Source of the DNA: a virus
DNA length: 64,000 nucleotides
Direction: 5' to 3' (one strand)
IMG/VR virus record: IMGVR_UViG_3300033149_003004
Span: 18,656 to 82,655 of that record
Part shown: positions 1-64,000 of the stretch, piece after piece
Layout: the number at the start of each line of letters is the position of its first letter
Numbering within the stretch: position 1 is the stretch's first letter
The notes under the pieces: generated by a model
What the model saw: the letters and a program-made list of their open reading frames with translations, nothing else
What the model was told of the DNA's origin: nothing
The model's database searches: none
Program-made: the position numbers and the translations under genes

Positions 1-7
1 TCAGGTC

Positions 8-283
8 TTGCTCAAAGCCAAGAGCCCGAATGGTGCTGATACCGACGTTGACGTGACGGCTTATCTGTATGATGTTGGACCATTGCAACCAACCACGCGG
101 GGAAATCAGCTTACAGTATCTGGTGGAGCCGCTCTAGTTGCGGGACAAGCTGTTCGTGACTCGATGAAACTAGCCCCTACTGCCGGAGCTCCGGCAGTAG
201 GATCTATTGACAAGCATTTGGATGATATTCTGGAAGATACGGATGAACTTCAAGCTTCGATTGGAGCCCCGACGATTGAGTGA
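8..283 (+). CDS. C-terminal part of a probable virion structural protein (likely truncated by the window edge)
   Basis: Ala/Gly/Thr-rich ORF at the window edge, ending just before the RBS of the next gene. Confidence 0.45.
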   Translation: MLKAKSPNGADTDVDVTAYLYDVGPLQPTTRGNQLTVSGGAALVAGQAVRDSMKLAPTAGAPAVGSIDKHLDDILEDTDELQASIGAPTIE

Positions 284-292
284 GATAAGGGT

Positions 293-1408
293 ATGGCGGT
301 AGCAGGTGATACAATCTATCATCAGTTCGTGACGAAGGCTGTCAGTGGAGCACTGGTCGATGCCGATGCTCTGCCGGTAGGGACGCTCGTCAGGAATGGA
401 GTGGATACGGAGATCTCCGTAACGATTACGAACAAGGCGGTTGGGGTCTACGTTGCACAGTTTACGATCCCATCGGCATATGTAGCTGGCGACGAAGTAG
501 CACTCCGCATTACTGCTACCATCGGCGGAGTAACTACGGGGGCTGTGGTCTGGCAGGAAACACTCACGAGCGGACTGACTGCAGTTCCACTTCCCGGAGA
601 GGGAGCCGAACCGGGAACCATAGTGACGGTGGCCGCTTTGCGATTGGAGCTGGGTATATCTGCTTCGGCCACGGCTGAAGAGATCGCCGTGGCTGAATGG
701 GCGATTCTCAAAGCAGAGGGAGCTGTTAAGCGGTTCCTTCGCTACGATCCCGTGCTGAAGCGGAGGACGGAATACTACCCTCGTGCGGATTTGTCTTTAG
801 GCAAGGTCGATTCTGTTTGGGAAGCGAGTGAGACGGAAGCCTACGTGCGGATGGAGTCGATGGGGCAGACGAGTGGGTTGCAACTTCAGCATATTCCAGT
901 CAGGTCCTCACCTGCGATGGATTTGCGGATTGACTATAATGGCAGGTCAGGAACCAGGGCGGGAGCATTCGCCGCTGAAACCGCGAGGACGGAGGGAGAA
1001 GACTTTTGGCCGAACTATGATCTACTCGATAGCAGTGGAAATAAGATGTGCAGAGACGGGCTGCTCAGAAGTATCGGCCTCTGGCCGCTCACGGCCGGGA
1101 CAGTCAAAGTGGAGTACACTGCTGGCTACACTGCTGAGGAGCTACAGGGAGCGGACGATGTGATTGATGCGAGTCCGATCTGGGAAGCTGTGCTGGAAGA
1201 GGCGAAGCGGCGGGTTGAGCAGGTGATGGTCCGGAAAAAGTCATCGGTGGGTTGGACAGCCGGACCGAAATCATCCGAAAGATTGGGCGACTATAGCTAT
1301 TCAATCGATTCGTCGTTAGCAAAGGCTTTGTACGGAAGTTCCGCCGGATTAACGGATCAATCCATGATGCTTTTGGAACCGTTCGTCAACAAGGGATGGG
1401 AGCTATGA
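293..1408 (+). CDS. Head-tail connector/adaptor-like protein with N-terminal Ig-like domain
   Basis: Motifs VKVEYTAGY and SERLGDYSYS...LLEPF typical of gp6/gp15-type connectors; beta-rich N-terminus. Confidence 0.65.
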   Translation: MAVAGDTIYHQFVTKAVSGALVDADALPVGTLVRNGVDTEISVTITNKAVGVYVAQFTIPSAYVAGDEVALRITATIGGVTTGAVVWQETLTSGLTAVPLPGEGAEPGTIVTVAALRLELGISASATAEEIAVAEWAILKAEGAVKRFLRYDPVLKRRTEYYPRADLSLGKVDSVWEASETEAYVRMESMGQTSGLQLQHIPVRSSPAMDLRIDYNGRSGTRAGAFAAETARTEGEDFWPNYDLLDSSGNKMCRDGLLRSIGLWPLTAGTVKVEYTAGYTAEELQGADDVIDASPIWEAVLEEAKRRVEQVMVRKKSSVGWTAGPKSSERLGDYSYSIDSSLAKALYGSSAGLTDQSMMLLEPFVNKGWEL

Positions 1409-1487
1409 GGACGTGATTGAGGGATTGGATGTGAAATGAAACGATGCAAGGGAAGCCAGTTATTGAAACTGATGTGGTATTGAGAAG

Positions 1488-1859
1488 ATGTCACTGTTGG
1501 ACGAACTGCCGGATCGTTGTACGATTCAGCGCCGGGTGAGAGTGAAGGATAGCCTTGGCGGAAGCAAGGACGGTTTCGTTGTTGAACAGACGGACGTTGA
1601 GTGTTGGGAACAGCAGGCTGGAGCGGCTGAATCGGCGGAGTTCGAGAAGAAGGGGATCACGGTGACGAGCAAGGTCTATTTCGTAGAAAATCCAAAACTG
1701 ACGTCTCGGCATCAGATAGTCGTAACGAGCAGGAATGGGGTGGTCATTGATGCAGCGGATCAGGCGGTGTTGGATGTGGCTGCTGCTCCGCTACCTGATG
1801 TATCTGTCGGCCGAGGATTGCTTTGGCGGGTGATGGTAGGATTCAAGGAAGGGGAGTGA
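1488..1859 (+). CDS. Head closure (SPP1 gp16-like) protein
   Basis: CTIQRRVRVKDSLGG N-terminus, 123 aa, follows the connector. Confidence 0.6.
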   Translation: MSLLDELPDRCTIQRRVRVKDSLGGSKDGFVVEQTDVECWEQQAGAAESAEFEKKGITVTSKVYFVENPKLTSRHQIVVTSRNGVVIDAADQAVLDVAAAPLPDVSVGRGLLWRVMVGFKEGE

Positions 1860-1862
1860 GCC

Positions 1863-2186
1863 ATGCGGGTGGTCTGCCAGACGATTGAAGCATTCGTCGA
1901 AAATCTGCGGATTGGAACGCCAGTCGAAAAAACGGTTTGGGTAGACATTACCGCAAGGGAAGTGAATGAGCACAAGATGGTGATGAACTTGCAAGCATCT
2001 GCCGTGGTCCAATTGCCGGACGGTGGCGAGTTCTTGCTCCAGTACGGCGAGGATTGTGGCTATGATTTTACGGATGGAGAACCTGAAATGGAGGGAACAA
2101 AGGCTGCGAAACACCGCCGCGGTTATTTGATCGAGCAGTGCGAGGACATGGGTTTAATGGTCAGGCCTGGCATAGTTGGGATATAG
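1863..2186 (+). CDS. Hypothetical protein
   Basis: GGGGAG RBS, tight operon packing. Confidence 0.6.
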   Translation: MRVVCQTIEAFVENLRIGTPVEKTVWVDITAREVNEHKMVMNLQASAVVQLPDGGEFLLQYGEDCGYDFTDGEPEMEGTKAAKHRRGYLIEQCEDMGLMVRPGIVGI

Positions 2187-2207
2187 AAACGATGAAGGGG
2201 AGAACCA

Positions 2208-2573
2208 ATGATAAAGTACAAGCAATTGAGTACGGAAGATGAAGCATTAGAAGATGTTCGTACGAATGTCGAAGCTGTGATAGGAATGCAGTGGATGGCT
2301 GTTGTGTGGTGTGTCGAAGACGGATGGGAAGATGATTTGCAGAGCATTCGGCTTGTCGGCCGGACCACTTGGAGGTTTCCACGCGAGAAGTTCGAGGCGG
2401 CTGTGGAACTGCTACGAGAGAATCTGGAAGCTGAGAAGAGGGATGGAGAGCCGGATCGTCCATCTCCTCTCAAGCTAGCACCGTTCGTGTCCGATCTTGC
2501 TGATGGCGATTCCCTCGTCGATCAAAACATGGAGGGTTTACTCCAGCGAAGAGAGAAAGAGGAAGCAGAATGA
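2208..2573 (+). CDS. Hypothetical protein
   Basis: GGGGAG RBS; stop overlaps next start (ATGA). Confidence 0.6.
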   Translation: MIKYKQLSTEDEALEDVRTNVEAVIGMQWMAVVWCVEDGWEDDLQSIRLVGRTTWRFPREKFEAAVELLRENLEAEKRDGEPDRPSPLKLAPFVSDLADGDSLVDQNMEGLLQRREKEEAE

Positions 2574-2998
2574 AGATGAGTGTCTTCAGACGATTCTTTA
2601 GGACTCGTACTTCTCGTACTTCCAAGGCGATGCAATTAGCAGAGCAGGCGGCAGTCCGCTTGGAGGAGAAGCACCGTAGACTCGTTCGGCAGGAGCGAGT
2701 TCTGCTATCGTTAGAGGAAGAAATCCTTCGATTGGTCGGTTCTGCATCCAAGCTGATAGAACGGGTGAAAGTGATATCGCAAACGACAGCGGATGACATT
2801 CGTGATACTCAGAGGGACTTGGAACGGGCGGAACATGCTATGGAGGCTTTGCGTACTGCTCACCAGGTGGATGCGGAGGTGACGATCCCAACCTTGCAGG
2901 CGAGGTGGGAGGAGTTGAAAGCAAAGCATGAAGCCAACATCGCTTTGTCGAACCATCGACGGGCGACATTGGCTCCCGGTAATATGGAGGAGGTGTGA
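2570..2998 (+). CDS. Hypothetical coiled-coil protein
   Basis: Heptad-rich sequence, coupled to both neighbours. Confidence 0.55.
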   Translation: MKMSVFRRFFRTRTSRTSKAMQLAEQAAVRLEEKHRRLVRQERVLLSLEEEILRLVGSASKLIERVKVISQTTADDIRDTQRDLERAEHAMEALRTAHQVDAEVTIPTLQARWEELKAKHEANIALSNHRRATLAPGNMEEV

Positions 2999-4659
2999 TG
3001 TCCGAAGCTCTGGCCAAAGCGATTCGCAGGACATCGGCGATTGCATCACTTGCATTTGCATCGACCAGACAGGTTGGAGGAAGTTCTGGTGCCATTGATC
3101 TGGTCCCGTCCGATATGGCGTCCGGTTTGGATTCTTGGCAGAAGCAACAGGCGTATGCCCATCGCTACAGTCAGATGCGGGGCTGGGTATATTCGGCGAT
3201 CAACGCTCTGGCCAGTGAAGCGGCTGGGCAACATGCAGTCGTGGCCCGATTGAGTGGGGTGAAGCGGGAGCAGAAACCGAGAGGAAGCAAGCTCCTAGAA
3301 TTGACTCGTATGCCGCTGTCGACGCGGAGAAAGGCGGCTGAGCAGGAATACGAGATTCAGAGGGATCATCCTTTGGTGGATCTGTTGGAAAGACCCAACC
3401 CGATTCAAGAGCGATGGCAATTCGTCTATTCCTTTGTCGCTAATTTGGTGATCACTGGTTGGGCATACATTGTGCTTGGCAGGGCGAAGGGCAAGGACGG
3501 GAAGCTGGAGATGTACAGTCTCCCGACAACGTGGGTTAAACCTGTGCATGATAAGGGATCGTTCTCGTCTTTCGAGGTACGGAATCCGCGGGCAACGGGA
3601 GTGGAGCCGGCCATGCTGGATAGGAGTCAAGTGGGGTTTGCTCATTTACCGAACCCTGGTGATCCGATGGCGGCACTGGCTCCGGCGTCGACTCAAATGA
3701 TGGCGATCCGAGTAGACGATCACATTCAGACTTCTCAGGAGGCGTTCTTTCGGAACGGTATCTTCCCGAGTGTGATCATCACGATGGGTCAAGGGCCGTA
3801 TCAAGACACAAAAGGGAGGCCAGTATTGACGGGGGCCCAGCGCCGGCAGATCAACTTGGCTCTGAAGAAGCGGTGGGTTGGGGATGCGAATCAAGGAAAC
3901 GCCGCGATCATCGATGGCCTGATTGACAAAATTGAGCCTTGGTCCGTTTCGCATCGAGAAATGGGTTGGGAGCGTAGTGAGGAGAAAGTGAGGACACGGA
4001 TTCTCAGTGCATTCGGTGTCCATCCGTTCATCCTGGGAGAGGCTGTCGGAGTGGGAGGGTATGCCCAGGCCGTGATTATCCAGGAGCGGTTCCACAAGCG
4101 AGTGAACACATACTTGGAGATGCTCGGTAATCTGTTGACGAACTTGCTTGGTGGATTGGATGAAAGCGAGCGGATGATCGTTTGGTTTGAGCAATGCCGG
4201 GCTAGCGACAAATCGTTAAGGCAGACTTTGTTGCAATTCATGCGTTCCAATGGAGATATTTCGCAGAATGAGCTAAGAGCCGAGGCTGGCTTTCCGCCGG
4301 ATGAGGATTTGAATCAGGCTGTGATTCAGCCGAGTATGATGGCGGGGATTGCTCAGTTTCTTTCGCTGCTCGGAACTGGGCAGATGCAACGAGAACAAGC
4401 TGTTGTCGCTTTTGAGCTTATGGGCCTACCTTCCGGAGAGGCAGAGAAGCTTGCAGGTATGGGCTTGCCCAAGGCTGAGCCTCAGCCTCTGTTGGAAGGG
4501 CCAAAGCCGTCGAGCGAGGAAGAAAAACTGGGGGAAGAAGAGAAAAGCGAGGAGGCCATGGAAGAGCTGAAGATGGCAAACCTTCTGCTGGCCAGAGCGA
4601 TGGAAGCGTCCGAATGGCAAGCGGAGCGGATCTTGAGGAGTGTCGAGTGCTCTTGCTGA
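2995..4659 (+). CDS. Portal protein (HK97 family)
   Basis: VYSAINALA, HPLVDLLERPNP, FFRNGIFPS, ILSAFGVHP, ISQNELRAEAGFPP motifs. Confidence 0.92.
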   Translation: MMSEALAKAIRRTSAIASLAFASTRQVGGSSGAIDLVPSDMASGLDSWQKQQAYAHRYSQMRGWVYSAINALASEAAGQHAVVARLSGVKREQKPRGSKLLELTRMPLSTRRKAAEQEYEIQRDHPLVDLLERPNPIQERWQFVYSFVANLVITGWAYIVLGRAKGKDGKLEMYSLPTTWVKPVHDKGSFSSFEVRNPRATGVEPAMLDRSQVGFAHLPNPGDPMAALAPASTQMMAIRVDDHIQTSQEAFFRNGIFPSVIITMGQGPYQDTKGRPVLTGAQRRQINLALKKRWVGDANQGNAAIIDGLIDKIEPWSVSHREMGWERSEEKVRTRILSAFGVHPFILGEAVGVGGYAQAVIIQERFHKRVNTYLEMLGNLLTNLLGGLDESERMIVWFEQCRASDKSLRQTLLQFMRSNGDISQNELRAEAGFPPDEDLNQAVIQPSMMAGIAQFLSLLGTGQMQREQAVVAFELMGLPSGEAEKLAGMGLPKAEPQPLLEGPKPSSEEEKLGEEEKSEEAMEELKMANLLLARAMEASEWQAERILRSVECSC

Positions 4660-7127
4660 CCGACCGTCGAAAGCCGAGTATTGTTCAAATTCGCCGAAAA
4701 CTCACGGCCGTCCGCCGTCGCCGGTTTGAGCTGGCTGCGAAAAGCATGCGTCTGGTGCAAAAGGTGGTGGCTAATCGGCAGTTTATGTCCACCGAGCGGG
4801 AAGTGACGAAAGCTCTTATCCCGTTTTTTGTCGAGCAGGGACGTTCGATGGCTGCTCGGCTGCGGAGGATTGAGCAGAAGACTGTAGAGAATCTATGGAC
4901 GAAACGGACTTCTCTCGGCTCTGCTGCTGGCTTGATTCAGCTGATCTTTGATCCAAAAGAATGGCGTACCAATCTGACAAATCGTTTGTTGCCGGTACTA
5001 GCCCGAAAGATGGCAGAAGCTGGCGTGGCCCACCTGATGACGCTGGGAATCGACGTGCGGAGAAAGCAAAGGAAGAAGGGATTGAAGACCACTACTGCTG
5101 CGGATTGGGCTGAGGAGAACATTGCCGATTGGGATTCGCTTGTCGAGGCTTTTGAAGCTTCTAATCTACCAATGGGAATCATGAACGAGATTCCTACTTG
5201 GATGCAGGAGAGCATCGCTGAGAGACTCTCTGAGAGTTTTGCCGAAGATTACTGGGATTCGATTAGCAAGACGACGATGGGGGATGCCGAGAAAGTCTTG
5301 CGGCAGGGATTATCTGAAGGATGGTCGATCGGTGATATGGCTGGAGAGCTACGGCAGTATTTTGAGGAGGGAGGGTTTCGATATGCCCGACGCCGGTCGG
5401 AGAACATCGCCAGAACCGAGTCCGGGAATGCTCTGAACGCTGCTAGGAAGGGCAGCGTCGCTCGACTTCAGCAGGAATTGGGACCTGAAGTGCCGATGAA
5501 ACAATCGTGGCTTTCCGTGCTAGGCATTACAACGCGAGACACACACGCGGAGCTGGATGGTGTACCGGAGAATGAACGAGGAATGTGGGTCTTATCCGGT
5601 TACGAGATACCGTGGCCCGGACATATTAGCTTGCCTCCTTCGGAGCGCTGCAATTGCTTCCCTGCTGGAACGTTGGTGTCAGGAGATTTTGTCGGGGCGC
5701 AGAGAGCGTGGTACGAGGGGACATTCACCGAAATCATAACTGGCTCTGGGAGGAGGATCACCACAACCCCACAGCACCCAATAGTGACCTTGGAGGGACT
5801 TGTTCCGGCAGGCGAGGTCAAGCCAGGCCAGAAGGTCTTGGCCTATCGTCCGGAGGCTGATTTGCCGTCGGTGGTGGCTTCCCGTGGCGATGATGTAAAG
5901 AACGAACCAGTTGCGGTCGAGCAGCTTTTTGAGGCGTTTCTTGCCGGGACGGTTGCCGCCTCGTCCAGCATTGAAGTCAAACGCGCTCAGGTGGACGATT
6001 TCTATGGCGATGCGAAATCCTTTCAGGGCGATATCGAGATTGTACGGGCCAACTGGGGCCTGTTGGACGATGGGAAATTCGGCCAGTTTGAGAAACGTGG
6101 CAATTCTGTCCTCATCTGTGTGGATTCCGGTTTGGTTTTGGAATTTAGAGATCGCTCTTTTGGCCTTGCGTCTGGTCGGATCGGATCGTCCCCTTCTAGC
6201 GGTCCACGCCTTGCTGAGCCACTGCTTAGCTGCCTTCGATCTATCGCCAGCATCACGCCATCGGGCTCGCTGTCCGTCGGAGTAGCTGCGGATTTCCACG
6301 TTCGCCTCGATCAATCGTTGAGACAGGACGGCCCTGGAATATCCGGTTTCCTTCGAGAGTCGTTGGAGCGGTATGCCGGATTGGTACAGTTTGATGATGT
6401 GGTCGAGGTCAGGGATTTCTATTCTGCGGGTCATGTTTACGATCTCCAAAGCCGGTGGGGATTGGTGGTTGCTTCCGATCCATTATACACTGACAATCGT
6501 TTTCCTCCTAGTGGAATTGTCGTGTCGAATTGCCAGTGCAGTCTCACGATTGAGTTTGGGATGGACCCTGCCGAAGCCATGCAGAGGATAGAGGAGTATT
6601 GGCAACATGTAGAAGAATGGGAATCGAAAGGCTACGTGTGGCCTTGGCAGAAGTACAATCCGAACCGTGATCCTGCAACTGGAAGATTTGCTCCTGGCGG
6701 AGGTGGAGATGATGGAGGTGGAGCAAGCGGAAGGGAAGAGGGAAGAGCCGAGCGGGCGAGACGCGCACATAAGACAAGCACAGCAGAGAAGCAGAGGAGG
6801 GGAGAAGCAGAGCAAAAGCGGATGGCCAAGGCAATCGGGGGTGAGAACGATGGGGATAATAAACCATTCGATGTGATCGTGGGAGGGAAGCATGGGATTG
6901 AAGTCAAGACTGTGATGGATAACAACAACGATAAGATCACCGTGCATCCTGAATCTCGCCGGCGGAAGGAAGCTGCCGCCAAAAAGCAAAAGCTAAAGAT
7001 TCACACTATAGCTATTGATATTCGTGAGGGAAAGCGATCTTATTATTACAGGGAGGGGGTTGGAGCCTTCCGCCTCAAAAATATGGAGAAAGTATCGCTT
7101 CGGCAGTTGAAGGAGAAGTTCCGGTGA
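4614..7127 (+). CDS. MuF/SPP1 gp7-like minor head protein with intein and C-terminal PD-(D/E)xK nuclease-like extension (start uncertain)
   Basis: RSENIARTES, TRDTHAELDG, ERCN/CQC MuF motifs; NPNRDPATGRF + Gly linker; KPFDV..GIEVKT. Confidence 0.88.
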   Translation: MASGADLEECRVLLLTDRRKPSIVQIRRKLTAVRRRRFELAAKSMRLVQKVVANRQFMSTEREVTKALIPFFVEQGRSMAARLRRIEQKTVENLWTKRTSLGSAAGLIQLIFDPKEWRTNLTNRLLPVLARKMAEAGVAHLMTLGIDVRRKQRKKGLKTTTAADWAEENIADWDSLVEAFEASNLPMGIMNEIPTWMQESIAERLSESFAEDYWDSISKTTMGDAEKVLRQGLSEGWSIGDMAGELRQYFEEGGFRYARRRSENIARTESGNALNAARKGSVARLQQELGPEVPMKQSWLSVLGITTRDTHAELDGVPENERGMWVLSGYEIPWPGHISLPPSERCNCFPAGTLVSGDFVGAQRAWYEGTFTEIITGSGRRITTTPQHPIVTLEGLVPAGEVKPGQKVLAYRPEADLPSVVASRGDDVKNEPVAVEQLFEAFLAGTVAASSSIEVKRAQVDDFYGDAKSFQGDIEIVRANWGLLDDGKFGQFEKRGNSVLICVDSGLVLEFRDRSFGLASGRIGSSPSSGPRLAEPLLSCLRSIASITPSGSLSVGVAADFHVRLDQSLRQDGPGISGFLRESLERYAGLVQFDDVVEVRDFYSAGHVYDLQSRWGLVVASDPLYTDNRFPPSGIVVSNCQCSLTIEFGMDPAEAMQRIEEYWQHVEEWESKGYVWPWQKYNPNRDPATGRFAPGGGGDDGGGASGREEGRAERARRAHKTSTAEKQRRGEAEQKRMAKAIGGENDGDNKPFDVIVGGKHGIEVKTVMDNNNDKITVHPESRRRKEAAAKKQKLKIHTIAIDIREGKRSYYYREGVGAFRLKNMEKVSLRQLKEKFR
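5679..6434 (-). CDS. HTH + Vsr/DUF559-like endonuclease encoded antisense inside the MuF intein
   Basis: N-terminal HTH (IIKLYQSGIPLQRLSKETGYSRAVLSQRL); EDRIATFL..QQAPVGPYNLDIA..IAIEI..LLDRNWFVLYI; GGAG RBS before ATG 6434 (ORF track starts at TTG 6449). Confidence 0.8.
   Translation of the reverse strand: MTRRIEIPDLDHIIKLYQSGIPLQRLSKETGYSRAVLSQRLIEANVEIRSYSDGQRARWRDAGDRSKAAKQWLSKAWTARRGRSDPTRRKAKRAISKFQNQTGIHTDEDRIATFLKLAEFPIVQQAPVGPYNLDIALKGFRIAIEIVHLSAFDFNAGRGGNRPGKKRLKKLLDRNWFVLYIIATGSHHRRQISLRTIGQDLLAWLDLACRNKSLQGHYWVLWGCGDPPPRASYDFGECPLVPRSLRPDKIS
6482..6511 (-). promoter_or_regulatory. Putative promoter for the antisense endonuclease (CTAGGAG-N17-TATAAT)
   Basis: Minus strand reads CTAGGAG gaaaacgattgtcagtg TATAAT, 48 nt upstream of ATG 6434; same architecture as 8377-8406. 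Confidence 0.55.
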
Positions 7128-7396
7128 GCTATTGGCTAGAAGACGATAGTGGGAAGTGGCTTGGTGATTTGGCTACCAATGTTGGCATCGTAGAGTTGCG
7201 AGAGGCTGGGAGTCCTTCGCTGGTTGAATTTCTGGATGCTGGAGAAGCGGACGAGGAATTGGTTGAGAGAGTGATCATCGAGACGAGGAATTTACCAGAA
7301 GTTGCTTACATAGCAGACATGATGGAAGGGGTGAAGCCACCGATCCGCGTGACGGATGGATGCGGAGAGGCAGAGGATTTGGAGGAGGAGGCATGA
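7124..7396 (+). CDS. Small acidic protein, candidate immunity protein for the MuF C-terminal nuclease
   Basis: Overlaps the MuF stop (GTGA); very D/E-rich versus the K/R-rich nuclease domain. Confidence 0.5.
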   Translation: MSYWLEDDSGKWLGDLATNVGIVELREAGSPSLVEFLDAGEADEELVERVIIETRNLPEVAYIADMMEGVKPPIRVTDGCGEAEDLEEEA

Positions 7397-7725
7397 GCCA
7401 TCGGGGAAATGGTAAACCGATTCACGCTGAGATGCTGAAGCCAAGCACGCCGGATTGTATGGCATTGGCGAGGGAGATGGAAAAGCGATTCTTAATCGTT
7501 TGCGAACTATACGGCAGGATCAGTGAAGGGCGGCCCTTGCCGATCCCAGAGGGTATGCAGGTGCACCTTGTTAGATGGCGTCAGGTAGTGACGCGGCATC
7601 GGCGAGGTGATTTCAGAAACAGCGTGTCGGAGTGGAAGTCGATGAAAGAAGTGGCACAATTTATCCTCGATTGGGGATGTAGACTGAGGGGACAGCCACA
7701 GCAGAAATTGATTTGGAGCGAATGA
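7393..7725 (+). CDS. Hypothetical protein
   Basis: GGAGGAGG RBS; ATG overlaps upstream stop. Confidence 0.6.
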   Translation: MSHRGNGKPIHAEMLKPSTPDCMALAREMEKRFLIVCELYGRISEGRPLPIPEGMQVHLVRWRQVVTRHRRGDFRNSVSEWKSMKEVAQFILDWGCRLRGQPQQKLIWSE

Positions 7726-7726
7726 A

Positions 7727-7957
7727 GTGGGCTTTTTGCCAAAAGTGGCTAATGTTGACTTTTCTCGCTTGAAGATAGAACCTGGCGATCGTGTGATTGT
7801 CCGCTATTGGTGTGATCTGAGCGAGGATGAGCGAAGAAAACTGCGAAAGAGCGTGAGTCGGTGGGCCGGATCGGATGTGGAGGTATTGCTCGTGGATGTG
7901 AAGAGGTTTGACGTTGACGTGGAAAGAGCTGTTAGAGTGTCAGGATTGGGAATGTAG
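7727..7957 (+). CDS. Hypothetical protein
   Basis: Coupled to upstream gene, GGAG RBS. Confidence 0.55.
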   Translation: MGFLPKVANVDFSRLKIEPGDRVIVRYWCDLSEDERRKLRKSVSRWAGSDVEVLLVDVKRFDVDVERAVRVSGLGM

Positions 7958-8110
7958 ATACTGGCGTCGAGGTTTCTCGACGAAGAAAAGCATAGCAGTA
8001 TCATTGATGCAAAAAGTGCGTTTTCTTCGCTTTGCACAGCAGGCGTTTTCTCTTAGAGAAAAGCAGAGCTTGCGACGTTTTGTGTAGTAGGTACTAGCCA
8101 GGATGATTGG

Positions 8111-8380
8111 ATGACAGAAGCGGCAGTTGCTCGATATTTACCGGATGAGTCACTACAAGAGTTTCTCGCTGCGATGCGGGACTTCGACAATGCTTTTGTG
8201 AATGCCCTAGCCAGCGGTGTGGATTTTACTATCAAATTGGAAGTCCGAGGCAATTGCGGAGAGCTTCTACACGCGAAGATCGACGATGGCAGGTGGAGGA
8301 GGCCGAAGGGAGTGGAGCGTAGGGTAGAGGAGAGGAGGAAGAGGGAGAAAATATCTGGGAATTTGCGGAAATTCGGCTAG
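8111..8380 (+). CDS. Hypothetical protein
   Basis: AGGA RBS, plausible composition. Confidence 0.5.
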   Translation: MTEAAVARYLPDESLQEFLAAMRDFDNAFVNALASGVDFTIKLEVRGNCGELLHAKIDDGRWRRPKGVERRVEERRKREKISGNLRKFG

Positions 8381-8406
8381 GAGAGTTTCCACTCTTCCCT
8401 TATAAT
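8377..8406 (+). promoter_or_regulatory. Putative promoter CTAGGAG-N17-TATAAT upstream of head operon
   Basis: Perfect TATAAT at 8401-8406 in intergenic DNA, followed by a structured leader. Confidence 0.55.
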
Positions 8407-8457
8407 TCAGGGAAAGGTGGGTGAGTAGCTCACTGGCGTCCAGGCGTTCGGAAAGCG

Positions 8458-8516
8458 AAGCCGCGGCGTATGAAGCCCCTTCGATCGGGGCCTTATGCTC
8501 CAGCGGCTTTCTTTTT
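8458..8516 (+). terminator. Terminator-like hairpin in leader
   Basis: AAGCCGC...GCGGCTT stem followed by TCTTTTT. Confidence 0.5.
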
Positions 8517-8532
8517 CAAGTGAGGATTCGGA

Positions 8533-9333
8533 ATGAATGTCACTTTCTTTTTGGGTCATGCTAGTGGGGCTCTACTGAGCCGGACCTTGACGATCACCCG
8601 TATGCCTAGGGCCGGGGATACACTACCGATCACCCCGCAGTACGGCCCGGCAAATGTGGGAGCAGCGACGCAGATCATTACGGTATCACTGCCCCCAAAC
8701 CAGATATGGCAGGCGAGATTGGATGATGTCACGCTCGCGGGAAATACGAATGCTCCTCCGGCGATTCTGAACTTTCACACCGGATCACTACAATTCCCCG
8801 GGCCGCGAGAGAAGGAAGACCTGCGATTGCAAATCCTCCACATGGAGGAACAATCCAGCTCGTCCAGTTCCAGTTCGGTCAGCAGTGAGAGCAGTTCGTC
8901 GTGGTCGAGTCATTCTGCGAGTAGCGAGAGCAGTTCCAGTAGTGCTTCGAGTGCATCGAGCAGCTCTTCGAGTAGTAGCTCCAGTAGCTCGTCAGCCACG
9001 TCTAGCTCCAGTAGCTCCAGCAGTTCTTCGGCTACATCCAGTTCCAGTAGCTCTTCGGCTACATCCAGTTCCAGTAGCAGTTCTGCCACGTCGAGTAGCA
9101 GTTCCGAGAGCAGCGTGAGTAGTAGTTCCAGCAGTAGCTCTTCGGCTACATCCAGTCCCAGTAGTGCTTCGAGTGTATCGACCAGCTCCAGTAGCTCCAG
9201 TAGCTCCAGCAGTACGTCGAGCCAATCGAGTGTCTCGACTAGCTCCAGCTCCAGTAGCACGTCGAGCCAATCGAGCAGTAGTAGCAGCAGCATGAGTAGT
9301 TCGTCGTGGTCGTCGCAGTCGACGGTTGCTTAG
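8533..9333 (+). CDS. Probable virion protein with ~155-aa poly-serine C-terminal tail
   Basis: GAGGA RBS; ~105-aa beta-rich domain then Ser tract with mixed AGY/TCN codons. Confidence 0.75.
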   Translation: MNVTFFLGHASGALLSRTLTITRMPRAGDTLPITPQYGPANVGAATQIITVSLPPNQIWQARLDDVTLAGNTNAPPAILNFHTGSLQFPGPREKEDLRLQILHMEEQSSSSSSSSVSSESSSSWSSHSASSESSSSSASSASSSSSSSSSSSSSATSSSSSSSSSSATSSSSSSSATSSSSSSSATSSSSSESSVSSSSSSSSSATSSPSSASSVSTSSSSSSSSSSTSSQSSVSTSSSSSSTSSQSSSSSSSMSSSSWSSQSTVA

Positions 9334-9335
9334 TA

Positions 9336-9776
9336 ATGAATAGGATTGTGGACAAGTGGAACAAGATGGCGTCTCGGTCCCGGTCCCCGGAGCCTGACGC
9401 TTTAACTTTCGAGGACGAGACTTTGGCGTTCGTTCCAGCACACGAAAGGGTTTCGAAAATGACAAAGCTTAGCGTAGCAATGAATCGCTTCGCCATCGTC
9501 GACTTGGCTATGTATGGCCCGGTTGAGAAGGTGGAGGTATTGTTTCGACAACTCCATGCCGCTGTTGTCAGAATAGGAAAGCGGGTGAGGGGCCGTGGCT
9601 TTCGCCGTCCTCCTGCCGGACAGGGAATGTGGCCGAATCTACATGATGTAATGCAGTGGCTGAATAGCTTGGACGCTTCGGAGGAAAAAGCTGAGGAGGT
9701 AGCGTTCTTACATAAACTGTACAACACATGCAAGGCCAGGGTCCGGCAGGAAGTGAAGATTGAGTTAGGAATCTGA
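9336..9776 (+). CDS. Hypothetical protein
   Basis: Fills the gap between neighbours in the operon. Confidence 0.55.
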   Translation: MNRIVDKWNKMASRSRSPEPDALTFEDETLAFVPAHERVSKMTKLSVAMNRFAIVDLAMYGPVEKVEVLFRQLHAAVVRIGKRVRGRGFRRPPAGQGMWPNLHDVMQWLNSLDASEEKAEEVAFLHKLYNTCKARVRQEVKIELGI

Positions 9777-9779
9777 TAT

Positions 9780-10073
9780 ATGTTCATCGGTTACCAACGA
9801 GTCGTTGTTGGCCCTGCCGTGGTGAACCTGACCGGAGTGGTCGCAGTTCCCGCAGGTACGGTCAGAGTCCAGTTACAAGCGGACTTGCTGAGCATCCGCT
9901 ACACGATGGATAATGCCACGAATCCGAACGCCGGATTCGGGATGCTTCTGATTGATGGGTTGTCACCGGAATGGTTCGAATTGGAGGATTTGCTGAGGAT
10001 GCGAGCAGTGTCCGTCGGAGCTTTATCCGGTTTGAACATCCATTACTACGCCCCGAGTTCGTTGAGTGTGTAG
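9780..10073 (+). CDS. Small beta-rich protein, possible capsid decoration
   Basis: IRYTMDNATNP...GMLL pattern; next to protease and capsid genes. Confidence 0.5.
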   Translation: MFIGYQRVVVGPAVVNLTGVVAVPAGTVRVQLQADLLSIRYTMDNATNPNAGFGMLLIDGLSPEWFELEDLLRMRAVSVGALSGLNIHYYAPSSLSV

Positions 10074-10077
10074 TGCT

Positions 10078-12297
10078 ATGCCAGAATCGAACGATGCACA
10101 TGAGCGGTTGCTAAAGCTGGTCCGGTCCAGGACGGAGAAAAGGACGGAGTTTAACTTCGGCATCCTTACAGCTGACCGCTATGTCAAAACCGTACGGGAT
10201 GCGATCGGGATGCAAGCTTGTTATCGCCATATGTGCCGGACCAAGGGCGATTGGGCATCCTTCGATGATGTGATGCGGAAAGCCGCAGGCACTCTGACCT
10301 ATAGCAACCCTCTCATGGAAGTGAAGTCCAAGGGAAGCTCGTTGGATGGCTGGGAGAAACCGAAGAACACACTGATGGTTTTCCGCCACGTGCTCACGAC
10401 GAGTACGAAGGATCGGGATGGTGACATCCTCCGAACGAAAGGGGCAAAGCCCGATCCGAAGATGCTGTTGCTGTTTCAGCACGTCCACACGTTGCCGATC
10501 GGCAAAATGCTGGGAGTGGCCAGCCACACGAAGGATGAGCTTCAGCTCTATTCTTGCATCGTGGATATGAATGAGTTATGCCACGATTGTGCTGTGATGG
10601 TAGACAATGGCATGGGGCGTTTCTCCCATGGCTTTCGGGCCTTGGATTTCCTGGAGATCAAAGAGGGACGGGATTCGACGGGTGGATTCGACGTGAAGGA
10701 GTTCGAGATTTTGGAGGAGTCACTTGTCTCTGTCCCTGCTAATCCGGATGCGGAGACGGAGGAGGTACTGTTGTCGCTGGTTGAAGGGGGGGAATTGACG
10801 AGCCCTCTGATGAAGGACTATGGCCAGTCGATTCGAGAACGGCGGCCGATTTCGATCCCGGTAGAATTGGATGTGAAGGTATCGGTCAACGGCCAGGAGG
10901 TGAGAAGTCATGCGAACGAGCCAAGAAACCAGGCGGGAAGAGGAGCGAGAGAAGGAACCAGCTCACCAGAAGAAACCGAGGATGTTTCCGGTGAAAGATG
11001 GACAGGAGAGAAAACGACCGAAGTCGAAGAAGTGAAGCGGGAGGCATTTTCTTGCGAGTGCATTGAATGTGGATATGAAATAGAATCCGAGGAGCATTGC
11101 CGGGAATTGAAATGTCCGGAATGCGGAGGTGAAATGCGGAGGAAGGAACGTCCGGGACCAGGCAAAGCTCTTTCCGTCAAGCTTAACTCTGGTGGTGCTC
11201 GTCATGCTCAATCATTGATATCTGCTGGTAAGGTGAAGAAAACCGGGTCTTGGGATGCCCCAAGCGCTGGAATGCAAAACGCATACATCGAGGAGCATGG
11301 CATGAAAGCCTACGGCAAGTGGTTCCTCGGAATCCGACCGCAGGCAGACCCAGAATTGAAGGCCGCTTGGGCCTACCCCTTCACGAGTGATTTCGTCAAC
11401 GTGGACCGCTCTGGTTTGGCAGCAATTCGACAGCGAGCTGGGCAGCAGGACGAGAAGGATGTGTTTGATGCCGCCGGAAAACTCATGGAGGCCATCGACA
11501 AGGAGGAGGAGAAGGTGTATCAGCCCGAAGGGCAGAAACCGTACCCGAACGAACATGCTCTACGTCTGAACGATCCGGACAAGTATGAGCGAATCCGTCG
11601 ACAGAACGACAAGTTCGGACCAGGTATCCATGCCATCTTCGGCATTACCGATGATGGCAAGACGGAGCTCCAGGCTATTCGATTCTCCGCCAATAAATTC
11701 ACACCAGAGGAAGCGAAAAAGTGGTTGGAGGAACACGATTACAAGACAGACGGTTTCGAGCCGGCGAAAAAGCCGGAAAAGCAATTAATCGACGATACCG
11801 TTTCGGGAGGTTCCGAGGCGGTCCCTCCCGAAACTGATTATGGGCGAGAGGATAAACAGATGGTCTGCCCTGAGTGTAATTACGTGGGTCCTGGTAAGGA
11901 CAGCAGATGCCCGGAGTGTGGGGCTAAGTTGATCCCCAGAAAGGATTTCATCTTGGAGAAAGCTGGTCGAGTGTTGAGCAAGGCTAACGAGTCGAAGATT
12001 CGAGAAGCGATCGACGACCTCGACGAGGCATTTAAGATGGAAGGGGTACCTCGTGGCTGCAAAGCGTTGATCAACCAAGCTAAGCATGTCCTGAGCGAGG
12101 TGATGGAATCTCTCGGTGAGGGAGAAAGTGTAGAAAAAGCAGAGCGAAGACCGAGCGTGAAGGAAGCTCTGGCCATTGTCTTGGCCGAGGGCGGAGAAGA
12201 GGAACTGAAGATTATGGCGTCGATGCTGAAGGCGATTGAAGACAGTCGTCGCGATGATGCCATGGTCAAGCAGTATATGGAAGTGTGTAGCAATTGA
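10078..12297 (+). CDS. HK97-type prohead protease fused to Zn ribbons and scaffold-like domains
   Basis: DRDGDIL, LLFQHVHTLPIGK, FSHGF, ILEESLVSVPANPDA; two CxxC..CxxC ribbons; KAGRVLSKAN. Confidence 0.88.
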   Translation: MPESNDAHERLLKLVRSRTEKRTEFNFGILTADRYVKTVRDAIGMQACYRHMCRTKGDWASFDDVMRKAAGTLTYSNPLMEVKSKGSSLDGWEKPKNTLMVFRHVLTTSTKDRDGDILRTKGAKPDPKMLLLFQHVHTLPIGKMLGVASHTKDELQLYSCIVDMNELCHDCAVMVDNGMGRFSHGFRALDFLEIKEGRDSTGGFDVKEFEILEESLVSVPANPDAETEEVLLSLVEGGELTSPLMKDYGQSIRERRPISIPVELDVKVSVNGQEVRSHANEPRNQAGRGAREGTSSPEETEDVSGERWTGEKTTEVEEVKREAFSCECIECGYEIESEEHCRELKCPECGGEMRRKERPGPGKALSVKLNSGGARHAQSLISAGKVKKTGSWDAPSAGMQNAYIEEHGMKAYGKWFLGIRPQADPELKAAWAYPFTSDFVNVDRSGLAAIRQRAGQQDEKDVFDAAGKLMEAIDKEEEKVYQPEGQKPYPNEHALRLNDPDKYERIRRQNDKFGPGIHAIFGITDDGKTELQAIRFSANKFTPEEAKKWLEEHDYKTDGFEPAKKPEKQLIDDTVSGGSEAVPPETDYGREDKQMVCPECNYVGPGKDSRCPECGAKLIPRKDFILEKAGRVLSKANESKIREAIDDLDEAFKMEGVPRGCKALINQAKHVLSEVMESLGEGESVEKAERRPSVKEALAIVLAEGGEEELKIMASMLKAIEDSRRDDAMVKQYMEVCSN

Positions 12298-12324
12298 ACC
12301 TTTTGAAATAAGGAAATTGAGACA

Positions 12325-13923
12325 ATGTTGAAGTTGACTAAGGCATTGCGGGAATGGCTCATAGCCAACCGGGAGATCGAGCAGGATGCCGAAGACGAAA
12401 CGTTTCGTCTGGAGGTTGGTAAAGCGATCGCTGATGGTTCGCTATCAGTCGAAGAGTTCTCGAAATTGATTCGAGACGAAAAAGTTGGTGAAGCCAACGA
12501 GTTTGCCAAGCGATTGGAGCGGTTGGACAAGATGGCCGACAGCATCGAAGGCTTGACAAAAGCTATGGCTATCAAGGAAGAAGAAGAGAAGAAAGTGAAT
12601 CTCCAAGTCGAGGATAAGACAGATGGTCTGAAGGACGTGAGCAAGATGATTGTCGAGAACAGCACCGCTCAGGATGGCGAGCATCGTTCTGACGTCCGAT
12701 TGAAGACTGTGAAGGAAATCTTCTCTACAACCACGAAGACGATGACTTATCCAAGCACCGATCGTCGGGGAGAACGGCATCGGATGGCCGGACAACCCGT
12801 TGTGGTTGATGGACATCGAACGCTCATGGAGCCCAGCGATCTGGACAAGGCGTGTGCGGGAGCTTGGGCGAAGTTTCAGATTGCGTCGGTTACGCCCCTC
12901 TTGGCGGGCAACCCTTCGCTGGCATGGGAGCGGTTGAGCGAAACGGAAAAGATGTTGCTTGACCATCTATGCAAGGAAGGTGATTGGGATGCGACGGACC
13001 GCGATGGACATCCCCGGATGGAGAAGGGATACCGGGGTGGCACGAAGCAGCTGATCGACGATGTGATTAGCGGTGGGTTCGAGGCAACGCCGATCGTGTT
13101 CGATGATCAAGCAATCGAAACCCCGCGACTGTACGGCGAGCTGTACCCGCTAGTCAACGAGATCCCGCTGGCCCGCGGCCGGCGAGTCGAGGGAGTATCG
13201 GTAGGGACTGTGACGGTGGCTTGGGGAGGAGTCGACGCTACAGCTATCGCTCTGTTCAACACGGCGGGATTCGTCGCTGCCTTCGACACGACGATCTACC
13301 GGTGTCAAGGAGCAGTGGTGATCGGACTGGATTTCATGTCGGACTCGCCGATTGACTTTGGCAGTTTGATCACCAAGCAGTACGGTGAGCAGTTGCTTGT
13401 ATCGCTGGATAACGTGATTGCTACCGGGAATGGCACCACGCAACCGCAAGGTATTATGAATGCAGCCGGCACAACCGTTGTGGCGTTCGGTGGAACGACA
13501 ACTCTGGGAGCTTACGAGTCGTTGTTGTTCGGAGTGCACAAGCGAGAGCTACTACCTAACGTGCTGAGCAGTTACGTGTTCTGTGGCACGGATACGAGCT
13601 ACAGCCGGGCCCGCGGCCTGAATGTCACAGCCGCGGATCAACGACGTCTTGGCGGTGGCGAAGCGGGACAGGGTGATTACAGGTCGTATACTTGGATGGG
13701 ACGGCCGTACAAAATCAATGAGAGCTTGACGAATCAGCAGATCTTCTGTGGTGTCCTGGCGAACTACCAGATGTATCGACGGAAGGGATTTACGGTCCGG
13801 ACGAGCACGGAGGGAGACACGCTGATTCGGGCGAACGAGCTTTTGATTATGTTCATGGCCCGTTATGGTGGACAGTTGAAGAGAGGAGCTTGTGCTGCGG
13901 TGACGAACACTGCTCCAGCCTAG
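12325..13923 (+). CDS. Major capsid protein (HK97 fold)
   Basis: Coiled-coil N-terminus; GGFEATP, DFMSDSPID, IATGNGTTQPQGI, ARYGG motifs. Confidence 0.9.
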   Translation: MLKLTKALREWLIANREIEQDAEDETFRLEVGKAIADGSLSVEEFSKLIRDEKVGEANEFAKRLERLDKMADSIEGLTKAMAIKEEEEKKVNLQVEDKTDGLKDVSKMIVENSTAQDGEHRSDVRLKTVKEIFSTTTKTMTYPSTDRRGERHRMAGQPVVVDGHRTLMEPSDLDKACAGAWAKFQIASVTPLLAGNPSLAWERLSETEKMLLDHLCKEGDWDATDRDGHPRMEKGYRGGTKQLIDDVISGGFEATPIVFDDQAIETPRLYGELYPLVNEIPLARGRRVEGVSVGTVTVAWGGVDATAIALFNTAGFVAAFDTTIYRCQGAVVIGLDFMSDSPIDFGSLITKQYGEQLLVSLDNVIATGNGTTQPQGIMNAAGTTVVAFGGTTTLGAYESLLFGVHKRELLPNVLSSYVFCGTDTSYSRARGLNVTAADQRRLGGGEAGQGDYRSYTWMGRPYKINESLTNQQIFCGVLANYQMYRRKGFTVRTSTEGDTLIRANELLIMFMARYGGQLKRGACAAVTNTAPA

Positions 13924-13957
13924 ACGATGAGAGGAAGATAGTGCTTTCCTGGCAAGG

Positions 13958-14005
13958 CCCCTGCCGGCGGACTTGGTTCTCCCGACGCCGGCAGGGGGAT
14001 TTTCT
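13958..14005 (+). terminator. Rho-independent terminator after capsid gene
   Basis: CCCCTGCCGGCG / CGCCGGCAGGGG stem plus T-rich tail. Confidence 0.7.
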
Positions 14006-14052
14006 CTGGATCGGGGGAATCGAATGCCATTTTTTCAGGAGAGAAAACAACG

Positions 14053-14676
14053 ATGAGTACAGTGATGGAAAAAAAGGTGTCGGTGACGCCGTTCACGATC
14101 GAAGCGAGAACACCTCGTAATCAAGACTTGCTGATCCAGTGCCTCGACGGGATGCGGCTGCGAGGAGCAGTCAGTGCGACGGTTGAACTGTTCGACAAGC
14201 AATGGCAAGGGGAAGATTTCGACAGCGAAACCGAGACTGTTCCGAGTCCTGCCAAGGTTATTCCTGGCGTCGGGGAGTTGCCAGGTGAGCAATTACATGT
14301 GAATCCTGCAACCGGAGAGTGGAAGACGTTTGATCCACTCTACAAGAAGGACGGTGTGCTGGAACGAATTCGCAAAGCGATCAAGCGCGGGACCGGAATA
14401 TCAAATGTCGGTGAACGTCTTCAGGGGGTCAAGTCCAGAAAAGGCAGAGTCGATCCGGATAGGATGAAAACTCTGTGCCGCGAACTGCTCTGCTTCGTAG
14501 AGGCGAAGGAAGCTAGGGTGGTGAAAGGGATCACCCCGACTACTGAGGATATTGATGAGCTGCCCGGTCGTTACTTGTTGAACTGGTCGGACCGTGGCAA
14601 GTGGCATCAGCCGCGGTATGAGGATCAGCTCACCGACTGGACTAGGCGGGTAAATCAATTGACGGAGGAAGTGTGA
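14053..14676 (+). CDS. Hypothetical protein
   Basis: AGGAG RBS, 207 aa. Confidence 0.65.
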   Translation: MSTVMEKKVSVTPFTIEARTPRNQDLLIQCLDGMRLRGAVSATVELFDKQWQGEDFDSETETVPSPAKVIPGVGELPGEQLHVNPATGEWKTFDPLYKKDGVLERIRKAIKRGTGISNVGERLQGVKSRKGRVDPDRMKTLCRELLCFVEAKEARVVKGITPTTEDIDELPGRYLLNWSDRGKWHQPRYEDQLTDWTRRVNQLTEEV

Positions 14677-15185
14677 TGGCTCTCCCGGCCGCTTTTCCCC
14701 AAGCTCCGATAGGTGGAAGGGTTTCATATCCGAAGCCTAGTGGTCAGGTTGAAGCTGCCCGACAGCGCCGGATGGCAAGGGCGGGTGCTGGGGAAGTGCG
14801 GATCGAGTGGTTCATCAAAAATGTTTGCAAAACCGTCGCGATCGCTATGAGGCAGAGAGTAGCTATCGCTACGCATCTGCTGAAAGACCGAGTAGTGCGA
14901 AACATATCGACTCCCGTTCTGAAAGGCATCGGTCCCCGTGGCGGTCGTGTAGTGACCGGGCGGAGTGTAGCCGGCGAATTTCCTCACGCAGAAACCACGC
15001 AATTGATGAAGACGATCTTTGAGGAAATTCAAGAGACAAGTCCTGGAGTATTCGATGGATTCGTTGGTACGCCGCTGGAGTACGGTCTGATTTTGGAGAC
15101 ACGGTTGAATCGATCGTTTTTGGTGCGGACTCTGTATGAGTCGATGGATGACATTCGAGCAATGTTGTCGGGGCCAGTAGCATGA
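14673..15185 (+). CDS. HK97 gp10-like tail completion protein
   Basis: RSVAGEFPHAETTQL, VGTPLEYGLILE, RSFLVRTL. Confidence 0.7.
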   Translation: MMALPAAFPQAPIGGRVSYPKPSGQVEAARQRRMARAGAGEVRIEWFIKNVCKTVAIAMRQRVAIATHLLKDRVVRNISTPVLKGIGPRGGRVVTGRSVAGEFPHAETTQLMKTIFEEIQETSPGVFDGFVGTPLEYGLILETRLNRSFLVRTLYESMDDIRAMLSGPVA

Positions 15186-15682
15186 GCGTTGGGCAAGCCG
15201 ATCTTGCGAAGGCGATCAATGTAGTCTGGGATGCAAGCGGGCTGAATGATCTGTTCAAGGCTCTGTGGCCGGCCGGCGTCGCTGCTGTCGAGTTCCCAGT
15301 GCTGCATGAGGGACAGGCTGGTGGGGATCAGCCCTGGCCGTACTGCGTGTTCGAAATGCCCGGAGCTTCTACGGCAACGAGAATGTCGAAAGGGGTGTCG
15401 GATCTCTGGGAGACAAGGGACGCAGCCGTGATGTTCAGAGTACATTCGTCTGCTGTATCTGGTGATGACAGATCGGCTAAGCAGATTGCTGCCTACTTGG
15501 TCGAGGAGATCATGAAGGTGTTTGGCGGGCATCCTACAGTGTCTCCGACGGATTTAGAATTGGACAACGGGAACTTTTTGAATTCGATCTTTCAGAATGA
15601 CTTTGCGGTGCGAGAAGATGAGGATCATTACGTGTGGACGGTGAGCTACATCTTCCGTCTGGATGTCCCGATCATGGCGTGA
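15182..15682 (+). CDS. Tail terminator-like protein
   Basis: Position and PWPYCVF motif. Confidence 0.6.
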   Translation: MSVGQADLAKAINVVWDASGLNDLFKALWPAGVAAVEFPVLHEGQAGGDQPWPYCVFEMPGASTATRMSKGVSDLWETRDAAVMFRVHSSAVSGDDRSAKQIAAYLVEEIMKVFGGHPTVSPTDLELDNGNFLNSIFQNDFAVREDEDHYVWTVSYIFRLDVPIMA

Positions 15683-15695
15683 GGAGGGAGATAAT

Positions 15696-16574
15696 ATGGC
15701 AAGACAGATGGACTCAATGAGCATATCGCTCAAGGCGAGTGGCTCGCTGAAAAACGTGCTGGATGACGGTTCCAGCTCTCCCATCAACCATCCGAACTTT
15801 GCGTACACGAAAAGCGGATCGACTCTGTCGAGTGGAATAAACGACAATGAGGCAAACCGTGCCTGGCAAAGCAAAAACAGAACGCTGATAGAAGGGACGA
15901 GCGAGACTCTTGATCTGTATGACTTGGCTGGGATAGACATTGGAGCCGGTGCCGGGATGGACGGAGTCGGACAGCCGATCATCTTCGAGGAGATTGTGTT
16001 CTTGGCGATTGTCAACGAGAATGCAGTCGGGACAGACGGAGCGTTAGAAATCGCTCCCGCTGGCGTTGCTGGGTGGGCCCCGATCGGTACGCATACGGTA
16101 GCTACAGGCGGAGCTCTGTACGGACAGGGGGTGTTGCTGAAGATTCAGCTTGATGAGCGTGGGTTCGACGTGCAGGATGGAGTCAGTCATCGGATTACGC
16201 TGGGAGCGAACGGTGGGGATGTGATTTATTCGATATACATTGTGGCCCGACATGATGATGAGGAGTCATCCAGTTCCAGCAGTTCGCTCAGTTCCAGTTC
16301 GGCCAGCAGCGAGAGTAGCTCCAGTAGTCTCAGTAGCTCCAGTAGTAGCTCTAGCAGTAGCTCTTCGAGCAGCGAGAGCAGTGTGAGTATGAGCAGTTCC
16401 AGCAGTTCGTCGGCAACGTCGAGCAGCTCTTCGGTCAGCAGCAGTTCATCGAGCAGTTCGTTTAGCTCGAAGTCTAGCAGTTCGTCGGCAACGTCTAGCT
16501 CCAGCAGTTCGTCTGCTACGTCGAGTAGCTCTTCGAGCAGTAGTTCTGCGACGAGTTCTTCATGGTCGTCATAG
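15696..16574 (+). CDS. Probable virion protein with ~100-aa poly-serine C-terminal tail
   Basis: GAGGAGGGAG RBS; beta-rich domain (ETLDLYDL) then Ser tract ending SSSWSS. Confidence 0.75.
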   Translation: MARQMDSMSISLKASGSLKNVLDDGSSSPINHPNFAYTKSGSTLSSGINDNEANRAWQSKNRTLIEGTSETLDLYDLAGIDIGAGAGMDGVGQPIIFEEIVFLAIVNENAVGTDGALEIAPAGVAGWAPIGTHTVATGGALYGQGVLLKIQLDERGFDVQDGVSHRITLGANGGDVIYSIYIVARHDDEESSSSSSSLSSSSASSESSSSSLSSSSSSSSSSSSSSESSVSMSSSSSSSATSSSSSVSSSSSSSSFSSKSSSSSATSSSSSSSATSSSSSSSSSATSSSWSS

Positions 16575-16621
16575 TAAGCGAGGTAAGAATTGATCTACTC
16601 GTAGAAGAGAGGAGATAGCGG

Positions 16622-17053
16622 ATGAGTTCCGAAAATACTCTAACTGGACGCTCTGGAAAATTCATGGTCGACGGCAGCTTGGTAGCGAGGTGCACTCAGT
16701 GGCAAGTGACAAGAACACTCGCCTCGAAATCTGAGTGGGGGGATTCCGATTCGGGAGGACATACGAACCGAGCGGCAGGTAGAAGAGATTCCACTTTCAC
16801 AGCAGAGGGCAAGTACGATACGTCCAATGAGGTGTTTGACCTGTTCGAGGAAGGTGACATTGTGCAGGCGACACTGTTCTTGAATGCCACAGCCCCACTC
16901 CTCTACTATGATTTTCCAAGGGCTTTATGTGATAACTTTCAATTGACGGTGAATGTGGATTCCGGTGAAGTGATTGGTTGGACATCGTCTTGGGGTGAAG
17001 ACGGGAAGAGCTATTATCCTGGCGAGGTCGGTGCTCCTGAGAGGACACTATAA
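16622..17053 (+). CDS. Major tail tube protein
   Basis: LTGRSGKF..W.V...EWGDSDSGG..FTAEGKYD; size and position. Confidence 0.7.
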   Translation: MSSENTLTGRSGKFMVDGSLVARCTQWQVTRTLASKSEWGDSDSGGHTNRAAGRRDSTFTAEGKYDTSNEVFDLFEEGDIVQATLFLNATAPLLYYDFPRALCDNFQLTVNVDSGEVIGWTSSWGEDGKSYYPGEVGAPERTL

Positions 17054-17065
17054 GGAAGTGAGAGC

Positions 17066-17318
17066 ATGGGCTGTATCTACGTAGTAAAGACATTCATCAG
17101 AAGTTAGGCGAAAGATGAGTGCTTCACATATTGGAATCGTGTTTTCAGAGGAGCACAAACGCAGGATTAGTGAGGCAAAATGTGGAAAACCTCGTCCAGA
17201 TATGATTGGCAATCAGTTCGCTAGAAGGATGAAGCATACAGAAGAATGGAAGCAAGCCAGAAGGGAAGCAATGCTGAAGTTCTATCGCTACAAGGATTGG
17301 GAATTATGCCTATTGTAG
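17066..17318 (+). pseudogene. Internally deleted GIY-YIG/NUMOD3 homing endonuclease remnant
   Basis: MGCIYVVK start at 17066, then out-of-frame NUMOD3 repeats HSSEVRRKMSASH / FSEEHKRRISEAK / HTEEWKQARREA. Confidence 0.65.
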
Positions 17319-18172
17319 CTGGCCATGATCCATTGAATTGGTCGATGCAAATTGCGGTCACCTATCGCTGCAACTCTGCTTGCAAATGGTGTGTACAGCA
17401 TTTGGACAAGATACGATGGCAAGTGGACACGGACATCACAGCTGAGGAAATTAGGACTGCCGCTCGCTTGCTGAAGCACTATGGGATAAGGATTAACAAG
17501 CTCCGCATCACTGGTGGAGAGCCTCTAGTACATCCTGGATTAAGGCAAATACTTGAAGTGGTCAATGAAACGTGGGCACCGCGGTCTGGTTGGTTCCGCA
17601 TCTACTCGAATGGCAAGCTGCCCCGACTTCGTGGAGTACCCGGACGATTTTCCGTGGTGCCGGTAGACAGTGCAAAAAAGACGGATGCTTTCACGCCATT
17701 CAACGTCTCGCCGGCTGACTTAGGAATCGAGCCTAAGTTTGGCTTCATTCGACCCTGCGTGCAGCAGCTCTACTGTGGACGATGGTTCGACTGCTTCGGA
17801 TTCACATCGTGTGGCGTGGCCGGTGTGCTCGGGGCGATGCTTGGGGAGGATACGTACGAACCGCTGCCTGTGATGATGGGCCGACCATCCGTTTGCCAGC
17901 ATTGTCTCTATAGCTTGTCGAAGAAGGAGAGGCACGCCATCACGTATCGAGTGAAGGCCGGGGACATCCCGGATGTGACGAAGACGTTTGAGCGTGCAAT
18001 AGAGCGGTGGCATGATGATCCTCCCCATCCTCGCCGTTTTTGGGATCGTTTGCCTACAGAGTATCTCTTGCCAGGAGAACACGACGATCATGAGGATAGA
18101 TCCGAAACAACTTTTGACCATCACGAAAACGGAAGTACACTACTGGCCTTTGTGCCAGTGCAAAGCGTGTGA
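17306..18172 (+). CDS. Radical SAM protein
   Basis: CNSACKWC (CxxxCxxC), ITGGEPLVHP, YSNG. Confidence 0.88.
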   Translation: MPIVAGHDPLNWSMQIAVTYRCNSACKWCVQHLDKIRWQVDTDITAEEIRTAARLLKHYGIRINKLRITGGEPLVHPGLRQILEVVNETWAPRSGWFRIYSNGKLPRLRGVPGRFSVVPVDSAKKTDAFTPFNVSPADLGIEPKFGFIRPCVQQLYCGRWFDCFGFTSCGVAGVLGAMLGEDTYEPLPVMMGRPSVCQHCLYSLSKKERHAITYRVKAGDIPDVTKTFERAIERWHDDPPHPRRFWDRLPTEYLLPGEHDDHEDRSETTFDHHENGSTLLAFVPVQSV

Positions 18173-18314
18173 AGTCGAGCGGGCCCGCCGGAAGACCCTT
18201 CCCGAGTCCCACCTGCTAAGCGTCTCGGTCGAGACTGCCTATGTTCTGGGCTTAATCCCCTCCCGATGTCCGGAAGGTTCGTTGGCAAGGAAGCTGAGTC
18301 GCACGCCGAAGTAA
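18090..18314 (+). CDS. Small Cys-containing hypothetical protein
   Basis: AGGAG upstream; CQCKAC. Confidence 0.4.
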   Translation: MRIDPKQLLTITKTEVHYWPLCQCKACEVERARRKTLPESHLLSVSVETAYVLGLIPSRCPEGSLARKLSRTPK

Positions 18315-18365
18315 TTTGGTAACGGTCAAAGGAAAACTCCATCAGGAAGTGTTTCCGATGGAGCC

Positions 18366-19160
18366 ATGGAGAGGGAGCCAACGACTGTGTCATGGTATCT
18401 ACCAGAACGACGAACTTTGTTTCTCCATGTGCCAAGGACGGGAGGCACATGGGTCAAGGAAGCGTTGTATCAATCCGGCATACCGATTCAGAAATGGGGC
18501 AAGATCGGTGAACCGTGGCAGCAGCAAAAACATACGATTCCGATGCATGTGCGGACGGAGCTAATGCAGAAGGTCAATCTTATGTTTGCGTTCGTCCGTC
18601 GGCCGGTTGAGTATTACATATCCGTTTGGCGATTCACGTGCCGGAGTGTCAAGCAGCAGCCAGATAAGATGAAATTGGTCTTCGATCGTCGCGATCCAGC
18701 TGTTCACAACGAAGCGATCTTGCGATGGAAACCGGACTTCCGCGATTGGCTGGCCGAGATGCTTGAGGAGGAGCCTGGTTGGGCTACGCGGTGGTTTGAA
18801 CGGTATGTCGGACCGGAGCGAGGGGAATATTGCCATTACATTGGCCGGACGGAGACGGTGGAGCAGGACTTCCGCGAGATTATGGATCTGCTTGGCTTTG
18901 GGAATCGCTGGCGAAAAAACGAGGACAAGATAAATCGGATTCACCATGCGAAGAACAGAATCCGAGTGACGAAGGCTCCTCACATACAGCTTACTGATAC
19001 CGAGATCGGGTTAATAGAGCGAAGTGAGCGGGTACTGCTTCGTCGTTTCTATGGGGAAACGACTGTGAATAGGCGAGTGTATCGAAACTTTGAGACAGGA
19101 GAGCCAGCATGGGTGAAAAAGAAGCCAGGGCTTTGGGATCGGGTAGCAAGATCGTTGTAA
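18366..19160 (+). CDS. Sulfotransferase family protein
   Basis: FLHVPRTGGT (5'-PSB), FAFVRRPVEYYIS (3'-PB), IGRTETVEQDF. Confidence 0.85.
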   Translation: MEREPTTVSWYLPERRTLFLHVPRTGGTWVKEALYQSGIPIQKWGKIGEPWQQQKHTIPMHVRTELMQKVNLMFAFVRRPVEYYISVWRFTCRSVKQQPDKMKLVFDRRDPAVHNEAILRWKPDFRDWLAEMLEEEPGWATRWFERYVGPERGEYCHYIGRTETVEQDFREIMDLLGFGNRWRKNEDKINRIHHAKNRIRVTKAPHIQLTDTEIGLIERSERVLLRRFYGETTVNRRVYRNFETGEPAWVKKKPGLWDRVARSL

Positions 19161-19747
19161 ATGATGTGGAGTACACGCTTCGTCCGATCACTGTGCAGCA
19201 CTTGTGTGATCTGGAACGAGAAGCGTTGCAGTTCTACAAGAGGCAGAGTCTGGAGACGATCACGGCGAACGCTGATCTGTTGGGGAGTAGGGCCGATGAA
19301 TTGATTCGTGATAAGCTGGAAGAGCTGGCCAAGCTATCTCTGGACGATTTGCCGAGGAAGATGGCCTATGATGCTTCTCGCTTGCCTGTGACAGACAAGC
19401 TACGAGCGTGGGCACAGAAATACAATGCTGAGATTGGTGGGATGGATGGGAAGTTGAGCGATGCCAGAGTCAAGACTCTGGTTGTTACCGCTCTAGATCG
19501 GGAGCAGCTGACTTCGGACAAGGTGAAGGAGCTGACAGGCAGGCGTCCGGTACAGGCTCGTGTGCGTTACGATCAGTGGTGGGTGACGGGTTGTTTTGAG
19601 GGAATGGTATCATTTATCCATAGCTCGATCCGGCATGATCATCCGAACGTATCTAAACAGCAGATTCGGGACTGGCCGGTGTCAGCTATATTCGAGTCCG
19701 CGAGGGAGGTGGAATCCATCACCATGCCGAATTTGGGAAATGGGTAG
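19109..19747 (+). CDS. Tail assembly chaperone (gpG-like)
   Basis: Between tube and tape measure; ends with slippery GGGAAAT. Confidence 0.7.
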   Translation: MGEKEARALGSGSKIVVNDVEYTLRPITVQHLCDLEREALQFYKRQSLETITANADLLGSRADELIRDKLEELAKLSLDDLPRKMAYDASRLPVTDKLRAWAQKYNAEIGGMDGKLSDARVKTLVVTALDREQLTSDKVKELTGRRPVQARVRYDQWWVTGCFEGMVSFIHSSIRHDHPNVSKQQIRDWPVSAIFESAREVESITMPNLGNG

Positions 19748-20169
19748 GGTCCGCCGATCTCGATGCTACGGAGAGCAAGGGGGTAATTGAGACCGGTGGA
19801 CTCTTAGGAGAGCTAAACGTATGGGTGCTGCGAATACTGTGTGAGAATCCTTGGGAGGGAGGTGGTGGGTATTCACCGCGAGAGGTGGCCGAATGGACAC
19901 TGGACCAGTGCTGGTTCCGGATGTGTGATCGAAACATCTTGAAACTTGCCGGCAGAACGATGGCGGTCGACCCGAAGGCAGTTAAAGCATCCGACTCTGG
20001 AGAAATAGCGGGCAGAGCGGCAGACGGAACGCCAATCAAGGGAAGGATAGCGGGAAAGTCCGTAGCCCGGCAACTTATGGAACGGAAGCGGGAGAGAGAA
20101 GCAGCTGAGCAAGCGAAGATTAAGGCAAGGATGAGGCGGAGAAGTCGACGAAAGAGAAAAGGGTGCTGA
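19735..20169 (+). CDS. -1 frameshift extension (gpGT-like)
   Basis: G GGA AAT at 19735-19741; -1 frame open to 20169 (GGYSPREVAEWTLDQ). Confidence 0.75.
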   Translation, partial: GKWVGSADLDATESKGVIETGGLLGELNVWVLRILCENPWEGGGGYSPREVAEWTLDQCWFRMCDRNILKLAGRTMAVDPKAVKASDSGEIAGRAADGTPIKGRIAGKSVARQLMERKREREAAEQAKIKARMRRRSRRKRKGC

Positions 20170-20170
20170 T

Positions 20171-20308
20171 GTGGGCTACATCTATCTGGTTCGCAATTTG
20201 GTGGACGGGAAGGGCTGCGTCCTCCTGAACAACTCGGAAAGAGTAGAGAATAGAGAAGTGGCAAGCATAAGAAGCGTGATAAGCAAGGGCGTTTTCTCCC
20301 GAAAGTAA
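20171..20308 (+). pseudogene. Second GIY-YIG endonuclease remnant
   Basis: VGYIYLVRNLVDGKGCV matches the GIY-YIG N-terminus; RDKQGRF in another frame; nuclease body missing. Confidence 0.55.
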
Positions 20309-20334
20309 AAACTGCCACATAGGAGGATACCACG

Positions 20335-22221
20335 GTGGGTCTAGAGCTCGCAAAAGCGTATGTAACGGCTCGTGGCGACGTGAGCCAGGTGGCTGGCGAC
20401 TTCCATGCTGGCCGGGGACAAGTCGAGCAGGCAGCCAAATCGCTGCAACTATCTGTGAATCGCATCCTCGGGATGATCGGGATTGGGGTATCGATCGGCG
20501 CAATCATCAGTGAGATGCGACAGGGGATAGTCCTTGCCGAGAGGCAGATAGATGCCGAAGCACGCATAGCTGCTGTGGTCAAGGGCACTGGGATGGCAGC
20601 CGGCTTTACTGCCGATCAGTTGAAAGCCATGGCTAGTCAGATGCAGAGGATCACGACAGTGGGAGATGAGGAGATTCTGGAGTCGATGGGGATCTTGCTC
20701 ACGTTCAAAAAAGTACAGAGAGATGTATTCACGTCAGCCATAGATACGATACTCGATATGTCGGCTGTGATGGGCACGAACGCTCGTGGGGCAGCAATGC
20801 AGCTCGGACGCGCTTTGGAAGACCCGATTTATGGAATGACGGCCCTGCGGCGAACTGGAGTCTCGTTTAGCGAGGAGCAGAAGGATCACATCAAGCAGTT
20901 GCAGGAAACGAACAGGTTGGCCGAAGCTCAGGCTTTGATCCTAGACATAGTCCGCGGCCAGCTCGGAGACGTGGCGGAGGCGATGGCACAAACGGATTCC
21001 GGAAAGCTGAAGCAAGCACGAAACGTACTGGGTGATTTGCGGGAGGAACTTGGAAAGAAAATGATTCCGCTTCAGATGAAGTTTGTCGAAATGCAGCAGA
21101 AGTGGATAGGACTCCTGATGAAGGCTATAGAGGTGGTAACAAGTATTGGCAGCAGGGTCAGGGAATGGCTATCTACGCCGTTTGGTGTCTACTTGACGAA
21201 CATGGCCAAAACGGTATTTTTGGGTGGGCTTGTATTAGCAGGGACTTGGGCGTTAGTGTGGGCTGCTGGAGCTATGGCCGGAGCTTTCACCGTTGCTTGG
21301 ACTTCTGCACTCGGTCCCATTGCGTTGCTCATACCTGCCATGGCGCTTGTCGGAGTAGCTATAGTCGAGCTTTGGGGGAAGGGTGACACGTTTGGGGAGA
21401 AGATGAAGGATGTATTTGAGAACAAGATACCAGACGCTATAGATGCAACGGCATTTGCTGTACGAAACTTCAGCATGATCATGGAACTTGTTGCTGTGCG
21501 ATGGTCAATCAAACTATTAGAGTTGTTCGGCGGGTTGTACGAAAAGTTCTGGGAGATAGTTCCTGTGTTCGCCGGAGTCTGTGCTGGAATGAGAGCTGCC
21601 TTCGGTGCTGTTATCGACTGGATGGCCAACAAAGTTCTCAGTTTGAAGAACATCATGGCTGCCGTGGGAGCAGGCATCCAGGCGATGTTCGTTGCGGTCT
21701 TGTCTGGAAATCTTCGGGGGGCCGCCGTCGAATTCGGAAAGGCTTTCGACGCTGCAATGGCCAAAGTAGGTGCTCCTCCCAAAGTGGACATAGCTGCTCG
21801 TTTGAGAACAGCTTTCAAGATCACAGAGGATATCGTCAAGGCGATGATCGTTGAGTTAGGCATGGATGATGCACAAAAGATGCTCGACATTCTCAGGGCT
21901 AGAGAACAAGCTCTGCTTGAAGCGATAGCAAGAATGGAGCTGGAGAGAAAGAAAAAGAAGGAAGATGAAGACAAAGAGGATAAAAAGAAACCATCGCCGG
22001 AGAAAGTAGCAGAAGCAGTAGCAGAAGCCGAGCGGTCGATGGCCGGACGATACGGATTCCTGGAGTATAGTAGGGCATTGCAGGATATGTTGCTTACGAG
22101 AGACGATTCTGCGAAGAAGACAGCCGAGAACACGAAGAAGGCAAATGAACAATTAGAAGATGCAAATGCAAAGTTGGCGAAGCTAATCGAAGTTGGTAAG
22201 GGACCAAGCGTCTTCGTGTGA
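20335..22221 (+). CDS. Tape measure protein
   Basis: ELAKAYV start, QLGRALEDPIYGMTALRRTGVSF, Ala-rich helices, hydrophobic segment. Confidence 0.9.
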   Translation: MGLELAKAYVTARGDVSQVAGDFHAGRGQVEQAAKSLQLSVNRILGMIGIGVSIGAIISEMRQGIVLAERQIDAEARIAAVVKGTGMAAGFTADQLKAMASQMQRITTVGDEEILESMGILLTFKKVQRDVFTSAIDTILDMSAVMGTNARGAAMQLGRALEDPIYGMTALRRTGVSFSEEQKDHIKQLQETNRLAEAQALILDIVRGQLGDVAEAMAQTDSGKLKQARNVLGDLREELGKKMIPLQMKFVEMQQKWIGLLMKAIEVVTSIGSRVREWLSTPFGVYLTNMAKTVFLGGLVLAGTWALVWAAGAMAGAFTVAWTSALGPIALLIPAMALVGVAIVELWGKGDTFGEKMKDVFENKIPDAIDATAFAVRNFSMIMELVAVRWSIKLLELFGGLYEKFWEIVPVFAGVCAGMRAAFGAVIDWMANKVLSLKNIMAAVGAGIQAMFVAVLSGNLRGAAVEFGKAFDAAMAKVGAPPKVDIAARLRTAFKITEDIVKAMIVELGMDDAQKMLDILRAREQALLEAIARMELERKKKKEDEDKEDKKKPSPEKVAEAVAEAERSMAGRYGFLEYSRALQDMLLTRDDSAKKTAENTKKANEQLEDANAKLAKLIEVGKGPSVFV

Positions 22222-22233
22222 GGAGCGTAATAG

Positions 22234-23196
22234 ATGCAACACTCATCGGAGTGGAAATTGACCTCGCCAGGTGGAGTACCTTACAAGTTGATCCGGCAGT
22301 CGGGATCATTTGGTTGTGAAGATGCTTCATGGAATATGGAGATCTGTATACGGTCGCACGATTTGACTGCGTTCATTGCCGAATGTTTCCCCGCTCCGTA
22401 TGTGTCCGGTTCGTTCGTCATCTATCCAAAGCGATTCTATCCGGCTGGCTTGCCCTCGCTAGAGTGTAAGACTGTAAATGTCGAGGGGTTCACTTCGGGA
22501 AAGCCGATCGATCCGTTCGGCGTCGGCATTAGTCTTTACTCTCCGGAAGAATATGTTGCAACGTATGAGCCTTATCTACGACTGACTTTAGCATTTGGAC
22601 CATGTCCGTCTAATGATCAAGAGCAAGATACTTCCAACCCATTCACGTGGCTGGAGGTCACCGCTAACGAGAGCGGTGAGTTCCTGACGAGCGATATTGA
22701 TCAAGAGAAGATTCGCTGGCAGGATGAGGATGGGAACACAGAACTTCCGAGTGAGGAAGATACTCAGCTCAGTCAGCCGGTCAAGACCGTAGGAACGGAG
22801 TGGACTTGTAGATGGCCCCAGATACCATTTGATTTCTTTCAAGATACACTCGTGCCTAGGATGCGTGCGGTTGAGGGACAGGTCAACGACGCTCCAATGG
22901 AGTTATTTGCTAATGCTCCAGCCGAGACTATATTGTTCTTGGGTTTTCAGAATAGCTACGAATACACGTGGCGTGAGGGGCGTTCTGGAACGAGTCCTGT
23001 GCAGGCCACGCTGAGGTTCGCCGAAAAGAATTTCATCGGTCGGCAGATGGTGATCGATCCTGTCTTCAGCTTTTGGCAGGATGTACAGGTGACCCACAAC
23101 CATATCTGGCGACCAAACCATGGCTGGCAGCGAATGTTGATCGGTACTGAGCCTCTGTATAAGAGCGGCAATCTGAACAGCATTTTCACTGGATAA
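22234..23196 (+). CDS. Tail tip/distal tail protein (putative)
   Basis: Directly after tape measure; GAGGAG RBS. Confidence 0.6.
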   Translation: MQHSSEWKLTSPGGVPYKLIRQSGSFGCEDASWNMEICIRSHDLTAFIAECFPAPYVSGSFVIYPKRFYPAGLPSLECKTVNVEGFTSGKPIDPFGVGISLYSPEEYVATYEPYLRLTLAFGPCPSNDQEQDTSNPFTWLEVTANESGEFLTSDIDQEKIRWQDEDGNTELPSEEDTQLSQPVKTVGTEWTCRWPQIPFDFFQDTLVPRMRAVEGQVNDAPMELFANAPAETILFLGFQNSYEYTWREGRSGTSPVQATLRFAEKNFIGRQMVIDPVFSFWQDVQVTHNHIWRPNHGWQRMLIGTEPLYKSGNLNSIFTG

Positions 23197-23199
23197 GCG

Positions 23200-24528
23200 A
23201 TGGCTGGAGAAAAGTTCCCCGACGTCAAACCGGGACAGCCGATCACAGCCGATCGGGCCAACCGCGAAGCTGCTGTTCTTGAGCGTTGGGCCGCGTTTTT
23301 GCCAAGCTCCAATCTCAGTGGAGAGCAGAGTAACTCCCGTGTAAATATCGTTGGGATGTTTCCCGCGGTGCTGGCCGTGCTCAAGGTTACGGAGGACCTC
23401 GGGTCTTCCGTCTATAAGGGAGTGCTACGGCGATATAGTTTCCAAACTAATGCTTGGACGGATGGTACGAAAGAGTGGAGGATAGACGCCGGAGCTACTG
23501 AGTCGGAGTTGGACGTGTCTCAGCTTGTCGTGTGCTACTATGATCGCAAGCGAGGGGCGTTCATCCCGGCTAACCCAAACGAGGTGAGGTTTCGGGTCTT
23601 CGAGCTGAAGACCAGTCTGCCTTACGGAGGCTTGGCAACTGCCTACGTCCGCTACTCGACGGCTCCGGCCATCGACATTACCGACACAACACAGACGATC
23701 ATTGTATGGGATTACATCGGCGACCGGCGAGGAACTGGACGTGATGATAACGAGGATGGTAGCCGTGGGGCAATCGGACTCGCTATGCAACTTCCAGGCG
23801 AAACAACTGTGTGGCGAGTAATCGATTTGGAGTGCTACTTCCCTCCCGTGGAGGCACTGTCCAGTTCGTCTTCTGGAGACGTGTCATCGGTCAGTTCTGC
23901 TTCTAGTTTATCGTCTGCGAGTTCTGGGAGTTCGGCAAGCTCGATGAGCTCCGGAAGTGAATCATCGTCTGGAAGTTCGGCAAGCTCAGCGAGTTCCGGA
24001 AGCGAGTCATCATCATACAGTTCGTATAGTTCTACTCTCAGCCAATCGTCGGCTAGTTCGGAATCATCCGAGTTGGCTTGCGAACCGTGCGATGGTTATT
24101 GCTGGTGGCATTGCAACAACGGCGTGTGGTCGATCATTAGCGAAGGATGCCAACAAGACTACGGAAAGCCATGCTACTGTGTACCGCCGGGTATCTACTA
24201 TCTCAATGATCCGAGAGGAGATTGCACTTATGAGCACTATGAGGTGACTGGCTGCTGCTACGAGGAGCAGGAGTCGGAATCGTCTGCAAGCTCGGGTAGC
24301 TTGTCATCGGCCAGTTCGCAGAGCGAGCAGTCTGAGAGTTCTGCTTCTAGTCCGTCTTCGCTTAGTTCTGCTTCTAGTCCGTCTTCGCTTAGTTCGCTAA
24401 GTCAATCATCCGCGAGTTCTGTTTCTATCTCCAGTCAATCGTCTGTAAGTTCGGGAGGATCATATGCGAGTTCTGTTTCTATCTCCAGTCAATCGTCTGT
24501 AAGTTCGGGAGGATCATATGCAAGCTGA
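23200..24528 (+). CDS. Tail-associated protein with two Ser-rich tracts flanking a Cys-rich module
   Basis: KPGQPITA N-terminus; Ser tracts; CEPCDGYC...CYC...C...CC. Confidence 0.7.
   Translation: MAGEKFPDVKPGQPITADRANREAAVLERWAAFLPSSNLSGEQSNSRVNIVGMFPAVLAVLKVTEDLGSSVYKGVLRRYSFQTNAWTDGTKEWRIDAGATESELDVSQLVVCYYDRKRGAFIPANPNEVRFRVFELKTSLPYGGLATAYVRYSTAPAIDITDTTQTIIVWDYIGDRRGTGRDDNEDGSRGAIGLAMQLPGETTVWRVIDLECYFPPVEALSSSSSGDVSSVSSASSLSSASSGSSASSMSSGSESSSGSSASSASSGSESSSYSSYSSTLSQSSASSESSELACEPCDGYCWWHCNNGVWSIISEGCQQDYGKPCYCVPPGIYYLNDPRGDCTYEHYEVTGCCYEEQESESSASSGSLSSASSQSEQSESSASSPSSLSSASSPSSLSSLSQSSASSVSISSQSSVSSGGSYASSVSISSQSSVSSGGSYAS
24411..24522 (+). repeat. 54-bp tandem duplication (ASSVSISSQSSVSSGGSY x2)
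   Basis: Exact repeat; a 27-bp tandem repeat also lies at ~24338-24395. Confidence 0.85.
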
Positions 24529-25165
24529 ATCGATAAGTTCTACGGATGCCCTGTCTGCGTATGCCGATTTCCCAGTGACGATTCACACAGTCGACTCGAT
24601 TGCCGATTTCCCAGTGACGATCCACGCGGTCGATCCAATTGTCGATTTCGTTTCCTCGTGTATGAGCACAGTCGATCTTCCGTTCGGTTCTGCGAACGGT
24701 CTGTACGATTCGATCATTGTTGCAGATCGTCAAGGAATTACATGGGAGACTAGTCCACACGACGCCCAAGCGGAGAATCCAACGGAGGGTGTTAATCTTC
24801 CGAAACTCAAGCCGTTCAGGAGACAAGTCAAGACTGAGAGGCGAAGAGCAAGACGTTCGGTGTCGGTGCCGTCCTTGCCAGCGGTTCCGCGAGGCAATTG
24901 TGGCCAGCAGCTTCCGTCCGTGCCTCGAATGGCGGCAAACATGGCCAAACATGCGGCGAAGCATGTGTTGACCGGAGCCAAGCAGGCAAGTCCGGAGCTG
25001 GTTGAAGCCCGCTTGGCAGCGTGCAAAGTCTGCCGGCATAGGACGATGGTAGCTCATTGCGCGAAGTGCGGTTGTGTTATTGAGGCTCTTGCCCGCTGGG
25101 AATCGAGCAAATGCAAAGCGAAGAAGTGGCCGGAACCGGAGAGCGTGACAGCGGGGAGGGAATGA
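24518..25165 (+). CDS. Hypothetical protein with C-terminal Cys-rich domain
   Basis: EARLAACKVC..CAKCGC..C..KKW; ADFPVTIH repeat. Confidence 0.65.
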   Translation: MQAESISSTDALSAYADFPVTIHTVDSIADFPVTIHAVDPIVDFVSSCMSTVDLPFGSANGLYDSIIVADRQGITWETSPHDAQAENPTEGVNLPKLKPFRRQVKTERRRARRSVSVPSLPAVPRGNCGQQLPSVPRMAANMAKHAAKHVLTGAKQASPELVEARLAACKVCRHRTMVAHCAKCGCVIEALARWESSKCKAKKWPEPESVTAGRE

Positions 25166-25168
25166 TCG

Positions 25169-26335
25169 GTGGGAAGCGATTGGTGCTGCCGATGCTTGCC
25201 AGTAACTTGTGGTTACTTCGGTGATTCCTTCAATCGCCAGAACAGTAGTAACCTGGGCGCTGAATGGTCGGAGATCATTGGCAATTGGAGTATATCGGGA
25301 CAGAACTTGGTTACGAGTGACAGCAATGCTTTGTGCCTGGCATTGACGGAGCATCCCGAAGGCTTATTGAACGTACATGTCAGGGTTTACGTGAGATTAG
25401 ACGAAGCAGTGGTGGGAGACGGTCAAGAGGTTCGGGTAGTAGTCAACTATAGGGACTCGCAGAACTATGACTATGTGCAGTACACGTTTTGTCAGTATAC
25501 CACTTGGCCTAGAGGGGACGTGTTGTGTGGATTAGTGCGAGTGGATGTATATTCAGTTGTCTCTGGAGTACACGAGCTCCGAGAAGATTCTTCTGGATTC
25601 CTCTATTGGCACCCCGATCCTCCGCATAATCAATGGTATTCTTGCTATGTCGATGTGAGAAGAGTCAACACTGAAACGCGAATTCTCGCAAGTTGCTCTC
25701 CAGGCGGCTACGGATTTTTTCCTGCGATGGTCGAAGCGGTTATTCCAGAAGCGACCAGTTCGCTGTGTGGAGTTGCCACGGGGAGCATATCGGCTACAGC
25801 TATCAGATTCGACAACTTTCAATTGTTCCGTCATCGATTGGACATGGAAGGATGCCCATACATATTCCCTCAGTGTGGCCTTTGCTACTCGTGGCCATTT
25901 GGACCTGCCGAAGCTCCGGCCAGCTACATCATTGCGTTGAGAGATTTCACCGACGATACTTGTTCAGATTGCGAAGGCTTGAACGGCGATTACGTGTTGG
26001 GCGATCGTGAAGTTGAGTACAGCGTGGTTGGTGTACCGCAGACGTGCATTTGGAAATGGGAGGGAAGCGGATCGTGCTGTCTTGAGAGAATTGAACTGAG
26101 GCGTAATACTGTCCCACAGACTTTCCTCGGAGTTCCGATTGGTACGCTTGTCCTATGGGTGTATTTTAGGCACTCAGATGATCCATACTGGCCGACGGGA
26201 TACATGGTTTTTTACAATCCAGTTGACGATGACTGTTGGCCGACAGGGAAGATCGCGTTTCAGAATAATCTTACAAGTCCCACACCGCTCGGGATTTGCA
26301 TTCCGGGCACCGCTTCGTTCAGTCTCAACGCTTAG
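25169..26335 (+). CDS. Cys-rich lectin/ConA-like putative receptor-binding protein
   Basis: CCRC start; DSFNR..LG..W....GNWSI..IRFDNF beta-sandwich pattern. Confidence 0.6.
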   Translation: MGSDWCCRCLPVTCGYFGDSFNRQNSSNLGAEWSEIIGNWSISGQNLVTSDSNALCLALTEHPEGLLNVHVRVYVRLDEAVVGDGQEVRVVVNYRDSQNYDYVQYTFCQYTTWPRGDVLCGLVRVDVYSVVSGVHELREDSSGFLYWHPDPPHNQWYSCYVDVRRVNTETRILASCSPGGYGFFPAMVEAVIPEATSSLCGVATGSISATAIRFDNFQLFRHRLDMEGCPYIFPQCGLCYSWPFGPAEAPASYIIALRDFTDDTCSDCEGLNGDYVLGDREVEYSVVGVPQTCIWKWEGSGSCCLERIELRRNTVPQTFLGVPIGTLVLWVYFRHSDDPYWPTGYMVFYNPVDDDCWPTGKIAFQNNLTSPTPLGICIPGTASFSLNA

Positions 26336-26337
26336 CC

Positions 26338-27378
26338 ATGATCTCTCTTGATAAATCATCGTGCGTTTACTTTGGCAAAGCCATCGGCTTGACGAAATGC
26401 AACCAACCTGCCCATCACTGTGAGTTGTTCGATTGCCATGTCGTTGAGGGCGTCGGCAACCGAACGGTTCCAGGGTGCAAGACTTGCAATAAGCGATTGC
26501 TGCCGAGCGAGGCAAAGTTTGTCATCGATCCATTAGAGGTGATTGATCGACGCAGAAAACGGACGGACTGCTTACGGGACATGCTTGCCGGAGCATCAGT
26601 ATTTTTGGCCTGTTCTGGTCCCTCCGCCAACGATCTGCCGTTGGAGCAATTGAATCGGAGGGGGATTTGGACGATGGCTGTGAACAACATGGCAGGCCAC
26701 GATAGATTCCGTCCGCAAGCGTTCGTCTGCTCCGATCCACCGCTGAAGTTCTCACACTCGATATGGCTTGATCCGGCGATAATGAAATTCGTGCCGACAC
26801 CGAAGCTCGCCGGTGATCGGGCCAAGTTGAGAAGAAAGACGAAGCAGAACCAATTCGAGATACTTGACAAGAGGGTTCTCGATTGCCCGAACGTCTGGGC
26901 ATTTCGACGAGAGGTATGGTTGAAACCGGATGATAGCTTCTTCACGTCGCCGGGAGCTTGCTGGGGCAATTTGGCGGTCGGTGTACAGCGAACCGGAGAA
27001 CCGAAGACTGTGAATACGATGTTCTTGGCGTTGCGGTTGTTACGGTATCTCGGAGCAAGACGAGTGTTCATGATCGGCGTGGACTTCCGCATGTCTGCCA
27101 ATTACGGCTATGCTTTCGCTCAAGAGGTCGGCTACAAACAATCGAGGGATGATCCGTCTTCTGTCAGCGACAACAGGCAGTACGTCGTAGCAAACGATTG
27201 GCTATGCCGCATGGAGCAAGGCGGGGTGTTTCGACGGTTCGGAATCGAGTTTTTCAATTGCTTTCGAGAATCGAGTTTGCGGGCGTTTCCGTACGTACCT
27301 TTTTCGGTGGCTTTGCGTGAATGCAAGGGAATCGTCGAAGACGTGCCGGACTTGTCAGGCTGGTACGAGAAGAAATAG
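26338..27378 (+). CDS. Maf/DUF115 (MptE-like)/sialyltransferase-fold glycosyltransferase
   Basis: LACSGPSA, MAVNN, FVCSDP, TMFLALRLLRYLGARRVFMIGVDF. Confidence 0.7.
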   Translation: MISLDKSSCVYFGKAIGLTKCNQPAHHCELFDCHVVEGVGNRTVPGCKTCNKRLLPSEAKFVIDPLEVIDRRRKRTDCLRDMLAGASVFLACSGPSANDLPLEQLNRRGIWTMAVNNMAGHDRFRPQAFVCSDPPLKFSHSIWLDPAIMKFVPTPKLAGDRAKLRRKTKQNQFEILDKRVLDCPNVWAFRREVWLKPDDSFFTSPGACWGNLAVGVQRTGEPKTVNTMFLALRLLRYLGARRVFMIGVDFRMSANYGYAFAQEVGYKQSRDDPSSVSDNRQYVVANDWLCRMEQGGVFRRFGIEFFNCFRESSLRAFPYVPFSVALRECKGIVEDVPDLSGWYEKK

Positions 27379-27412
27379 AAACATTCCGATAATCCGATAA
27401 TAGGGGTATAGT

Positions 27413-27937
27413 ATGGAGGAAAGATCAATGAAGAAGTTGAAGATAATGCCGTTCAGCGGAGAAGAGGACCTGTCTCGAATCATGGAGATAGAGCACGCCA
27501 GCTTCGACGAACCATGGACGGACGAGTTGTATTTTCGCGTGTTGTGCCGCAGGAATGTGTCGTGCATGGTGTTGAGGATCAGCGCTTTCTTTCACGCCAA
27601 GCAGATCGTCGGGTATATCGTGTTCCGCACTGGGCTGAAGAAGCTGGAGATTTGGAATCTAGCCGTTCACCCCGATCATAGAAGGAGAGGATACGGAACG
27701 CTACTGATTTTGTATTTGAAGAGGCGAGCCGAGCGGGGAGTAAGAAAGCCTATCGAACTGGAGATTAGTGAGCGAAATCTGCTGGGCCAGCTATTCTTTC
27801 GCTCCAATGGATTTCAAGCTACAAGCGTCTTGCGAGGACACTACTCTGAGGAGCACGATGCTTACAAGATGATATGGACTCCATCATCGTCCGTGCGAAA
27901 TCGGTTGCTGAAACATTGCCATGCTTCTGACTTTTAG
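27413..27937 (+). CDS. rimI: RimI-like GNAT acetyltransferase
   Basis: IEHASFDEPW, IWNLAVHPDHRRRGYG, LEISERNLLGQLFFRSNGF, EHDAYKM. Confidence 0.85.
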   Translation: MEERSMKKLKIMPFSGEEDLSRIMEIEHASFDEPWTDELYFRVLCRRNVSCMVLRISAFFHAKQIVGYIVFRTGLKKLEIWNLAVHPDHRRRGYGTLLILYLKRRAERGVRKPIELEISERNLLGQLFFRSNGFQATSVLRGHYSEEHDAYKMIWTPSSSVRNRLLKHCHASDF

Positions 27938-28475
27938 CGACTCGTTAGTAGAACCCCAGAATCTCACCAGAAGTCAAAAGTCTTGGCTGCTGTCAACAGA
28001 CTTTGCAGTAAAGGAGTTTCTTATGGAGCAGATTCCTGAAAATCTTGCCAATGCGTCTTGGGAAGTCAAAGCTTGGGGTATGGTCCGTCACTTGTTCAGA
28101 TCCGATCAAGCGGCGGTGAGTTATCTGTGTGTAAATAGGGGAACGTGTTGTTCCAGACATCTCCATCAGCATCGTGCTAACCAATTCGTAATTCTCTCCG
28201 GCAAGATAGTTGTGGAAGAATGGCTACCGGAGCAAAATCCGGTGACGGAGCAACCCAAGCAACGGGTACTGCTCACGCCCGGCTCCATCCATGTAGTAAG
28301 TAGTCTTGTGCCGCACAGGTTCCGCGTAGCAGAAAGCGGTCAAGTAATCGAGGTCTATTGGCCAGACCGGGGTGGGAAGGTAGAGTTTAGCGACATCACA
28401 AGATTTGATGTGGGTGGCCCGGATATTCAAATCTGTGACATCGCTAGCCTCGATGGGTTGAAGCATTTGTCATGA
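27921..28475 (+). CDS. Cupin-fold (sugar isomerase/epimerase-like) protein
   Basis: KAWG, CSRHLHQHRANQF..LSG, PHRF, IEVY..DITR. Confidence 0.75.
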   Translation: MLLTFSDSLVEPQNLTRSQKSWLLSTDFAVKEFLMEQIPENLANASWEVKAWGMVRHLFRSDQAAVSYLCVNRGTCCSRHLHQHRANQFVILSGKIVVEEWLPEQNPVTEQPKQRVLLTPGSIHVVSSLVPHRFRVAESGQVIEVYWPDRGGKVEFSDITRFDVGGPDIQICDIASLDGLKHLS

Positions 28476-29281
28476 GTGTTCCAAACTACACATTGATCGC
28501 CGGTGTGGACAAATACCATCTCCGGCAACTTGCTTTGACGTGGCCGACCTGGAAGAAGCACAAGCCAAGTACGATTCTTGCTAATCCGATGATCGTATTC
28601 TACGATTGGCAACAGGTGACTGAATCCGATATCCTCGCAGTAGTGGATCATCCCGATTTACGAACGATTGAGTGGCCACTTTCGGGATTCGATTGGCATA
28701 GAGAAAACAAGAGGGAAGACAAGTTCAGTGACCCACATCGGGCGATGATGCTGAGCGGATTCGTTTACGTTCCCGCTCTGTTCGCCAACACTCCGTATTG
28801 GCTCAAGTTGGACACCGACGTTGTAGCGACTGGAATGGACGATTGGATTGATCCCACATGGTTCGCTGACCAGCCGGCAATCATATCTCATCGTTGGACA
28901 TTTACCAGACCACCCGACCAGATGTTACAGATGGATAAGTGGGTGGAAGATAACAAGGAGAGGATGCCCGAAATCGCTCGACATCCTCCGCTGAACTTGA
29001 TACCGACTCCGGGTTGGGATCGGGTGAAGCACAATCGCATCATATCATGGTGTGGATTCTTCGACTCGATGTGGACATTCAAGATGGCTCGGTTAACAGA
29101 AACGGGCGAGAGAAAGTTCAAGTTGCCGATACCGTCGCAAGACGGATTCCTATTTTATCTCGCCAAGAGAGGAGGACAGAAGATAGTTCGGGTGAATATG
29201 AAATCACGGGGATGGCAGCATTGGTCAACGTGGACCAATGTAAAAAAGCACGCAGGAAAAGCAATGGAGCTAGCGAACTGA
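28472..29281 (+). CDS. Putative GT-A glycosyltransferase
   Basis: YWLKLDTDV DxD motif, SQDG, cluster context. Confidence 0.6.
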   Translation: MSVPNYTLIAGVDKYHLRQLALTWPTWKKHKPSTILANPMIVFYDWQQVTESDILAVVDHPDLRTIEWPLSGFDWHRENKREDKFSDPHRAMMLSGFVYVPALFANTPYWLKLDTDVVATGMDDWIDPTWFADQPAIISHRWTFTRPPDQMLQMDKWVEDNKERMPEIARHPPLNLIPTPGWDRVKHNRIISWCGFFDSMWTFKMARLTETGERKFKLPIPSQDGFLFYLAKRGGQKIVRVNMKSRGWQHWSTWTNVKKHAGKAMELAN

Positions 29282-29312
29282 AGATCGGCCAGAATCTACC
29301 GAGTGAGAAGTA

Positions 29313-30014
29313 ATGAGAAGCAAGCAGTCTCTTATGCGCCGGAGTGGAATCGCTGTCTATCAAGTGGTAGAGTTGCTGGAGTGGAAACCGACGGTGATCC
29401 TTCAAGTTGGTGTCGGTCAGTATGCAAAAGAGATAGATGTGTTCACCGAAGCGTGGCCAGAAGCTGACTTGATCGGGTTTGAGCCACACCCGGACATCGT
29501 TCGCCGAATCGAGTATCCCGGTCTGATTGTCCGCAAAGCGTTGGGTCGGTACATCGGTTGGGCAAAGTTGTTCTATGATCCCGCTCATATCGATGGAGGC
29601 TCGGTCTATACCGATCCAACAAGCGGTAGATTGCAAGAGATCGACGTAGAAATCGATACCTTGGACAACTACTACCATGGAACGAAGTGGTATCGAGAAG
29701 ATGATCGGGTGTTGCTGTGGCTTGATTGCGAAGGTTCAGAACTAGATGTGCTGGTAGGTGGGGAAACAAGCATCGAACAAGTACAAATGATCAATGTGGA
29801 ACTGACTGGTAAGGTTTCAAGACCTGGCTGGCCAGATCCTATAATTGTGAATCGATGGCTACTAGGTCATGGTTTTCTGCTTCAATTCGTTCATACGCAG
29901 CGAATAGCTATTGGACAGTACGACGCAATCTATGTACGTCCTGAATTGTTCCGGCCCGAGTATTGCTCATGCCCGCTGCAAGTAGAAGCTTGGAGGAAGC
30001 GAAGTGAGGCATGA
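29313..30014 (+). CDS. FkbM-family methyltransferase
   Basis: GFEPHP, IDTLD, LWLDCEGSELDVLVG. Confidence 0.85.
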   Translation: MRSKQSLMRRSGIAVYQVVELLEWKPTVILQVGVGQYAKEIDVFTEAWPEADLIGFEPHPDIVRRIEYPGLIVRKALGRYIGWAKLFYDPAHIDGGSVYTDPTSGRLQEIDVEIDTLDNYYHGTKWYREDDRVLLWLDCEGSELDVLVGGETSIEQVQMINVELTGKVSRPGWPDPIIVNRWLLGHGFLLQFVHTQRIAIGQYDAIYVRPELFRPEYCSCPLQVEAWRKRSEA

Positions 30015-30912
30015 AGTCATCTATTTGATTTCGGGTATTGCACATATTCCTTATCTCACTGTCTCGCTGATGACGCTCCGCGAGCATTGGCAAGGACCGG
30101 TGCGAGTGTTTGCTTGGCCCGAGTCGATTGATCTAGTGCGGGAGATTGCCGAGGACGAAGGACTACACATTGAATGTGAATTGAGTGAACCTGCGTATCG
30201 AGCAAGGCGTGACGAAGGGAGACAGGGAAAAAACGATCAATTTCTGGCGAAAATCAGATTGATGCGGTCCCTCGAAAGTGGCGGCCCGGTTCTGTATTTG
30301 GATGCAGACACGTCGATTCATGGTGACTTATCACCTCTGTTCGAGCTTGCTTTGGTCCGTACATTTGTAGCTACGCGATTTTCGTCTTGGACGACAGCCG
30401 GCGAAGTGGTGCGAGCCAGAATCGAACGGCTGCGGGACTTTTCTGCTATAGACCGGAATTGCATCGGGGAAGTGCTACGAGAGCCCTGGCCCAGCGTGAA
30501 CGGCGGGGTGTTCTGCTGTTCGCCTAGCTCTCATGTGCTTGAAATCTGGGAACGGTGGACGTGGGAAGCTCGCCACGTATTCATCGCTGACGAAGCCGTG
30601 CTCCATATTCTCCAACCGCTATTCGTACCGTCGGGACAAATGGAGGTGTGGCCGGACGGTCGGTTCAACTGTTCGTGCAATCCGAAGTGGCTGCCGGAAG
30701 GTTTCAGCGAGCAGGACATCATCATATGGCACTATCATGGCGACTCGAATGTAAGACCACAGAAGCACGATGGATATGGCTATCGGCGATGGTGGTCGCT
30801 ATGGCAGAAATGTCTAGAAGAGGATGTGGGCAGGTGTCGGAGCTGGCAACCATGTGAAGCAAATGGATGGCTAGGGAACAAGTGGTTCGCAATTTTGGAA
30901 GGGAAGAAGTAA
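30004..30912 (+). CDS. GT-A (GT8-like) glycosyltransferase
   Basis: LYLDADT, NGGVF, ADEAVL, IWHYHG. Confidence 0.75.
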   Translation: MRHEVIYLISGIAHIPYLTVSLMTLREHWQGPVRVFAWPESIDLVREIAEDEGLHIECELSEPAYRARRDEGRQGKNDQFLAKIRLMRSLESGGPVLYLDADTSIHGDLSPLFELALVRTFVATRFSSWTTAGEVVRARIERLRDFSAIDRNCIGEVLREPWPSVNGGVFCCSPSSHVLEIWERWTWEARHVFIADEAVLHILQPLFVPSGQMEVWPDGRFNCSCNPKWLPEGFSEQDIIIWHYHGDSNVRPQKHDGYGYRRWWSLWQKCLEEDVGRCRSWQPCEANGWLGNKWFAILEGKK

Positions 30913-30913
30913 A

Positions 30914-31549
30914 ATGAGAAGGGGTATTGTGAATCCTATCCATTTGCTTAGATCACTGTTCCCATGGCCTGCCGAGAAGCCGGACGTACCAGAGAGACAT
31001 GAGCGATGGTTCAATCAGCAGAAGCAGATCTTGCTTCGCAAAGTGATCCCCCATGACGTGGGTCTCGTAGTCGAGCTAGGCTCCTGGCTTGGAGATTCGA
31101 CCCGTTGGTTTTGCGAATGGTGTCCAGAGGCGACGGTAATCGCTGTGGATACATGGTTCGGATCTGTCGAACATCTGCTGAGGCGGAGATCTGTCCTTCC
31201 CATGCTCTACGATACGTTCCTCGCTAATTGTTGGGAGTATCGAAATCGATTGATCCCGTTTCGCAATACATCGCTGGCGGCTCTGAACTTTTTGTACCGG
31301 TTAGAGCTGGAGCCAGACATGATATACTTCGATTCCGATCACAGTTTCTGGGGACTGCTGGCCGAGCTAGAAACATCACATGCCTTGTTCCCACGTTGCA
31401 TCTTCGTCGGGGATGATTACGGTGACCCGACAATAGGCAATGCCTTGAAGACGTTCGTCGAATACCAACAACCCTCCAAAGGAATATCAGTACAGAGAAG
31501 ATTCAAGGTCAACAACATCGGCAACACTTGGCACATTGTGAAAGAATGA
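30914..31549 (+). CDS. Class I SAM methyltransferase (Methyltransf_24-like)
   Basis: VELGSWLGDST, AVDTW, IYFDSDH, VGDDY. Confidence 0.85.
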   Translation: MRRGIVNPIHLLRSLFPWPAEKPDVPERHERWFNQQKQILLRKVIPHDVGLVVELGSWLGDSTRWFCEWCPEATVIAVDTWFGSVEHLLRRRSVLPMLYDTFLANCWEYRNRLIPFRNTSLAALNFLYRLELEPDMIYFDSDHSFWGLLAELETSHALFPRCIFVGDDYGDPTIGNALKTFVEYQQPSKGISVQRRFKVNNIGNTWHIVKE

Positions 31550-31559
31550 AAGAGGTGGA

Positions 31560-32105
31560 ATGAGAAAACATGAGCGTTCCCTGATTCGGATAATGCGAGA
31601 GCAATTGAATTGCCCCAGGTTCGGTGTCGAGATCGGTGTTTGGAAGGGAGAATTGTCGGCTCAGCTTCTCCGGGTGTTTCCTGATCTCACGCTCGTTATG
31701 GTCGATCTTTGGGCTGTGCCTAAGGGACGGTCCTCGATGCAAGCGAAAGACAATACGGATGAGGCCATGCGAAAAGCTATGCAGGAAGCAGAAGAGAATA
31801 CACGATTTGCTCAAGATCGACGATCGTTAATCCAAAACGACAGTATACGTGAAGCGAAGCAATGGCCTGACGATACATTCGATGTAGGTTTTCTCGATGC
31901 TGAGCATTTCGAGACGAAGCGGGACATTGTAGCTTGGTGGCCCAAGATTCAACAAGGGGGCATTCTTGCGGGACACGACTACAACGGCATGGGTGATCGC
32001 CGGAAGGGGTGGGGAGTGAAGCGGGACGTGGATGAATTTTTTAGCCGACTTGGACTGGACGTATATGTGGAGCCTGGTCTGGTTTGGTGGGCGAAGAAAC
32101 CATGA
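31560..32105 (+). CDS. Class I SAM methyltransferase (Methyltransf_24-like)
   Basis: VEIGVWKG, FLDAEH, GGILAGHDY. Confidence 0.85.
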   Translation: MRKHERSLIRIMREQLNCPRFGVEIGVWKGELSAQLLRVFPDLTLVMVDLWAVPKGRSSMQAKDNTDEAMRKAMQEAEENTRFAQDRRSLIQNDSIREAKQWPDDTFDVGFLDAEHFETKRDIVAWWPKIQQGGILAGHDYNGMGDRRKGWGVKRDVDEFFSRLGLDVYVEPGLVWWAKKP

Positions 32106-32728
32106 GCGATACAGGTGAATATTCGGAATCGTTTCAGCGACGGAAGAAGATTGAGCACGAAAGTAAACCTCCTCACGAGGGCACATTAGCGCTCATCCGT
32201 GCTATCTCAGCAGTCGTTCCGAAGAGCGACTCGATAATAGACCTGGGAGCCGGGACAGGACGCCATGTGAGGATGCTGCGGGAAGAAGGATACAATTGCA
32301 TAGGAGTCGATGGCACGCCTAGGATATCAGATATCACGGACGGTTTGGTGATAGAGCGTAATCTTTTGGAATCTCCACTGAGGAGCCCATTGCTTCATCC
32401 TCTCGGTGATTCTGATTTCCTGTGCATCTGGGATTGGGGACTTTTCTACGATGTGGGCGAGCACGTGCCAAGGAAGCACGAGCAGAAGTTGATCGATAAC
32501 ATCTGCAAGATTCCACGCAAAGGATTGATCGTGTCGTGGGGATATCCCGGCGAGCGGGGTAGAGGCCATGTTAACTGCCGTACACAAGTCTACATAGCGT
32601 GCGAATTCGCCAAGCGGGGCTTCTGGCCCGACGATAGGTTGACGACGGTAGCACGTGATGCCTCCAGTTTCTGGACTAAGCACCACATTCGACTGTTCGT
32701 AGCGAAGAGGATGGAGAAATCTATCTGA
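32102..32728 (+). CDS. Class I SAM methyltransferase
   Basis: IDLGAGTG, GVDG, VGEHVP, GHVNC. Confidence 0.85.
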   Translation: MSDTGEYSESFQRRKKIEHESKPPHEGTLALIRAISAVVPKSDSIIDLGAGTGRHVRMLREEGYNCIGVDGTPRISDITDGLVIERNLLESPLRSPLLHPLGDSDFLCIWDWGLFYDVGEHVPRKHEQKLIDNICKIPRKGLIVSWGYPGERGRGHVNCRTQVYIACEFAKRGFWPDDRLTTVARDASSFWTKHHIRLFVAKRMEKSI

Positions 32729-32738
32729 GATTAGAGGA

Positions 32739-33395
32739 ATGAAGCAGATCAAGTTCTCGTCCTACGAGCAGTATCTCCATGCTCAACGACTGACCGTGAT
32801 GAAACGCGGCTTCGGTCCATACTTTTGTGACATGGAAATGATCCGCATTGCTGAATGGTGTAGACGAAACGGGCTACAGGTCCGCTATGGTATCTGCCAT
32901 GGAGCGAGGAATGGACTGGAGTGTGATGAGCTGATGCGGCATCTACCGATGTCCGAAATCATCGGTACAGACATCGCTCCATATAGCGGCAAGAGCAAGC
33001 AGATGGCAGGTCAAGCCAAAGTAATAGAGTGGGATTTCAACAAGCAGAGGAAAGAGTGGATTGGTCGTTTCGACCTAGTCTATACGAACAGTCTTGATCA
33101 CTCAAACGATCCTCCGACTACGCTATCGGTCTGGTTAGAGCAGCTAGTATGGAACGGGGCTTTGTTTGTGCAATGGAATCGATCTAATCTCAATGTGAAG
33201 GGAGGAGATTGCTTCGGTGCCGATCTACTGGAGATGATCGACCTGTTAAACTCTACCGGTCGCTTAGTCGACATGATCTATGTGAAGACAGACTGGCAGA
33301 AGGGAAGCATGTTCCGGAGGCATGGACTAGAGTGTGTCATCTACGTAGTCAGGAAGAAACAGCCATCTCGGTCAGGAGAAATGACATGCCCTTGA
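32739..33395 (+). CDS. Methyltransferase-like protein
   Basis: ICHGARNGLE, GTDI, FDLVYTNSLDH. Confidence 0.7.
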   Translation: MKQIKFSSYEQYLHAQRLTVMKRGFGPYFCDMEMIRIAEWCRRNGLQVRYGICHGARNGLECDELMRHLPMSEIIGTDIAPYSGKSKQMAGQAKVIEWDFNKQRKEWIGRFDLVYTNSLDHSNDPPTTLSVWLEQLVWNGALFVQWNRSNLNVKGGDCFGADLLEMIDLLNSTGRLVDMIYVKTDWQKGSMFRRHGLECVIYVVRKKQPSRSGEMTCP

Positions 33396-33970
33396 TCTTG
33401 CCAGGGATGTTTGAATTCGCCGCTCCGCCTAGAACTGGCGTCCGCTGGTTTGTCGAAGCTTGTCACACCGCCGGCTTGGTGTCACTTCCATCTACTGCTT
33501 CTGTCACAGCGTCTTACCGTCCGTGGCCGATCACTGCCTCTGCCGATTCGTTGCGAGTGTCGTTAGTTCGCCATCCGTGTCATTGGTTCCGCAGTCTCTA
33601 TGATTCGCTTCGCTTCGGCTTGCATTTGGAATGCGTTGCTCTGGAACAGTTGCGAGAGCAGTTCGTAGGGCTGAGGAAGGAATCGTTCGAGTCTTTCGCT
33701 CTGGACTATCTCGAAAAGATGCCGGGAAAGATCACTTCCGTTTTCGACTCTTACAAATCCGATATACGCATCAAGTTAGAAGACATGCCTTGGGCACTGG
33801 CTGAGCTTCTCAATTCGCTTGACGCTAAGAAAAGAGAGCTACACAAGGTCTTTTCGTTGCCGTCAATAGGACGACTTCCGAGCATGTGCAAATCAAAGTG
33901 GAAGGCCCCTCTATTTGACCAAATGATCGAAGCAGAGAAGCAATTTTGCGAAGATTTGGACTACTACTGA
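33386..33970 (+). CDS. Sulfotransferase-like protein
   Basis: APPRTG, VRHPCHWFRSLY, IKLED. Confidence 0.65.
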   Translation: MPLILPGMFEFAAPPRTGVRWFVEACHTAGLVSLPSTASVTASYRPWPITASADSLRVSLVRHPCHWFRSLYDSLRFGLHLECVALEQLREQFVGLRKESFESFALDYLEKMPGKITSVFDSYKSDIRIKLEDMPWALAELLNSLDAKKRELHKVFSLPSIGRLPSMCKSKWKAPLFDQMIEAEKQFCEDLDYY

Positions 33971-33983
33971 GCAGGATCATAGC

Positions 33984-34724
33984 ATGGCCAAATCGATTTG
34001 GAAGTCTAAGAGGAGCAAAAGCCTAATCGTTATCCCGGCTCGGATGGTAAGCACCCGCTTGTTCGGGAAACCGATGTTGACAGTCGCTGGAAAACCGCTG
34101 GTCCAATGGACCTACGAGCGGGCCAAGCAGACTGATGCTGATTACGTGATGGTGGCCACACCGGATCGGGAAGTGGCTCAATATTGTCAGAACAACGGAC
34201 TTGTCTGGATGCTCACGGGACCAGATCATCCGAATGGCACCTCCAGGGTAGCCGAGGTGTTCGGCAAACTCCACCCCGAGGACAAGAGGCAGATATGCAC
34301 GATAGTGAATTGGCAAGTGGACGAGCCGGTGGTATCGCCCACTGCTGTCAACATGCTATTGCCTCTGCATGTCAGAGCCGTATCGACATTGGTTTGCCCA
34401 ATATGCGAATCGCCAAGAGATCCAAATCGAGTGAAGGTCGTGTACTCACAAGATAGATGCCATTGGTTTTCACGTGCTCCGATGGCAGGAGCAGGCAGTC
34501 ACATTGGCATCTATGCGTTCTGCCCGTTTCTGCTGCAGATGATTTCGCTGTTAAGACCGTCGCGGCTCGCCAAGCTGGAATCTTTGGAGCAGTTGACGTG
34601 GATTGAGAACGGGGTCATGATAAGACCCGTCGAAATCGATACTGAGCCATTGTCGATAAATGATGATACGAGTTGGCAAGCATTCAGAGAACTGAAGGAA
34701 GGAGGGAATGCCAGTGGCGATTAA
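33984..34724 (+). CDS. kdsB: CMP-KDO synthetase-like cytidylyltransferase
   Basis: IPARMVSTRLFGKPM, HPNGTSR, NWQVDEP, WFSRAP, HIGIYAF, LESLEQL. Confidence 0.9.
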   Translation: MAKSIWKSKRSKSLIVIPARMVSTRLFGKPMLTVAGKPLVQWTYERAKQTDADYVMVATPDREVAQYCQNNGLVWMLTGPDHPNGTSRVAEVFGKLHPEDKRQICTIVNWQVDEPVVSPTAVNMLLPLHVRAVSTLVCPICESPRDPNRVKVVYSQDRCHWFSRAPMAGAGSHIGIYAFCPFLLQMISLLRPSRLAKLESLEQLTWIENGVMIRPVEIDTEPLSINDDTSWQAFRELKEGGNASGD

Positions 34725-35553
34725 GCCGAAGACAAAGGGACAAGCAAAGCAGACGGGACGGCTTCCCTTAATCGAAATCATTTCGCATTGTTACGCCGCG
34801 GAGCTTCCACAGTACGCCACGTTCCTGGCATATCAAGCAAGCAGTTTGGTGATACACAAGCCGAAGAATTGCGACGTTTGTCTGTCTGTCTGCGTCTGGA
34901 GCGAGAAGGAAGATTCGAATAATCCGACGATCCCGTGGAGTATTGCCGATGCGAACGTTGCTGAGGTAATGCTTTGGGTGAAGCAGACATTGATTAGGTA
35001 TGGTATTGATTGGTCGATCTGCCACCTAACAAAGAGGGAGATCGGCAGACGCAGCATCGGGCGAAATCATTTAGCACTGGCTAGCGAGGCAGATATCGTG
35101 TGGTTTGCGGATGTAGACCAAGTGTTTCGAGACGGCATACTAGATCGGCTCGCCGCGATGGAGTGGCCAGAGGGAGCAACGATGCTTTATCCCAGAGAGA
35201 TCATGATTCACCAAGATTGGAAAACAGGGGACGCTTTAGTGCGAAACGTACCGATCGAAGCATTGTTTGCTTATGGCCCGTTTGACATCGATCCATCCGG
35301 ATTTGTGCCGAAACGATATCGCAAGGCGATCGGTGGTGTACAGATCGTCCGCGGAGACTTCGCCCGAGAGCACGGTTATCTGAATGGGGTGGAGAAGTGG
35401 CAGCAACCCACCGATCGACCATTCGGAGACTTTCGTGATGACGTAGCATACAGAAGATATTGCGAGCAGCGCGGCTCAATCATGGGAGTAGACCTGGTTG
35501 GGATGTACAGGCTGAGACATACGAGGACGACTTATCAAGAGGTCAGGGTGTGA
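34708..35553 (+). CDS. GT-A (GT2-like) glycosyltransferase
   Basis: RSIGRN..A, VWFADVD, GGVQIV. Confidence 0.7.
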   Translation: MPVAIKPKTKGQAKQTGRLPLIEIISHCYAAELPQYATFLAYQASSLVIHKPKNCDVCLSVCVWSEKEDSNNPTIPWSIADANVAEVMLWVKQTLIRYGIDWSICHLTKREIGRRSIGRNHLALASEADIVWFADVDQVFRDGILDRLAAMEWPEGATMLYPREIMIHQDWKTGDALVRNVPIEALFAYGPFDIDPSGFVPKRYRKAIGGVQIVRGDFAREHGYLNGVEKWQQPTDRPFGDFRDDVAYRRYCEQRGSIMGVDLVGMYRLRHTRTTYQEVRV

Positions 35554-35759
35554 ATAGAAAGATGATGGAACTGCTATTTCAGTACCGCTGCCGGCGCTGC
35601 GGATCACTCGACGAAGTTCGGCGTGATTCGAGTTATCTCATCACTGATGATGGGGTAGATACCCCTATAGTGCAATCACCCCGTTGGCACCAGTGCATCG
35701 ATGGGGGTACGGGTGTAGCTGAGTTCATCGGTTTTCGGCCGGCGGGCGAGGCGGGTTAG
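35550..35759 (+). CDS. Small Zn-ribbon protein
   Basis: YRCRRCG..HQC..G.GVAEFIG. Confidence 0.55.
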   Translation: MNRKMMELLFQYRCRRCGSLDEVRRDSSYLITDDGVDTPIVQSPRWHQCIDGGTGVAEFIGFRPAGEAG

Positions 35760-35952
35760 GCTACTACGGATGCCATGTGTAGTAGTAGCCAGTCTATGTT
35801 TGGAACCCCCTAGTAGGGGGAGTTCTGGGGATTTCTGCTGCCCACCCCCCCCCCACCAGGTTGTCCCGCTAGGGGCTTTGCCTGGAGGTCTTGGCGTAGA
35901 CCCCCTTCTGGGGAAAATTTTCGAGAAAATGCCCGTGCCACCTATTTTCCTA

Positions 35953-35980
35953 TTGACCTATGTTTCTTAGTACATATAAT
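35953..35980 (+). promoter_or_regulatory. Sigma70-type early promoter
   Basis: TTGACC-N16-TATAAT ahead of the cassette array. Confidence 0.75.
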
Positions 35981-36032
35981 AATAGTAGAGGCAAGGGAAA
36001 AGGGGCACAACACTTACACAGGAGACTGGGAC

Positions 36033-36230
36033 ATGAAGACGAAGAGAACAGCACGAGCCGAGGTCAAATGCGAGTCCGGTCTGCCCCAGGCCCGGTATCT
36101 CGGCTGGGATGAGAGCGAGCAAGCCTGGCGATTCCTCGAACTCGAAACAGGCGAAGTGTTCTTCGTGGACATCTTCGCTGTCACGCCGGGCCACTACGAG
36201 ATCGCGGGCAAGGTCTACCGCAGGGGCTAG
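36033..36230 (+). CDS. Early small protein (MKTKRTA family)
   Basis: Repeat-leader RBS. Confidence 0.7.
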   Translation: MKTKRTARAEVKCESGLPQARYLGWDESEQAWRFLELETGEVFFVDIFAVTPGHYEIAGKVYRRG

Positions 36231-36292
36231 CAGATAGTAATAGTAGAGGTGAGGGAAAAAGGGGCACAACACCTACCACAGGAGACTGAGAG

Positions 36293-36589
36293 ATGAAGAC
36301 GAAACGAACAGCACAAGTTGAGGTGAGGGGTCAGCACAGCCGGGGTGCTAATGCTCAGGGGTTTGGCGGGCCCGACACCTACGTGGCGGTCCAGGTGGTG
36401 CCGGAGGGAGTCGAGCCTCTCCGTCGCCTTGACCGCAAGGCGGCTGCCCGTCGCGGCATCGAACTCATCTACGTGGGTGAGGGATATGATGAGCACCGTG
36501 GGCCGCGGAGCTCGCTGGGGAGGGCAATCCGCAAGGCCACGGAGATTGCGGACCGGATCAACGGGAGAGTGGGAGGCTGGCCCATCTGA
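36293..36589 (+). CDS. Early small protein, paralogue A
   Basis: Repeat-leader RBS; near-identical to 36651..37013. Confidence 0.75.
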   Translation: MKTKRTAQVEVRGQHSRGANAQGFGGPDTYVAVQVVPEGVEPLRRLDRKAAARRGIELIYVGEGYDEHRGPRSSLGRAIRKATEIADRINGRVGGWPI

Positions 36590-36593
36590 TGCT

Positions 36594-36621
36594 TCCTCAG
36601 GCGCACGGAAGCGCCTGAGGA
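36594..36621 (+). promoter_or_regulatory. CsrA-type CANGGANG hairpin
   Basis: TCCTCAGGCGC-ACGGAA-GCGCCTGAGGA, 11-bp stem. Confidence 0.65.
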
Positions 36622-36650
36622 TCCTAACACTTACCACAGGAGACTGAGAG

Positions 36651-37013
36651 ATGAAGCCGAAAAGAACAGCACGAGTCGAGGTGAGAAGCAAGCACAGCCG
36701 AGGTGTTGGTCCTCGGAGATTTGGCGGGCCCGACACCTACGTGGCGGTCCAGGTGGTGCCGGAGAGGGTTGAGCCTCTCCGTCGCCTCGACCGCAAGGCG
36801 GCTGCCCGTCGTGGGATCGAACTTATCTACGTGGGTGAGGGATACGCGAAGCACTTTGGCCCCCGCAGCACGTTGGGGGAGGCAATCCGCAAGGCCACGG
36901 AGATTGTGGATCGGATCAACGCGGAAGAGGGAACTGGAGAGACTAAGTCAGTCCACTGGGGCATCCAGTCCGCGAAGCTGTGGAGATTGCGGTTCGGACT
37001 AGCGAAGAGGTAG
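36651..37013 (+). CDS. Early small protein, paralogue B
   Basis: FGGPDTYVAVQVVPE..RRGIELIYVGEGY shared with paralogue A. Confidence 0.75.
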   Translation: MKPKRTARVEVRSKHSRGVGPRRFGGPDTYVAVQVVPERVEPLRRLDRKAAARRGIELIYVGEGYAKHFGPRSTLGEAIRKATEIVDRINAEEGTGETKSVHWGIQSAKLWRLRFGLAKR

Positions 37014-37033
37014 AGGCCGAATCATTCGTTGCT

Positions 37034-37061
37034 TCCTCAGGTGCACGGAAGCGCCTGAGGA
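37034..37061 (+). promoter_or_regulatory. CsrA-type CANGGANG hairpin (second copy)
   Basis: TCCTCAGGTGC-ACGGAA-GCGCCTGAGGA; the C>T change keeps a G-U pair. Confidence 0.65.
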
Positions 37062-37090
37062 GCATAGCACTTACTACAGGAGACTGAGAA

Positions 37091-37513
37091 ATGAATCAGC
37101 ACACAACTCAAGACGAACAGGCAAACGTCGTTAGCAAGCTAATTGACGACGCCGCGGAAATCGCTGCCTCAGCGTGGGGTCCAATCGTAGCAGCTATCGC
37201 GAGATCCACTGCCGCTTCGGTGGAGCAGGCGCAGCAAGCCGCTCGATCCGCCAGTGAGGCGGTCGATGGAGCTGAGGACGTACACGCATTGGCTACTTCG
37301 ACCGCGACGGTCGCAGAAGTGGCTGTCGCAGCGTGGGAATCGGCCATGCTGGCTGCCGCGGCGTCCACTGCCGCTTCCAAGGCCGCTGAAGCGGCGCTAG
37401 AAGCAGCGAGAGCGGCACAGGAGGCCGCTGACCTGGCCAAAGCCGCTGATTTGGCCAAAGCCGCTGACTTGGCCGAAGCCATTGATAGCATAACACTTAC
37501 TACAGGAGACTGA
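37091..37513 (+). CDS. Ala-rich protein
   Basis: Repeat-leader RBS; AADLAK repeats; stop lies inside the next leader. Confidence 0.6.
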   Translation: MNQHTTQDEQANVVSKLIDDAAEIAASAWGPIVAAIARSTAASVEQAQQAARSASEAVDGAEDVHALATSTATVAEVAVAAWESAMLAAAASTAASKAAEAALEAARAAQEAADLAKAADLAKAADLAEAIDSITLTTGD

Positions 37514-37595
37514 GAGATGGAGACGAACCAGCAGAACGATTTGGGCGTTGGCGACGACTTGGAGATTTTTGTGGTCAAGCAAAGGAGACTCGACA

Positions 37596-38042
37596 ATGGT
37601 AGACTATCGTATTGAGCTGCCTGGCGATGCAGAGGAATCACTCCGTCGGCGTTGGTCCGCCGATGATGAGCATGTGTCTCGCGTTACCACCTCTTTCGGC
37701 GACCGAGAAGTGGTCAACGATACGGCGTGCTCTTTCTGCCGAGCCTATTACTGCTACACCACTGGCGAATTCAGTAAGCCTCGGCCTCATTGCCCGTTTG
37801 CCGAATGGGCACTACGAGAGGGCATATACTCCGCGTGTGCCTGTCTTGTGTGGCTTGATGGCGTGATGCCGCCTCGACTGTACAAGCTCTTGGAGATTGA
37901 CGCAGGGAGTATCAGATGGTCTGCGGCACATCACAGTAAGGTCAAAATTCTTATGCGGAAGTTCCGCGAGCAGGCAGCTGATTTGATCACGTGGGTCAGA
38001 GCCGAAGCCGATCTTGCTCCGGTACCCCAGGGCCGATCATAA
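37596..38042 (+). CDS. Cys-containing hypothetical protein
   Basis: AAGGAGACTCGACAATG RBS; CSFC..CPF. Confidence 0.6.
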   Translation: MVDYRIELPGDAEESLRRRWSADDEHVSRVTTSFGDREVVNDTACSFCRAYYCYTTGEFSKPRPHCPFAEWALREGIYSACACLVWLDGVMPPRLYKLLEIDAGSIRWSAAHHSKVKILMRKFREQAADLITWVRAEADLAPVPQGRS

Positions 38043-38193
38043 CGCTGGGGGCGAGGCAGGCGACCTCGACACAGAAAAGGATCCCACGTCCGCCGGGGGA
38101 CGGCAAACAAGCCCGGAGGATTTATCCATGTGTTGAGCAGGGAATAGGCATAGGTGAATTATCCCCTTCTCGTAATCGAAAGGAGAGTGAGTC

Positions 38194-38586
38194 ATGGCGA
38201 AGAAGAGTCAAAGCAACAGCATGGTCGTTGAACAGGCGGCCGAGCCCGAGAAGCCAAGGAAGAGGGCACAAGAGCCACTCGATCCAGCTACGCTGAAGCC
38301 CGACGCTGCCAAGCATTTGGCCAAGGGTGAGGATGCGAGGGCGAAATTGCATGTGGCGGCCGAAGCCGTCGAGTTGCTGGGCTTGGGCGGGACAGCCAAG
38401 CAGTTATGGGAGATCGCGACGAAGGCGTATCGAGCGGCTGAGCGGGAAGCCCGGAGAATCCAGAAGGCCTCCAAAAAGGCTGAGCGGAAAGCGAAGATGC
38501 GAGAGAAGAAGCTGGCCCGCATCGCCAAGCTTCGGGAGATGCTCGAGCGGTTGGAGGCTGAGGACGAAGCCAAACACGAAGCGTGA
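38194..38586 (+). CDS. Basic helical hypothetical protein
   Basis: AAGGAG RBS. Confidence 0.65.
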   Translation: MAKKSQSNSMVVEQAAEPEKPRKRAQEPLDPATLKPDAAKHLAKGEDARAKLHVAAEAVELLGLGGTAKQLWEIATKAYRAAEREARRIQKASKKAERKAKMREKKLARIAKLREMLERLEAEDEAKHEA

Positions 38587-38717
38587 CGTAATGGCGAGAA
38601 GATCAAGCAGCCCCGTCGGTAGAACGCCGAACCAGAAATTAAGGAACGGTAGAAACTCTGGTCCGGACCGCCGGGGCTGTTTGGTTATAACTGTTTTTCT
38701 AAGAGGAGACTTGAGAC

Positions 38718-40190
38718 ATGAAGACTTTGGAGATGCTCCGGAATGCCCGCCGTGCCGGGGTCCCGTTGATAGCGATAAATACGCCGGACCCGAAGGACAC
38801 GATGGAGATGCTGGCCTCGCTGGCCAACGGGAAGAGCCCTGTCGTATGCTGGGACTGCATATCGGGACTAAGGCCAGTGAACGAGGCAGGACGCGATGCC
38901 ATCGCTCTAGTCAACGCCGAGGAGGCCGAAGGGAGCCCAATCGGGTTTTTGGAAGCGGCTGCTGATTTACCAGACGGTACGATAGTTTGTTTCCTCCAGG
39001 CCGATGCCTGGATCAACGAGCCTCCGGTGATCCAGGGTATCTGGAATCTGCGTGATCCGTACAAGCGGAGCCAGAGGACATTGATACTGTTGGGCAGACA
39101 GATCCGCCTACCGCTGTCTCTGCAAGGGGACGTGGTGACGATAGACGGAGGGCTCCCTAGCAGGGAGGAGCTAAAGGCGATCGCCAGATCGATGGACGAA
39201 GCAGCGGTTACGGCCTATGCCGAGAGGCCGGAGACAGACGAAGAGACAATCTGTAGAGTGGCTGATTTGACAGCCGGGTTGTCTGCTTTCCTAGCCGAGC
39301 AGGCCGTGGCCATGAGTCTGCGAAGAGATGGCTTTAATTTCGAAGTACTCGCGGAGAATCGACGATCCATGATCGAGCAGACCAGAGGTCTGAGTGTCGA
39401 CCGCGGGCGGGAGACGTTCAACGACATCGGCGGTCTGGATCAGGCCAAGCTATTCGGCCGAGCTTTGTTCGAGGGCCCACATCCGCCTAGTCTGGTTGTC
39501 AGAGTGGAGGAAATCGAGAAGGTGATGGCTGGGTCGCAAGGTGACTTGAGTGGTACGAGTCAGGACGCTCTCCAAGTCATGCTCAATGCGATGGAGGATA
39601 ACGGTTGGGATGGCATTGTCGCGTTCGGTTGTCCTGGAGCAGGCAAGTCATTGTACAGCAAGGCGCTGGCCAACACGTTCGGGCGAATGTCACTCTCTCT
39701 CGATTTGAATGCCACGAAGGGCAGCTTGGTTGGCGAATCGGAAAAATATGTCCGCGAGGCAATGGGTGTGATCCGAGCGATCGGTGGTGATCGCGTGTTC
39801 TTCGTCGCCACCGCCAACCGTCTGAACACGATTCCCGGTGAGCTGTTGCGAAGGTTCCGCGGCGGCATCTGGATGTTCGACTTCCCAGGTGACGAGGAAC
39901 GGTCGCGAATCTGGCCAATTCACCTCGCCAAGTACGGCGTGGATGAAAGCGAGAAGCCAGACGACAAGATGTACGCTGGTTCCGACATCCGGAACTGCTG
40001 CGAGCGGGCTTGGAAGATGGGCAAGAGCTTACGATTCGCGTCGCAGTTCATCGCTCCGGTCGGCAAGACAGCTAAGGACGTGATCCGCGACGCTCAGCGA
40101 TTAGCAGACGGTAACTTCCTCTCGGCATCGCAGCCCGGCCTATACAGATTGGGCGAGTCAGGAGGAGGCCGGCGGAGCGTGGAGTTGTAA
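38718..40190 (+). CDS. Ycf46-like AAA+ ATPase
   Basis: TFNDIGGL, GCPGAGKS Walker A, SLVGESE, VATAN, ELLRRF. Confidence 0.85.
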   Translation: MKTLEMLRNARRAGVPLIAINTPDPKDTMEMLASLANGKSPVVCWDCISGLRPVNEAGRDAIALVNAEEAEGSPIGFLEAAADLPDGTIVCFLQADAWINEPPVIQGIWNLRDPYKRSQRTLILLGRQIRLPLSLQGDVVTIDGGLPSREELKAIARSMDEAAVTAYAERPETDEETICRVADLTAGLSAFLAEQAVAMSLRRDGFNFEVLAENRRSMIEQTRGLSVDRGRETFNDIGGLDQAKLFGRALFEGPHPPSLVVRVEEIEKVMAGSQGDLSGTSQDALQVMLNAMEDNGWDGIVAFGCPGAGKSLYSKALANTFGRMSLSLDLNATKGSLVGESEKYVREAMGVIRAIGGDRVFFVATANRLNTIPGELLRRFRGGIWMFDFPGDEERSRIWPIHLAKYGVDESEKPDDKMYAGSDIRNCCERAWKMGKSLRFASQFIAPVGKTAKDVIRDAQRLADGNFLSASQPGLYRLGESGGGRRSVEL

Positions 40191-40217
40191 TAGCAGAAAG
40201 AAAAAGGAGACTCGACT

Positions 40218-41162
40218 ATGGGAAATCGACTATTCGACAACACGGTGTGCTTGGCGGTGACATTTCACCGAGCCGGCAAGAACCGCAGAGTCCGCAAGTC
40301 AGAGGTCAATGTGGTCCCTGTCTCTTCTCTCAAGCAGTCAGAAGAGAGAGAAGAGAAAGAAGAGAAACCCGACCAATCACTCTTTTCGACTGTCAAGCAA
40401 ATCTTCGAGTCCGAGCACTATCACGAGGCAGAACGAATCGCTCGGGAATTTGACGCCTGGGTCAGCAAGCGGGCAGTACCTTGTCCGCTCAAGCGCGGCA
40501 CGCACCTGATCCCGATAGCGATGCTTGATGAAGTCTATACGAGGTTAGACAATGATCAGGCGAAGTATGACGCTGAGGCTGATGCTTTGCTGGCAGAGTA
40601 CGACACACTGAAGATCGAAGCTCGAAAAGGGTTGGGAGAACTGTACCGAGAAGAGGATTACCCGAAGCCAGAAAGACTCCGGGCATCATTCTGGGTGGGG
40701 CGTCGCATATTCGACTTCTCCCCGCCAGGCGAGGGAAAGCTCAGCGAAGTCGTATACAAGCAGGAGCGGGCCCGCTGGCAGCAGACGTTTGCTGAGGCTG
40801 AGAATGAGGTAAGGCTGGCATTACGAGAATCGATGCTGGCACTGGTGTCCCATCTAGCCGAGCGGTTGCAACCCGATCCAGATGGCCGACGGAAGGTGCT
40901 TCGCAACCCCGCTGTCGACAAGGTGGTAGAGTTCCTTGAGCTGTTCGACCGCCGGAACGTGCTCAATGACGAAGAACTGAAGGCTCTGGTTGTCCGTGCT
41001 CGCCGCGTGCTTAACGGCGACCCAATGATGGCTGAAGCCCTGCGTCAGGATGAATCAGTCCGGGAGATCGTCCGTCGCAGAATGGAGGAAGTCAAGTCCC
41101 GACTGGACGTGCTCATTAAAAGCGGTCCGGCTCGGGTAATCTCTTTCGACGAGGAGGAATAG
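40218..41162 (+). CDS. DUF3150-like protein
   Basis: LGELYREEDYP, HLAERL, NVLNDEEL..LV..AR; typical neighbour of the AAA gene. Confidence 0.6.
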   Translation: MGNRLFDNTVCLAVTFHRAGKNRRVRKSEVNVVPVSSLKQSEEREEKEEKPDQSLFSTVKQIFESEHYHEAERIAREFDAWVSKRAVPCPLKRGTHLIPIAMLDEVYTRLDNDQAKYDAEADALLAEYDTLKIEARKGLGELYREEDYPKPERLRASFWVGRRIFDFSPPGEGKLSEVVYKQERARWQQTFAEAENEVRLALRESMLALVSHLAERLQPDPDGRRKVLRNPAVDKVVEFLELFDRRNVLNDEELKALVVRARRVLNGDPMMAEALRQDESVREIVRRRMEEVKSRLDVLIKSGPARVISFDEEE

Positions 41163-41164
41163 AC

Positions 41165-41479
41165 ATGCCATGCTGGGAAGTGAGAACGATGTCCGTGGAG
41201 TTCAAAGCCAAGCATCGTAAGCTACTTGAGCAGGCGATTGAATCTCTTGGTTGGGAACACGAAAGCGTTGCAAGAGGTATTCGAATAAAGACATCCACAT
41301 GGAATTCTTTCACGATTGATCTTGCTTCGCAGAAGGCCGAGATCCAACCAGGTCAACAAACCAATCTGAACCGGCTCAAGCAGCAATATAGCAAGGAAGC
41401 CTTGAGACGTGTGGCTAAGCTCCAAGGATGGCGATTTAAGCAGCAGAAAGCTCAACTGAAAGGAGTGCTCCGAAAATGA
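41165..41479 (+). CDS. DUF1257-like protein
   Basis: LLEQAIESLG, LKQQYS..A...GW. Confidence 0.6.
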   Translation: MPCWEVRTMSVEFKAKHRKLLEQAIESLGWEHESVARGIRIKTSTWNSFTIDLASQKAEIQPGQQTNLNRLKQQYSKEALRRVAKLQGWRFKQQKAQLKGVLRK

Positions 41480-41682
41480 ACGATTCGATTAGCTGGGAGA
41501 TTCTCGAAGATGGAACGGTGACGATCACAACCGACCAAATCAGTAGACAAAATCATTTGTCCGCCGATGAGCTATTGGAGAAGTTAGCAGACATGCTTGG
41601 CGGGCCAGTGAAGATCGAAGAGCGGAGGGGGCATGTGCATAAGCATCGCGGTGTTGTTCACCAGCACCGCCACACTCATTGA
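41476..41682 (+). CDS. DUF2997-like small protein with His-rich tail
   Basis: ILEDGTVTI..LG; follows the DUF1257-like gene. Confidence 0.55.
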   Translation: MNDSISWEILEDGTVTITTDQISRQNHLSADELLEKLADMLGGPVKIEERRGHVHKHRGVVHQHRHTH

Positions 41683-41693
41683 AGCAAGTCTCC

Positions 41694-41756
41694 GCCCCGG
41701 TGGAACCGAGGGAGCGAGCTCGTCGCTCGCCCCTCGGGCCGGGGTTACAATTTCTC
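41694..41756 (+). terminator. Long GC hairpin ending the early operon
   Basis: CCCCGG..CCGAGGG.GCGA / TCGC..CCCTCGG.CCGGGG then ATTTCT. Confidence 0.5.
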
Positions 41757-41817
41757 ACGCAATAGCGATAGAGAATCAGATAAAATAGTAGACAGCACAA
41801 AGCAAAGGGAGATCATC

Positions 41818-42339
41818 ATGCAACAGCAAGACGCTGTGGAAGAAACCTACGATGATGTGAAGATGCTAATTCACAAAATCTGTCGTAGCTTCATGCGACG
41901 GAAGAGAATTCATCAACGATACTACGAGGACTGGCACGCCGAAGCGTGCTTGGCCTTCGTTCGTGCCTATCAGAGCTACAATCAGTTGCGGGGTCGTTTT
42001 AGCACGTGGCTTTGGCACTCCGTCTGGAACGCCTTGAGTGAGCAGCTTCGGACGGAGGCCGTTCACCATCTGACCCCGCATCTGACAGAATCGCAGATGA
42101 ACAGGATCATCGATAACCAAAGTCCCCAATATGACAAGAGCAACCTGGACTCATCACTGTCGCAAGATGCTAAAGCAGTGATGATGCTATTGCTTGATAC
42201 GTTCGGCCATATCGACTCGCAGGAGGAGAAGCCAGGGGAGATTCGGTTGTCCATCCACGATCTGCTCAGCAGTCTAGGATGGTCGTTCCGGCGGATTGTG
42301 GAATCGTTCCGCGAGATACAGATTGCGTTAACAGAATAG
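41818..42339 (+). CDS. Sigma70-family (region 2) factor-like protein
   Basis: ED..AEACLAFVRAYQSYN..RGRFSTWLWHSVWNAL. Confidence 0.75.
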   Translation: MQQQDAVEETYDDVKMLIHKICRSFMRRKRIHQRYYEDWHAEACLAFVRAYQSYNQLRGRFSTWLWHSVWNALSEQLRTEAVHHLTPHLTESQMNRIIDNQSPQYDKSNLDSSLSQDAKAVMMLLLDTFGHIDSQEEKPGEIRLSIHDLLSSLGWSFRRIVESFREIQIALTE

Positions 42340-42576
42340 GGGGTTGGGCCTCATGAGTTGCGATTTGACATTCCGTGTCGAGAAGGTATCAATCTTTACC
42401 GGTAAGGAAAGAGCCGATAGAGTCAGTATACATACTACAGTGGAGAGTCCAATGCCTAGCATCACAGCAGGACCACTCCGTCTCGACTTCGACGTGACAG
42501 CCGGTAACGGCTATCAATACGTGACGAGAGTCCTCCGAGTCAATGAGCAAGACGTTGAAGTAATCTCCATAGAAAA

Positions 42577-43944
42577 GTGAAAGCCAATCCCCTCAACTAT
42601 CAGATTTCGTCGATCACCAAGATCGAGAAGTTTCATGGACGCTGTCTGTTGGCTCACGAAATGGGGCTTGGGAAAACCCTTATCTCGCTATGGTGGTGGC
42701 AACGGCATCCAGAAGCACACCCCGCGCTGGTGATTTGTCCGGCTTCGGCCAAGTGGGTCTGGGCACACGAAGCCGCTCAGAACATTGGCATCCAACCATT
42801 GGTGATCGAAGGCACAAAAGCGAAGAACATAGGTGCCGAAAGAACGAAGCCAGATATTGTCATTATCAATTACGACGTGCTCCATCATTGGGTGGGCCAG
42901 TTGCAAAAATTCGGCTTTTGTTCGCTGTTCATTGATGAGTGCCACTTCACGAAATCCACTTCCGCAAAGCGGACCAAGGCCGTACGAGCAGTGGCTAAAG
43001 GAATCCGGTACGTGATCGCCATTTCCGGCACACCACTACTTCAGCGACCAATCGAACTGTTTCCCACGTTGCAAATGCTCCGACCGAGCGTGTTCCGGAG
43101 CCGTTGGGCTTACGCCCACAAGTATTGCAATCCGCGTTGGACGCCGTGGGGATGGAAGTATGATGGAGCCAGTCGGCTGCCGGAGCTGCACAATCTGCTT
43201 CAGCACACCGTCATGATCCGCTATCGAAAACAGGACGTAATGCCGGAACTGCCGGAGAAGGTACGTCGTGTGCTGCCACTACCTTTGTCGGACGAAAGCG
43301 AATACTTGGAGGCTAAGGATTCGTTTCTGCTGTGGTTGGGCCGGAGAAATCCTACTCGATTACGGTCAGCGGAGCGGTCTGAAGCTCTGGTGCAGCTCGG
43401 CTACCTGAAGCGATTGGCGGCTCGGCTGAAGCTCAGGGCAGCAGTCGATTGGGTAAACAGGTGGATCGAAAGCTATCCCACGGAGAAAATCGTGTTGTTC
43501 GCTGTGCATCGCAAGGCAATTGAAGCACTGCAGCACCGGATAAAAGCCAAGATGGTAACAGTAGATGGATCTATCACCGGCAGAAAGAGAAAGACAGCAG
43601 TTCAGCAATTCCAGCAAGACAGCAGGACGAAGGTGTTCCTAGGCAACATTCGAGCCACGGGAACAAGCATTACCCTCACAGCGGCAACTACGGTGGCATT
43701 CATCGAGTTAGATTGGGTGCCAGCCGTCCACACGCAAGCAGAGGATCGCATCCATCGTATCGGGCAGCGGGAGAAGTCATGGATTTGGTATCTTGTCGCG
43801 GCAGGGACAATAGAGGAGAGACTCTGCAAGATTCTGGAGCAGAAGCAACGAGTAGTAACAAGTACATTGGATGGCTTTGGCAAGGCTGACGAATTAGACG
43901 TGTACAAGCAGTTACTGAAGCAGTTAGCAGAAGAAAGGGCGTGA
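42577..43944 (+). CDS. SNF2/HARP-like helicase
   Basis: EMGLGKT, DECH, SGTP, QAEDRIHRIGQ. Confidence 0.92.
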   Translation: MKANPLNYQISSITKIEKFHGRCLLAHEMGLGKTLISLWWWQRHPEAHPALVICPASAKWVWAHEAAQNIGIQPLVIEGTKAKNIGAERTKPDIVIINYDVLHHWVGQLQKFGFCSLFIDECHFTKSTSAKRTKAVRAVAKGIRYVIAISGTPLLQRPIELFPTLQMLRPSVFRSRWAYAHKYCNPRWTPWGWKYDGASRLPELHNLLQHTVMIRYRKQDVMPELPEKVRRVLPLPLSDESEYLEAKDSFLLWLGRRNPTRLRSAERSEALVQLGYLKRLAARLKLRAAVDWVNRWIESYPTEKIVLFAVHRKAIEALQHRIKAKMVTVDGSITGRKRKTAVQQFQQDSRTKVFLGNIRATGTSITLTAATTVAFIELDWVPAVHTQAEDRIHRIGQREKSWIWYLVAAGTIEERLCKILEQKQRVVTSTLDGFGKADELDVYKQLLKQLAEERA

Positions 43945-43947
43945 GAC

Positions 43948-44142
43948 ATGAATGCAAAACATGAACTCTCCGATAATAGCAAGGAAGAGGATCGGGATAG
44001 CACAACGCTGATTGTCTGTGGGGTGCCGGAGGAGTTGAAGATACGATTCAAGCTCTCCTGTGTTCGCCGTGGCCTATCTATGAGCGAGGTGCTGGTGGAA
44101 GCCATCAGAAGGATCGTAGAGCAGAGCGAGGATCGTCTATGA
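43948..44142 (+). CDS. Ribbon-helix-helix regulator
   Basis: LIVCGVPEELKIRFK..C...GLSMSEVLVEAI. Confidence 0.7.
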   Translation: MNAKHELSDNSKEEDRDSTTLIVCGVPEELKIRFKLSCVRRGLSMSEVLVEAIRRIVEQSEDRL

Positions 44143-45014
44143 GTTTGCGACAGTTGTTGAGAGATCACAACATTTCATTCGCAGAGGGCGATTCTCACCA
44201 CCACGTACGCAATGGGTGGGTAGGAGTAGATTGTCCATGGTGCGGCACTATCGGTAAGTGGCACTTGGGCATTCATCTTGAGACTCTCACTGCTACCTGC
44301 TGGCGTTGTGGCAGGCACGACTTCGTCTCTGTGTTATCCAGACTGCTCAGGATAAATCGGAGTATGGCAAGGCAACTTGCGAAGGAATTGCCCAAGAGCA
44401 GGAGGCTGCCGAAACGGTCTGGGCTGTCTAGGGGAACGCTGCGAACGCCCCCTGGACTGGAGCAGCTCTCCCGAGTGCATAAGCAATACCTGCTCAGGAG
44501 AGGATTCGATCCGGAGCATCTAATCCGCCTGTGGGGCTTGCGAGGATTGGGCCCATTGGCAGGACCGCTGAGCTGGAGGATTTGGATCCCAGTCCACCTG
44601 AGCGGTGAAGTCGTTTCCTGGACCACTCGATCTATCGGAATCACAGAGCATCGGTATGTCCACGCCTCACCGCAGGAGGAGGTATGGCCGATCAAGACGA
44701 TCCTGTACGGCTGGGACTACGTTTGGGACACCGTGATCGTTTGCGAGGGGCCGACGGATGTGTGGAGAATAGGACCAGGAGCCGTGGCGGTCTTCGGGCA
44801 AACAGTAAGCGATGCTCAGCTCAGCCTGCTGGCAACGATACCAAAACGAATTGTGTGTTTCGATAGTGAACCATCGGCTCAAGAGCAAGCTACTCGGTTA
44901 TGTGAGCAGTTACAGTGCTTTCCAGGCGAGACAATCCGCATAGAGATTGAAGCAAACGATCCTGGATCTGCTTCTGAGCAAGAGCTTAGCGAACTCAAAA
45001 GACTATTGAGATAG
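44139..45014 (+). CDS. DNA primase (Zn finger + TOPRIM)
   Basis: CPWC..CWRC, YLLRRG, VCEGPTD, CFDSE. Confidence 0.88.
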   Translation: MSLRQLLRDHNISFAEGDSHHHVRNGWVGVDCPWCGTIGKWHLGIHLETLTATCWRCGRHDFVSVLSRLLRINRSMARQLAKELPKSRRLPKRSGLSRGTLRTPPGLEQLSRVHKQYLLRRGFDPEHLIRLWGLRGLGPLAGPLSWRIWIPVHLSGEVVSWTTRSIGITEHRYVHASPQEEVWPIKTILYGWDYVWDTVIVCEGPTDVWRIGPGAVAVFGQTVSDAQLSLLATIPKRIVCFDSEPSAQEQATRLCEQLQCFPGETIRIEIEANDPGSASEQELSELKRLLR

Positions 45015-45025
45015 GAGGCTAGCTA

Positions 45026-46516
45026 ATGAGTAGAATAAGAAAGCTCACACCAGAGCAAGAGGAGGCCATACCAGAATGGCTAGATCGATATTGGAAGATC
45101 GGAACTTGTACCGACCCGACTGACAAGAAAACCGTTGCCAGTGTACTAGCTGACATGTACCGGCTTATCTCAGAAAAACCCCCCTTACCCATATGGTGTG
45201 ACTCGCCACTGACTAGTTGCTTGGCCATATCCATATTGAAGGCAGGATCACCAGAAAAACCACTCGGGGATTCGCTCAGGGATTCGCTTTGGAGTCCGCT
45301 CGGGGATTCGCTCTGGAGTTCGCTCAGGGATCCGCTCTGGAATTCGCTCAGGGATTCGCTCTGGAGTTCGCTCAGGGATTCGCTCTGGAGTTCGCTCTGG
45401 AATCCGCTCTGGAATCCGCTCTGGAGTTCACTCGGAGGTTCGCTCAGGGATTCGCTCAGAAAGTCATTCGGAAAGTCACTCGGATATCCGCTCGGACGTT
45501 CACTAAGACACTCGCTCGGGCATTCACTTAGGCATTCGCTCTGGATGTCACTTAGGCATTCGCTCTGGATGTCACTTGCAAACTCATTTGAGGAGTCGTT
45601 CGGGGATCCACTCAGGCATTTACTCGGGGGCTCGCTCGGATATTCATCTGAGCATTCGCTCGGGACTCTGTTTGAGAGATCGCTAGGACTTTCGCTTTGG
45701 AGCTCATTCGGGCATTCGGTTTGGGATTCGCTTAGGAATTCGCTTGGGGATTTGTCCGGGGAATTACCCCAGAGAGCATTCTGGGGCTCCACCAATGCAT
45801 TTTGGCTTTGCCTGTACTCGTTCTGCAGATGGATTGGAGTCCAATACACGGAAGAGAGTTGCGCCAAGCTTGATTTACAAGAGCGATTGGCCCGATCATC
45901 ATTCTGGATCTGGCCATACACAAACTACTGCATTGTATCAGCAAGGCCATCGGAATTACATTGGACACGGCCTTTCGGTGTCCTGCACCGAGATGGCGGA
46001 CCTGCTATAGCCTTTCGCGATGGCTGGAAGTTCTGGCTACTGAACGGAGTTCATGTTCCACAATGGCTAGCCGAACAACGAGACATCGAAATCGATCCCA
46101 AGCGGATTGCAGAATGCGATAATGCCGAGGTACGTAGAGAATTCGTGCGGAAGGTTGGGCTCGACAGAATCTATCACAAGCTTGGCGGCAAGGTGATTCA
46201 CGAGCGGACAGTATATCTCAAGACTCCATACAACGAGCATTGGCCTTGTCACTACAAGCTAGTTGACCTAGCGTATGCAGAAGGCGTGTTGAGGCGGGTG
46301 TTAGAAATGCCAAACCCGTCGCTGCCTGGAGTCAAGCACGTAGAATATGTGCCGAACGAATGTGAAACAGTGGAGCAGGCAATGAACTTCCGCTTGAATC
46401 GAACAGAAAACCAGGTCGATGACGAAGCGGGAGTTGAATGGTATCTGCATGGGGATGTTATCGTTACTCCAAAGAGAGCCACCAGTTTCAAGCGGTGGCC
46501 GGAAAGGATCGCATGA
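45026..46516 (+). CDS. DUF6745-like protein with SLxx tetrapeptide repeats
   Basis: KLTPEQE start; SLRDSLWS repeats; LHRDGGPAIAFRDGW, NAEVRREFVRKVG. Confidence 0.75.
   Translation: MSRIRKLTPEQEEAIPEWLDRYWKIGTCTDPTDKKTVASVLADMYRLISEKPPLPIWCDSPLTSCLAISILKAGSPEKPLGDSLRDSLWSPLGDSLWSSLRDPLWNSLRDSLWSSLRDSLWSSLWNPLWNPLWSSLGGSLRDSLRKSFGKSLGYPLGRSLRHSLGHSLRHSLWMSLRHSLWMSLANSFEESFGDPLRHLLGGSLGYSSEHSLGTLFERSLGLSLWSSFGHSVWDSLRNSLGDLSGELPQRAFWGSTNAFWLCLYSFCRWIGVQYTEESCAKLDLQERLARSSFWIWPYTNYCIVSARPSELHWTRPFGVLHRDGGPAIAFRDGWKFWLLNGVHVPQWLAEQRDIEIDPKRIAECDNAEVRREFVRKVGLDRIYHKLGGKVIHERTVYLKTPYNEHWPCHYKLVDLAYAEGVLRRVLEMPNPSLPGVKHVEYVPNECETVEQAMNFRLNRTENQVDDEAGVEWYLHGDVIVTPKRATSFKRWPERIA
45260..45760 (+). repeat. 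12-nt periodic coding repeat
   Basis: TCGCTCnGGnnn units encoding SLRD/SLWS/SLGH. Confidence 0.85.
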
Positions 46517-46755
46517 TGAGTAAAAAGCACAAGAGGTTGGCTGAAGGTGAAGTCACAGGACATGCACACGTCGCGTTAGCAAACGACGCATGGGTCATGG
46601 GTAATGGTGATCAGAGGGAGCTGTTTGCTCCCTCCGGAACGCAGATCACCCACGAGGAGCACAGCACAATTCTGCTTCCTCCCGGAAAGTATGATGTGAG
46701 TAGGCAGCAAGAGTTCGATCCGGATGAGGAGGAAATGAGAAGCGTCCAAGACTGA
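46513..46755 (+). CDS. Small HEEH-motif protein
   Basis: LAEGEVTGHAH, THEEH, LPPGKY..RQQEF; usual partner of DUF6745-type genes. Confidence 0.7.
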   Translation: MMSKKHKRLAEGEVTGHAHVALANDAWVMGNGDQRELFAPSGTQITHEEHSTILLPPGKYDVSRQQEFDPDEEEMRSVQD

Positions 46756-46789
46756 CCGGGATTAGCACTACTGCGGAGAGGCAAGGGGT

Positions 46790-46934
46790 CAACCTCCCTG
46801 TCCTCTGCGCTAGGACCCCGTTTAAGGGCCCTAGCACAGCGATAGACGGCCTCTAAAGCCTCTGCTCCTATTCTGGGCACCCCTCGCCTCTCCGTCCCTT
46901 CAGACACCGCTCAGAGCGTTCCACCGACTGCTCC
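46790..46934 (+). repeat. ~145-bp direct repeat, copy 1
   Basis: Highly similar to 49217-49360. Confidence 0.9.
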
Positions 46935-46986
46935 ATCCGGGACTTCTGGGAACCGAGTGGGAAATGGACAAATCTCCCGAATCCCG

Positions 46987-47017
46987 CTAGGTGAAAAAGC
47001 AGCCCATATCCTATAAT
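46987..47017 (+). promoter_or_regulatory. Putative promoter CTAGGTG-N18-TATAAT
   Basis: Perfect TATAAT in intergenic DNA upstream of replication genes. Confidence 0.5.
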
Positions 47018-47198
47018 AAGGGTGTTCCGGAAACGAGTGTTCGTATCCCTAGGGCTCGGGGCCGGAATGGGGAAGAGGCACCCCCGACAATCGATAGGAC
47101 CCAGAGAGGTGAGAAAGAACCAATTTAATGTTATTCATATATTCATATTCGACACAAGCGAGAAGCATTGGGTTGGTTCTTCCCTTGCTTCTGAGTCC

Positions 47199-47238
47199 GA
47201 GCCCGTCCTGGCCACGAACCCGGGACGGGCTTCTTTTT
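47199..47238 (+). terminator. Leader terminator/attenuator
   Basis: GAGCCCGTCC...GGACGGGCTT followed by CTTTTT. Confidence 0.7.
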
Positions 47239-47291
47239 GCCGCGAGTGGGCCTTTGTCGTGAATGAGCTCTTGTTGTGAAAAGGAAATGAA

Positions 47292-47678
47292 ATGAGCCAA
47301 TTCAGACGAAAAAAGAACGAGAAGAATGCAAGCGTGGGGAAACCCCTCAACACACCACTTTCTGCTGAGGAACGACGTGAAAAGGGATTCAACGGAGTAT
47401 ATATTCCTTGGCACGTCCTCAAGTTGATTGAGCGGGGAGAGCTAAAAGCGATTGATGCTTTGATGCTGTGCATGATCCATTCCTCGTGCGATAGAAAGCA
47501 CGAATGCTTCGCATCGAATGCCTATCTCGGAAAACTCATCGGAGTGGGCAAATCGCGGGCAGGTGTGATCATTTCCAAGCTTCGGCGGTTGGGGCTAGTC
47601 AAAATCGCAGCTTACGACGCGGGAAGATATCGAGCACTACAAGTCGTTTACAATATGGGCTCAACTTGTGAGACATAA
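47292..47678 (+). CDS. Winged-HTH protein (initiator N-terminal type)
   Basis: CFASNAYLGKLIGV....ISKLRRLGLV. Confidence 0.75.
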   Translation: MSQFRRKKNEKNASVGKPLNTPLSAEERREKGFNGVYIPWHVLKLIERGELKAIDALMLCMIHSSCDRKHECFASNAYLGKLIGVGKSRAGVIISKLRRLGLVKIAAYDAGRYRALQVVYNMGSTCET

Positions 47679-47692
47679 GAGAGGAGAATGAA

Positions 47693-56985: not shown

Positions 56986-58362
56986 ATGGTGAAGGTGAAC
57001 GAGGCAAAAATCTACCGCGAATTCTTGGCGAAGAAGATCCAGGTTGGGATCGATGCCGGATTCAAGCCCCTGTGGATACCAGATTTTCTGTTCGGCTTTC
57101 AGCAGCTATTGGTTGAGTGGGCGATCCGGAAGGGCCGTGGGGCTATCTTCGCCGATTGTGGGCTTGGCAAGACACCCATATCGTTGGTTTGGGCGGAAAA
57201 TGTGGCCCGGAAAACGAACCGCCCGGTGCTGATATTGACGCCGCTTGCTGTGGCGCAGCAGTTCGTCCGCGAGGGGAGGAAGTTTGGCATAGAAGTGAAA
57301 CTTGCCCGCGATGGTAAGGTGAGGAATGGCATTAACGTTGTCAACTACCAACGTCTTCATTATTTCAATCCTGGTGATTTCGCTGGCTTAGTCTGTGATG
57401 AATCTGGCGTGTTGAAACATTACGATTCCAGAACCAGGGCAAATGTTGTGAGGTTTGCGTCTGCAATTCCATATAGACTACTTGGCACAGCCACGCCGGC
57501 ACCCAATGACTACATGGAGCTTGGCAACTCATCGGAGGTCTTGGGCGTAATGCGACACGCCCAAATGCTAGCAATGTTCTTCGTGAACGACAGTGACACA
57601 GTACAGCAGTGGAGATTGCGAGGACATGCCCAGCGCCAATTCTGGCGGTGGCTCGCTGGATGGGCCCGTGCCGTGCGGAAGCCCAGCGATTTGGGATTCG
57701 AGGATGGCCCGTTCATCTTGCCGGAACTGACTGTAGAGCAGCATTTAGTTCAGAGTGGGCGAAAGCCCGAAGGCTTGTTCGTGCTGCCGGCTGTTACTTG
57801 GCGAGAGCAGAGACAGGAGCGAAATTCTACGATCCGAAGTCGTTGCGAGAAGGTAGCGGAGTTGGCTCCGCAGGATAGACCGTTCATCGCTTGGTGCCAT
57901 CTGAACGCTGAAGGGGATTTGCTGGAGAAGCTGATTCCCGATGCTGTGCAGGTCAAGGGGGCTGATAGTGATGATCGGAAGGAGTCGGTGTTGAGTGATT
58001 TCGCTGAGGGAAACCTGCGAGTGCTGGTGACGAAGCCGAAGATCGGCGGTTTTGGATTGAACTTCCAGCATTGCTCTGACCTGAGCTACTTCCCCTCCTA
58101 TTCGTTTGAGCAATGGTATCAGGTGGTTCGGCGGTGCTGGAGGTTCGGACAGCAGCGACAAGTGAGTGTATCAGTTGTGGCGACAGAGGCGGAATCCAGG
58201 GTGAGCGATGCTATGTGGAGGAAGGAAAGACAGTCTATAAGATTGTATGATTCGATAATAAGGGAAATGGGTGAATTTCAGACTGTCGAGAAAATGCCTG
58301 TGGATGATACTGCTTCGGTGGGAAGTGTGAAGCTGCCTGTATGGTTGGGGAGTAAGGAATGA
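56986..58362 (+). CDS. SF2 (SNF2-like) helicase
   Basis: DCGLGKT, CDES, TATPAPND, QVVRRCWRFGQ. Confidence 0.88.
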   Translation: MVKVNEAKIYREFLAKKIQVGIDAGFKPLWIPDFLFGFQQLLVEWAIRKGRGAIFADCGLGKTPISLVWAENVARKTNRPVLILTPLAVAQQFVREGRKFGIEVKLARDGKVRNGINVVNYQRLHYFNPGDFAGLVCDESGVLKHYDSRTRANVVRFASAIPYRLLGTATPAPNDYMELGNSSEVLGVMRHAQMLAMFFVNDSDTVQQWRLRGHAQRQFWRWLAGWARAVRKPSDLGFEDGPFILPELTVEQHLVQSGRKPEGLFVLPAVTWREQRQERNSTIRSRCEKVAELAPQDRPFIAWCHLNAEGDLLEKLIPDAVQVKGADSDDRKESVLSDFAEGNLRVLVTKPKIGGFGLNFQHCSDLSYFPSYSFEQWYQVVRRCWRFGQQRQVSVSVVATEAESRVSDAMWRKERQSIRLYDSIIREMGEFQTVEKMPVDDTASVGSVKLPVWLGSKE

Positions 58363-60320
58363 GCTCTATGCCAGTAAAGAAGCAGAAGGTGACGAAGGCT
58401 TTTGCTTTGTACTGCGGAGACTGCTGTGAAGTGCTACCGAATTTACCGGACGAATCTGTAGGGTTGTGTGTGTTCAGTCCGCCGTTTGCCGATTTGTATA
58501 CTTACACAGACGATCCGAAAGACATGAGCAATTGCCGATCCTACGACGAGTTTTTTGAACACTTCACATTTTTGGTGGAGCAACTGGAGCGGCTGATGAT
58601 GCCAGGTAGGATAGTTGCTGTTCATTGTATGGAGTTGTCATTGCACAAGTCTCGCGGAGAGGAAATTGGTATCAGGGACTTTCCCGGAGACATCGTACGA
58701 TGCTTTCTACGATTTGATTTCGTACAACACTCTCCTAGGATAACGATCTGGAAGGATCCATTGACAGCCGCTGTGCGAACGAAGGCGATCGGGTTGGCAC
58801 ACAAGCAAATCATCAAGGATTCGGCGTTTTGTCGCACTGGGATTCCGGATTACGTGATTGCATTTCGCAAACGCGGGGAGAATAGCGTTCCAGTGAAGCA
58901 CGAGCGAGGATTGACAGAGTACTATGGTTCCAGAAAAGTCCCTACTAAGCTGGATCGTTATCTCGTCGAAGATGTGGAGCAGAAGCATAATAAGCGTTCG
59001 CATTGGATATGGCAGCAGTATGCCAGCCCGGTATGGTCTGATATCCGGCAAACCTATGTGCTGGAGTATCGAGAAGCTAGGGACGGTGATGACGAGAAGC
59101 ATATATGCCTCGCTAGGGATAGCAGGGTGTTGGTGAAGAAGCGGGGATATGTGCCGATTCAGTTAGTGGAAACTAGTGATCGTGTCTTAACGCATAAGGG
59201 AAGGTGGCGGCGAGTGTTGGCTGTTGAATGTACCGGGATTAACCCAGTAGTTACAGTTCGTTCACAAGGAGTGCCCGGATTGACCGTTACTCCGGATCAT
59301 AAGTTGTGGGCCAGGAAATCTGATTGGATCCGGCAGCGTGATGGAGCGGAACGTGTGGATGCTACGTGGGTCGAAGCAGAGAATTGTTTGGGAAGTTATC
59401 TTAATTTGAAATTGCCGGAGGAAGAGGAGCCAATTAACCTCAATCCTCTGCATTGGTGGATAGTAGGTCGGTGGCTTGCTGATGGATGCTGGGGTGCTAA
59501 GGGAGAGGCGTTGATTGGTTGTGGTTACCATGAGTTAGGTAAATTGATCGACTGCTTGGGCGATCATGCTGGGACCGTCAGCGATTGCGGAACTGCAAAT
59601 CAGATTAGGTTGCGAGATCGGGGTGGTAAGGTTAGAGCTATTTTGGAGCGTTGTGGCATCGGAGCCGTTGGGAAGCATCTCCCTCCGGGGGCATTCACGT
59701 TGCCGTCGCGTTTGGCAAAATCGCTAGTCGATGGCTACCTCTCTGGGGATGGGCATTTGTTGGAGGATCGGCAGAGATGGACGGCCAGTAGCGTCAGCCG
59801 CGATCTTTTGATGGGCCTGGCTATGTTGATCCAGAGAGCTTACGGAAGTATTGCCAGTGTTTACGCGGGACGGCCTGCTAGGGAAGGCATGATCGAAGGA
59901 AGGCTTGTTCAATGCGAGCAAGAGTGGATATTGTCATTCGATTTGGTTGGGGATGGTCGACGCAAGCGGCAATTCATCGTAAATGATGGAGCCTGGAAAA
60001 AGGTTCGATCTGTCGAGGATGCTGGTCGATGTGAAACGTGGAATCTTAGGGTTGAGGAAGACGAAAGCTATACGGCAGAAGGGTGTGTCGTAAAAAACTG
60101 TCCACTACAGCTGGATGTGATCGAACGCTGTGTCGCATTGTGGAGTGCGAGAGGGGATGTTGTGCTGAGTCCCTTTATGGGAGTTGGCTCCGAGGTCTAC
60201 GTCGCTGTGAAGAATCATAGAAAGGCTATCGGCGTCGAATTGAAAGAGTCCTACTTCGACCAGGCTCTAAAGAATCTTGAGAGTTTAAGACGTTCTAGAG
60301 AGGTAAGGCTTAAGCCATGA
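58359..60320 (+). CDS. N4/N6 DNA methyltransferase with intein
   Basis: FSPPF, DVVLSPFMGVGSE, GVELKESYF; EKHI/CPLQL split by the intein. Confidence 0.9.
   Translation: MSSMPVKKQKVTKAFALYCGDCCEVLPNLPDESVGLCVFSPPFADLYTYTDDPKDMSNCRSYDEFFEHFTFLVEQLERLMMPGRIVAVHCMELSLHKSRGEEIGIRDFPGDIVRCFLRFDFVQHSPRITIWKDPLTAAVRTKAIGLAHKQIIKDSAFCRTGIPDYVIAFRKRGENSVPVKHERGLTEYYGSRKVPTKLDRYLVEDVEQKHNKRSHWIWQQYASPVWSDIRQTYVLEYREARDGDDEKHICLARDSRVLVKKRGYVPIQLVETSDRVLTHKGRWRRVLAVECTGINPVVTVRSQGVPGLTVTPDHKLWARKSDWIRQRDGAERVDATWVEAENCLGSYLNLKLPEEEEPINLNPLHWWIVGRWLADGCWGAKGEALIGCGYHELGKLIDCLGDHAGTVSDCGTANQIRLRDRGGKVRAILERCGIGAVGKHLPPGAFTLPSRLAKSLVDGYLSGDGHLLEDRQRWTASSVSRDLLMGLAMLIQRAYGSIASVYAGRPAREGMIEGRLVQCEQEWILSFDLVGDGRRKRQFIVNDGAWKKVRSVEDAGRCETWNLRVEEDESYTAEGCVVKNCPLQLDVIERCVALWSARGDVVLSPFMGVGSEVYVAVKNHRKAIGVELKESYFDQALKNLESLRRSREVRLKP
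59106..60098 (+). mobile_element. Intein (331 aa) with in-frame LAGLIDADG endonuclease
   Basis: CLARDSRV, VTPDHKLW, GRWLADG, GYLSGDG, WNLRVEEDESY..VVKN then Cys+1. Confidence 0.93.
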
Positions 60321-61834
60321 CGGAAGAACTCTATAAACGATATCGTCCGGCGAACTTCGGGGAAGTGATCGGGCAAGACGACGTGGTTCGGCAGTTGGTC
60401 GACTTCGGCCGAAGGCGACAAATACCTCACTTCTTACTGCTTGTTGGGCCTAGCGGTACGGGCAAAACGACGGTAGCTAGGATTCTCCGTAAGAAGATGG
60501 GCTGCGGGGATGTGGACTACAGGGAGATCAATGCCAGCGACTATCGCGGGATCGACATGGTGCGGGAGATTCGCTCCAACATGTCGTTGGCTCCGATCTC
60601 CGGCAAGTGCAGGATGTGGATGATTGATGAATGCTTCCCGGCTGGCACGGTGGTTTCGGTTGTGGGTGGGAAGAAGCCTATTGAGCGGGTACAGATGGGA
60701 GACCGAGTTTATACTGTAGATGGTATCTCTTGTGTCAAAAAAGTGTTTCAGAATGCAGTTACTTTGGATCGGCTTGTGCGATTGCATTTCAGTGATGGCA
60801 GGACGATTGTTACTACACGACAACACAGATTTTTGACGGAGGAAGGTTGGGTTGAGGCTGGTGATCTGGATATTGGATTGGGTATTTATAGAGTTGGCGA
60901 TTCCGACAAGGGTTCCGAAAGGCATGGGATATCCGACTTGCTACAAAGCCGACATTGGGAGCAGGAAACGCAGATTGGTAATCGAGGTCGATGGGAATGG
61001 CCATCGGTCGAAAAAGGCTATATCGCTAGACAGAAAGAAAACCCATCGGCTCGAGCAGTTAGGGTGGACTGTGTTGAGATTTACAAACCAGGATGTAATG
61101 ATGAATCTTTCGCGGGTGTTGTCGGAGATTCAGAGCGTCGTTCAGGTTTGGTGACGTTCTATGATTTGCAGGTTGCTGGTCACCCATCCTATTTTGTAGA
61201 AGGATTGCCTGTGCACAATTGCCATCAGCTTACTTCGGATGCTCAGAATGGACTCCTTAAGATCTTGGAAGACACTCCACCTCATTGTTATTTTGTCCTG
61301 TCCACAACTGACCCGCAAAAGCTCAAGCGGACGATTATTACGCGAGCAACACAACTCAACTTTCGCTTGTTGTCAAGTAAGGATCTGAGGCAGGTGATTG
61401 ATGACGTAGTAGAGAAAGAGAAGACATCGCTGTCTGACGAAGTCATGGATCGACTGGTTGATGTTGCGGAAGGCTCGGCGCGCAAAGCACTAGTTTTGCT
61501 CCATTCGATAATAGGGATGAAGACGGAGGACGATCAATTACAAGCGATAGCCAAAGGGGACTTCAAAGCGAAGTCGATTGAGCTAGCAAGGCTTTTGATG
61601 AAGCCTGGGGCGAATTGGGCGGAAGTCTCTGCTCTGCTGAAGGGGATGGACGAGGAGGTGGAGCAGATGCGATACATGGTGTTGGGCTATTGCCGATCCG
61701 TGCTGCTCGGAGGGGGAAGGATGGCGAGGCGGGCTGCTGCTGTGATTGACCGCTTCCAGGATGCGATGTATGAATCCAAAGCTGCTGGCTTCGCTTTGGC
61801 TTGTTGGGATGTACTGAATCCACCGAGGGAATAG
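60317..61834 (+). CDS. dnaX: DnaX/clamp-loader-like AAA+ protein with intein
   Basis: LYKRYRP.NF.EVIGQ, GPSGTGKTT, IDE/CHQL, LLKILE, GSARKA. Confidence 0.9.
   Translation: MTEELYKRYRPANFGEVIGQDDVVRQLVDFGRRRQIPHFLLLVGPSGTGKTTVARILRKKMGCGDVDYREINASDYRGIDMVREIRSNMSLAPISGKCRMWMIDECFPAGTVVSVVGGKKPIERVQMGDRVYTVDGISCVKKVFQNAVTLDRLVRLHFSDGRTIVTTRQHRFLTEEGWVEAGDLDIGLGIYRVGDSDKGSERHGISDLLQSRHWEQETQIGNRGRWEWPSVEKGYIARQKENPSARAVRVDCVEIYKPGCNDESFAGVVGDSERRSGLVTFYDLQVAGHPSYFVEGLPVHNCHQLTSDAQNGLLKILEDTPPHCYFVLSTTDPQKLKRTIITRATQLNFRLLSSKDLRQVIDDVVEKEKTSLSDEVMDRLVDVAEGSARKALVLLHSIIGMKTEDDQLQAIAKGDFKAKSIELARLLMKPGANWAEVSALLKGMDEEVEQMRYMVLGYCRSVLLGGGRMARRAAAVIDRFQDAMYESKAAGFALACWDVLNPPRE
60632..61219 (+). mobile_element. 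Intein (196 aa) at the Walker B site, with +1-frame endonuclease
   Basis: CFPAGTVV, TTRQHRFLT, FYDLQVAGHPSYFVEGLPVHN then Cys+1. Confidence 0.93.
60852..61154 (+). CDS. DUF559/Vsr-like endonuclease in the +1 frame inside the DnaX intein
   Basis: YKADIG..RLVIEVDGNGH..DRKKT..LEQLGWTVLRFTNQDV; GGAGG 9 nt before TTG. Confidence 0.8.
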   Translation: MRLVIWILDWVFIELAIPTRVPKGMGYPTCYKADIGSRKRRLVIEVDGNGHRSKKAISLDRKKTHRLEQLGWTVLRFTNQDVMMNLSRVLSEIQSVVQVW

Positions 61835-61838
61835 TGTA

Positions 61839-62036
61839 ATGACGAAAGCTGAAGTGAGTTACTCGCTAACGAGAACGCTGAATATGGGAAACTACGAATC
61901 GACGAAGATCCATGTCGGATTGTCGTTGGAATGCGAGGGATCGAAAGAGGAAATCGATCGGGCGTTCGAGAGGACAAAGCACTTTGTGGAGACTAAGATA
62001 GCGGTCCAGGAACACGAATGGGAGGCGGGAGAATGA
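61839..62036 (+). CDS. Hypothetical protein
   Basis: TLNMGNYES motif, GAGG RBS. Confidence 0.6.
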   Translation: MTKAEVSYSLTRTLNMGNYESTKIHVGLSLECEGSKEEIDRAFERTKHFVETKIAVQEHEWEAGE

Positions 62037-62527
62037 TGGACCAAGAAGGCGTGGGCGGTTCGATCTTGGAGATCGACGAGTACAATTTGGAGCAGGAGTG
62101 GAGTCGGCAACCGAAACTGTTTTTTGAATGGGCGAAGAAAGCGGCGGACTCCCGCTTGAAAATGGATGAGGCGAAAACAGCAGTGGAGATAACGAGGGCA
62201 GAAGTAGATAGCGAAGTAAGGGCCAATCCGGCTCGATTCGGCATTGAAGGCAGGATCACAGAGAAAGTCGTAGAGGCTGCTGTGTGCCAATCGTCTCGCT
62301 ATGCTGGTGCCGTTCGGAAATTGGGTGTGGCAAAGCACAGATATGATGTGCTCTCCGCTTTAGTGTCGGCTTTGGAACAGCGGAAGTCGGCTTTGGAGAA
62401 CCTCGTGCGGTTGTACCTATCGAATTACTACTCGGAACCGAAAGCGCCGAAAGATTGCAAGGAGGAACTGGAAGAGATGCAGAAAGATCGGGCATTCCGC
62501 CCGCGTCGGAGAAGAGAAGATGATTGA
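62033..62527 (+). CDS. UvsY-like recombination mediator (putative)
   Basis: LEIDEYNL..E..RQP, ITEKVVEA, ALEQRKSALENLV; upstream of SSB. Confidence 0.6.
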   Translation: MMDQEGVGGSILEIDEYNLEQEWSRQPKLFFEWAKKAADSRLKMDEAKTAVEITRAEVDSEVRANPARFGIEGRITEKVVEAAVCQSSRYAGAVRKLGVAKHRYDVLSALVSALEQRKSALENLVRLYLSNYYSEPKAPKDCKEELEEMQKDRAFRPRRRREDD

Positions 62528-62720
62528 GAAAATAGTGTGGATCGTGCTGTTTGTGCTGTGCTTTCCGTGGCTTGTATTCGTCTCGGTGAAGCTTGGCACG
62601 TATGCATTTTTCAGAGGCAAGAATCTGTTCGAGCAAGAGGAGAAATGTAATGGGGAGAAGCAGAAAATCGATGAAGCGAGTGAGTGCGAAGCGATGGCGA
62701 GAAGAAATCCGGGGAGGTAG
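62520..62720 (+). CDS. Small membrane protein
   Basis: N-terminal hydrophobic helix. Confidence 0.4.
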   Translation: MIEKIVWIVLFVLCFPWLVFVSVKLGTYAFFRGKNLFEQEEKCNGEKQKIDEASECEAMARRNPGR

Positions 62721-63825
62721 CAACTATCTGCAATTGCCGGAGGGGGTGAAGTTCTTCCTTGGCAAGCCTGGCACGTACCGATTGGATTTCATGAGCTACA
62801 TTGCGGGCAAAGGCAATCCGCGGGCGGAAGAGGGTGAGGCGTACTTCGAGCGAACTTTCTTCGTTCACCAAGGCGTCGGGCCGAACCAGGATTGGTACCT
62901 ATGCCCGGCCCGCACGATGAAGAAACCGTGTCCGATCTGCGAGCACCGATCGAAGCTTTCAGCCGATCCGGAAGGGGATGAGCAGTTGATCAAGTCGCTG
63001 GCTCCGAAGGAACGGCAGCTTTGGATCGTGAAGGATTTGTTGAACGATCCGGATTCGATCTTGATCTGGGAAGTGAGCTATCACTTGTTTGGTAGGGCAT
63101 TGAAAGACAAAATCAACAATGCCGACGAGGAGGATGGCTACGATTTCTTCGCCGATCCGGTCGACGGATTCACGTTGCGTGTAGCGTTGCAGCAATCGGA
63201 TAGAGGCAAGTGGACTGAAACGGCCGACATCGAATTCCGCCCGCGCAAGCAGAAGTATGATCCGGAGATTGTCGAAGAGATGCCTTGTCTGGATGATATG
63301 ATTGTGGCTACTCCATACGACAAGCTCAAGGCTGTCTTCTTACAGACTGATGAGGATCAAGAGGATGTTGAAGACGAAGGATTTGAAGAGAAGGAAAAGA
63401 AGAGGCGTTCTCCGAAATCGAAGGCTCTCGACGAGAGCGTAGCTGAAGAGAAAGAGGAACGGTCTTCTCGAAAGAAGACGAGACGCTGCGAATTGTCGGC
63501 TGGCGACGAAGTGTGGTATAAGGGAGAGCGCTGTGAGGTGCTGCGAGTGTCTGGTGACGGTACGAGCTTGACACTCGAAGATTCGGAGGGCGAGATTCTC
63601 AAGGCTGTGGACTTTGAAGACGTGGAGATGGAAGAGGCGAAGGAACCGTCGAAGGCGGAGAGGGAGGAAGTAGATGACGATTGGGATGATTGGGATGATG
63701 GACCCGAGCAGAAGAAGCGGAAGGGTACGTCTAGCAAAAGGCGGGCCGAAGAAGAGAAAGACGAGTCGAAACCGAAGCCGAAGAGATCGAAGAAGGTCGA
63801 TGATGACTGGGATGACTGGGATTGA
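62650..63825 (+). CDS. gp32-like single-stranded DNA-binding protein
   Basis: VH...LCP..CPIC Zn site, DPVDG, acidic DDDWDDWD tail. Confidence 0.75.
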   Translation: MGRSRKSMKRVSAKRWREEIRGGSNYLQLPEGVKFFLGKPGTYRLDFMSYIAGKGNPRAEEGEAYFERTFFVHQGVGPNQDWYLCPARTMKKPCPICEHRSKLSADPEGDEQLIKSLAPKERQLWIVKDLLNDPDSILIWEVSYHLFGRALKDKINNADEEDGYDFFADPVDGFTLRVALQQSDRGKWTETADIEFRPRKQKYDPEIVEEMPCLDDMIVATPYDKLKAVFLQTDEDQEDVEDEGFEEKEKKRRSPKSKALDESVAEEKEERSSRKKTRRCELSAGDEVWYKGERCEVLRVSGDGTSLTLEDSEGEILKAVDFEDVEMEEAKEPSKAEREEVDDDWDDWDDGPEQKKRKGTSSKRRAEEEKDESKPKPKRSKKVDDDWDDWD

Positions 63826-63871
63826 GATTGGTCCCGCCGTTCTGGATAAGCGGTTAGCTACTGTCATGTCA

Positions 63872-64000
63872 CCGGCAGACTTTCCGAAACCTGGCCGGAA
63901 GTCAAAAGTCTTGGCTGTCACCGGCAGAGTTTTCAAAACCTGGCCGGAAGTCAAAAGTCTTGGCTGTCACCGGCAGAGTTTTCAAAACCTGGCCGGAAGT
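63872..64000 (+). repeat. 49-bp tandem repeat array B (runs off the window)
   Basis: Units at 63872, 63921, 63970; same family as 49436-49545. Confidence 0.9.

Follow-up and report, generated by a model that had tools for sequence, protein, structure and literature searches.

A phage gene for a MuF-like head protein, found in the 64,000-nucleotide stretch of viral DNA analyzed here (hereafter the window), is interrupted by an intein whose presumptive mobility enzyme is encoded not in frame, but by a separate gene on the opposite strand. The favored reading, to which a probability of about 0.8 is attached, is that the locus is a mobile element carried on two strands, consisting of a contiguous intein that is spliced out of the MuF protein and a separate antisense gene for a homing nuclease. 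The antisense open reading frame is a real gene, judged on sequence comparison and modeling, and its product has a predicted HTH part followed by a predicted Vsr-like nuclease core.

The host gene (4614..7127, plus strand) encodes an 837-residue precursor of a MuF-like head morphogenesis or minor capsid protein, which matched Phage_Mu_F (PF04233) over residues 226-318 with 31.5 bits against a cut-off of 29.6, and the PHROG head-protein family phrog_15127 with E = 7e-29. The intein (292 residues; 5655..6530, plus strand) interrupts the conserved MuF motif PPxxxN|C(R/Q)C, with junctions reading ERCN|CFPAGTLV at 5655 and GIVVSN|CQC at 6528-6530/6531, and alignment of the host proteins showed that this insertion site is common to all 20 related MuF genes. 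The nucleophile Cys1 lies at 5655 and block B carries T38-P-Q-H41 (TPQH) at 5766-5777; Cys1 and the block B T-x-x-H are conserved over the 20 related loci, with Ala1 in three loci. The intein ends in Asn292, which is followed by Cys+1 of the extein, and its penultimate residue is Ser, not His. Against the Pfam family Intein_splicing (PF14890) it scored 25.6 bits (E = 1.2e-5), under the gathering score of 35.8, and the related loci scored 21-34 bits; the Pho RadA intein was a weak match.

The N-terminal splicing region, comprising blocks A and B (intein residues 1-66; 5655..5852, plus strand), lies opposite nuclease residues 195-251. The C-terminal splicing region (6369..6530, plus strand), delimited by the host alignment, contains the strands before block F, block F itself (GHVYDLQ, 6429-6449), an insertion between blocks F and G (segment SDPLYTDNRFPPS, 6474-6512) and block G (GIVVSN, 6513-6530). 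The F-G insertion had been called unusual in the sequence-only reading, and the host alignment showed it to be present in close relatives only and missing from distant ones. Between the two splicing regions, at the position of the endonuclease domain in canonical inteins, are about 172 residues of sense-frame 'filler' (5853..6368, plus strand) that are stop-free but poorly conserved as protein; no Pfam match was found for the filler, and no in-frame endonuclease was found in the intein. The intact blocks, together with a frame that is kept open, suggest that the intein splices the host protein.

The antisense gene (5679..6434, minus strand; 251 residues and a stop) runs from an ATG at 6434 to a stop at 5681-5679, with an alternative TTG start at 6449, and lies entirely within the intein in exact codon register with the plus frame. 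The sequence statements first made about this frame all checked out. The ATG is formed opposite the His codon of block F and the TGA stop opposite a Ser codon (TCA) of block A, and the overlap with the splicing regions amounts to approximately 22 codons at block F and 57 at blocks A-B. From the model and the profile matches, the HTH modules were assigned to residues 2-100 (6135-6431, minus strand) and the Vsr-like nuclease domain to residues 102-242 (5709-6131, minus strand). A GGAG ribosome-binding site (6444..6447, minus strand) is located 9 nt upstream of the ATG, opposite the block F Leu-Gln codons, and GGAG or GAAG occupies the same place in close relatives. A candidate promoter (6482..6510, minus strand) falls within the F-G insertion and comprises TATAAT (6487-6482), a 17-nt spacer and a poor -35 element, TAGGAG (6510-6505), which agrees with the -35 consensus at 2/6 positions. 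Both signals were thus present where they had first been reported. The -10-like hexamer is kept at -53 to -59 in eight close loci, two of which have TTGACA-N16 upstream of it, while a sigma-70 consensus scan of 5300-6900 called no promoter. The earlier claim of a dedicated promoter therefore keeps its -10 element and loses ground on the -35 element and the scan, and a candidate promoter for the nuclease gene is what the signals suggest.

The antisense protein alone gave no Pfam match at E ≤ 1 and none in a PDB sequence search, and its matches in PHROGs and NCBIfam were weak and stray. Seven close homologues (34-66% identity) were found, within a family that counts 1,172 cluster representatives at E ≤ 1e-3, or 419 at the stricter E ≤ 1e-10. 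The family profile matched, in the PDB, the DUF559 structure 3hrl (E = 1.3e-4) and I-Bth0305I (3r3p; E = 2.9e-3), and Pfam matches among 77 family members were to PF18741 (REase_MTES_1575) in 46, HTH_58 in 31 and DUF559 (PF04480) in 22. AlphaFold2 performed poorly on the single sequence (pLDDT 41), and with the 77-sequence family alignment it gave a model with pLDDT 92.8 and pTM 0.80; all structural comparisons are based on this alignment-based model only. The structural Z scores of the nuclease model, which are close to the usual background best of 7-8 for the tool and are backed by the sequence-profile matches, were 9.5 to I-Bth0305I 3r3p (96/98 residues), 9.0 to DUF559 3hrl (rmsd 2.0) and, for residues 102-242, 8.8 to Vsr 1cw0. 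The HTH part gave Z values of 6-6.7 to Tn3 resolvase and Tc3. A Foldseek search of the model against the PDB returned nothing at E ≤ 0.001, with 3r3p still ranked at the top. The HTH and Vsr/DUF559-like domain originally proposed is borne out by these profile and model comparisons and, with the comparative evidence below, so is the description of an intein that lacks an in-frame endonuclease and has its nuclease as a separate antisense gene.

Four residues, E108, D134, E145 and R167, are conserved clade-wide and all four are present in the window copy. The His and the second Asp of the EDxHD/Vsr active site were not conserved in the 77-member alignment, and the clade does not carry the composite EDxHD motif (E, D, x-H, D), R167 being conserved instead. 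The missing DG..H residues, from which uncertain activity had been concluded, are indeed missing; this is a trait of the whole clade, however, and not decay of this copy. Because the active-site His and second Asp are not conserved in the clade, the chemistry of the nuclease may be a different one, or the protein may be limited to nicking or to binding DNA.

A comparison of homologous loci, as had been proposed, found both frames retained. In 21/21 related loci (25-63% nuclease identity) the nuclease lies inside a longer open frame on the opposite strand, in register 0; most of these opposite-strand frames match Phage_Mu_F, Intein_splicing or both, and by alignment the insertion site in MuF is the same in all of them. 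The 21 nuclease genes contain zero TTA, CTA or TCA codons, where 1.5-22 per gene would be expected (joint P about 1e-42, a value that, like the other locus statistics, is rough since related loci are counted as independent), and it follows that the intein frame is translated through. On these codon counts, the sense frame is selected to stay open and the intein is translated as one piece.

Constraint is also visible on the other strand. Across most of nuclease residues 13-198 the nuclease frame is the more conserved of the two, and across residues 199-251 the intein frame is. In the filler region, mean BLOSUM values ranged from -0.45 to 1.65 in the host frame and from 0.3 to 3.2 in the nuclease frame; two exceptions fall at +5949-6035. 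In block B, the Val/Ile codon is GTA or ATA in 18/21 loci against a background of 14.7% (P = 9e-13, rough in the same sense), Thr as ACC and Asn as AAT are far above background, and together these biased codons yield a G-x-Y-x-V-I-x-G strand of the nuclease on the antisense. The position of TPQH and this codon bias confirm that the frame overlaps block B and is double coding, as had been asserted. Judged on these statistics, this is true dual coding, in which both strands are constrained and the nuclease frame dictates which synonymous codons block B uses. When the block B shadow motif was written as a strict regular expression, it matched only 80/154 proteins and proved too strict to be of use. 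The AT skew of the intein interior, at -0.31, is the lowest of the whole 64 kb and approximately 3.5 sd under the mean; a region at 36-37.6 kb retained plus-strand skew. A second possible antisense gene at 45019-45921, considered for its low AT skew, gave no family match.

It could be that the minus-strand frame is a chance 'shadow' produced by codon bias, and that the similarity among homologues mirrors intein conservation on the other strand. The window does contain several other antisense frames of 260-314 residues in register with real genes, so the length of the nuclease frame alone is not beyond chance; in addition, conservation over the last 50 residues of the nuclease is lower than in the intein frame opposite, and the family motif is in part block B read in antisense. 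Those other frames have no family matches, however, whereas the nuclease frame has 1,172 relatives, a fold modeled at pLDDT 92.8 and HTH and Vsr/DUF559 matches in both profile and structure; the minus frame is the better conserved over most of residues 13-198, the synonymous codons of the intein are bent toward it and the AT skew flips. The case for the nuclease gene rests on homology, fold, composition and codon statistics, not on its length, and a chance shadow is barely credible. The statement that this is the only convincing minus-strand gene of the window is plausible, the other long minus-strand frames being without family matches. The locus could also be construed as a 'fractured' gene, a layout in which split inteins have a free-standing Vsr-like or GIY-YIG endonuclease gene between their halves (Dassa et al. 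2009, PMC2677866); two MuF polypeptides with split-intein halves would then be joined by trans-splicing and the open plus frame would be incidental. Vsr-like endonuclease genes are known in just this position in phage genes (PMC2677866), the window likewise has a free-standing Vsr-like gene, equipped with its own translation signals, where an endonuclease would be inserted in a phage-gene intein, and the middle of the sense frame resembles featureless filler. In fractured genes, however, the host is split into two frames and the endonuclease is co-oriented with it and flanked by a stop and a new start, neither of which is seen here: the host gene is a single open frame over 4614-7127, the intein frame is continuous with an antisense endonuclease, and the plus frame is open over the nuclease gene in every one of the 21 loci. 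As the complete avoidance of sense-stop codons is understandable only for a frame that is translated through, a fractured gene is very improbable.

A further alternative is that the antisense protein, though conserved, has ceased to be a homing endonuclease or has never been one. It might instead regulate through DNA binding, nick DNA, or work as a nuclease on the phage's behalf, for instance against phages infecting the same cell. Standard homing-cycle theory expects an endonuclease to decay after fixation, whereas the frame is intact in every locus, and a role other than homing would explain such long vertical persistence. The nonconserved catalytic His and Asp of the Vsr/EDxHD enzymes fit this alternative as well. 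The extein and intein identities to relatives are similar and show no sign of recent intein transfer, which is consistent with the two having diverged in parallel. A MuF N-extein query in viral contigs found no relatives, and three distant family members (P0040, P0065 and P0017) found no viral loci when used as queries. Against a non-homing role, the acidic residues aligned with the metal-binding Asp and the conserved Glu of DUF559/I-Bth0305I are invariant or nearly so, as are E108 and R167, and all members examined are housed in inteins that share a single insertion site, a hallmark of homing elements. For two such intein groups, sporadic, transfer-like distributions are described in a recent preprint (bioRxiv 10.1101/2025.01.02.630785). 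A non-homing role is unlikely on balance.

Under the favored reading of a two-strand mobile element, the intein would occupy the best-conserved motif of the phage's MuF head-morphogenesis protein, and the whole plus frame would be translated, with the approximately 172 middle residues serving only as a stop-free linker. The Hint domain would then splice MuF back together, as its intact blocks and the conservation of the frame suggest. The mobility enzyme would be the separate 251-residue minus-strand gene in exact codon register, whose resolvase/Tc3-type HTH modules may recognize the site and whose Vsr-like nuclease, of the PD-(D/E)xK superfamily, may cut it. Its translation would begin from the GGAG-N9-ATG embedded in block F, and its transcription probably from the -10 element in the F-G insertion, which would make it independent of late head-gene transcription. 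By analogy with I-Bth0305I and other homing endonucleases, the enzyme would cleave, near the NCRC codons, MuF alleles of co-infecting phages that lack the intein, and the intein would be copied in as the break is repaired.

The layout is not new: full inteins with antisense VSR-like endonucleases in actinobacteriophage minor capsid proteins are already described by Gosselin, Arsenault and Gogarten (bioRxiv 10.1101/2025.01.02.630785), and the window locus is a new example. The two share a contiguous intein, an in-frame middle without recognizable fold and an antisense endonuclease frame; the endonucleases likewise have a Vsr-like core, a long helical N-terminal part and kinship to 3R3P, and minor capsid (MuF-like) proteins are among the hosts. 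Unlike those examples, the window copy belongs to an uncultivated phage of 82.7 kb that has direct terminal repeats, and its nuclease is only about 26-30% identical to the Gordonia copies. The preprint places the antisense frames outside the splicing domain and does not discuss promoters, whereas the window frame overlaps both splicing regions, with codon-level evidence of two-frame selection, and has a candidate -10 element. Older precedents, dated 1998-2002, are the antisense LAGLIDADG endonucleases in inteins, such as the Synechocystis DnaX intein (Gorbalenya 1998 and Gogarten et al. 2002, as cited in bioRxiv 10.1101/2025.01.02.630785), where a homing endonuclease likewise lies on the strand opposite a complete intein, but with a LAGLIDADG fold. 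The best structural match, I-Bth0305I of the EDxHD family (PDB 3R3P; PMC3239194), resembles the window nuclease in pairing a DNA-binding region at the N-terminus with a Vsr-like catalytic domain at the C-terminus and in being tied to self-splicing elements in phage genes; it differs in being encoded on the sense strand of a group I intron, in its NUMOD motifs and in an E-D-x-H-D set that includes the His and second Asp (PMC3239194).

A bolder proposal, tentative and given slightly under an even chance, is that the whole clade, at over a thousand 50%-identity clusters, exists only as the antisense partner of MuF inteins. The two would form a co-evolved two-strand element, with the nuclease start wired into block F (ATG opposite His, GGAG opposite Leu-Gln), the last Vsr strands co-encoded with blocks A-B and the F-G insertion supplying the promoter. 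If true, few sets of fully nested antisense pairs that encode two folded domains on the same bases would be as large or as old as the clade, and this clade-wide reading would go beyond the placement of such frames outside the splicing domain in the preprint. The element in the window offers a clear natural case in which about 750 bases encode two proteins on opposite strands, with selection measurable on both frames down to synonymous codons in a catalytic intein block. It also supports the view that inteins gain mobility by capturing free-standing endonuclease genes. The practical value lies mainly in annotation, and perhaps in the supply of new site-specific nucleases and compact inteins.

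The element has been systematically overlooked by annotation. A tblastn search with the nuclease picked out 41 records of cultured phages in which it lies opposite a gene annotated as MuF or minor capsid. The hosts include Gordonia, Pseudomonas, Vibrio, Escherichia, Cronobacter and others, Pseudomonas phage vB_Pae_BR313c and Escherichia phage fEg-Eco06 are among the carriers, and the nuclease is annotated in 0/41 of the records. Fifteen of the matching records are Gordonia phages, with tblastn E values of 2e-12 to 2e-8 opposite MuF-like minor capsid genes; judged on the sequence matches, these appear to correspond to the clusters of the preprint. Gordonia phages with such an opposite-strand match in their MuF genes include Vivi2, Fosterous, Affeca, Keitabear and Sedona.

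The MuF-type head morphogenesis protein is encoded by an 837-aa ORF on the plus strand (4614..7127), which matched Pfam Phage_Mu_F (31.5 bits, cut-off 29.6) and phrog_15127 (E=7e-29). The intein of 292 residues lies at 5655-6530 (+), with an N-junction of ERCN|CFPAGTLV at 5655 and a C-junction of GIVVSN|CQC at 6528-6533, and thus has Cys1, a terminal Asn, and then Cys+1. Splicing blocks B (T38-P-Q-H41), F (GHVYDLQ), and G were identified, together with an insertion, SDPLYTDNRFPPS, between blocks F and G (6474-6512, +). The Pfam intein profile scored 25.6 bits, under its gathering score of 35.8, and a search of PDB sequences returned the Pho RadA intein as a weak match.

The sequence-only reading had placed a minus-strand gene within this intein, and an ORF of 251 aa is present there, running from an ATG at 6434 to a stop at 5681-5679 (-). 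It is fully contained in the intein, and its codons are in exact register with those of the intein. Length by itself is no evidence for a gene; antisense ORFs of 260-314 aa also overlie real plus-strand genes elsewhere in the window, and a family search of five of these other antisense ORFs placed none (0/5) in any family. Four features, namely composition, homology, fold, and identity, single out the nuclease ORF from the others. The AT skew of the intein interior is -0.31, the most negative of the 64 kb (mean +0.06, sd 0.11). GC skew there falls sharply as well, from about +0.18 to about +0.02. Such values are expected of a minus-strand gene where, as in this genome, the coding strand is purine-rich. 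Seven homologues at 34-66% identity were found in one database, and a search of a representative library yielded 1,172 cluster representatives at E<=1e-3, of which 419 remained at E<=1e-10 and 15 at E<=1e-30; the majority are 230-300 aa and match end to end.

The fold of the nuclease was modeled using AlphaFold2. The single-sequence prediction was poor (pLDDT 41), and the prediction made with a 77-member alignment reached pLDDT 92.8 and pTM 0.80. The family profile matched 3hrl, a DUF559 structure, at E=1.3e-4, and 3r3p, the catalytic domain of I-Bth0305I, at E=2.9e-3; I-Bth0305I was characterized by Taylor et al. 2011 (PMC3239194). Structure comparison of the model gave Z 9.5 over 96/98 residues for 3r3p, Z 9.0 with an rmsd of 2.0 for 3hrl, and Z 8.8 for Vsr (1cw0; model residues 102-242), while residues 2-46 matched HTH domains of the resolvase/Tc3 type (Z 6-6.7). 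Among the 77 family members, Pfam identified PF18741 (REase_MTES_1575) in 46, HTH_58 in 31, and DUF559 in 22. Given these profile and structure matches, the proposed order of an HTH, a basic linker, and a Vsr/DUF559-like domain was correct.

Residues E108, Q125, Y131, N132, D134, E145, R167, and W176 are conserved across the nuclease clade and are all kept in the window protein. In alignments to DUF559 and I-Bth0305I, D134 falls on the metal-binding Asp and E145 on the conserved Glu. The Vsr/EDxHD active site includes a His general base and a second Asp (PMC3239194), and these are conserved nowhere in the clade. The replacement of the usual DG..H residues by VHLS, which had cast doubt on activity, is therefore a trait of the clade and not decay of this copy. 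The chemistry may be of the classical PD-(D/E)xK kind, with two acidic residues and an Arg or Lys coming from a helix.

Relatives of the nuclease were collected from 21 loci (19 on viral contigs, 2 on MAG contigs), at 25-63% nuclease identity. In 21/21 loci, a longer open frame on the other strand encloses the nuclease gene, in codon register 0, with both frames retained. Most of these opposite-strand frames match Phage_Mu_F, Intein_splicing, or both; several are fused to portal or variable C-terminal domains, and the MuF insertion site, PPxxxN|C(R/Q)C, is the same in all related frames. A tblastn search of deposited phage genomes located the nuclease gene in 41 records, from Gordonia, Pseudomonas, Vibrio, Escherichia, Cronobacter, Rhodococcus, and Mycobacterium phages. 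It is annotated in none of these (0/41), and in 3/3 records inspected it lies opposite an annotated MuF or minor capsid gene.

In codon register 0, any TTA, CTA, or TCA codon of the nuclease gene would put a stop in the sense frame opposite. All 21 nuclease genes contain zero such codons, where local codon usage predicts 1.5 to 22 per gene, giving a joint P of about 1e-42. This value is rough, since related loci are counted and some spurious ORFs enter the background. The sense frame is therefore kept open. A split, 'fractured' host gene is countered by this avoidance of stops across the 21 genes, and the open sense frame argues instead for a contiguous, presumably translated, intein.

Comparing the two frames column by column shows where each is the more constrained. 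Over most of nuclease residues 13-198 (+5841-6398), conservation is higher in the nuclease frame, apart from two short stretches at +5949-6035; opposite residues 199-251 (+5682-5840), where blocks A and B lie, it is higher in the intein frame. Over the first 12 nuclease codons, which oppose the strands before block F, the two are equal. The His codon of block F (CAT) reads as the nuclease ATG on the minus strand, and the Leu-Gln codons beside it likewise supply the GGAG, a placement that recurs in most loci. At block B, the Val/Ile after His-Pro is encoded by GTA or ATA in 18/21 loci, compared with 14.7% in exteins (P=9e-13), which yields Tyr in the nuclease frame; Y218 is conserved in at least 90% of the 77-member family. 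The block B Thr is ACC in 16/21 and in 14/16 cases (P about 1e-5), and the Asn is AAT in 15/17 cases (P=2e-6). Synonymous codons of block B are bent to suit the nuclease, so that the overlap with the splicing domain is more than passive, and the double coding proposed there is borne out by codon choice. The nuclease motif G-x-Y-G-V-I-x-G, found family-wide, mirrors block B T-x-N-H-P-V-x-T; in the model it forms a confident beta-strand (218-222) that is part of the Vsr superposition. Two folded domains are therefore encoded by shared bases, along about 57 codons at one end and about 22 codons at the other.

The GGAG upstream of the nuclease ATG (6447-6444, -), the candidate promoter TAGGAG-N17-TATAAT (6510-6482, -), and the F-G insertion all lie where the sequence-only reading had put them. 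A -10-like hexamer is kept 53-59 nt upstream of the ATG in eight close loci, as TATAAT in four and as TACAAT, TAGAAT, or CATAAT in the others, and TTGACA-N16 precedes it in 2/8. The hexamer sits in the F-G insertion, which only close relatives carry and which would fit a regulatory role. The nuclease gene is probably transcribed from its own candidate promoter. The -10 element is conserved among close loci, but the window -35 (TAGGAG) is poor, a consensus promoter scan of 5300-6900 reported no promoter, and the promoter is unproven. With that exception, the original observation was confirmed and its interpretation supported.

The window intein is 51-58% identical to those of a close group and 28-36% to those of a distant group, with flanking MuF extein identities of 43-68% and 26-36%, respectively. 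Intein identity tracks extein identity, the comparison shows no sign of recent transfer, and the nuclease ORF is intact over the whole identity range compared.

Vsr-like endonuclease genes lying between split-intein halves, in the orientation of the host gene, were described by Dassa et al. 2009 (PMC2677866). A survey of actinobacteriophage inteins by Gosselin, Arsenault and Gogarten (bioRxiv 10.1101/2025.01.02.630785) reported LAGLIDADG or VSR-like endonucleases antisense to full inteins, with minor capsid proteins among the hosts and structural matches to Vsr and 3R3P, and proposed that inteins were invaded by free-standing endonuclease genes; earlier antisense LAGLIDADG cases (Gorbalenya 1998; Gogarten et al. 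2002) are cited in that preprint. The window element is of the same kind, and its nuclease is homologous to Gordonia phage copies by tblastn. It is a good, well-supported case of antisense dual coding, neither new nor rare. What goes somewhat beyond the preprint, as read here, is the wide occurrence of the element outside actinobacteriophages, a codon register that never varies together with complete avoidance of stop-generating codons, and the overlap of the nuclease ORF with splicing blocks under dual selection.

The intein-bearing MuF relatives differ in their C-terminal domains, which include NUDIX (locus L003), ADP-ribosyltransferase (L007), an anthrax-lethal-factor-like/M90 metallopeptidase motif (L010), and topoisomerase IB (L006), a pattern consistent with MuF carrying cargo domains that vary. 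In the window, the MuF protein continues past its MuF domain and intein (6651-7396 region) with a linker rich in Gly, then a basic C-terminal domain, and a 90-aa acidic ORF (7124-7396) overlaps the stop of the gene; Pfam matched neither the basic domain nor the acidic ORF, and the layout resembles MuF polymorphic toxin and immunity pairs. Two related loci carry the same intein in giant portal-MuF fusion ORFs (L015:3689-7825 (-) and L018:3381-7790 (-)), the former with DUF5661 and a 2'-5' RNA ligase/Acb1-like (anti-CBASS) domain between portal and MuF. The inteins of loci L008/L009 and L019 begin with Ala instead of Cys (AIAADSIV, AVLGNQLC), retain the terminal Asn and Cys+1, and may represent a different splicing class.

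Plus-strand genes of the window are overlain by many antisense ORFs that are long (up to 314 aa; e.g. the antisense ORF 21189-22133) but have no family matches, and antisense ORF length is a poor gene criterion in this genome. A 300-aa minus ORF at 45019-45921 covers the N-terminal 268 residues of the plus-strand ORF 45026-46516, whose sole family match, DUF6745, begins at residue 269. The minus ORF had no match in a family search, the AT skew nearby is -0.24, among the lowest of the window, and the ORF may be either a second antisense gene or a product of chance. The lowest GC skew of the window, at ORF 8533-9333, is due to very long poly-serine tracts.

What the first reader, a model, noticed from the sequence alone, without database searches (positions are those of the whole stretch)
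60632..61219. Second intein hides a DUF559 endonuclease in the +1 frame: a recurring out-of-frame intein nuclease system
Seen: the 196-aa DnaX intein looks like a mini-intein in its own frame. The +1 frame (60852-61154) encodes a clear DUF559-type domain (YKADIG..LVIEVDGNGH..DRKKT..LEQLGWTVLRFTN) exactly between blocks B and F. A GGAGG lies 9 nt upstream of a TTG start. Both frames stay open over about 300 nt. Both unusual inteins begin CFPAGT, while the third (MTase) intein has a conventional in-frame LAGLIDADG. Inference: Vsr/DUF559 genes colonise inteins as overprinted genes, in either orientation, and standard annotation would miss them. This copy may be N-terminally truncated, or be reached by a +1 frameshift from the intein frame.
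Basis: partly seen in the sequence, partly recalled or inferred. Interest (0 to 1): 0.88.

Follow-up and report, generated by a model that had tools for sequence, protein, structure and literature searches.

The report
Truncated out-of-frame endonuclease inside intein
A phage clamp-loader gene carries a self-splicing intein whose DNA also encodes, one base out of step, the cut-down remnant of a separate DNA-cutting "homing" gene; the layout is real and typical of a large phage intein family, but the general design was already reported in 1998 and in 2025-2026 preprints.

Summary
Observation confirmed. The DnaX-like clamp-loader gene (60317-61834) carries a 196-aa intein (60632-61219). Its +1 frame is open from 60837 to 61154 and matches Pfam DUF559 (E 7e-15).

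This is not an assembly error or a one-off. In about 70 related viral contigs (57 non-identical full-length copies) the DUF559 domain always lies in the +1 frame of an uninterrupted intein.

Full-length copies encode a 200-355 aa protein with its own ATG, often a Shine-Dalgarno site, zinc ribbons and a Vsr-like (EDxHD) nuclease; the best structural match is I-Bth0305I. The intein frame has almost no stops across that gene (0.02 per locus observed, 13.6 expected). The wobble position follows the +1 frame. The last ~100 nt code in both frames.

The window's copy is one of at least five independent deletion derivatives. It keeps every invariant nuclease-core residue. It has lost the native start, the zinc ribbons, the helical region and the first helix, so it is probably no longer a working homing enzyme.

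Out-of-frame intein endonucleases are published for other nuclease types. I found no report of a same-strand Vsr-like version. This scan has already noted the layout in at least 54 other genomes.

The parts
60317..61834 (+). DnaX-like clamp-loader AAA+ ATPase gene, 505-aa precursor. The exteins are 60317-60631 and 61220-61834.
   Evidence: ORF list. Pfam DNA_pol3_delta2, AAA and RCF lid. An intein-less homologue, L002, is 57% identical over 310 aa and reads TIDEAAQL at the site.
60632..61219 (+). Intein of 196 aa, read in the host frame. It is inserted after Walker B, MIDE|C...VHN|CHQ.
   Evidence: Pfam Intein_splicing, PT-HINT and Hint_2. AlphaFold2 mean pLDDT 87.6. Foldseek top hit is the gp41-1 intein 6QAZ, E 1e-8, target TM 0.84.
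60632..60895 (+). N-terminal splicing (HINT) subdomain, intein residues 1-88, including block B (TTRQH).
   Evidence: pLDDT 86-98 with strands E7-75. Conserved C1, H65 and GW in alignment A2.
60896..61006 (+). Host-frame linker, intein residues about 89-125. It is the out-of-frame reading of endonuclease DNA.
   Evidence: Block-mean pLDDT 48-54 for residues 91-120. Across relatives the least conserved codon position here is host-frame position 1, which is the +1-frame wobble.
60837..61154 (+). +1-frame open stretch of 105 codons, stop to stop. Candidate starts are TTG 60852, GTG 60861 and ATG 60924; the stop is TGA 61152-61154.
60942..61142 (+). DUF559 / Vsr-like (EDxHD) nuclease core in the +1 frame. 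It has Y31, D34, E45, D47, H51, D60 and K62, counted from the TTG.
   Evidence: Pfam E 7.2e-15. All 11 invariant columns of the 45-sequence family alignment are kept. Core HMM score is 119 bits against 125 +/- 7 for full-length members.
60838..60842 (+). GGAGG, 9 nt upstream of TTG 60852. This is a possible but unproven ribosome-binding site.
   Evidence: Sequence. It lies inside host-frame codons T-E-E-G-W of the splicing domain and is not conserved in relatives.
61058..61154 (+). True dual-coding stretch. The host frame encodes C-terminal splicing strands and helices (residues 143-174). The +1 frame encodes the last strand and helices of the nuclease.
   Evidence: All three codon positions are conserved across 37 loci (0.57-0.87). 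pLDDT is 94-98 in the host frame. The host-frame sequence is kept even in mini-inteins whose +1 frame is broken (L011, L016).
61155..61219 (+). Intein blocks F and G (TFYDLQV...GLPVHN), coding in the host frame only.
   Evidence: Host-frame third position is the least conserved (0.41-0.47). The +1 stop lies exactly 65 nt before the intein end in 37 of 65 non-identical loci.

Best explanation
The window's clamp-loader intein belongs to a large phage family of contiguous inteins related to gp41-1. They are inserted at the Walker B motif (hhhDE|C...HN|CH) of clamp loaders and SF2/SNF2 helicases. The homing endonuclease of these inteins is not a domain of the intein. It is a separate gene nested in the +1 reading frame.

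In full-length members, ribosomes start independently at an ATG just after the N-terminal splicing domain. They make a 200-355 aa protein with one to three zinc ribbons, a helical region and a Vsr-like EDxHD nuclease.

By inference from I-Bth0305I and ordinary homing, this enzyme cuts intein-less alleles in co-infecting phages. Repair then copies the intein and the endonuclease gene together.

The host frame is read straight through the endonuclease gene as a mostly unstructured linker. Selection there acts only against stop codons. The intein then splices itself out and restores the clamp loader.

The 3' ~100 nt of the endonuclease gene also encode the first C-terminal splicing elements, so both frames are constrained there.

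The window's copy has suffered an in-frame (3n) deletion. The deletion removed the native start, the zinc ribbons, the helical region and the RGGNG/first-helix segment. The nuclease core remains, still open in +1. I infer that the intein still splices as a mini-intein. I infer that the remnant is no longer an autonomous site-specific homing enzyme, which is the degeneration stage of the homing cycle.
For: Shown:
- The DUF559 hit in the +1 frame.
- The same +1 relation in every one of about 70 related loci that has N-HINT, C-HINT and DUF559 matches, taken from 252 relatives found in IMG/VR.
- In 57 non-identical full-length loci the intein frame has 0.02 stops per locus against 13.6 expected under synonymous shuffling. 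The third frame has 22.7 against 20.4.
- Substitutions concentrate at +1-frame third positions: 282/232/439 in pairs of 63-96% identity, with the family-wide pattern.
- The codon-position pattern switches along the window's intein: +1 wobble at residues 103-142, all positions conserved at 143-174, host-frame wobble at 175-196.
- The ATG lies a median of 4 codons after a +1 stop. A Shine-Dalgarno core is present in 28 of 57 loci against 14% background.
- The L027 +1 protein folds with pLDDT 94. Its top Foldseek hits are I-Bth0305I (3R3P), DUF559 (3HRL) and Vsr. The profile hits 3HRL at E 2e-11 and 3R3P at E 0.002.
- The window's host-frame intein folds as HINT with a low-confidence linker.
- Short forms are scattered among full-length lineages on the splicing-domain tree, so there were at least 5 independent deletions.
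- The window lacks everything upstream of the L.W..E segment of the family alignment but keeps all invariant columns.
- An intein-less allele exists (L002).

Inferred: independent translation, cleavage of the empty site, splicing activity, and loss of activity in the truncated copy.
Against: - No expression, splicing or cleavage data exist for any member.
- The window's nuclease core shows no decay: 119 bits against 125 +/- 7 for full-length members, and no stop in 105 codons. A GGAGG-N9-TTG could drive translation, so residual activity cannot be excluded.
- No close relative (above 51% identity) of the window's intein was found. Selection on the truncated ORF itself therefore could not be measured.
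- Close-pair synonymous/non-synonymous counts were too few to be decisive.
- AlphaFold confidence in the dual-coded host-frame stretch could be inflated by conservation that the other frame imposes.
Confidence: 0.75

Rival explanations
1. The truncated +1 ORF is still a working gene. It would be translated from TTG 60852 using the GGAGG 9 nt upstream. It would give a 100-aa minimal Vsr-like nuclease about the size of stand-alone DUF559 proteins, and this would still promote homing or serve another nuclease role.
For: - All invariant catalytic-core residues are retained, and the core HMM score lies within about one standard deviation of full-length members.
- The frame is open for 105 codons.
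- GGAGG sits at good spacing from the TTG.
- The solved DUF559 protein 3HRL (104 aa) and the I-Bth0305I catalytic-domain construct (105 aa) are of similar length.
- A second short form, L069, has a similar 5' boundary.
Against: - It lacks the zinc ribbons and helical region that every full-length member has. It also lacks the nearly invariant RGGNG..T.PQ segment that forms the first helix of the nuclease domain in the L027 model.
- The GGAGG is a by-product of host-frame codons T-E-E-G-W and is not conserved.
- L069 carries D-to-N at the metal-binding position.
- Other short forms are plainly decaying, for example L011 with stops and L016.
- In I-Bth0305I, target recognition is attributed to the N-terminal DNA-binding region (PMC3239194).
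Confidence: 0.13
2. The intein ancestrally had an in-frame DUF559 endonuclease domain. This copy (or the whole family) would then be a pseudogenised domain put out of frame by two compensating indels.
For: - An in-frame homologue exists in a different intein. P0136 is a UvrD-like helicase whose intein contains the same nuclease type in frame.
- Three database proteins (P0053, P0060, P0120) read from the host frame into the +1 frame at different points and end at the endonuclease stop.
Against: - About 70 diverged loci share the same +1 offset. They have their own ATG just after a +1 stop, often with a Shine-Dalgarno site, and the +1 stop is most often at the same place.
- Wobble-position variation follows the +1 frame, so that frame is under purifying selection and is not decaying.
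- A single indel would destroy the essential C-extein, so a stepwise route is unlikely (inference).
Confidence: 0.05
3. Sequencing or assembly error: two indels in this metagenomic contig produced an apparent frame change.
For: The record is a metagenome-assembled virus. No reads could be inspected.
Against: The same frame relation holds in about 70 contigs from many independent samples. It also holds in finished genomes of cultured phages (CP-T1 and the Nahant Vibrio phages).
Confidence: 0.01
4. The nuclease is reached by programmed +1 ribosomal frameshifting from the intein frame. This would give an N-extein/N-intein/nuclease fusion.
For: Both frames are open over the junction. The SD-like GGAGG could act as a stimulator as in prfB (established knowledge; a lead only).
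Against: - A +1-frame stop (TGA 60834-60836) lies just upstream.
- There is no slow or stop codon of the prfB type in the host frame downstream of the GGAGG.
- Full-length relatives begin with their own ATG right after a +1 stop. A shift would have to occur inside the gene and would skip the zinc ribbons.
Confidence: 0.03

Closest known systems
[quoted passage not shown]
   Same: The host gene type is the same (DnaX / clamp loader). The intein is contiguous, and its middle is an unstructured read-through while an overlapping same-strand ORF encodes the endonuclease. Selection depends on the frame. Full, mini and empty alleles coexist.
   Different: That endonuclease is described as LAGLIDADG-like and the hosts are cyanobacteria. 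Here the nuclease is Vsr-like/EDxHD with zinc ribbons and the hosts are phages. The intein resembles gp41-1 more than the Spirulina DnaX mini-intein (6QAZ E 1e-8 against 7CFV E 5e-5). The same element also sits in helicases. I did not test whether the insertion site is the same.
Non-canonical actinobacteriophage inteins (bioRxiv 10.1101/2025.01.02.630785)
   Same: These are inteins whose endonuclease is encoded outside the intein frame. Examples are antisense Vsr-like endonucleases (including in minor capsid proteins, like this window's MuF intein) and a same-strand frame-3 endonuclease VII-like gene. The read-through part is unstructured.
   Different: The Vsr-like cases reported there are antisense, and the same-strand case has a different nuclease fold. 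A same-strand +1 Vsr-like gene in a contiguous intein is not described there.
Fractured genes: split inteins with a free-standing Vsr-like endonuclease gene between the halves (Dassa et al. 2009, PMC2677866)
   Same: The hosts are phage DNA-metabolism genes. A free-standing Vsr-like endonuclease gene with its own start lies at the endonuclease insertion point of the intein, and its 3' end overlaps the coding region of the C-terminal intein part (6-69 bp there). The intein fold closest to the window's is gp41-1, one of the fractured loci that paper analysed.
   Different: There the host gene is broken into two ORFs and the intein is split and trans-splicing. Here the host frame runs through the endonuclease gene without stops (0.02 against 13.6 expected), so the precursor is contiguous. 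That paper states that Vsr-like endonucleases were not known in inteins.
I-Bth0305I, prototype of the EDxHD homing endonuclease family (Taylor et al. 2011, PMC3239194; PDB 3R3P)
   Same: It has a Vsr-like catalytic domain with the composite E, D, H, D residues at the C-terminus, and a separate N-terminal DNA-binding region. It is encoded in a mobile element in a phage DNA-metabolism gene.
   Different: I-Bth0305I is encoded in a group I intron and has NUMOD-type N-terminal motifs. The family here is nested in an intein and has zinc ribbons. The window's copy lacks any N-terminal DNA-binding region.

Membership tests
Intein (HINT splicing domain, class 1) | Cys/Ser at position 1, block B TxxH, C-terminal HN followed by Cys/Ser/Thr | tested here: met
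   C1 (CFPAGT), TTRQH at residues 61-65, and VHN followed by C.
Intein (HINT splicing domain, class 1) | HINT fold | tested here: met
   AlphaFold2 pLDDT 87.6. The Foldseek top 50 are inteins or HINT domains, the best being gp41-1 6QAZ at E 1e-8.
Intein (HINT splicing domain, class 1) | Insertion in a conserved site of a host protein that also exists without the insert | tested here: met
   The insert lies after Walker B (MIDE). The intein-less homologue L002 is 57% identical and reads TIDEAAQL.
Intein (HINT splicing domain, class 1) | Protein splicing activity | not testable with these tools
   Needs expression of 60317-61834 and detection of the ~309-aa spliced product.
DUF559 (PF04480) / Vsr-like PD-(D/E)xK nuclease | Profile match above the curated cut-off | tested here: met
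   55.2 bits against 20.6, E 7.2e-15, but only profile positions 44-108 of 109. Full-length relatives also match only from position ~42-44.
EDxHD homing endonucleases (I-Bth0305I type) | Composite catalytic residues E, D, H, D | tested here: met
   E45, D47, H51 and D60 of the window ORF fall in invariant or nearly invariant columns of alignment A3. The motif definition is from PMC3239194.
EDxHD homing endonucleases (I-Bth0305I type) | Vsr-like catalytic fold | tested here: inconclusive
   Met for the full-length relative L027: pLDDT 94, top Foldseek hit 3R3P at E 9e-4, then 3HRL and Vsr. The window's own truncated product was not folded, and it lacks the first helix of that domain.
EDxHD homing endonucleases (I-Bth0305I type) | N-terminal DNA-binding region that gives target specificity | tested here: not met
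   Full-length relatives have 1-3 zinc ribbons and a helical region. The window ORF starts only about 30 residues before the catalytic Y-K-x-D.
EDxHD homing endonucleases (I-Bth0305I type) | Cleavage of the element-free allele near the insertion site | not testable with these tools
   Needs an in vitro cleavage assay on the L002-type site.
Non-canonical inteins with an out-of-frame endonuclease | Contiguous intein frame kept open across an endonuclease ORF in another frame | tested here: met
   Window: 0 stops against 4.6 expected, P 0.002. Family: 0.02 against 13.6.
Non-canonical inteins with an out-of-frame endonuclease | Purifying selection on the alternative frame | tested here: met
   Shown at family level by codon-position patterns. 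It could not be measured for the window's truncated copy alone.
Non-canonical inteins with an out-of-frame endonuclease | The endonuclease ORF has its own translation start | tested here: inconclusive
   Full-length relatives have an ATG right after a +1 stop, with a Shine-Dalgarno core in 28 of 57. The window has only TTG, GTG or a late ATG, and its GGAGG is not conserved.
Fractured genes (Dassa 2009) | Host gene split into two ORFs with a split intein | tested here: not met
   The host frame is uninterrupted in the window and in 56 of 57 full-length relatives.

The most novel reading that the evidence does not exclude
The ~100-nt stretch where the nuclease's C-terminus and the intein's C-terminal splicing elements share the same bases in two frames may be a selected 'entanglement'. 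It would shield the 3' half of the selfish endonuclease gene from deletion. Under this reading, truncated copies like the window's (intact catalytic core plus a new GGAGG-N9-TTG start) would still make an active minimal nuclease. That would keep apparent mini-inteins mobile or give them another role.
Probability: 0.1. Interest if true: 0.6.

Novelty: new variant of a known kind. Interest (0 to 1): 0.4.

Why it matters
Inteins that look like endonuclease-free mini-inteins, or that appear to have featureless middles, can hide a complete mobility gene in another frame. Gene callers miss it. Published phage genomes such as Vibrio phage CP-T1 annotate only a "putative helicase" over the region.

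The family found here spans at least 252 viral contigs and three ATPase host families at one Walker B site. It adds a same-strand Vsr-like version to the short list of out-of-frame intein endonucleases. It also sits between the contiguous inteins and the "fractured genes" of Dassa et al. (2009), which bears on how inteins acquire and lose endonucleases.

The family offers natural examples of long dual-coding DNA in which one frame is selected only to stay open. The window itself adds a snapshot of endonuclease loss by an in-frame deletion. It does not add a new principle.

Tried and rejected
The DNA of the protein-database homologues P0004-P0007, P0053, P0060, P0120 and P0136 could not be fetched.
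- The look-up of sequencing runs listed no run, neither DNA nor RNA holders.
- The metagenome scan for close relatives of the window's intein found nothing above 51% identity. The viral scan with the whole protein found only the intein-less L002. No dN/dS could therefore be computed for the truncated ORF.
- Synonymous/non-synonymous counts on near-identical pairs gave only 24 substitutions (9 synonymous in +1 only, 6 in the host frame only). This is uninformative.
- A single-sequence tblastn of the window's 100-aa ORF against phage records showed only matches of about 36-40% identity under genes annotated as helicases. I first read these as C-terminal DUF559 fusions. Searching with a full-length relative showed they are the same nested +1 arrangement.
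- Pfam found nothing in the antisense ORF of the MuF intein. The search of solved-structure sequences also found nothing. Profile comparison with the +1 family was weak (probability 30%, E 5e-4).
- Correlation between splicing-domain and nuclease-core distances is positive but weak (rho 0.22; 0 of 500 permutations reach it). I do not use it as proof of strict co-inheritance.
Full report
**What is in the window**

The window belongs to an 82,655-bp IMG/VR virus record with direct terminal repeats. Gene 60317-61834 (+) encodes a DnaX-like AAA+ clamp loader. A 196-aa insert, 60632-61219, interrupts it right after the Walker B motif. The insert starts CFPAGT and ends VHN, and a Cys follows.

In the host frame the insert matches the intein and HINT Pfam models. 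With an alignment of 51 relatives, AlphaFold2 gives a confident HINT fold for residues 1-88 and about 130-196. A low-confidence stretch lies around residues 89-125. The best structural match is the gp41-1 intein (6QAZ, E 1e-8, target TM 0.84).

An intein-less homologue, L002, is 57% identical and reads TIDEAAQL at the site. The natural empty site is therefore not literally IDE|CHQ.

**The +1-frame domain**

The +1 frame is open from 60837 to TGA 61152-61154. The 100-aa ORF from TTG 60852 matches Pfam DUF559 at E 7.2e-15, covering profile positions 44-108. GGAGG lies 9 nt upstream of the TTG. With the +1 protein held fixed, synonymous shuffling leaves the intein frame open in only 0.2% of trials. 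The third frame carries 10 stops.

**Is it an error or a one-off?**

It is neither. A protein search restricted to the intein part found clamp-loader homologues with longer inteins at the same site. Their host-frame middles look like featureless filler, yet they align with the window over the DUF559 overlap.

A scan of IMG/VR with intein-frame patterns found 252 relatives, of which 80 were kept. Every locus that has N-terminal HINT, C-terminal HINT and DUF559 matches carries the DUF559 domain in the +1 frame relative to the intein. That is about 70 loci, about 65 of them non-identical. The intein frame is uninterrupted in all but one, L038.

Long inteins (265-439 aa) hold +1 ORFs of 200-355 aa. 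These begin just after the N-terminal splicing domain, mostly at intein residues 80-106. The ATG lies a median of 4 codons after a +1-frame stop. A Shine-Dalgarno core is present in 28 of 57 loci against 14% background. In 37 of 65 loci the ORF ends exactly 65 nt before the intein end.

**Selection in the two frames**

- Across 57 non-identical full-length loci the intein frame has 0.02 stops per locus over the +1 ORF. Synonymous shuffling predicts 13.6. The third frame shows no avoidance (22.7 observed, 20.4 expected).
- Substitutions concentrate at +1-frame third positions. Family-wide difference fractions are 0.45, 0.41 and 0.59 for positions 1, 2 and 3, close to the host-frame control in the N-terminal splicing domain. 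In pairs of 63-96% nucleotide identity the counts are 282, 232 and 439.
- The pattern switches along the window's intein. For residues 103-142 the least conserved position is the +1 wobble. For residues 143-174 all three positions are conserved. For residues 175-196 the host-frame wobble varies.

So the +1 frame encodes a protein under purifying selection. Most of the host frame is selected only to stay open. About 100 nt (61058-61154) code in both frames. Mini-inteins whose +1 frame is already broken (L011, L016) still keep the host-frame sequence of that stretch. This shows an independent constraint from the splicing domain.

**What the +1 protein is**

Full-length members have one to three CxxC...CSxxC zinc ribbons and a helical region. 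Next comes a nearly invariant RGGNG..T.PQ..L...L.W..E segment. The nuclease core follows, with invariant Y, D, E, G, H, D and K.

- The L027 protein folds with mean pLDDT 94.
- Its best structural matches are the I-Bth0305I catalytic domain (3R3P), the DUF559 protein 3HRL, and Vsr.
- The family profile finds 3HRL at E 2e-11 and 3R3P at E 0.002.

The E, D, H, D residues fit the EDxHD homing endonuclease family as defined by Taylor et al. 2011.

**Host range of the element**

The same intein with its +1 gene sits in clamp loaders, ResIII/DEAD helicases and SNF2 helicases. It is always at hhhDE|C...HN|CH.

It also occurs in cultured phages. In Vibrio phage CP-T1 gp10, annotated 'putative helicase', an intein starts TDE|CFPAGT and a 250-codon +1 ORF has two zinc ribbons and the nuclease core. 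Vibrio lentus phages of the Nahant collection are the same. No paper in the library mentions CP-T1 together with inteins.

**The window's own copy**

It is a short form.

- It keeps all invariant columns of the nuclease core.
- It scores 119 bits against a core HMM, where full-length members score 125 +/- 7.
- It lacks everything upstream of L.W..E: the native ATG, the zinc ribbons, the helical region, and the RGGNG segment with the first helix of the nuclease domain.

On a tree of the splicing domain, the short forms (the window, L010, L011/L016, L012-15 and L069) are scattered among full-length lineages. L012-15 sit right next to the 403-aa L042. This implies at least five independent deletions.

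This is the expected decay phase of a homing element. The deletion must have been a multiple of three, because the host frame is intact. I therefore read the window's ORF as a recent remnant and the intein as a functional mini-intein. Both points are inferences.

The GGAGG is made by host-frame codons T-E-E-G-W and is not conserved in relatives. I give about 13% to the truncated ORF still being active.

**Other forms of the same nuclease**

- P0136, a UvrD-like helicase, has the homologous nuclease in frame inside a different intein.
- P0053, P0060 and P0120 read from the host frame into the +1 frame at three different points and end at the endonuclease stop. They could be indels, errors or fractured forms.
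- The window's MuF-type intein (5655-6530) holds an antisense ORF. One relative, L090, shows the same antisense arrangement with a clearer Vsr-like motif.

**What is already known**

- Dassa et al. 2009 described free-standing Vsr-like endonuclease genes between split-intein halves. The gene's 3' end overlapped the downstream intein part by 6-69 bp. They stated that such nucleases were not known within inteins.
- A 2025 preprint on actinobacteriophage inteins reports antisense Vsr-like endonucleases and a same-strand frame-3 endonuclease VII-like one.
- A September 2026 preprint shows an out-of-frame LAGLIDADG-like endonuclease in the cyanobacterial dnaX intein, and credits the idea to Gorbalenya 1998.
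- A hidden out-of-frame HNH in a phage methylase insert is also published.

I found no report of a same-strand +1 Vsr-like/EDxHD gene in a contiguous intein. This scan itself has noted the layout 66 times in at least 54 genomes, including clamp-loader and helicase cases. The follow-up conclusions there match mine.

**Verdict**

At family level this is a new variant of a known kind. The window's copy is a truncated member.

**Limits**

- No sequencing run was listed.
- No close relative of this copy was found.

Noticed in passing
window 5655-6530 (+) with antisense ORF 5679-6449 (-); L090 2183-4297 (-) with ORF 2150-3445 (+): The MuF-like minor head protein (4614-7127) carries a second intein that starts CFPAGT, and a 256-aa ORF lies on the opposite strand wholly inside it. 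Pfam and the search of solved-structure sequences find nothing. Profile comparison with the +1 nuclease family is weak (E 5e-4, probability 30%) and the IEVDG motif reads IEIVH. A relative at 24% identity (L090) shows the same antisense arrangement with a clearer Vsr-like motif. This matches the antisense Vsr-like inteins in minor capsid proteins reported in preprint 10.1101/2025.01.02.630785.
   Followed up: partly
window 58359-60320 (+): A DNA methyltransferase gene carries a third intein in the same phage. LAGLIDADG-like motifs are visible (GRWLADGC, GYLSGDG), but Pfam reported no LAGLIDADG family at E up to 0.1, only N6_N4_Mtase and a weak Vint hit.
   Followed up: no
L091 (Vibrio phage CP-T1, NC_019457 6842-9823) and L092 (Vibrio phage 1.027.O, MG592411 43310-46012): Published genomes of cultured phages annotate a single 'putative helicase' or 'coil containing protein'. 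That gene in fact contains an intein (TDE|CFPAGT...VVVHN|CHH) and a nested +1-frame zinc-ribbon/Vsr-like endonuclease ORF of about 250-263 codons. These phages could be used to test the arrangement experimentally.
   Followed up: partly
L069-L089 (for example L082:2614-4956, L087:632-3361): The same intein with its +1 endonuclease gene occupies clamp loaders, ResIII/DEAD helicases and SNF2 helicases, always at the Walker B / motif II site hhhDE|C...HN|CH. This suggests host-gene switching through a shared nucleotide-binding motif.
   Followed up: partly
protein P0136 (1472 aa), residues about 860-1168: A UvrD-like helicase has a different intein (it starts CLPGST) that carries the homologous Vsr-like nuclease in frame, without zinc ribbons and without overlap with the C-terminal splicing part. 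In-frame, +1-frame and antisense versions of this nuclease type therefore all exist.
   Followed up: partly
proteins P0053, P0060, P0120; locus L038 3307-4476: Three clamp-loader proteins in the database read from the host-frame filler into the +1 nuclease frame at three different points and end at the endonuclease stop. L038 has one stop in the intein frame. These could be fractured-gene forms, pseudogenes or sequencing indels. Their DNA could not be fetched.
   Followed up: no
L012, L013, L015 (178-aa inteins) versus L042 (403-aa intein): Three short-form inteins sit right next to a full-length one on the splicing-domain tree. This looks like a recent deletion of most of the nested endonuclease gene and would make a good pair for mapping a deletion junction.
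   Followed up: no
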